A DNA stretch of 63,751 nucleotides, the filler included, from Octopus bimaculoides (Eukaryota): NCBI RefSeq assembly GCF_001194135.2. It is 4 parts of 4 records of this genome, joined end to end, with 100 filler letters (N's around TTAATTAATTAA, not from the genome) between each part and the next. Parts side by side here need not be neighbours in the genome. Positions count along the whole stretch, not along the records: positions 1 to 16,719 come from NC_068999.1; 3 more parts are not named here. One strand, written 5' to 3'. The notes under the pieces are model-generated. The model ran no database searches. It worked only from the letters and a program-made list of their open reading frames with translations, and was not told the origin of the DNA. A program made the translations under genes and the position numbers. Shown here piece after piece: positions 1 to 63,751 of the stretch. Position 1 is the first letter of the stretch. Every line of letters begins with the position of its first letter.

Positions 1-300
1 AAAGGAAACGACTACTATTACCTTCAAACTTTGCTTTTGGTGACCTGAACATCAATGTTTTGAAACTGACCTATTTCCCATTACATCTCAGACAGATTCA
101 GCACTGAGTTGCTGAAGCAGAAATATCGTTATAGCAAATATTCTGCTCAATACCACAGATTTGCTTGTCAGTTGCTTGACCTTAACCAATTGTGATTTTT
201 ATGCCCCTTAGTGACTGACAATATGTGCATCTCTGATCATGAGGAGTAGGGGGGCATCATAGCCACGTGTTGAGAGGGATTCTTTGGGGTTTGGATGAAT
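1..300. repeat. Interspersed repeat fragment (octopus-type), family not assigned
   Basis: Recognised from memory of octopus repeats (ttctgctcaataccacagatttgcttgtcag...gagagggattctttgggg). There is no second copy in this window to confirm it. Confidence 0.35.
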
Positions 301-903
301 GCAACAAATGCAAAGTTTGAAGGAAATATTAGCCATTTTTAACAGGTTCTAGGGGTAAGCAAATAAGAAATAATAGTTGCTACCCAAGGACAAAAATCAT
401 GTAACACGATGTAACATTATGTTAGTATTCAAATACCGATGCTTCTGAGGTTATGGACCTTCCTGTGTGCGTGTGTGTGTTTCTGTTAATAAACGCTAAA
501 GTTAAGTTGCTAAATATAGAACTACCTAATATAAATTTCGTCTCCATCTTAGTTTCAGCTTAAGGTGGCATGTTGACCCTTTGTTGAAGAGCAGGCCGGT
601 GGGGCCAAATTCTTTTCATATCAAAATATTTATGTTGTTTGTCATAAAATCTAGGTTAAATACTGTTAGATACATCAATTTAGAAAGAATCTTATTTCAG
701 CAGATTTGTATTATATGCAGATAATTCAAGTATACATAACATGTACATAGTGAGCGAATGACGTTACCAGACGTTCAAAACGAGCCTCCGTGATTTAAAA
801 AAAAAAAAGAAAGAATGAAAAAAGAAAAGAAAAAATACCGGTAATAAAGCTTATAAATAAATAAATACACAGAATAGATTTACAGAGACTGGAAGCTGTG
901 GAA

Positions 904-1092
904 TTAGCATTCCGATTACTCTGTCAAATGTAATGCTTATTTATTCACACTGTTTGGAATTAATCATGTACTATCTCGTGGCATTAAGACTTCAATAATA
1001 TGATTGCTTATTTTTAGAATTACATTGTAAAATAGGTACGAGAGGCCAGATGGGGTCAATTTCACCATAAAACAGGAAGTATATTTGGACTA
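904..1092. mobile_element. Partial copy of the piggyBac-type MITE family (opposite orientation to 12036-12241)
   Basis: It aligns in reverse complement to 12036-12241 and 3100-3290 (aatgtaatgcttatttattcaca...tttttagaattacattgta). Confidence 0.65.
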
Positions 1093-1794
1093 ACCTCGAA
1101 ATCATTAGTGATGTTCGAAATAACTGTACCTTCACCAACTGCAAGAGCAGCTCCGATCGCCAAGGAAAGTTGATCATTAATATTCATAAGGCATGGATGA
1201 TAGTCAATGAGCTTCAGTTGGAGAGGAACTACTTTGAGTTAGCTTAACAGTTTTCCATCCATATGATCCGCGAGTGCTTCAACATGAACTTCAAAGCACC
1301 TCATCATGGATTTCATGTTAACGTATGGCGGCTTCTTTGCCATCGCAAACCATCCACGAAACCTTGAACGAGGTGATTTTTCAATTTGGCAAAATGATCC
1401 GCCTTGAAAGAAACTATTACTTGCTTCTGCCAACAGATTGCTCACTGAGGTCGTTCCTCTTTATATAATTCTGGTGCGAGAATCAAAATAACACGCACGC
1501 ACACACACTTTCATTTCCCTTGCAATTACTAAGAATTCTTCTCATGCAGGGTTAAACTGTTGATTCTCAACAATTCCTTTTTTTACAGGGATAATTGGAT
1601 AATTGCTGAAATATAGATAAGCGTGGATAAGAATACCTGTTAGAAGTACAGACGTACCACACACACACACGTACACACGCAGACATTCACGCATGCACAC
1701 ACACACACACATACGTTTCCCACAAATGGTGCAGATTATGATTATATTGGAATTTAATATGAAGAAGAAAAAAATTCATGGGTACCCACACATA

Positions 1795-2416
1795 CGAGAG
1801 GGTACCCAAAAGAAACAGGAATTTTGCAACGTTATTTTATTTACTTAGTTTTACATGTTTACACTTTTGTCGCTTTCAAAGTATTCTCCATTTCAATACC
1901 TCGGTTCAGACGCGTTTTCCACTGTTCAAAGCAGTTGCTGGAACTCTTGCCAAGAGACACCTTTGGACGCCTCCGTCGTTTTTTTTCTTCACCTCTTCCA
2001 CATCTGCAAATTCCGCAGCACCAGCTTTCGTCACCAGTGATGACCTTCGAAAAAAAAGATCGATCAACTTACAGCTGTTCTTTCAGTTTACAACATGAAT
2101 TCAGTCGTGAATGCTTTTGATCTGCCGTGAGAACGCGAGGCTCAAATTTTGCTACAACACAGCACGACAACTGTTTCGGCCGTCGTTTTCCCCAGCAGAA
2201 AACAGAAATTTCACGGAAGCACGCTTGTTCCTTCGTTTCAACCGTCGTAAAAGTCGATGAACAGGGAACAAAGACACACCACGAGGCAGTACAACTTCAA
2301 AGGACGACGCCGGTCGGCAGACTGATGCCTGAGGATCGCATCAAGTGGCGGAAGCCTGAACTACAACGGGCTTGTCCTACAGAGCACGTTTCCGGTTACT
2401 TTTGGGTACCCCCTTG
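1795..2416 (-). mobile_element. Internally deleted mariner (Tc1/mariner) element, 622 bp, with TIRs and TA TSD
   Basis: The TIRs cgagagggtacccaaaagaaacaggaa and (rc) caagggggtacccaaaagtaaccggaa are flanked by TA at 1793-94 and 2417-18. Frameshifted minus-strand fragments read VKF.FLLGKTTAETV, AKFEPRVLTADQK...KVITGDESWC, FADVEEVKKK, CFEQWKTRL and NGEYFESDKSV. Confidence 0.85.
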
Positions 2417-2689
2417 TACATACGGACACATCATATATACACACACACATGTAGAGATCTCACTTGGCCCTACCTGATATCTGAAACCGAATCCTCTCGC
2501 TTGTTGCTTGTCAAACAGCAGGAAATTCTTTGTGTTTACATCTCCACTCCAGATGATTAATGGGAAGCACTTGACTTCCTAGGACCTAGATCAGTCCTTT
2601 GTTTAGAATTTGACCTACATCCTAGCATAGTCTATATAACAGAAAGCATTTCCTTTATAACGAAGATGAGTAAATGTAAAAATGGTATA

Positions 2690-3098
2690 GGCGCAGGGGT
2701 GGCTGTGTCATAAGTAGCTTGCTTACCAACCACATGGTTCCGGGTTCAGTCCCACTGTGTGGCACCTTGGGCAAGTGTTTTCTACTATAGCCTCAGGCCG
2801 ACCAAAGCCTTGTGAGTGGATTTGGTAGACGGAAACTGAAAGAAGCCCGTCGTATATATATATGTATGTGTGTGTGTGTGTGTATATGTTTGTGTCTGTG
2901 TTTGTCCCCCCCAACATCGCTTGACAACTGATGCTGGTGTGTTTACTTCCTCGTAACCTAGCGGTTCGGCGAAAGAGACCGATAGAATAAGTACTAGGCT
3001 TACAAAGAATAAGTCCTGAGGTCGATTTGCTCGACTAAAGGGGGTGCTCCAGCATGGCCACAGTCAAATGATTGAAACAAGTAAAAGAATGAAAGAAT
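2690..3098 (+). mobile_element. Full-length tRNA-derived SINE, family A (OK-like octopus SINE)
   Basis: A-box-like gtggctgtgtcataag, B-box ggttcagtcc, a central (TA)/(TG) tract and a gtaaaagaat tail. It is near-identical to 9096-9510. Confidence 0.85.
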
Positions 3099-3099
3099 A

Positions 3100-3290
3100 T
3101 ATAAACTGGCCATACATTGTCTAAATATTTTACTACCTGTTTCATGTTCAAGCTGGCCAGATCCAACTTCTCACACCTATCCTACAATGTCATTCTAAAA
3201 ATAAACAATCATATCATCAAAATCTTGAAGCTACAGGAAAATGCAGGATTAATTCAAAACACATGTGAAATAAACAAATTACTTTTTTAA
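3100..3290. mobile_element. Partial copy of the piggyBac-type MITE family
   Basis: It shares cctacaatgtcattctaaaaataa...gaagctac...gattaattc with 12036-12241. Confidence 0.65.
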
Positions 3291-4301
3291 AAAATGGTTC
3301 ATGTTTTATTGGATGTTATCAGGTATTTTTTTTAAATTAAGTTTTAAAAATGTAATTTCCATCATAGCAATTTAGCACTGACAAATTTTTAACAGATATT
3401 TCTTAAACATCAGCAGCGAAGATAACATTAAAAATTACAAACACACAAACTAAAATATTCCCAATAATTTTAATTCTCTATACTCAATACATTTCATTGA
3501 TCTTTGCTAATTTTTTTTTTTAAATGGATTAGTACAAGAGTATAGAGAGATGACAGGATATTTGTTGCTTATTTATAAGAATTTAAATAAAAATATTTAA
3601 TCCTTATTTACTAAATGCTTTAAAAGAAATATTTCGTAGATGATTTTTAGAGAATCTGAAAAATATATTCAATAATAATCTATTTGTGAATTGTTTTTTA
3701 AATATTTCCTTTAATTTATGAAAATGCAAATGGCTAAGGAAGTAGGGGATGAGACAACCAGCCAAGAATTCGGTGGTTTATATTCTGTTTTGTCAGTAGT
3801 CAACACATTTAACTCTCAAATGGTCCAGTTTTATTTATTTGTAAAAAAAGGTGCTGCATGAGCTCACTGTCTTAAACAGTGACAGAACTGTAAAGTCAAC
3901 AAGTGGTTTGTTAGTTGGCATTGCTGAGTTCAACAGTTCCAGTGGGCATAATAATAACCCAGGAATGTCTTCAATAGGTATACACCAAAAGAAAGACTGG
4001 TTCTACCAAACTGGTTAGCCCAAGATACATTATATGAAAGCTAAAGTATTTGTTAATAACCCTCTGACGCAATACTTCAAGGGACACTTGCATTGCTCTT
4101 AAGTAATGATATAAGTTCCTTGCTCCTGATTCGAATGAATGTAATAGTTCTTTGTCACTTTAATCATTTTTATGCATTAATGTATACAAAAGATGAAAAA
4201 CTAGCTTCAGTTGAAGGTTGAAGAGGGAATGATAGATCAGATCAAAGCTAAATAAATCAATATCACAAGTAGTAATCTTTCAAGAGAGAGATTCGTCAAT
4301 T

Positions 4302-5392
4302 CTATTCAGCACTTTCTAATTCAGTTGCTTTCTTGAGAGCATCAGCAATATCTGTCTTATTTACAAGTCGCTTTGATAAGATGAGCAGGTTTTGTTGGCA
4401 GTGAAAGACGGCCCCATAGCCTTGCTCTGGCATGGAGAACTGTACGTAATATTTTGGAGCTATTAAACAATCACATCCACCCCAGCATTCCACAATCACT
4501 TCAAGCTGCTCTCGATTAACAGACCAGAGATAGGTTTCAAATTGATCTCGGACTTTTTTCTCTAAAACATAAGAACCTTCTTCACTGGCATCACAATGTT
4601 TGTATTCAATCTTAGGAATGAGAACAGGTGGTTCAGGAACCAACGAATGGTATAAATAGTCTACATCATCTTCTGACATTTCACTGATAAAAGAGCATGA
4701 AATGGACTTTTTGCACCCATCAGCCAGTTGCTTAAGCGCCCAATAAGGCCGGTGAATTAAAATAGTTTGTGCAATCCGTTGAAGAGTGTCACTAAGGTCA
4801 CAGGGAGCAGGAACATTTAAAATACCATATTTCCCAAGAACTGTTACTAACATTTCTTCAAGGTTTGCAGAAAACTTTGGTGGCAACATTCTAGCTTCCT
4901 TTAAAGCAGCATTGACAACACACAGTTCAAACTCTGAGAGAGTATTTTTGAAAGATTTCAGAAGACTATCTTCATTTTGAATTTCAGTAATAATAAAACA
5001 AGCAGATGCTTTAGCAAAGCGGACAGGCCAATAGCCATAAAGAAGAAAACCATGAGAGAGTATTTTCCCGAGAACTTCAAAGAAGTCTCCACCATTCTCT
5101 GGACACACAACTGGATACTTTTCAAAGGAACCAGAAAAATGTTTATGAAGAATTTTTTTCCAAAAGCTGCAAAACATTTTTTTAGCCTGTAAGGAGGCTG
5201 TGTTATCGCCAGGTTCAGTTTCTTTGACTGAGGTGAGATTCAAGCAACAGTTGCAAATATCTTCATCATTCTGATAGAGAGGAAAAAGTCGATCCACTAA
5301 ATGCAATTTGGGAGGCATTGTGAGATCTCGTACAGAAGTCAGCTGGTTTCTGGCATTAATTAACCGTGTAAAAAGATCTAGTCGGTTGAAGT
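4302..5392 (-). CDS. Terminal coding exon of a divergent HECT-like E3 ubiquitin ligase domain protein (363 aa from this exon)
   Basis: This is the longest non-N ORF in the window. The acceptor ttttatttcattcaag| precedes 5392 (phase 1). Its motifs follow HECT order: FCSFWKKILHKHFSG, FFEVLGKILSHGFLLYGYWPVRF, LLKSFKNTLSEFE, LQRIAQTILIHRPYWAL, QLEVIVECWGGCD, and VQFS..GAVFHCQQNLLILS (candidate catalytic Cys codon at 4398-4400). The stop codon is at 4302-4304. Confidence 0.85.
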
Positions 5393-5942
5393 CTTGAATG
5401 AAATAAAACAAAAATATTTGTCATTAATAAAGTTTAATAGAGCTGCAAAATTATCAAATACAAATATGAAGTTATAAAGCATTATAAAGAGCACTCAATT
5501 GAAAGTAACAAAATAACAAATGTTAAAGAATTGCTTCTATCATTAGAAAGAAAATGTTTCAGCTCCAAATTGTTCCCCATTCACAGTGTCCACCATTACT
5601 CGTCATCTACCACACACTTTTTCCACTCTGGTACACTTACCTATCCACCAACCTTTTCTGTTCCTCTATCCAAATTCTCTCTCATATTCACCTTGTACTT
5701 TGAGGGTACATTTTCACTTTCACCATCTCTCTCTCTCTCTCTCTCTCTCTCACTTCAGCAATATTTCACATAATAAAGAAAGGACACATTCAATGATGCA
5801 GCCCTAGACACAATGTGAGGAAAGAAAAAGAAAAAAAAACACAAAAAAAACATGACATTCAGTTTGATCATGGAACTACTTGATGAAAATGATACCAAAA
5901 CTAAACAACAAGAATAAACGAAAAGAAACAAAGAACAATTAC

Positions 5943-6012
5943 CTGAATTATTTCTTTGGGAGCTTTCTTCAAAAGATCTTTGATACGGCGACGAATCATT
6001 GGTCAAAACACC
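5943..6012 (-). CDS. Internal 70-nt exon of the HECT-like gene (GVLTNDSSPYQRSFEESSQRNNS+D)
   Basis: Acceptor atattttcag| and donor |gtaatt. It starts in phase 0 and ends in phase 1; g|ac gives Asp in frame with the 5392 exon. Confidence 0.85.
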
Positions 6013-6049
6013 CTGAAAATATAAGATAAAAGCATTGTTATTCAGTAAT

Positions 6050-6228
6050 TATGCTTAACGATATTTCGTCCACCTTTACATTCTGAGTTCAAATGCCACA
6101 GAGGTCGACTTTAACTTTCATCTTTCTGGGGTTGATAAAATAAATACCAGGTAAACACTAGGATCAGTGTAATCGACTGGCCCCCTCCCCAAGATTTTAG
6201 GCTTTGTGCCTATAATTGAAAGTATTAT
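6050..6228 (+). mobile_element. Degenerate tRNA-derived SINE, family B (OR1-like)
   Basis: ttctgagttcaaatgccacagaggtcgacttt...ataccag...ttgtgcctata, matching many other copies in the window. Confidence 0.75.
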
Positions 6229-6584
6229 TAAATGATCATTGAATTAAACACATCTATGATTTCCAATTGGAAATTTTGCTTCCAGATATAATAGCAAAGT
6301 GAAGCGTCACTGAAATATCATCATCATCATCATCATCAACTTTAGGTAGCTGTCCATCAGGACTCAGGGTCTTTGCTGCCTTTAATTTTAGTTCTTCAGC
6401 CTATAACAAGGGAGTCTAAGACTGGCTGTCCATGGGAACTTCTGTATGATCTAGTCCAGGTAGAAGGCAATCTTTTACAAAAAGCAGGCCACATGAGACA
6501 TGGCTCATCAGGTGGGACATACTATTTAAAAAATTCAAAGTAATTGGTATACAAATTAGGTGTAGCATTCAGAAAGTCTCGTGA

Positions 6585-7200
6585 GCCACAGTTTATTTAT
6601 GACTGATCTAGTCAAAGGATTAAAGAAGAAATTCCATGTATGGAAGCACAATCTAGAATTGAGTGGTCTTAATGTAAACATAGCAAGGACAAAAGTTTCA
6701 GCTAGCATAAAGGAAGGCAAAACTCTACTGCTATCTAGGAAGGAAACTGGCATGATATGCAGAAAAGAAGATAGGAATATCATACAGTATACTGAATATA
6801 ATATGGAAGCACCAAAGAAGCAATGGGATTGATAGAAAAGAAAAGTAATTTTAGCAGTAAGATCACCAACAAAATACATTTTTTCAAATGCTCAGAAGAC
6901 CTCATTAGAAGTAGCTGATTGTTTCTCATTATCTAACTGACCAAATTAGTAGTGGAGGAGAATGTTTTGAAAATATAGCAGCCAGAGTAAGCATGGGGGT
7001 TGTAAATTTCAAAGAAAGTAACAAAGTGATTTTCTCTTAGAGACTGCATGATGGCTGAGTATGAAGCATAACATTACATTGTAGTAAGACATGGAATGCA
7101 GTGGATCTGTGGGATAGGAGCTAGGGAAAATAATTAGGCATGCATGCTCCAGTGGACATATAATGTTAATGTGAGATTGCACTATTGTGAGGTGTGTTGA
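6585..7200 (+). mobile_element. Decayed RTE-clade LINE RT/C-terminal fragment
   Basis: It translates to KKFHVWKHNLELSGLNVNIARTKV...ICRK and aligns to the younger RTE copy at 12870-13220 (gaagtagctgattgtttc, gaccaaattagtagtggagg, gccagagtaag). Confidence 0.7.
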
Positions 7201-7590
7201 TGGAGCTCTTTTTTCTTCTTCACTTGATCATCCCAGTGTGCGCCCCAGTATTGTCTTCAGTTGTCTCCCTTTTTTACATCAATGACTTTACATCATGACA
7301 CAACTTTTCATTCTTCTCTAACCAAGCATTATCCATTCACAACCTAGGTACCACACACCGGCCCCACACCAATACCATGAAGAGAGACCTTGAAAGCCTC
7401 CTTCAATGGAAATATTACCAATCTAGTGTCTTTCCACAAGAAAAAATCTAAAGTCACTTATATCAAGAAAACCTCATCTCAAGTCCCTCTTCAACATGAG
7501 CAACATAGAGCCCTCACAATTGCTCCAAATATCCGTCAGGTTTCACTAAGGATTTCTCCTGACAAAAGCACATACTTAACATAGCTAGAA
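7200..7590 (+). mobile_element. Highly decayed CR1/L2-like RT fragment
   Basis: FYINDF-like and NLVSF..KSK remnants resemble the RT segments LYINDL and NLVSFN.SKT. Confidence 0.35.
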
Positions 7591-7694
7591 CCAATGACTA
7601 TGATACATTTTTGATAATGATGTTCGTAGAAAACAAGGTTTCACATATTAAAGGTTAGTCATGGCTATATAGTTAAGAAATTCACTTCACAATT

Positions 7695-7820
7695 TGTGGT
7701 TCTGGATGTTAACCCACTTGCAGGAGCCTTAGGCAGGTGTCTTCTACATAACCTTGGGTTGACCAATGCTTTGTGAATGCAGTTTGGTAGATGGAAACTG
7801 CAGAAGCTTGTTATATATCA
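7695..7820 (+). mobile_element. 5' part of SINE family A (degenerate)
   Basis: tttggtagatggaaactgcagaagcttgttatatat matches 2820-2855. Confidence 0.65.
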
Positions 7821-7821
7821 G

Positions 7822-8000
7822 AATCATTTAACGTCCGTCTTCCATGCCGGCATGGGTTGGACGGTTTCACAGGAACTGACAAGCCTGCAGACTTCACTAA
7901 GCTCTACTGTCTGCTTTGATATGGTTTCTACAGGTGTGTACCCTTCCTAATGCAAAACCACTTTACAGAATACATTGGATACTTTTTATGTGGCACCAGC
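7822..8000 (-). mobile_element. RTE 3' tail fragment
   Basis: Reverse complement of 13590-13770 (tttaacgtccg..ttccatg...gcatgggttggacg). Confidence 0.7.
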
Positions 8001-8094
8001 ACCATGTATGTATGTATGTGTGTGTGTGTACATACGTACGTATGTATCCATCCTCATCCATACACAATGATATAAAAAAAATTTTTTAATGAGA

Positions 8095-8430
8095 ATAAGG
8101 TACCTTTTATTTGTTTGTCATTGGACTGCAGCCATGCTGGAGCACCACCTTGAAGGATTTAGTCAAACAAATCCGACCCCAGTTCTTAATTTTAAGTCTA
8201 CCAGTTTCTTTTGCCAAACAGCTAAGCTATGGGAACATAAACAAACCTACACCAGTTGTCAAGCAATGCAAGGGGGACCACACAAAAACACACGATGAGC
8301 TTCCATACTGTTTCCTTCTACCAGATTTACTCAGAGAGCATTGATCAGCCCAAGGTGACACTTGCTGAAGTGGCTGCACAGTGGAACTGAACCTAAAACT
8401 GTGTGATTGCAAAGCAAATTTCTTAACCAC
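8095..8430 (-). mobile_element. SINE family A, degenerate
   Basis: gccatgctggagcaccacc is the reverse complement of the family A 3' region; the head remnant is gaactgaacctaaaactgtgtg. Confidence 0.65.
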
Positions 8431-8799
8431 AGAACCAATTTTTTTTTTTTTCAACATAGAATATTGTTATATTTCGGGATGGTCAGTTTTTTTGAGGTTT
8501 TTTTTTTTTTACCAAATAACCACACATACTATATATTCATTCTTCACTCATTTATTACTGTTCAAATTTTAACTGATATCCATTGGACATCAGTTAAAAT
8601 AAGAACAATAATAAATAAGTGAAGAACGAATATATAGTGTGTGTGGTTATTCGGCAAAGATAAAAAAAAAGACTATCCTGAAATATAACAATATCTGTTT
8701 CAACACACGGTTTCAGATCAGGAATCTTGCAACACAAATTCATATACATTTCTCATAAATTTGTGTGTAAATCTTCAGAAAATAGATAAAAAAATTTAC

Positions 8800-8919
8800 C
8801 TCATCTAATGACAGATGTGATGTTGACATTTCACCATACGATTGTTCATCATCTGTGGACGTAAAACTTGCATTGCCAACAGTTTGAACAATTTCCAGAG
8901 GAGGTGAGTTACTGTCGCC
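8800..8919 (-). CDS. Internal 120-nt exon of the HECT-like gene (GDSNSPPLEIVQTVGNASFTSTDDEQSYGEMSTSHLSLDE)
   Basis: Acceptor tattatttttaag| and donor gag|gtaaat. Phase 0/0, open, and joins GVLTND in frame. There is an in-frame ATG at 8827-8829. Confidence 0.8.
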
Positions 8920-9095
8920 CTTAAAAATAATAATTAAGATTAAGTTTATAATGAGCAAAATAAATAAATGAATAAATAAAAATAAATGAAAATGAAGAGA
9001 AAGATTATGGTTTTTATACTGAAGCTACAGAATCTGAAATTTTGACATAAGATAACATTTCTGGAAAAGAAATAATTTAGTAAAATAATTAACAA

Positions 9096-9510
9096 GCGCA
9101 GGAGTGGCTGTGTGGTAAGTAGCTTGCTTACGAACCACATGGTTCCGGGTTCAGTCCCACTGCGTGGCAAGTGTCTTCTACTATAGCCTCGGGCCGACCA
9201 AAGCCTTGAGAGTGGATTTGGTAGACAGAAACTGAAAGAAGCCCGTCGTATATGTATATATATATATATNNNNNNNNNNTGTGTGTGTGTGTGTGTATAT
9301 GTTTGTGTATCTGTGTTTGTCCCCCCAACATCGCTTGACAATCGCTGCTGGTGTGTTTATATCCTTGTAACTTAGCGGTTCGGCAAAAGAGACCGATAGA
9401 ATAAGTACTAGGCTTACAAAGAATAAGTCCTGGGGTCGATTTGCTTGACTAAAGGCGGTGCTCCAGCATGGCCAGTCAAATGACTGAAACAGGTAAAAGA
9501 GTAAAAGAGA
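9096..9510 (+). mobile_element. Full-length young SINE family A copy in an intron of the HECT-like gene
   Basis: Near-identical to 2690-3098, with CpGs retained. Confidence 0.85.
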
Positions 9511-9749
9511 AAGTATTACATTCTCTTCTTTTCCTTTTGCATTATCTCTCTTAATGTAATTAACTTTAAGAGAGAGAGTGAGTGGGGAGAGGGAATGTGT
9601 GTGTGTGTATGAGTGACGAATAGGATGCGTGCGTGTGTGTATGAGTGTGTGAATAAAGTACAGCATGTATGTGAACAAAAACCAGAAAGCAATGAGTAAA
9701 GACTAAGATGTGTATGTACTTTTCATTAGATAATATTGATTTAAAATTT

Positions 9750-9955
9750 TGGCACAATTTTAGGATGGAAATTTGTGGGGAAGGGTCCAGGTGATTATAT
9801 TGACCCAGCATTCAACTGGTACTTATTTCATTAACCCAGAAAGGATGAAGGACAAAGTCGGCCTCAGCAGGATTTGAACTCAGAACATAAAGACAAATGA
9901 AATGCGGCTAAGCATTTTGCCCCATGTGCTAATAATTCTGCCAGCTTGCAGCCTT
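9750..9955 (-). mobile_element. SINE family B with CpG decay
   Basis: caactggtacttattt...gaaggatgaaggacaaagtcggcctcagcaggatttgaactcagaacataaagac. Confidence 0.8.
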
Positions 9956-10049
9956 GTTACAGATGGATAATATTGATGTGACAACAGTATACCCCAACTA
10001 GTGTGTCACTTCATCTGTAATCACAGACCCACCATTAAGGCATAGGCTT

Positions 10050-10200
10050 TACACGTGCCACCGGCACAAGTGCCCAGAAGGCGACGCTGGGCACAGGTGC
10101 CATCACGATTTCGCTTTCGCTTGCCCCAACAGGTCTTCGCAAGCCGAGTTTCGTGTCCAATGAAGGAGACGACGTTGGCGTGGGTACCAGTCGTCGAATT
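10050..10200 (-). mobile_element. CpG-rich RTE 3'UTR-like fragment
   Basis: The reverse complement ends in ggtggcacgtgtaaa, similar to ggtgacacgtaaaag at 13592. The family is recalled from octopus RTE 3'UTRs. Confidence 0.4.
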
Positions 10201-10503
10201 TAGTTCATGAGATCAAAACTTACAACTAGAGCCATTATCATGCCTCTGGGCAAGGTACATAACTCATTAACTACTTGCCTCAGTCTGCCTGACTGATAGG
10301 AGGTTTCCTCTCCTAATTCATGACTGAGTGGTTAGAAGCAGTAGGAAATGAACATCCAGCTGTAAAAACAAAAGATACACATTGGTGTCTTCTGAGAAAG
10401 TTAAGACTTTAAGTTTTGAACAATGCCATTGTTAGAGTAGAAGTTTTTCTTCTCCAACAAATTAGCGTCCGTTAAACAGTCTCAACTTCGTACCCCTACT
10501 TAC

Positions 10504-10581
10504 GCTGGATCTTCAAAAGGATTCATACTCACAGATCATCACTTGTCTACCAGTTCAAGTGATCCAACAACACATAAATAT
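10504..10581 (-). other. Candidate 5' (mostly UTR) exon of the HECT-like gene with two alternative donors
   Basis: Acceptor gcaattttag| precedes 10581. Donors are |gtgagt (exon end 10533) and |gtaagt (exon end 10504). All three frames are closed in the 5' part; ATG AAT CCT TTT GAA GAT CCA GC lies between the two donors. Confidence 0.4.
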
Positions 10582-11045
10582 CTAAAATTGCAATAACAAA
10601 ACAAAAAAAAAAACTGCTCCATACATGCTTGTATAGATATATGGATGTAACACAATTAAAAAAAAATATATATCTTTAAAGGTTTAATTGAATTTGTAAC
10701 AAAAGCATGTATCTCTATGGTCAGATTAAAAACATGATATCAGGCATGCAAATAGATAGAATTAAGATAACAATTTCAATGAGTATTAATTCCAAAATGG
10801 TTAATAAGATGGTAATTAACATCTAATAATTTAAGAATTAGAACTGTTAAACCAAAAATACTAACTACCAAATTTTGCAATATTGTAAAATGAAAATGCT
10901 AATTCAACAAAATTCAAATGATTTCCTGATATTATCAATTTGTACATGAAGAAAATCAATTAATGGTAAAAGTAAATGTAGAAAAGGAGAGGATCCAAAT
11001 GAAAATGGGGTTAGATTTCTGAAGTTCAAATGATGATACAAATAA

Positions 11046-11750
11046 CATTGGAGAACATGGGTTTTGTTGTCTGGTGTTGGAGATGTATTTCCTAGTAATT
11101 TTGAGGTGCTGATTTCAAAAATGAAATCCATTTTGCTCTACCATGTCAAGATTTTTGACAAACTCAAATGTCCATTTTTCAAAATTTCTGATATTATCAC
11201 CATATTACAACATAAGTCTAAAAGTGCATTTTCTGCACAGTCATCTGGACTACTTCCCTGAAAATCATAATGCAATAAGTAAGGAGCAAGGAGAAAAATT
11301 CCACCAAGACATCGAGACCGTGGAGACTGAATATCAGGTAGATGGAACACAAACATAATGGCTCACTACTGCTAGTCTCTGCCAAGTGACAGTCGTGATG
11401 CAAATTATTCACACAAAGCAGCAAAGAGAAAGTTCATTCTCTTAATAGCTCCATTCTGACAGAAATATCTATCCTAGGATGTGTAATTAAACATTTTGTG
11501 TAATATATTTGTTAAACAACAAAAAGTTTAGTATCATTTGGTTTGTGTTAGTTTCTTATTTCAGTATTACATTTAATAACAACATTAAAATGTTTTTGGT
11601 AAAAAAAAAACTGAATTCCTGTTTAACAAAAAAACTTGACATGATAGAAAATTTCTGAGGGTATTTCTGAACACAGCACCACCAAATTAGGTAGAATGAA
11701 TTGTAAAAAGCAAGACAAGTAAAAAATTTTTTTGAAAATGTTCCCCGGTT
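11046..11750 (+). mobile_element. Non-autonomous Chapaev3-like (CMC) DNA transposon retaining the transposase C-terminus
   Basis: The peptide ISLKVHFLHSHLDYFPENHNAISKEQGEKFHQDIETVETEYQ/GRWNTNIMAHYC matches the SLKxHFLHSHLDxFPEN...GERFHQDI motif. Inverted subterminal repeats lie at 11085-11160 and 11628-11700; the termini are cattggagaacat and atgttccccggtt. Confidence 0.7.
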
Positions 11751-11829
11751 ATCAATAAAATAATAAAAACAGCTGACCAGCCCTATTACTTACGGATAAA
11801 CAATGCAACTGTGCTTATTCAGAGAGTAA

Positions 11830-11962
11830 GCTGCAGGGGAAAAAACTTGAGGTGATAGAAGAAAACTGAGTGTAGTTTTGAAATCAGCATGCTAATTTTA
11901 GTCTAAAATCAAGGGAAAAGGCAAACTCAACAGAAATTATGTTAAAAAATGTTCTTCTGTGT
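11830..11962 (+). mobile_element. Second Chapaev3-like right-terminus fragment
   Basis: aaaaaacttgaggtgatagaag...gaaatcagca...aatgttcttctgtg parallels 11630-11750. Confidence 0.5.
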
Positions 11963-12035
11963 AATCTTGTTAAGAAGAAATGTTAATCCGAGAAATTGGA
12001 ATGGTTGATTAGATAGTGTTGGCTTTTCAGTTTAA

Positions 12036-12241
12036 CCCTTTAGCATTTAAGCAGGTTCATATCCAGCCTGAATATTCTACTTGTTCTACATTGAAACCCA
12101 CTTGATCAGACCTTTCACACATACCCTACAATGTCATTTTTAAAATAATCACAGCATGGAATCTCGAAGCTACATGATCAATTCGAGGCAATGCAAATAA
12201 ACAAGCATTACACTTACCAGAGTGATTTGAATGCTAAAAGG
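12036..12241. mobile_element. Complete 206-bp piggyBac-type MITE with TTAA target-site duplication
   Basis: ttaa|ccctttagcatt ... aatgctaaaagg|ttaa, with TTAA at 12032-35 and 12242-45. Confidence 0.8.
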
Positions 12242-12242
12242 T

Positions 12243-12418
12243 TAAGAATAAAACAATAAAATTATCCCTGTCTCAATACTCAAGCATTAGCAACAGAGAG
12301 AAAGCACACCTGAACTTGAAGGGTAGTTAATAAGAATAAGACAATAAAATTATCCCTGTCTCAATACTCAAGCATTAGCAACAGAGAGAAAGCACACCTG
12401 AACTTGAAGGGTAGTTAA
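12243..12418. repeat. Direct tandem duplication, 2 x 88 bp
   Basis: Units start at 12243 and 12331 (taagaataa...gggtagttaa) and differ by one substitution. Confidence 0.9.
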
Positions 12419-12597
12419 TAAATATTTTAAAAGATTTTTAGTTATTATTATCACCATTTAAACAATATTTTCCTCCATACTGACATAAACTGGAAATTTC
12501 CTCTATTTCTTACAGCTGTATCACTTATAAACCTAAAGTGATTCAATATTACTGTTATCGGATAAATGAGTTTTGCTCATCTTAAGCCATCTCAATA

Positions 12598-12795
12598 TTG
12601 GTTTCACATGTTGGCACAAGACCAGTAAGTTTGGAGGAGGGTGCATAAGTTGATTACATCAACCTCAGCGCTGGACTGGTACATATTTTATTGACCCTGA
12701 AAGGTTAAGTCAACATCAGTGGAATTCCAACATCAGTGGAATTTCAACTCAAAACAAAGATGTACGAAATGCCACCAAGCATTTTGCCTACAAGA
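12598..12795 (-). mobile_element. Degenerate SINE family B
   Basis: ttggcacaagaccag...actggtacatattttattgaccctgaaagg...gaatttcaactcaaaac. Confidence 0.65.
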
Positions 12796-12864
12796 TATAA
12801 TATTGTCAGACTTTTTTACATTGAGCCTCTATTTTTAAAGCATTTTATTATTATTACAGTTCAT

Positions 12865-13776
12865 TCAGTATGTAGAAAAGGAGTAGGTAGTAACTCTATA
12901 AGATGTACCCGGTGCAAGCTATGGACACATAAGAGGTGCAGCAACATCAAAGGCAGGTTAACTAGCAAGTTTTTATTTGTGGAAGATGTTCAGGTGCAAT
13001 AAAGACTGTAAACAAACAGGAAACAACTTCTATCTCATTCCAGGGTGAAAAACTAGAGGTAGTCGATAGCTTCCTCTATCTGGGCGACCAAGTTAGTAGT
13101 GGGGGTGGGTGCGCTGAAAGTGTAGCTGCTAGAATAAGAATAGCCTGGGCAAAGTTTAGAGAGCTCTTACCCCTGCTGGCGACAAAGGGACTCTCACTCA
13201 GAGTAAAAGGCAGACTGTATGANNNNNNNNNNNNNNNNNNNNNNNNNNNNNNNNNNNNNNNNNNNNNNNNNNNNNNNNNNNNNNNNNNNNNNNNNNNNNN
13301 NNNNNNNNNNNNNNNNNNNNNNNNNNNNNNNNNNNNNNNNNNNNNNNNNNNNNNNNNNNNNNNNNNNNNNNNNNNNNNNNNNNNNNNNNNNNNNNNNNNN
13401 NNNNNNNNNNNNNNNNNNNNNNNNNNNNNNNNNNNNNNNNNNNNNNNNNNNNNNNNNNNNNNNNNNNNNNNNNNNNNNNNNNNNNNNNNNNNNNNNNNNN
13501 NNNNNNGCTGAGGTGGTGAGGCAAGACCTTCGTACATTGGGCCTCACCGAGGCGATGACTACTGACCGAGACCTTTGGAAATGTGCTGTGCGGGTGACAC
13601 GTAAAAGCACCCACTACACTCTCTGAGTGGTTGGTGTTAGGAAGGGCATCCAGCTGTAGAAACTCTGCCAAATTAGATTGGAGCCTGGTGTTGCCATCCG
13701 GTTTCACCAGTCCTCAGTCAAATCGTCCAACCCATGCTAGCATGGAAAGCGGACGTTAAACGATGATGATGATGAT
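12865..13776 (+). mobile_element. Young 5'-truncated RTE-clade LINE (RT C-terminus, 3'UTR, (GAT)n tail), interrupted by an N gap
   Basis: CRKGVGSNSIRCTRCKLWTHKRCSNIKGRLT then EKLEVVDSFLYLGDQVSSGGGCAESVAARIRIAWAKFRELLPLLATKGLSLRVKGRLY. The tail is gttaaacgatgatgatgatgat. Confidence 0.9.
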
Positions 13777-14125
13777 TCGCCTATGTAAAAATATTATAGC
13801 AATTTGGTTACCACAAGATCATTGAAGAATTACAAAGAACATAAGCACACTGAATAAATACAATAATTCTGTGTAAAACAAGATGGACAAACAAAATAAT
13901 AAAAAGCATAGATGTAACATAATTTCATTTTCCCCTCCTCTCTATTTGTCTGTTACTTTGATTCTAGATTATTATATCGTGATATTTGGGGACATGGATG
14001 TTTTATTTCCAAAATATGTTAACTTAAGTAAAATCAGAGGGAATTCTTTAGGCTCCCACCCTACCAAAAACCTAAACAAAAAAGGAGAACAATATCGATC
14101 CCTAATTGTATTATACATTCTATGA

Positions 14126-14318
14126 TATCATACAGACAAAAAAGTAGCCATGAAAACAGCACAAAGATTGGATTTTTATACCCTTTTAGGATGGTATCAG
14201 TTCTGTGACTGTCTGCTAACAACTTTTTCCATCATATAATGGTAAAACACCCAATCTTTCTGCTGTTTTCATGGCTATTCTGTGTTTGAAATATTACTTT
14301 CTTGTCTGTAATATGATA
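14126..14318. repeat. Inverted repeat / fold-back element
   Basis: Arms at 14145-14171 and 14251-14277 are complementary at 26 of 27 positions; outer arms are 14126-14144 and 14297-14318. Confidence 0.85.
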
Positions 14319-14430
14319 GACATTCAACACTTCCAAAAACAAAAAAAGAGTTTGTTTACATATGTTATACATTCTATATTTTCTAAATAAAGGATACCCT
14401 AGTTTTCTCTTTAACACCCACACACACATA

Positions 14431-14610
14431 CACAAGGGGGTACTGGAAAGTTCCTAACTTTGGGTAAAAGAAAATACAGTTAATTAGGATTTTATTCAAC
14501 ATATTCCCTTCTCAGATTCACACACTTGTTGCAACGAGCCTTCAGCTTTTCTAAACCAAGAACTCAGAAGGTTGAGCCGCCAACAAGGCCTTTCATGGTA
14601 CCTTTAAATT
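14431..14610 (+). mobile_element. Mariner-type MITE (family shared with 41995-42175)
   Basis: ta|cacaagggggtactggaaagttcctaactttgggtaaaagaaaatac matches the reverse complement of 42130-42175. Confidence 0.7.
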
Positions 14611-14620
14611 NNNNNNNNNN

Positions 14621-14925
14621 TAGAAAAATGAATACTTTTTAACGAAATTTTTAGTAAATACCTTTCAAATGTTGTAGATTCCAAGAATATAGGAATTCGT
14701 TGGGAAAAACATTTTCTGAGGGGTGGGAAGAGGAGTTTTGGAAAAACTTACACAACCCTACTTTTTTTCCTCATGACTTTCAGAAAAAAGGGTATCTTTT
14801 AATAAAATTTTACAGAAATACCTTTCAAATGGCATAGATTACAATTATATAGAAATTTTGTTGGTAAAAAATTTTTTCCAAACGGCTGGGTAGAGGAGTT
14901 TTGGGAAATTCACACAAAGCCAGTT
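14621..14925. repeat. Diverged ~170-bp tandem duplication (probable DNA-element subterminal repeats)
   Basis: aaatacctttcaaatg..tagatt...gaggagttttgg occurs twice (about 14655-14740 and 14815-14905). Confidence 0.6.
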
Positions 14926-15805
14926 TAATGTTAGGAAAATACTGACTTGCAGAGAACTGCAAGATTTAAATGAGGGAGGTAAATCGCTGAGGGACACCAG
15001 CAACATGAAAATTAAGTCAAGCTAGATTCATTATACTTAATGTAACGAGAAAAGAAAAACCTATTAAATAATAACATGTAAGAAGAAAAGATTAGCTCAA
15101 CGACAATGACTAATATTAATTTAACTTAATCTTGGCAAGTTTGTGTGACAACTCTGAACATGTTTCTATCTTATTAGACCTCCTCAGTAGAGGAGACCTA
15201 ATAGAGCATACTAACCAGATTAGTGATAAGGGAATCACTACGTTGATGTACAATAATGTACAGGAGCAGGTATCAAAAATAGGCAATTTCTAGTTGTGTG
15301 ACACATACTCATGAACATTATTTCAGAATTAGTGAATTAGCTACAAGCAGGAACTGAACCTGGTTCTCAGATTCAGTTTCTAAGAACTTACCACCTAAGC
15401 TATGGTGCTTGCCCATTTGTACAAATACTGTAAAATAAAAGAAAATTGTTTCTATAAATGGAAAAATGGGCAAGATGTGAACAAGTTACATAGCAGCCCA
15501 CACTACAATTTGATATGGTACGCAAAGGTGTCACATCTTTATTCTTATGATTAACCATTTTGTTTTTTTTTGTTTTTGTTTTGTTTTTTCAAATTTTAAT
15601 TTAGCAAATCATAATAGTGATGCATCATCAAAAACAGTACACCACTGACGATTGATGATTGATGTCAGGAAGTTCAGTAAACGTAACACTGAGGAAAACA
15701 AAAAATACGTTTTCAATGAAACTGAATCCATAAATGACCCCTCCCCCAACTGATACACCACAATGTACTAGCTCAGCCACTAAATAAAAAACGCCTAATA
15801 ATGAT

Positions 15806-16016
15806 TTCAAATCTTGGCACAAGGCCAGCAATTTCGAGGGAACAACTAAGTCGATTACATCACCCCCAGTACTCAACTGGTACTTGTTTTATCAATCCTG
15901 AAAGGACGAAAGACAAAGTCGACCTCGGCAGAATTTGAACTCAGAACATGAAGACAGACGAAATGCTGTCAAGCATTTCACCTGGCATGCTAATGATTCT
16001 GCCAGCTCACTGCCTT
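15806..16016 (-). mobile_element. Full-length SINE family B with heavy CpG>TpG/CpA decay
   Basis: gcatttcacctggcatgctaatgattctgccagctcactgcc here, versus gcatttcgcccggcgtgctaac...ctcgccgcc in intergenic copies. Confidence 0.85.
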
Positions 16017-16719
16017 TAAAATAAAAAATAAAAATAAATAAATAAATAAAAAACCTAATAATCCATGATCGAAGAAAGAATAGGTAAGAAAGAAATATTC
16101 TCAAAGTCAAATGCCATGCAAAAAGACGAAAGATTCTCAAATGATAATAAAGAAACAGTAAAGGTGTTACAAACATCTTACAGAATAAAACAGAGCTGGA
16201 CATTCAATTCACAGGCAACAGTCTCTTCAGAAACTTTTGCATTGTTCAAGATACAAAGCTCCTTTCAAAGAGAAGCAGAGTGTGAGACATCTTGGCACAG
16301 CTGTTTTGGTATCACTTATTCAGTGTCGCTAATTTGATGCAGACTTATTTGGACATCAGAAGTTTTAATGTTTTGCTTGTTCTCTCTCTCTCTCTCTCTT
16401 GCTATCCCTCTAAGCATATTTCTCTTTATTCGTATGAGGAGAGAGAAGGTGATTATGTAAGCCATGTTCAATTAATAAATTGTACTGTCTCTCCCTCTTT
16501 CAGTCTTTATGTGTATATTTCTGCAAGCGTGCGTGTGTGTGTGTGTGTGGTCATGCCAAATTTTTTGTGGCCAAACAGCTGTGTCCAATCGTCTCATTCT
16601 AGGCAAGCAATTTAGTATGATATTGGGCAAGTGTATTCTGCTATAACTTTGGGCCAACCAAAGCCTTGGAAGTGGATTTGGTAGACAGAAACTGAAAGAA
16701 GCCTGTCATATGTGTGTGT

Positions 16720-16819
16720 NNNNNNNNNNNNNNNNNNNNNNNNNNNNNNNNNNNNNNNNNNNNTTAATTAATTAANNNNNNNNNNNNNNNNNNNNNNNNN
16801 NNNNNNNNNNNNNNNNNNN
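16720..16819. other. Artificial scaffold join N44-TTAATTAATTAA-N44 (also at 29114-29213 and 38580-38679)
   Basis: The same 100-bp structure appears three times. The 12-mer puts a stop codon in all six frames. Confidence 0.85.
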
Positions 16820-16953
16820 CACACGCACCCATACATACATACATACATACATACATACACGCTACCACTCGCACATACGCACGCATGAATACGTATCATA
16901 TACGCGCTTGTGAATGTATGTGTGCGTGTGTTAATGTATGTGTGTGTGTGTTA

Positions 16954-17297
16954 GGAGTCACAACGGCCCAGTGGTTAGGGCAGCGGACTCGCGGTCATCG
17001 GATCGCGGTTTCGATTCCCAGTCCGGGCATTGTGAGTGTTTATTGAGCGAAAACACCTAAAAGCTCCACGAGGCTCCGGCAGGGGATGGTGGAGAACCCT
17101 GCTGTACTCTTTCACCACAACTTTCTCTCACTCTTACTTCCTGTTTTTGTTGTGCCTGAAATTGAAAGGGTCAGCCTTGTCACAGTGTCACGTTGAATCT
17201 CCCCGAGAACTACGTTAAGGGTACACGTTTCTATGGGGGTGCTCAACCACTTGTACGTTAATTTCACAAGCAGGCTGTTCCAACCGTGACCATCCAA
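16954..17297 (+). mobile_element. tRNA-derived SINE, family C (OR2-like)
   Basis: A box cggcccagtggt (16964) and B box ggtttcgattccc (17007), followed by a non-tRNA body. A 3' fragment of the same family is at about 37725-37780. Confidence 0.75.
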
Positions 17298-18459
17298 TCT
17301 TTTTCCTTATTTACACAGAAGCAAAGACCACATTATCAAGAGTGCAATTTATCTAAAACGGATTAAGGTGGTGCTGGTAGCGTGAATTTTGGCTAAATTT
17401 TGCAGCTCTTTACTGTCTGGTCCTTTCCAACGACTATGTAAAGAAAGGCTCTTTTCCTGTTATACGATCCCGGAAGGTTGAAAGTTAAAAGGTGACTTCG
17501 ATTGGTGTTTGACCTCAGAACTTAAAGGAACAGAACTAATTATCTCTAGTGATTTAATTCGACACTTCACTGTTTCAGTCATCAATCATTATCATCTTCT
17601 TCTTCCTTATCCGGATTAAATGTCATAAATAACAATTAGATAAGCTTCGGCTGACTAAGATCATCTCAAATTCAACGACGTTTTATAAAAACGTGTTATT
17701 GCGGCAATGATCAAAGACGATTATTATAATGGCGCAACGAACAAATAGTTATTATGATTGTGTTTCATTAAGTTTTATAATTGTAATTAAAGCATCATAA
17801 TTACTATGATATCTTGATATTAATTGAGATGTTCCATGTTTGAAAGTTACGAAAAGCAAATTATATTATATTGTCTTTTTTGTTATGTTGTCCGTATCAC
17901 TCCGTCTTTTCAATGGGGACATATTTTTGTTTTTGTGTGTTTGCTTTTAATTTCAACCAATTACAAAAGAAATAAACGTGGAATCAAAAGATACCACAAT
18001 ATTTTTATTTTAAGTATTAAGAAAATATTTGAATATGGCGAGGATGAATCAGGTGAGAGNNNNNNNNNNNNNNNNNNNNNNNNNNNNNNNNNNNNNNNNN
18101 NNNNNNNNNNNNNNNNNNNNNNNNNNNNNNNNNNNNNNNNNNNNNNNNNNNNNNNNNNNNNNNNNNNNNNNNNNNNNNNNNNNNNNNNNNNNNNNNNNNN
18201 NNNNNNNNNNNNNNNNNNNNNNNNNNNNNNNNNNNNNNNNNNNNNNNNNNNNNNNNNNNNNNNNNNNNNNNNNNNNNNNNNNNNNNNNNNNNNNNNNNNN
18301 NNNNNNNNNNNTATAGGCATACAGAGATACATGTACACACACATAGTTTAAATTGGCCGAGCCAGTCTTTTAGTCGGTCAAAGTAAAAGTATTATAAATC
18401 TCAACTATAGTACTTTCTGTCTCTCTCTTCCCTCAGTCAACGCTAAACGGATATACATA

Positions 18460-18480
18460 TACAACTATGTATGTATGCAT

Positions 18481-18551
<71 letters not shown>

Positions 18552-18957
18552 CATACATTATATTTTATATATATGCAAAAGTGAACGTTAATTAAAGTAA
18601 AACCCAAGAGACAAATTAATTAATTGTGTATTTGCCAACAATATTTACATACGTACATATATATATATGCATACTCACATATCCATACATACATACGCAC
18701 ATACATACATACATACATATATATAATATATATATATACACACACATGCGCGCATACGTACCCCACTCCCGCACACTTCAATCAGGCGTTAATGACATCA
18801 GAATTGACCAAAAAAAGGTCCATTAACGTTATTTCATGATTTCTCCACACATCTTTCAATGATGTGAAACGGATTAGGATGGTGATGGGCTTCCTCCTCC
18901 ACCTTTATCACCGTCATCGTCATCTTCATCTTCGTCATTGTCATCGTTGTCATTATT

Positions 18958-19029
<72 letters not shown>

Positions 19030-19223
19030 ATCATCGTCATCCTCCCCCTCATCCTCCCCCTTGTCGTTGTCGTAGTGATTGTCATAATCATCACCACCAT
19101 CTATTCCTCCACCATCATCGCCACCACCACCGTCAACGTCATTGTCATCATAGTCGTCATCATTATCATCATTATCATCGTTGTTGTCATCATTAATATA
19201 TGTATATATATATATATATATAT
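18460..19223. repeat. Compound microsatellites (CA)n, (TA)n, (CAT)n/(CGT)n
   Basis: Read directly from the sequence. Confidence 0.95.
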
Positions 19224-21009
19224 NNNNNNNNNNNNNNNNNNNNNNNNNNNNNNNNNNNNNNNNNNNNNNNNNNNNNNNNNNNNNNNNNNNNNNNNNNNNN
19301 NNNNNNNNNNNNNNNNNNNNNNNNNNNNNNNNNNNNNNNNNNNNNNNNNNNNNNNNNNNNNNNNNNNNNNNNNNNNNNNNNNNNNNNNNNNNNNNNNNNN
19401 NNNNNNNNNNNNNNNNNNNNNNNNNNNNNNNNNNNNNNNNNNNNNNNNNNNNNNNNNNNNNNNNNNNNNNNNNNNNNNNNNNNNNNNNNNNNNNNNNNNN
19501 NNNNNNNNNNNNNNNNNNNNNNNNNNNNNNNNNNNNNNNNNNNNNNNNNNNNNNNNNNNNNNNNNNNNNNNNNNNNNNNNNNNNNNNNNNNNNNNNNNNN
19601 NNNNNNNNNNNNNNNNNNNNNNNNNNNNNNNNNNNNNNNNNNNNNNNNNNNNNNNNNNNNNNNNNNNNNNNNNNNNNNNNNNNNNNNNNNNNNNNNNNNN
19701 NNNNNNATATATATATATATACATACATCCGTAAGTATGATTTAAATCTGTGTCAAATGTCGATTGTTGTGTATGCATGTATGTTTGTATGTCTTTACCT
19801 TTTGTCATACTGTATATTATGTACTTGTGTTTCTAAATATACATGTTCAAATATATGTATTTCTTATGTATCATTGAATAATTGATATTTCCTGGTTATA
19901 CCCAAAATCTCTGTTAACGTGTCGAAAATCTATGCGTATATATAGATATGAATGTATGCATGTATGTATTTCCGATCTTCTTGGATGTCAGTTTTTGGTT
20001 GAGTTCCGTGTAGTGTCATTCAATAATGACGTTCTAATTACCGCTCGCATTTATATTCCATTGCAGATGAAACCTTGGTTACAATGCAGTGTTTGGTTTT
20101 GATTTTATTTCGTGTCCAGACAAACAATTACCACACATTCTCACCGACTGACTATGCATCTACAGTAATGTTTCGATTTTTTGAAACGACGTGTGCCCTA
20201 CGGTAAACGGACAGCGTTAATATAGGAATTATGTGTGAATGTGTGTGCATATATGAGTGTATACACCTATATAAATAACAACGTATGTATATACAGATAT
20301 ATGTGAGCGTGTGTGTGCGTGCCCATGTTCACTGTAACTTCGAACTTTCTGCTTGCTTGCCTCCATGAGAGTACGATTCACCTTGGTTGGTTTTGGCTTT
20401 ATATAGCCCTTTGCAAATAGTTTATTATTTTTATTCTTCGCTAGTTAAGGTGCAATTAGATTGGGGAGGTAGCTGTGTAGGACGTTTCTTTTAATTCACA
20501 AAGCCTCATGTATAATACTATACAAAGCCAAAGAGAATTATTGTATTTGATGTCTTTGATATTATATTTCCTTCTACTCTTCATATACTTATTAATAATG
20601 AATTTTACTTTTTTTCTCCTTTATTAGATTAAATAAAGTACCCGAATTTCATTGCTATTTTCGCTCGTGTTAATTTTCTCTAATCATTAAGTTATTTCCT
20701 AATTGCTTTGAAGAATGCTAACGTCAATACTTAGAGAAAACAATTATTCCTCGCCTATAACGATTAATAAAACAGGTACAACGCTGTTTCCCGTTCCCTT
20801 CATTGATTTGTTACATACAATAAAAGAGTAATGTTACATCTAACACAAGAATCATTCATCCGGAAGATAGAGTAGCTGGGTGCTGAAACATCGATGAACC
20901 TGAGAAGCGTATTGTTGAAAAACTAAATACAGCATTAATAATGAAATATGGACAAACTTTAATAAAAAATATCATTAAACCGAAAAGATGCAAGTACACC
21001 TAATTTTTA

Positions 21010-21081
<72 letters not shown>

Positions 21082-21289
21082 NNNNNNNNNNNNNNNNNNN
21101 NNNNNNNNNNNNNNNNNNNNNNNNNNNNNNNNNNNNNNNNNNNNNNNNNNNNNAAAAAAAAAAAAAAAACAATTTATAAAGATGAATAAATATTTAATAA
21201 CATATGGATTAAGTCCTTTTTACGGACTCTTTTCTTCAGAGCCAGAAGGTGTCCCAGTCATGAACAGTTATTAATACCCTGCAAAGTTC

Positions 21290-21700
21290 AGGTAAATTAC
21301 AGAAGGACGAAGTTTTGCTTTCGAACCTGAGACGGAGCTACAGCTCATGCAGGTATCGTAAGGGCGAATCCAGAAACGGGTCACCCGACTGATTAACATA
21401 TAGTGACTCACAGATGCGCTCTCACCCTTCACCGATAACCCAGCTGTTATCTCTTTCTTTTGTTCCACTTGTATAATAATGGCCTCAACACCTCGAACGC
21501 AGCTGGGCTCATGCCATCTTCCTGCCTTTCTTACCACACCAGTGTTTTGGCCAACAATCCTATCACTCTTAGGACCTGCACTAATAACGACGACCCCGTC
21601 CTTTCTTCCAAGAACATTGGACCTCTCTGGTATTAACTATCTGCCCTTATCTTTTCCGCTGTTGCTGACTAACAAATAGTCTAAATTAACATCATTTGCA
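21290..21700 (+). mobile_element. Decayed CR1/L2-clade LINE RT C-terminal fragment
   Basis: RIQKRVTRLINI**LTDALSP and ..FLPRT..LW..LP remnants are typical of CR1/L2 3' ends. Confidence 0.6.
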
Positions 21701-21991
21701 TCAGTCTCACTGGCATAGAAAAGACTCAAACATTACCAATTCTTCAAGATATAGCAAGCAAAAATACTAACAAAAAATAACCCAGATAGGTTTTGGTCAT
21801 TACTGATCCCCACCATGTCAAACTTAACAACAGCACTTGGTATAGATTTTTAAGCTGTGTTAGGGCATCACAGACAACATGAACAGAGAGTTGTTGATTG
21901 TGGAGTCGTATCTGGATGTCGGAGGTTTGTCTGGTATACCGTTAGAATGGTATGGGCAAGTCTTTGTCTTCTTCATATCTCAATGAATATT

Positions 21992-22388
21992 CTTTTCTAC
22001 TCTAGGCACAAGGCCCTAAATTTTGGAAGAAGGAACCAGTCAATTAGATCGACCCAGTACGCAACTGGTACTTAATTTATCAACCCTGAAAGGATGAAAG
22101 GCAAAGTCGACCTCGGCGGAATTTGAACTCGGAACGTAAAGACAGACGAAATACCTATTTCTTTACTGCCCACAAGGGGCTACACACAGAGGGGACAAAC
22201 AAGGACAGACAAACGGATTAAGTCGATTATATCGACCCCAGTGCGTAACTGGTACTTAATTTATCGACCCCGAAAGGATGAAAGGCAAAGTCGACCTCGA
22301 CGGAATTTGAACTCAGAACGTAAAGACAGACGAAATACCGCTAAGCATTTCGCCCGGTGTGCTAACGTGTGTGCCAGCTCGCCGCCTT
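21992..22388 (-). mobile_element. Dimeric SINE family B insertion with a 17-bp TSD
   Basis: Two family-B units in tandem are bracketed by atatctcaatgaatatt at 21975-21991 and 22389-22405. Confidence 0.85.
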
Positions 22389-22689
22389 ATATCTCAATGA
22401 ATATTATCATTCATTTCTTACCTTTATACGTTTTGGTAGTCTCTATAACTTCTAGTTCATCTAAGTATGCCTTATGCTTTAATTTTTCCTAACAGCTTAG
22501 TTTTCGTAAAACTTACAAATTATCCGTTCTTCCTATATTTAAAGTCATCCAAGCTGTTTAACGCACGGAAACTCTTCCTCCAGATTACATATATTAAGAG
22601 TTTTCAGTCTGAATTCTCGTCACTCCGACGTTTTCGCAAGATGAAACGATACATATTTTTTGTAAGTAATTTAAATTTCAGCAACATAG

Positions 22690-22741
<52 letters not shown>

Positions 22742-22766
22742 GTGCCCGTTCTCTGTGTACGCACGC

Positions 22767-22803
<37 letters not shown>

Positions 22804-23054
22804 AAATCTTTCGTAACTAAGTAATTTAGCTTTAGCAATATGTATGTATTTGATATACATATATATATANNNNNNNNNNNNNNNNNNNNNNNNNNNNNNN
22901 NNNNNNNNNNNNNNNNNNNNNNNNNNNNNNNNNNNNNNNNNNNNNNNNNNNNNNNNNNNNNNNNNNNNNNNNNNNNNNNNNNNNNNNNNNNNNNNNNNNN
23001 NNNNNNNNNNNNNNNTATGATAACACAAACAGCCACAAAGACACTCATACACGT

Positions 23055-23099
<45 letters not shown>

Positions 23100-51416: not shown

Positions 51417-52493
51417 TATGTCAATGGGGGGAGTATGGATATTTATATACATATATATGCATATATACGTATCGACGAATCGAGAGACAGAAAAGAAAGT
51501 AGTGACACACAGACGGGTAGAGAGAGAGAGAAAGATAAACGCAGAGAGGAGGAAGCGGGGGAGGAAGAAAAGGATGAACTCTAGAGAACTGTTTCCAATA
51601 TTCTGTGTTCGGTGCTTTCTATTTTGGAACTTCTAGGAAATGGACAGGTTAGAACAGGAATAAATGACCGTATTGAACGAAGGATTACTGCACAGGACGT
51701 ATGGAGAAAGATAATGCCGTATAGATAATTTTACGCTTATTCTTCGCTACCTTTATAAGGGATACTTTATTCTCATATACATACGGGTATGTATACAAAC
51801 ACATATATATAAATTATATAATATATGATATATATATATTATATAATATATAACATATATATATATNNNNNNNNNNNNNNNNNNNNNNNNNNNNNNNNNN
51901 NNNNNNNNNNNNNNNNNNNNNNNNNNNNNNNNNNNNNNNNNNNNNNNNNNNNNNNNNNNNNNNNNNNNNNNNNNNNNNNNNNNNNNNNNNNNNNNNNNNN
52001 NNNNNNNNNNNNNNNNNNNNNNNNNNNNNNNNNNNNNNNNNNNNNNNNNNNNNNNNNNNNNNNNNNNNNNNNNNNNNNNNNNNNNNNNNNNNNNNNNNNN
52101 NNNNNNNNNNNNNNNNNNNNNNNNNNNNNNNNNNNNNNNNNNNNNNNNNNNNNNNNNNNNNNNNNNNNNNNNNNNNNNNNNNNNNNNNNNNNNNNNNNNN
52201 NNNNNNNNNNNNNNNNNNNNNNNNNNNNNNNNNNNNNNNNNNNNNNNNNNNNNNNNNNNNNNNNNNNNNNNNNNNNNNNNNNNNNNNNNNNNNNNNNNNN
52301 NNNNNNNNNNNNNNNNNNNNNNNNNNNNNNNNNNNNNNNNNNNNNNNNNNNNNNNNNNNNNNNNNNNNNNNNNNNNNNNNNNNNNNNNNNNNNNNNNNNN
52401 NNNNNNNNNNNNNNNNNNNNNNNNNNNNNNNNNNNNNNNNNNNNNNNNNNNNNNNNNNNNNNNNNNNNNNNNNNNNNNNNNNNNNNNNNNNNN

Positions 52494-52567
<74 letters not shown>

Positions 52568-54771
52568 TCTCTCTCTGTGCGCGTGTGTTTGTGTGTGCGT
52601 GTGTGTGTAGACTTCGTAGTATTGGTATGACTAGCTTTCCCGTGAAGACCAAACACATGACTTTCTATATAAACCTGCATCCACTCGTCCGATGTATATT
52701 TCCCGTAAGTAATTCTTATTCGCCTTGCTTAGCAATCCTGAGAGTTTTCTGATATCGATCTAACCAACGTACAATATCGTTCGCAATGCTAGAAATAGTA
52801 GTCAAATTCATGCAAATAACAACGGCCTCGCTTGAAAAGCCAAAGCAAGAGCCGAAAGTATTATTCTGTTTATACCGAAATGGTTACAAGAATCGTTTCT
52901 CTGATTATGGGCGACCAAGTTGGAAAAGTAACAGTCTTACAAATTCCAATTAACTATGAACTATGCTTAGTCACCCACCGCAAACATCTTATACTTGGGG
53001 AAAAACGAATGTATAGCGCGTGTGATTATTTTATAGAGAAAGAAAGAAAAAATGAACATAACTAAATGGAATATATGTTTCAACACGCGGTTTCACATCA
53101 AGAATCCTTTAACACAAGTTCATAAGCATGTATGTTTGTGTTTGTGTGTTGTATCGTGAGGGTGTGTAATTTTAATAGTTACAATCTATTGGCGGAATTG
53201 ATGGAGCATCGGATGGGATGTATATATATATATATATATNNNNNNNNNNNNNNNNNNNNNNNNNNNNNNNNNNNNNNNNNNNNNNNNNNNNNNNNNNNNN
53301 NNNNNNNNNNNNNNNNNNNNNNNNNNNNNNNNNNNNNNNNNNNNNNNNNNNNNNNNNNNNNNNNNNNNNNNNNNNNNNNNNNNNNNNNNNNNNNNNNNNN
53401 NNNNNNNNNNNNNNNNNNNNNNNNNNNNNNNNNNNNNNNNNNNNNNNNNNNNNNNNNNNNNNNNNNNNNNNNNNNNNNNNNNNNNNNNNNNNNNNNNNNN
53501 NNNNNNNNNNNNNNNNNNNNNNNNNNNNNNNNNNNNNNNNNNNNNNNNNNNNNNNNNNNNNNNNNNNNNNNNNNNNNNNNNNNNNNNNNNNNNNNNNNNN
53601 NNNNNNNNNNNNNNNNNNNNNNNNNNNNNNNNNNNNNNNNNNNNNNNNNNNNNNNNNNNNNNNNNNNNATATATATATATATATATATATATACATTTTC
53701 TTTACACTCTATCACTTATTTAGTACCTTTCTCTCTCTTCCTCTCTCTCTCTCTTTCTTCCCCCTCTCTCATTTTCTATAATTTCAATGTCATTTATATT
53801 CGCTGTCTTATTTTGTTTCTGGATATCATTCTGACGCTCAGACATACACACACATATACACAAAAACATAATGTGACATGTACACACATATACACACTAG
53901 AATCTTTCCGTTTCTTCTCGTCATTTCGTCTTCCATACAGCGTTTCTCAAACACATCTTATATTTTATGTCTCTCACCTCTACTCATCTTCATTCTCCAC
54001 CCCCTCTTATTCACTATCACACTCACTTCCTCCAGCTAGCTCGCTTTCTATTCTTTACCCTCTCTGTATCTATGTCTTTCCTTCCGACAATCTCTGCTGT
54101 GTCTCTCTTTCTGTATCGTTTCACCATTTCACCGCCATTTTTACCTCAGCCACGACCGCCGTCCCCATCGACCTATCTTCTCGATCTACGCTATCACTTT
54201 CCTGACACTATCTCACCTTTCATTTCCTTCCATCTCAATCAAACACAGACACACAACCAGCCAAACACACAAACACCAACACAGGTTTGGAAGAAACTTT
54301 ATCGAATATCTAATGAAAATTTGATAAGCAGTCGAGTTAAACGGATAACAGAGCATTTCGTTATATTTAATCAACTTTATCGTAATGTACTTTTAATCCA
54401 CTTAATAGATTTTATGCACAAGGGTCTTAAGGAGAAAATTGATTCCCTCCACCTCTACATTCCAAATGTAGACTTGTAGACGCGCTCCCCGCCTCGCTCT
54501 ATCTCTTCCTTTCTATTTCATTATCTATTTATCTATCTATTTGTCTATCTATCAACCTATCTTTCTTTCTTTCTTTCTTTCTTTTTTTATATATTTCACT
54601 TTCGCTCCTTCACACAGATATCTACCTATCTCGAAGATGCGAAGTCCACTATCTTTCTATGCAACAAGAAATGTATTTACATCTATTCTTGTCGAATTTT
54701 CTTTCTTTCTATCTATCTATCTATCTATCTATCTATCGATTGATCGATATGTCTATCTATCTATCTAATAG

Positions 54772-54845
<74 letters not shown>

Positions 54846-55773
54846 NNNNNNNNNNNNNNNNNNNNNNNNNNNNNNNNNNNNNNNNNNNNNNNNNNNNNNN
54901 NNNNNNNNNNNNNNNNNNNNNNNNNNNNNNNNNNNNNNNNNNNNNNNNNNNNNNNNNNNNNNNNNNNNNNNNNNNNNNNNNNNNNNNNNNNNNNNNNNNN
55001 NNNNNNNNNNNNNNNNNNNNNNNNNNNNNNNNNNNNNNNNNNNNNNNNNNNNNNNNNNNNNNNNNNNNNNNNNNNNNNNNNNNNNNNNNNNNNNNNNNNN
55101 NNNNNNNNNNNNNNNNNNNNNNNNNNNNNNNNNNNNNNNNNNNNNNNNNNNNNNNNNNNNNNNNNNNNNNNNNNNNNNNNNNNNNNNNNNNNNNNNNNNN
55201 NNNNNNNNNNNNNNNNNNNNNNNNNNNNNNNNNNNNNNNNNNNNNNNNNNNNNNNNNNNNNNNNNNNNNNNNNNNNNNNNNNNNNNNNNNNNNNNNNNNN
55301 NNNNNNNNNNNNNNNNNNNNNNNNNNNNNNNNNNNNNNNNNNNNNNNNNNNNNNNNNNNNNNNNNNNNNNNNNNNNNNNNNNNNNNNNNNNNNNNNNNNN
55401 NNNNNNNNNNNNNNNNNNNNNNNNNNNNNNNNNNNNNNNNNNNNNNNNNNNNNNNNNNNNNNNNNNNNNNNNNNNNNNNNNNNNNNNNNNNNNNNNNNNN
55501 NNNNNNNNNNNNNNNNNNNNNNNNNNNNNNNNNNNNNNNNNNNNNNNNNNNNNNNNNNNNNNNNNNNNNNNNNNNNNNNNNNNNNNNNNNNNNNNNNNNN
55601 NNNNNNNNNNNNNNNNNNNNNNNNNNNNNNNNNNNNNNNNNNNNNNNNNNNNNNNNNNNNNNNNNNNNNNNNNNNNNNNNNNNNNNNNNNNNNNNNNNNN
55701 NNNNNNNNNNNNNNNNNNNNNNNNNNNNNNNNNNNNNNNNNNNNNNNNNNNNNNNNNNNNNNNNNNNNNNNNN

Positions 55774-55832
<59 letters not shown>

Positions 55833-56562
55833 CACACACAGAGACACACACACGCATTTCTATACTCATTCGTAATTTATACACATATATATTATATTTA
55901 TGTGCAGAAGTATACATATATATGTAAGTAGACAGACAGACAGACAGACAGATCGGCAGACAGATAGCTAGCTAGGTAGATACATACATACACATACATA
56001 CATACATACATACATACATACATACATACATACATACATACATGCATAGAAAGATAGATAGATGGATGGATGGATAACGAAATCTTTTCTCATAGGTCTC
56101 CTTTGATGCATACGTGTGGGCGTCTGTGCGTTGGAAACAGTCGTGTTGCACGTTCTATGTGGAAGCATTCAGGTTTTATATATAGGAATCGACGTATAAC
56201 GGTGTCTTTACATTTGCACGCATGATTTAGTTATCTGCTCAACTTCTTGACATAGATATCCAGTTCCCTATTCCATATTCATTAAGTCTCTCTCTCGCTC
56301 TCTCGCTCTCTCACTCTCTATTTCTTTCTGTCACTGCACCTCTCTTTGTACTTCTCTCTCTCCCTCTCTCCACTCTCTCTAACACACACACATTCACAAA
56401 TAGGTATATGTTCATACATACATATAAATATATATATACATATATATAAACATATATATTCAGACATATATACACACATATATGCATAAATGAATCTACG
56501 TATGTCGGTGAATATCAGTCTACGTCTGCATATGTATATATACATGCGTATATATATATATA

Positions 56563-56621
<59 letters not shown>

Positions 56622-57149
56622 GTCAATATATGCGTGTGTGTGTGTGTGTGTGTATCAATATATATATTTATATAGATATATATGTATATATGTGAGTGTG
56701 TGACTTCATATTATATATATATATATACATGAACAGACAGACACACATTTATCTATAAATTCGTACTAGGATGTCACTCCTTCACCCACTTTCATTGTTA
56801 GACCAAGTGCACTACCTGCAGAACACCTACAGATTCCCATTAAGTGCAATATCTGCAATTTACAGCTGCAAATTACCTCGTAGATTCGATAATGTCGATC
56901 AGAGAATTCCAGCTATTTCAGTAGTTTCCTGTTCTCCCTTTTCTCTTCGACTTTTCTTTCGATATGGAATTTGCATATTTTATTGGGACCACGACGTTGA
57001 GGATTTTGACTTATAATTGTGAACTTACATTTGAAAATCTGTCATACACACGCAGACACATATGTCTGCATGTCTGTGTCTGAACATAGATTGTTTTGCC
57101 AGAGCAGAAGACACAATTACAGCATCAATAATAATAATCCAATGCGTGA

Positions 57150-57337
57150 AATTCGAAGGGAGGGGCCAGTTGATTAGATGGATTCCAGTGCACAACTGGT
57201 ACTTAGTTTATCGACACCGAAAAAAAATGAAAGGCATAGTTGACATCGACGGAATTTGAACTCAGAACGTAGTGACGGGTGACATACAGCTAAGTATTTT
57301 GTCCAGTGTACTAGCGATTCTGCCAGCTCGCCGCTTT
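57150..57337 (-). mobile_element. SINE family B
   Basis: caactggtacttagtttatcgacaccg...gacggaatttgaactcagaacgtag...gccagctcgccgc. Confidence 0.8.
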
Positions 57338-57374
57338 AATGATAACAGCAACACCAATAATAATATAAAGGAAT

Positions 57375-57580
57375 ATAAAGGAAATTGGAATAGAGTGCCC
57401 AGTACAACTGTTACAAAAGGTTTGCCTTCTTGGCACGGCCAGAATAATCAGTAAAGTATTAGATAGCTGAAAAGAACGAATAGCATGGTGCCGTAGGCTG
57501 CAGGTCGTAAGCCCGCTACGTATGCAAGGCTCCAGGAGCTCCAACAAAACCAGTGATGAAGAGATAATAATAATAGTATC
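57375..57580 (+). mobile_element. 3' end of an RLE-type (R4/Dong-like) non-LTR retrotransposon
   Basis: IKEIGIECPVQLLQKVCLLGTARIISKVLDS* matches the LQKxxLLGTARIxRKVL C-terminus. It has a short 3'UTR and (TAA)n on both sides. Confidence 0.65.
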
Positions 57581-58539
57581 AACATTTATATAATAGATGT
57601 ATGTTGATAATACAAAGGTGATATTTCGAGGAGGAACTGTGGAGTGAATCTCCTGAATGTCCCTAACCCCGACGCTGGTGGGGTTTTTTCATCTCAGAAT
57701 ACCTTTATTCTTGTTACGTGTTTGCAATATTGCATTTCCCATTCTTTTTTTAATGCTCATTTCATACACAATTTCTTTTCCTGTTCTACATTCCTTTTAT
57801 CAAAACGTTTTTTTCATTACTATATGTATTTCCATTTATCTGATAACGTGTTCTGCTACATATTTCTGGAAATCTACTGCTGTTATCTTGTACCATTTTT
57901 CCCCAGCAATTGCAGTAAACTTGTGATAGATTTTCCTTTCATTAAATTATAGCATTATTTTGTTTCATAAATAAGAACTTTTCTAAAGGTTTCTATTACG
58001 ATTCTTCTCTGTCTCGCAGTTGTTTATTATCCATGCACGTCCGTTCGTCGTCGACATCGTCCCGTAAAACACAAATACCTCCAAGAAATCTCCGTGGAAT
58101 CAAAATAAATCTAAAGCATAACACAATCTAAATGATTTTTAGCATGTATTTCTGCCATAAATACTTATTTCATTTATGTTTATGTTGTTTTACATTACAG
58201 TTTGATGCAGTTTTCTGTCGTCATCATAATCTTTTCCATATAAACGTCGGCCATATCTTTTAAATCACAACGGTTTTTTTTTCTTTATGTAGCAATACAT
58301 TATTTATTATTATTATTATTGGCAAAAGAAAATGGATATTAAGAATTAGGGTTACGCTAAGGTCCTAGAAGCTGAGTTTGGGCAGGTGGGGCGAGACATT
58401 ATAAGCAACTCCTTTCAGTGAGTTGAAAAGTATGGAAGTGGCAGACCTATGCCAAATCTCTACAATTCCATCACTGATTATAATAGACTCTTAATATATC
58501 AACATTATGAAGAGAAATTAAGGCGGAAAGCAGGCAGAA

Positions 58540-58935
58540 TGGTTAGTGTAGCACAGAAAATGATACACGGCATTTCATCCATATCTACGTTCCGAGTTCA
58601 AATTCTGGCGAAGTCCATTATGGACTGCACGCTTTCAGGGTCGATGAAATAAATACCTGTTAAACCATGAGGTCCATGTTATTGACTTCCCCACTCCCCT
58701 AAAATTTCCGGCCTTGTGCCTATAATTGAATGCCTTGTTCAGAGAAGTTAAGGCGGGGAAATGGTTGAAACGTTGGCGTATCGGAAAATATGCTTCGCAG
58801 TATTTTGTCCTCGTTTACTTTCTGAGTTCAAATTCCGACCAGGCCGATTTGCTTTCCATCCTTTCTTGTACTTGGGACGATATAAGCAATTAGCCCCACA
58901 TCACCTAAACTTTCAGTCAGTGTGCTTATAGTAGA
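58540..58935 (+). mobile_element. Two tandem diverged SINE family B copies
   Basis: gttccgagttcaaattctggcg (58590) and ttctgagttcaaattccgacc (58820), each with a ..gtgc(c/t)tata tail. Confidence 0.7.
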
Positions 58936-59048
58936 CAGGATTATTAAATGTTGATGAACTGGTCAAAATTATTACCATGCCGGACAAAATGGTAAGCATT
59001 TCTCACAGTTTTTTTACGATCTTTGTTTAAATTCTGCCGCGACATAGA

Positions 59049-59085
<37 letters not shown>

Positions 59086-59091
59086 TTATAC

Positions 59092-59142
<51 letters not shown>

Positions 59143-59164
59143 GACCTACACCTGTTGCCATTGG

Positions 59165-59204
<40 letters not shown>

Positions 59205-59874
59205 TCACAAACACACACACACACATGCACATTCTCACACACTATACAAACTGTTGCGTGCCTCTTTATATATATTGTGACATGAAATTAAAGTTTCCAC
59301 GTGACTCATGAGACTAGACTGAAGCTAAATACTTCTATACAGAAGCGAATTGAAATACTCATGACATCTCTTGTAATAAAATTATTAAAGATTTGCTGTA
59401 TTCTACGAGTCCGTCTCTTTCTGTTTCTGTATGTCTCTAAGTGTCTGTAAGTATGTGAGTGATTTTGCGTTCATGAAATCTTCTCGCTTTTAGCATGACG
59501 GTTTTCATATATACAATTATTCTTGCTATGTCCCATTATTTCTGATTTAAGCACATTCTCTCTCTCAACCTCTCTCTCTCTATCTCCTCTGGCTCGGAAA
59601 TTTGGTTAGAGGCTGCAAACCCAGGTCCAAAAACTTTTACAAACAAGGTCTTGTTTGTTTGTTTGTTTTTTTTTTTGTTTTTATTATTATTTTGGTTCTT
59701 TGTTCCTTCAAGCTCCTTTTTATAGATCTCGTTTTATTCACTGTTTCACAAACCTGAGGTAAGTAAGTAGGGGTGCTTTGATTTTGCCACAAAAATTCTA
59801 GGACTTGCACCCCCTGAACCCCGTGCTCCTGAGAGTGCTTTCTTTCTCTCTTACTCCCTATTTTGCTACCTCTA

Positions 59875-59908
<34 letters not shown>

Positions 59909-59922
59909 TCTCCCTCTCTCTC

Positions 59923-59980
<58 letters not shown>

Positions 59981-61064
59981 ATGTCTACCAGGAAGCCTAT
60001 AACAGAAAAGGTTCGATCTAAATCCACTTTTAATGGCGTATAATTGACTGAGAATGCAATGCTTTCCCCCACCGCACTGAACTGGACGCTAGTCCATCGA
60101 AATGTTAACTCCCTAGCTATTACTGGAAGTCATTTACAGCTAATTTAGGAGAGGTGGAGTAACGTAAATAGTAGTGTCACTCCCATATATTCTCGCACCT
60201 CTGACTGTGCACAGGCAACTGCTGATTTCAGCTCACATCTGCCTCACATACAACGGCCACAATGTCACATTGGTGACGTCGTGAACACATACGTTTGACC
60301 CAGAATCAGCAATATGCTTCTGTTTCGGGTATGGGCCAATCTATTACGATTTTCTGTATACTATGGGCCTAGCTAACAAAAAAGCAAAAAAAAAAACAAA
60401 AAAATTCTTAATGTCTTTTAAAATAAATTTCTTTACCTCCCAGCATGGCAGAAGTCTTCATCGACTAAATCAAGATGCTATCTACACAAGTTTTCACATC
60501 GAGGGGCAGGAACGGTGTGAAATATAGCGGTGGGATTTTCTCAGGTTTGGGGCAACATGTAAATTAACCATATCTTTAAATCTGCTGGCTGCCAAAGAGT
60601 CGCTGTACTACAAACACAAATGCAACAAGAGATGCTTTCCGACAAAACAAATACTCTTCATCAAAGATCCACGGTGCTCAGTCACAAAGATGGCTATCAT
60701 CATGACAATAGGTAAAACAAAAAAAAATTTACCATTCCTAGGTGTGATGTCAGATTTTAGCGTTTCTGTAAATCCGGCGATTCTTCGTCATTCATAGAAT
60801 TACATATTGGTTCTCTTGCATTAAATTTCGAGAATCTTATGGCGTCTTTTATTTCTCTTCTGGTGTATTTCTTTCTGTTTTTTACATAATCATCATCATC
60901 ATCATCATTATCAGTATTTTTTTATAATTACTACAAATTGTATTAGTATTAGCGTAATCATCATCATCATCGTTGTCGTCGTCTTTGTCGCCGTCATAAT
61001 TATAATCAACTCTGCACATATGTATATGCATGTGAGTGTGTGACTGTATGTGTGATGTGTGGGC

Positions 61065-61101
<37 letters not shown>

Positions 61102-61294
61102 TTGTATGTGTTTGAACCGTGTGTCTGCTGTGTGTTATATGTGCGCATATTGCGTGTAAAAAAAAATGAAACAAAATTTATTAAAGAGATGTAATAGAGA
61201 GATTACTCATTCGTTCAAATCAAATGATTCACACGAGGGAATCACCAGCGAGAACAACTCTGTATATATGTGTGTGTGTGTATGCATACATATG

Positions 61295-61359
<65 letters not shown>

Positions 61360-61984
61360 GTATATATGTTTATGTGTGTGTATGCCTAAATGTATGTCTA
61401 TATGTTCATATATATATATATGTGTGTGTGTGTATGAGTTTGTGTGTATGTGTGCATTTGTGTATGTGAGAGAGAGAGAGTGTGTATGTATGTGTATGTG
61501 TATGTGTATGTGTTTGTGCGTGTGTGTGTGTGTGTGTTTGTCCGTCTGTCTATATGTGTGTTTATTTATAAATTAAACATCTAATATTAAGTCGATGTAA
61601 TTCTAAAGTGTTTGTGATCGTAAGTGGAAAGCCTGATGGAATTATAAACCGAATAGGCATCTGTTCTTGCTTCGACATTAATTCAATAGTACGTCAGAAT
61701 ATTTGTGTTAATTTGTTTAATTAATTGATTGGTTAATGTTAAGTTTGTTACTTCATTAGTTAGAACGATTTTGTCAATCTACCATATGTTAATAGCTGTT
61801 ATCTCTAATTTGAAATTGCCGACGAGCATATAGCTGTTGGACCGTATTAATGGAGATCATAAATCTACGTCCCTTCGTTGATCACGGTTGATAGTGGTGC
61901 GTATTCGTTTTGAAGTGACATCGTCAGGTCCAGTTCTAGAGAAGGATTTTTTTCTTTTTTTATTCCTTTATTACCAGGACGCTT

Positions 61985-62150
61985 TTGAGGATTATGGGCT
62001 CACATACGTCGGATTTCATATACAAACAAGCACTCAGTGACTGCGAAGCTTCCTATTATTTGTTCCATTCAGGAGCATCAGCTTAGATTGTTTGGTCATC
62101 TAGCTTGATTTTTCAAGTTAGATTTGGCTAAGGCGAGGATCCGTGTTGGT
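61985..62150 (+). mobile_element. Decayed RTE LINE C-terminal fragment
   Basis: RIMGSHTSDF and IQEHQLRLFGHLA* resemble RIMGYxWxDF and IRERQLRLFGHxAR. Confidence 0.55.
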
Positions 62151-62269
62151 CAGCCAATTGTCTTGAGGTCACAGCGGATGAGGAAATATTTCGCTGAGAT
62201 AAGAAGTAACTAGTAACAGTAGAATGATGAATGACAGTTAAGCGAGACCCCAGCTGCTCAGTGTATATT

Positions 62270-62482
62270 TATTTCTTTATTGCCTACATAGAGGGGACAA
62301 GCAAGGGATTAAGTCAATTAGATCGACTCTAATACGTAACTGGTACTTATTTAATCGATCCCGAAAGGATGAAAGGCAAAATCGAATTCGGCGGAATTTG
62401 AACTCAGAACGTAACGACAGACGAAATACCGCTCAGCATTTCGCCCGGCGTGCTAACAATTCTACCAACTCACCAGCATTGG
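62270..62482 (-). mobile_element. SINE family B with a 12-bp TSD
   Basis: tcagtgtatatt occurs at 62258-62269 and 62483-62494. Confidence 0.85.
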
Positions 62483-62537
62483 TCAGTGTATATTGAGATA
62501 TGTAGCGTTCTTATTTAGTAATGCATATAAAGTCTTT

Positions 62538-62728
62538 GAACGGGGGTGATTTGGCAGAAACTTTAGCGCACCGGGAGAAATGCTTAGCGGTGTTTCATCT
62601 GTCTTTCCGTTCTGAGTTCAAATTCCGCCGCAGTCGACTTTGCGTGTCATCCTTTCAAGGTATCGACGTAATCGACTTAACCCCTCTCCTCGAAATTACT
62701 GGCCTTGTGTCAAAATTTGAAACAAATA
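62538..62728 (+). mobile_element. SINE family B, inverted relative to 62270-62482
   Basis: aatgcttagcggtgtttcatctgtctttccgttctgagttcaaattccgccg...ggccttgtgtcaaaatttgaaac. Confidence 0.8.
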
Positions 62729-63751
62729 TTTTTGGGTCTTACTCCACCCATAATGTTCCAACATTTTCTTGTTACCATTTATTTCTCAACTGCTGTAGCC
62801 CGTTTTGTTTTTGTTGTTCCATTTTTCCTTATCCGATTTTTGGCCGTTGTTGTTGGTGGTGGTGGTGGTGTTGTTGTTGTTGTTGTTGTTGTTATCGATA
62901 GTAGAATGAGAAATATAACGTAAATGACGTCCATCATAGGAACCTGAAGCGTCAACAGCGGAGAAAACAAAAGTGGAGATACAATACACAAGCAACCATG
63001 ACAAAAATCTATTCTTCTCAAACCAGATGAGATCAACCTCTTTGTTTTTATTCCTTGTAATATTTGCTATGTTAATCTATTTCTATTGTTGTTAATATTG
63101 TTGTTGTGGCTGTATTTGTTGCCATCTATCTGCTTATTCTGTTCCGCTGATACGATTACTAATCCCTCAAGTGGTTTACAACGTTACTTCTTTTATCTCA
63201 CAATTCCCCACTTCATATTTATTTACTGTACTTTGTCTATATATATTTATCTATTATATTCATTTCCGTATACTGACAACCACATTCAAGTGGGCCCATG
63301 AACGCCGCTTGGCCTCCTTCATTTAATGTAAATCAGTTTGAGGTGAGCCAGCAGTTAAAATCATCTACAGGACTATATATCTACACACACAGCTCCATAC
63401 ATGCTTTGGACTTGCACACGTTTCCAAAGAACAATGGTTGATATTTGGAAGGGAATTTCGTTGCTTTAATTTTGCCATGGGACTTCGGTAATCTCATATC
63501 AGAACACAGCGTGGTTTCATTAGAGTACGTATTTCTGCAAAGGTACGTGTACGTGGGCAGAGGTGTATGCGGGGTTCTGTGCGGGTTGGTGCCGGTGATG
63601 GTGTGTCTGGGTCCATGCGTATATGCACATACATGGTAATGCACTTGTCTCTACGCATGTATGCTTATGTATATGTATACATGCAAGTAAATTGAGATGA
63701 GAACACAAATATGTATATATATATACATACATATATATATATATATATATA

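What the first reader, a model, noticed from the sequence alone, without database searches (positions are those of the whole stretch)
4302..8919. Divergent HECT-like ligase with no recognisable substrate-binding module and the whole HECT in one exon
Seen: three exons with canonical splice sites and matching phases give at least 426 aa (396 aa from the ATG at 8829). The first ~65 aa are Ser/acid-rich and low in structure; the rest follows HECT N-lobe and C-lobe motif order. Known: HECT E3s use a C-lobe Cys in a PxAHTCFNxLxLP-type motif and usually carry C2/WW, RCC1 or other N-terminal domains. Here the motif is GAVFHCQQNLLILS, so His-Cys is kept but Pro, Thr and Phe are not, and the usual FLxFxTG segment reads IVECWGG. 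Inference: this is a member of the small, rapidly diverging HECT-only (G2E3-like) class, either active with a non-canonical site or a pseudo-ligase. The uninterrupted 1.09-kb HECT exon could reflect a retroposed origin.
Basis: partly seen in the sequence, partly recalled or inferred. Interest (0 to 1): 0.7.

Follow-up and report, generated by a model that had tools for sequence, protein, structure and literature searches.

The report
Catalytically dead HECT-like gene tail
This is the 3' end of a real, conserved mollusc gene whose last exon encodes a full HECT ubiquitin-ligase fold that has lost its catalytic cysteine. It is most likely a non-enzymatic "pseudo-ligase" attached to a larger, uncharacterised protein, not a stand-alone enzyme.

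Summary
The three minus-strand exons exist as described: 8919-8800, 6012-5943 and 5392-4302, all with AG/GT sites, giving 426 aa.

- **Real coding sequence.** Against a 94%-identical orthologue, the last exon has dN/dS of 0.12 and no indels, while its flanks are 86% identical with gaps.
- **HECT fold.** Pfam and PDB sequence searches on the protein alone find nothing. An AlphaFold model built on 42 homologues (pLDDT 93, pTM 0.90) matches only HECT domains in the PDB. Canonical HECT ORFs with an HTC motif link it to the family by sequence.
- **No catalytic Cys.** Cys331 sits in the Thr column, and Gln332 occupies the catalytic column. All 19 members of this mollusc subfamily lack the catalytic Cys, whereas 23 of 23 canonical relatives have it. 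The C-terminal -4 Phe is absent here too.
- **Not HECT-only.** Exon A is internal. Orthologous squid-like mRNAs encode 795-813 aa, with a strongly conserved, unknown N-terminal domain that lies beyond the window.
- **Single-exon domain is old.** A bivalve-like relative has the same arrangement, so it is not evidence of recent retroposition.

Verdict: a pseudo-HECT gene of moderate interest.

The parts
8800..8919 (-). Exon A. An internal coding exon of 120 nt encoding GDSNSPPLEIVQTVGNASFTSTDDEQSYGEMSTSHLSLDE, part of the Ser/acid-rich linker.
   Evidence: AG acceptor at 8921-8920 and GT donor at 8799-8798. The frame is closed by stops upstream. It is 82% identical in protein to P0002 residues 379-416. 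The mRNA L003 aligns to 8913-8800 at 81.6% and stops exactly at the donor.
6013..8799 (-). Intron 1 (2787 nt). Contains repeat copies and an 85-nt-arm palindrome.
5943..6012 (-). Exon B. 70 nt encoding GVLTNDSSPYQRSFEESSQRNNS plus 1 nt. It is needed to keep the frame between exons A and C.
   Evidence: AG/GT sites, and a length of 1 mod 3 that restores the frame. The segment QRSFEESSQRN aligns with QRIDEENHHRN of the P0216 mRNA product. No transcript evidence from this species.
5393..5942 (-). Intron 2 (550 nt). Contains a (GA)n microsatellite.
   Evidence: Identity to L001 drops to 86% with gaps upstream of 5392. The acceptor TTCATTCAAG|AC is conserved in L001.
4302..5392 (-). Exon C. The terminal coding exon, holding 363 codons plus the TAG stop at 4304-4302. 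It encodes the whole HECT-like domain.
   Evidence: dN/dS 0.12. AF2 pLDDT 93.4. Foldseek returns HECT domains only.
4632..5390 (-). HECT N-lobe-like part, roughly residues 1-253 of the 362-aa domain. The boundary is approximate.
   Evidence: Model secondary structure. Full-length alignment to the HUWE1 HECT domain through profile A2.
4305..4631 (-). HECT C-lobe-like part, roughly residues 254-362. The boundary is approximate.
   Evidence: HMM alignment to the AREL1 C-lobe.
4395..4397 (-). Gln332 codon. This residue occupies the catalytic-Cys column.
   Evidence: In this column 23 of 23 canonical relatives have Cys and 0 of 19 subfamily members do.
4398..4400 (-). It sits in the Thr column of xHTC.
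   Evidence: It is shared only with the 94% orthologue P0001 and is Ser in P0002 and P0216.
4467..4469 (-). Cys308 codon in the W-x-G-x-D-C-L motif. This Cys is invariant within the subfamily.
   Evidence: 19 of 19 in the Cys-less subfamily against 2 of 23 in canonical relatives.
3305..4301 (-). Probable 3' UTR (inferred). AATAAA signals start at 3839 and 3310.
   Evidence: L001 stays alignable down to 3211. Orthologous mRNAs carry about 1 kb of 3' UTR. Poly(A) signal positions come. No read evidence.

Best explanation
Window 4302-8919 (minus strand) holds the last three coding exons of a longer, multi-exon gene. The gene belongs to an uncharacterised family whose named members are all molluscs, and it is a paralogue of Octopus bimaculoides LOC106878106.

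The family architecture has four parts:
1. a variable N-terminus;
2. a strongly conserved ~135-aa domain of unknown fold;
3. a Ser/acid-rich linker;
4. a C-terminal HECT-fold domain encoded in one terminal exon.

The HECT-like domain keeps the bilobal fold and is under strong purifying selection. However, the catalytic Cys is replaced (Gln332 here) in every sampled member of the subfamily, and the C-terminal -4 Phe is missing in this copy. It therefore most likely cannot form the ubiquitin thioester.

I infer that it works as a non-catalytic module, for example docking an E2, ubiquitin or a partner protein, in a protein whose specificity or other activity lies in the N-terminal domain.

Shown: the exon structure, selective constraint, fold, loss of the Cys and the family architecture. 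Inferred: the non-catalytic binding role, and that this particular gene carries the N-terminal domain, which lies beyond the window edge.
For: - **Constraint.** The exon is 94.3% identical to the orthologue with no gaps, against 86% in the flanks. dN/dS is 0.12.
- **Homologues.** 475 hits at E<=1e-3. P0002 and P0216 are 795 and 813 aa, 66-68% identical, and come from ~3.5-kb mRNA-like contigs in more than 20 runs. They cover exons A to C.
- **Fold.** AF2 gives pLDDT 93.4 and pTM 0.90. The top 50 Foldseek PDB hits are all HECT domains at probability 1.0.
- **Sequence link to HECT.** Family profile A2 hits AREL1, HUWE1, UBR5, E6AP and NEDD4 HECT domains, with E down to 1e-9. 23 of the 42 aligned homologues pass as Pfam HECT.
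- **Catalytic column.** Cys in 23 of 23 canonical relatives and 0 of 19 subfamily members. The window has Gln.
- **Single loss.** The subfamily/canonical split gets 100/100 NJ bootstraps with the catalytic loop columns removed.
- **N-terminal domain.** A conserved N-terminal domain is present in all ten long members aligned.
- **Taxonomy.** Named members are all molluscs.
Against: - No transcript or read evidence from this species. Exon B rests on splice logic and weak homology.
- The window protein alone gives no Pfam or PDB sequence hit, and neither does the subfamily-only profile. Sequence homology to HECT is therefore transitive, backed by the structure prediction.
- The N-terminal exons are not in the window, so the full architecture of this copy is inferred.
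- Cys331 lies next to the catalytic column, and Cys308 is invariant in the subfamily. Residual or relocated catalysis is not formally excluded.
- No functional data exist for any member.
Confidence: 0.78

Rival explanations
1. It is an active HECT E3 that uses the neighbouring Cys331 (FHCQQN) as a non-canonical catalytic nucleophile.
For: Cys331 is one residue from the catalytic column, in the same loop. It is conserved in the 94% orthologue P0001. Pseudoenzymes with migrated catalytic residues are known in general (review PMC10211241, abstract seen).
Against: The position is Ser in the cephalopod orthologues P0002 and P0216, and is Pro, Ser, Asn or Gln elsewhere in the subfamily. The domain as a whole is under strong constraint, so an essential nucleophile should be conserved. 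The -4 Phe tail is missing. The conserved Ala of AxTC is Phe in 18 of 19 members.
Confidence: 0.06
2. It is a stand-alone HECT-only gene of 396-426 aa, either starting at the ATG at 8829 or with exon A as its first exon, and perhaps a retrocopy.
For: Many relatives in other phyla are ORFs of about 330-360 aa that contain only the HECT domain. No upstream exon is found within the 7.8 kb of window upstream.
Against: Exon A begins at a good acceptor site and the frame upstream is closed. The Met at 8829 is an internal conserved residue (YGEMS) of 795-813-aa orthologues. Introns interrupt the linker, which is unlike a retrocopy. L007 shows N-terminal exons 7-8 kb upstream of the same terminal exon, and cephalopod introns can exceed the window.
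Confidence: 0.07
3. It is a decaying pseudogene or a TE-derived relic ORF with no function.
For: No Pfam hit. The region is rich in interspersed repeats. No annotated protein from a close species was recovered.
Against: dN/dS is 0.12, with 38.5 synonymous against 18.5 non-synonymous differences and no indel across 1091 nt, while the flanks have many gaps. The ORF is intact. Orthologues are expressed as full-length mRNAs in other cephalopods. The predicted fold has high confidence.
Confidence: 0.04

Closest known systems
G2E3 and the 'G2E3-like Metazoa' (GL-Metazoa) divergent HECT families, class IV of Grau-Bove et al. 2013 (PMC3673628)
   Same: The HECT domain is highly divergent. Relatives are scattered, often short, HECT ORFs in cnidarians, amphioxus, priapulids and molluscs. 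The HECT domain of mammalian G2E3 is reported as non-functional as a ligase (PMC3673628). The best Foldseek TM-scores here are to UBR5, the other class IV family (TMq 0.61-0.64).
   Different: G2E3 carries N-terminal PHD/RING-like zinc fingers, and none is detected in the orthologues here. This subfamily has actually lost the catalytic Cys and carries a different, unknown N-terminal domain. Membership was not tested against a real G2E3 sequence, because none was on hand.
Canonical HECT E3 ligases with solved structures (E6AP, NEDD4/Rsp5, HUWE1, AREL1, UBR5)
   Same: The same bilobal fold along the whole domain. The FxTG(S) segment and the LxLP/S motif of the C-lobe are recognisable.
   Different: About 10-14% identity. 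No catalytic Cys, no -4 Phe, and no Pfam HECT hit on the protein itself.
Octopus bimaculoides LOC106878106 (UniProt A0A0L8GAG7, 'HECT domain-containing protein') and its bivalve and gastropod homologues, all annotated 'uncharacterized protein'
   Same: The same subfamily, with the same signature (F329, W303, C308), the same loss of the catalytic Cys, and the same architecture in P0002 and P0216.
   Different: Only 33-35% identical, so it is a paralogue and not the same gene. No named protein from a public annotation was recovered for the window's own gene. The k-mer search is lossy, so this is weak evidence.

Membership tests
HECT domain (fold level) | Bilobal N-lobe/C-lobe HECT fold over about 350 residues | tested here: met
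   AF2 pLDDT 93.4, pTM 0.90. The top 50 Foldseek PDB hits are all HECT domains, probability 1.0, about 400 aligned columns.
HECT domain (Pfam PF00632) | Match to the Pfam HECT profile above the gathering score | tested here: not met
   No Pfam family matched even at E<=10 for the window protein. Two subfamily members reach only E of about 2e-3, below the cut-off. 23 of the 42 aligned homologues do match, so the link is transitive.
HECT E3 ligase (enzyme) | Catalytic Cys in the C-lobe loop (xHTC) | tested here: not met
   Gln332 occupies the column. 0 of 19 subfamily members have Cys there against 23 of 23 canonical relatives.
HECT E3 ligase (enzyme) | Conserved Phe four residues from the C-terminus | tested here: not met
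   The protein ends ...ATELESAE. The tail that holds F-D-x-x in canonical relatives is absent.
HECT E3 ligase (enzyme) | Forms a ubiquitin thioester and transfers ubiquitin | not testable with these tools
   Needs a biochemical assay.
G2E3 proper | N-terminal PHD/RING-like zinc fingers ahead of the HECT domain | tested here: not met
   No Pfam domain in the full-length orthologues P0002 and P0003 or in the bivalve homologues. The N-terminal domain matches nothing in Pfam or PDB.
G2E3-like / class IV divergent HECTs | Groups phylogenetically with G2E3 or GL-Metazoa reference sequences | not tested
The only support is indirect: the taxon spectrum of the relatives and UBR5 being the best structural match.
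Mollusc 'N-terminal domain + Cys-less HECT' family (LOC106878106-like) | C-terminal domain clusters with the Cys-less subfamily and shares its signature (F329, W303, C308) | tested here: met
   100/100 NJ bootstraps with the loop columns removed. Invariant columns.
Mollusc 'N-terminal domain + Cys-less HECT' family (LOC106878106-like) | Conserved ~135-aa N-terminal domain (KRGPKEK...YCLPDK...GYGYPAQDY...YRIDKQRRLIR...KYQGSLIIIPY) | tested here: inconclusive
   Not found in window 1-16719 by tblastn. It is present in the 66-68%-identical orthologues whose mRNA covers exon A. The exons probably lie beyond the window edge.

The most novel reading that the evidence does not exclude
The subfamily did not simply lose catalysis but relocated it. 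Cys308, in the W-x-G-x-D-C-L segment of the C-lobe, is invariant in all 19 Cys-less members and rare (2 of 23) in canonical relatives. It could act as a new nucleophile, giving a HECT fold with a transplanted active site. Alternatively, the dead HECT together with the unknown N-terminal domain could form a new, mollusc-specific type of ubiquitin-system regulator.
Probability: 0.07. Interest if true: 0.8.

Novelty: new variant of a known kind. Interest (0 to 1): 0.4.

Why it matters
HECT ligases are defined by their catalytic cysteine. The standard cited example of a non-catalytic HECT domain is that of G2E3.

This family keeps the whole fold under strong purifying selection across cephalopods, bivalves and gastropods, yet it lacks the cysteine and is fused to a conserved domain with no known relative. 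That makes it a clean natural case for asking what a HECT scaffold does when it cannot transfer ubiquitin.

It also flags a set of mollusc genes that are currently annotated only as 'uncharacterized'. On the practical side, it shows that motif-level reading of the HTC loop can be off by one residue and can suggest an active site that is not there.

Tried and rejected
- **Pfam and PDB on the protein alone.** Pfam on the window protein gave no hit even at E<=10, and phmmer against PDB gave none.
- **K-mer homologue search.** It returned only one 94% orthologue and missed P0002. The full HMMER scan was needed.
- **AF2 with a two-sequence alignment.** Useless, with pLDDT 36.
- **Subfamily-only profile (A3) against PDB.** No hit at E<=1. 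Only the profile that includes canonical relatives reaches HECT structures.
- **tblastn of P0002, P0003 and P0007 N-termini against the window.** No upstream exon found.
- **Exon B in the sister-species contigs.** Contigs L001 and L002 break at a (GA)n repeat and a TE insertion before reaching it.
- **N-terminal family domain against Pfam and PDB.** Nothing significant.
- **Literature searches.** Nothing on this family or on Cys-less HECT domains in molluscs.
- **Retrocopy idea.** Rejected as a recent event, because a bivalve-like genome has the same single terminal exon.
Full report
**1. The observation**

The gene lies on the minus strand.
- Exon A is 8919-8800, with AG at 8921-8920 and GT at 8799-8798, and it ends on a codon boundary.
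- Exon B is 6012-5943 (70 nt, AG/GT).
- Exon C is 5392-4302 (1091 nt, ending in TAG).

Joined, they give 426 aa. Joining A directly to C breaks the frame, so an exon of length 1 mod 3 is needed, and exon B fits. The reading frame upstream of 8919 is closed by stops and 8919 follows a good acceptor, so exon A is an internal exon.

**2. It is a real, constrained coding exon**

A 94%-identical ORF (P0001) sits on two co-linear, unspliced contigs of a related species (L001 and L002).
- Exon C is 94.3% identical at the nucleotide level with no gaps.
- The intron upstream and the first 400 nt downstream are 86% identical, with 28-32 gap columns.
- Nei-Gojobori counts are 38.5 synonymous and 18.5 non-synonymous differences, giving dN/dS of 0.12.

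This rules out a chance ORF or a decaying pseudogene.

**3. What the protein is**

The protein alone hits nothing in Pfam or in PDB sequences. A full HMMER scan of 1.8 billion representatives found 475 relatives.

An alignment of 42 of them (A2) gave a confident AlphaFold model, with pLDDT 93.4 and pTM 0.90. A two-sequence alignment had given only pLDDT 36. All 50 listed Foldseek PDB matches are HECT domains aligned over about 400 columns at probability 1.0. They include Rsp5, UBR5, HUWE1, NEDD4, E6AP, AREL1, Smurf and Tom1, and the best TM-scores (0.61-0.64) are to UBR5.

By sequence, the A2 profile reaches HECT structures, with AREL1 at E=1e-9 and HUWE1 matched over the full length. 23 of the 42 aligned homologues match Pfam HECT. 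A profile of the closest 19 sequences alone does not reach PDB. Sequence homology is therefore transitive, but the fold evidence is direct. The HECT assignment is sound.

**4. The catalytic site**

MAFFT and an HMM alignment that includes the AREL1 C-lobe fragment agree. AREL1 P-T-A-H-T-C-F-N-Q-L-C-L-P aligns with window A-V-F-H-C-Q-Q-N-L-L-I-L-S. The window's Cys331 falls on the Thr, and Gln332 falls on the catalytic Cys.
- In the catalytic column, all 23 canonical relatives have Cys.
- None of the 19 members of the window's subfamily does. Their residues are Q, Q, H, Y, R, S, R, R, H, D, N, D, D, N, D, F, E, S and G.
- Cys331 is shared only with the 94% orthologue. The next cephalopod orthologues (P0002 and P0216, 66-68% identical) have Ser there and His in the catalytic column.
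- The Ala of AxTC is Phe in 18 of 19 members.
- The C-terminal tail that carries the -4 Phe in canonical relatives is missing in the window protein.

With the loop columns removed, the Cys-less group separates from the canonical group in 100 of 100 NJ bootstraps. This is consistent with a single ancestral loss. Named members are Octopus, Dreissena, unionids, Saccostrea, Mytilus, Pecten, Tegillarca, Solemya and Haliotis, so the loss predates the split of cephalopods, bivalves and gastropods.

**5. It is not a HECT-only protein**

P0002 (795 aa) and P0216 (813 aa) are complete ORFs on ~3.5-kb contigs with UTRs, seen in about 20 runs. They are spliced mRNAs of other cephalopods.
- Their residues 379-416 match exon A at 82%, and the mRNA alignment ends exactly at the donor at 8800.
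- The segment QRIDEENHHRN matches exon B's QRSFEESSQRN.
- Everything from DLF onward matches exon C.

The Met at 8829 is the internal M of the conserved YGEMS. All ten long family members aligned share a ~135-aa N-terminal block that is more conserved than the HECT part (63% mean column identity). It has no Pfam or PDB match. tblastn does not find this block in window 1-16719, so I infer that the exons lie further upstream.

**6. The single-exon HECT domain**

In L007, a 1.48-Mb genomic contig of a bivalve-like relative, the whole HECT-like domain is again one ~1.1-kb terminal ORF, and the N-terminal-domain exons sit 7-8 kb upstream. Many canonical relatives are also recovered as uninterrupted ~330-aa ORFs on large contigs. 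The intron-less domain is therefore an old family trait and is not evidence for a recent retrocopy.

**7. Mechanism**

Shown: an intact HECT fold under purifying selection, without the nucleophile. Inferred: the domain acts non-catalytically, as a docking or regulatory module, within a larger protein. This parallels the reported non-functional HECT domain of mammalian G2E3 (PMC3673628).

Two residual possibilities remain.
- Cys331 might act one position out of register. This is unlikely, because the residue is not conserved.
- Cys308 is invariant in 19 of 19 subfamily members against 2 of 23 canonical relatives. It could be structural or, speculatively, a relocated nucleophile.

I could not measure distances in the model, because no coordinates were accessible.

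**8. Comparison and novelty**

The closest described groups are the divergent class IV HECTs: UBR5, G2E3, GL-Metazoa and GL-Bikonta (PMC3673628). The canonical relatives found here come from Nematostella, Hydractinia, corals, Branchiostoma, Priapulus and Mytilus, which fits a G2E3-like metazoan group. I had no G2E3 reference sequence, so membership is untested.

G2E3's zinc fingers are absent here. UniProt already labels the octopus paralogue a 'HECT domain-containing protein', so the fold assignment is not new. The family-wide loss of the Cys, the conserved unknown partner domain and the restriction of named members to molluscs appear undescribed in the papers searched. I rate it a new variant of a known kind, with moderate interest.

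**9. Limits**

Exon B is the weakest part of the model. The taxonomic reach of the subfamily beyond molluscs is unknown, because several members come from unnamed contigs.

Noticed in passing
window 2691-3060, 9096-9474, 16626-16715 (+); inverted partial copy at 8197-8292: There are three direct copies (88-94% identical) of an interspersed repeat. Its head looks tRNA-like (GGTTCCGGGTTCAGTCCCACTG), so it is probably a SINE. A partial inverted copy lies inside intron 1 of the gene.
   Followed up: partly
window 8498-8582 / 8584-8668: Near-perfect palindrome in intron 1, with 85-nt arms that are 87% complementary and 1 nt apart. It could be a MITE-like element or a hairpin.
   Followed up: no
window 12243-12418: Two tandem copies of an 88-nt unit, 99% identical.
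   Followed up: no
window 12736-13002 (+): An 88-aa ORF with a sub-threshold PHD-finger match (E=2e-4, below the Pfam cut-off). Probably a relic of a mobile element in the long upstream intron or intergenic DNA.
   Followed up: partly
window 9270-9279, 13223-13506, 14611-14620: Runs of N (assembly gaps). An upstream exon could in principle be hidden in the 284-nt gap.
   Followed up: no
window 4467-4469 (-): Cys308 in W-x-G-x-D-C-L is invariant in all 19 Cys-less subfamily members and rare (2 of 23) in canonical relatives. It is the only invariant Cys of the subfamily.
   Followed up: partly
outside the window: P0002 residues ~195-335, and L007 1856-2905: The family's N-terminal ~135-aa domain (KRGPKEK...YCLPDK...GYGYPAQDY...YRIDKQRRLIR...KYQGSLIIIPY) is more conserved than the HECT part. 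It has no Pfam or PDB match, so it may be a new domain.
   Followed up: partly
L001 1-785: The sister-species contig diverges from the window upstream of the (GA)n repeat near 5750. The sequence there looks like a retroelement insertion, so intron 2 differs in content between the two species.
   Followed up: no
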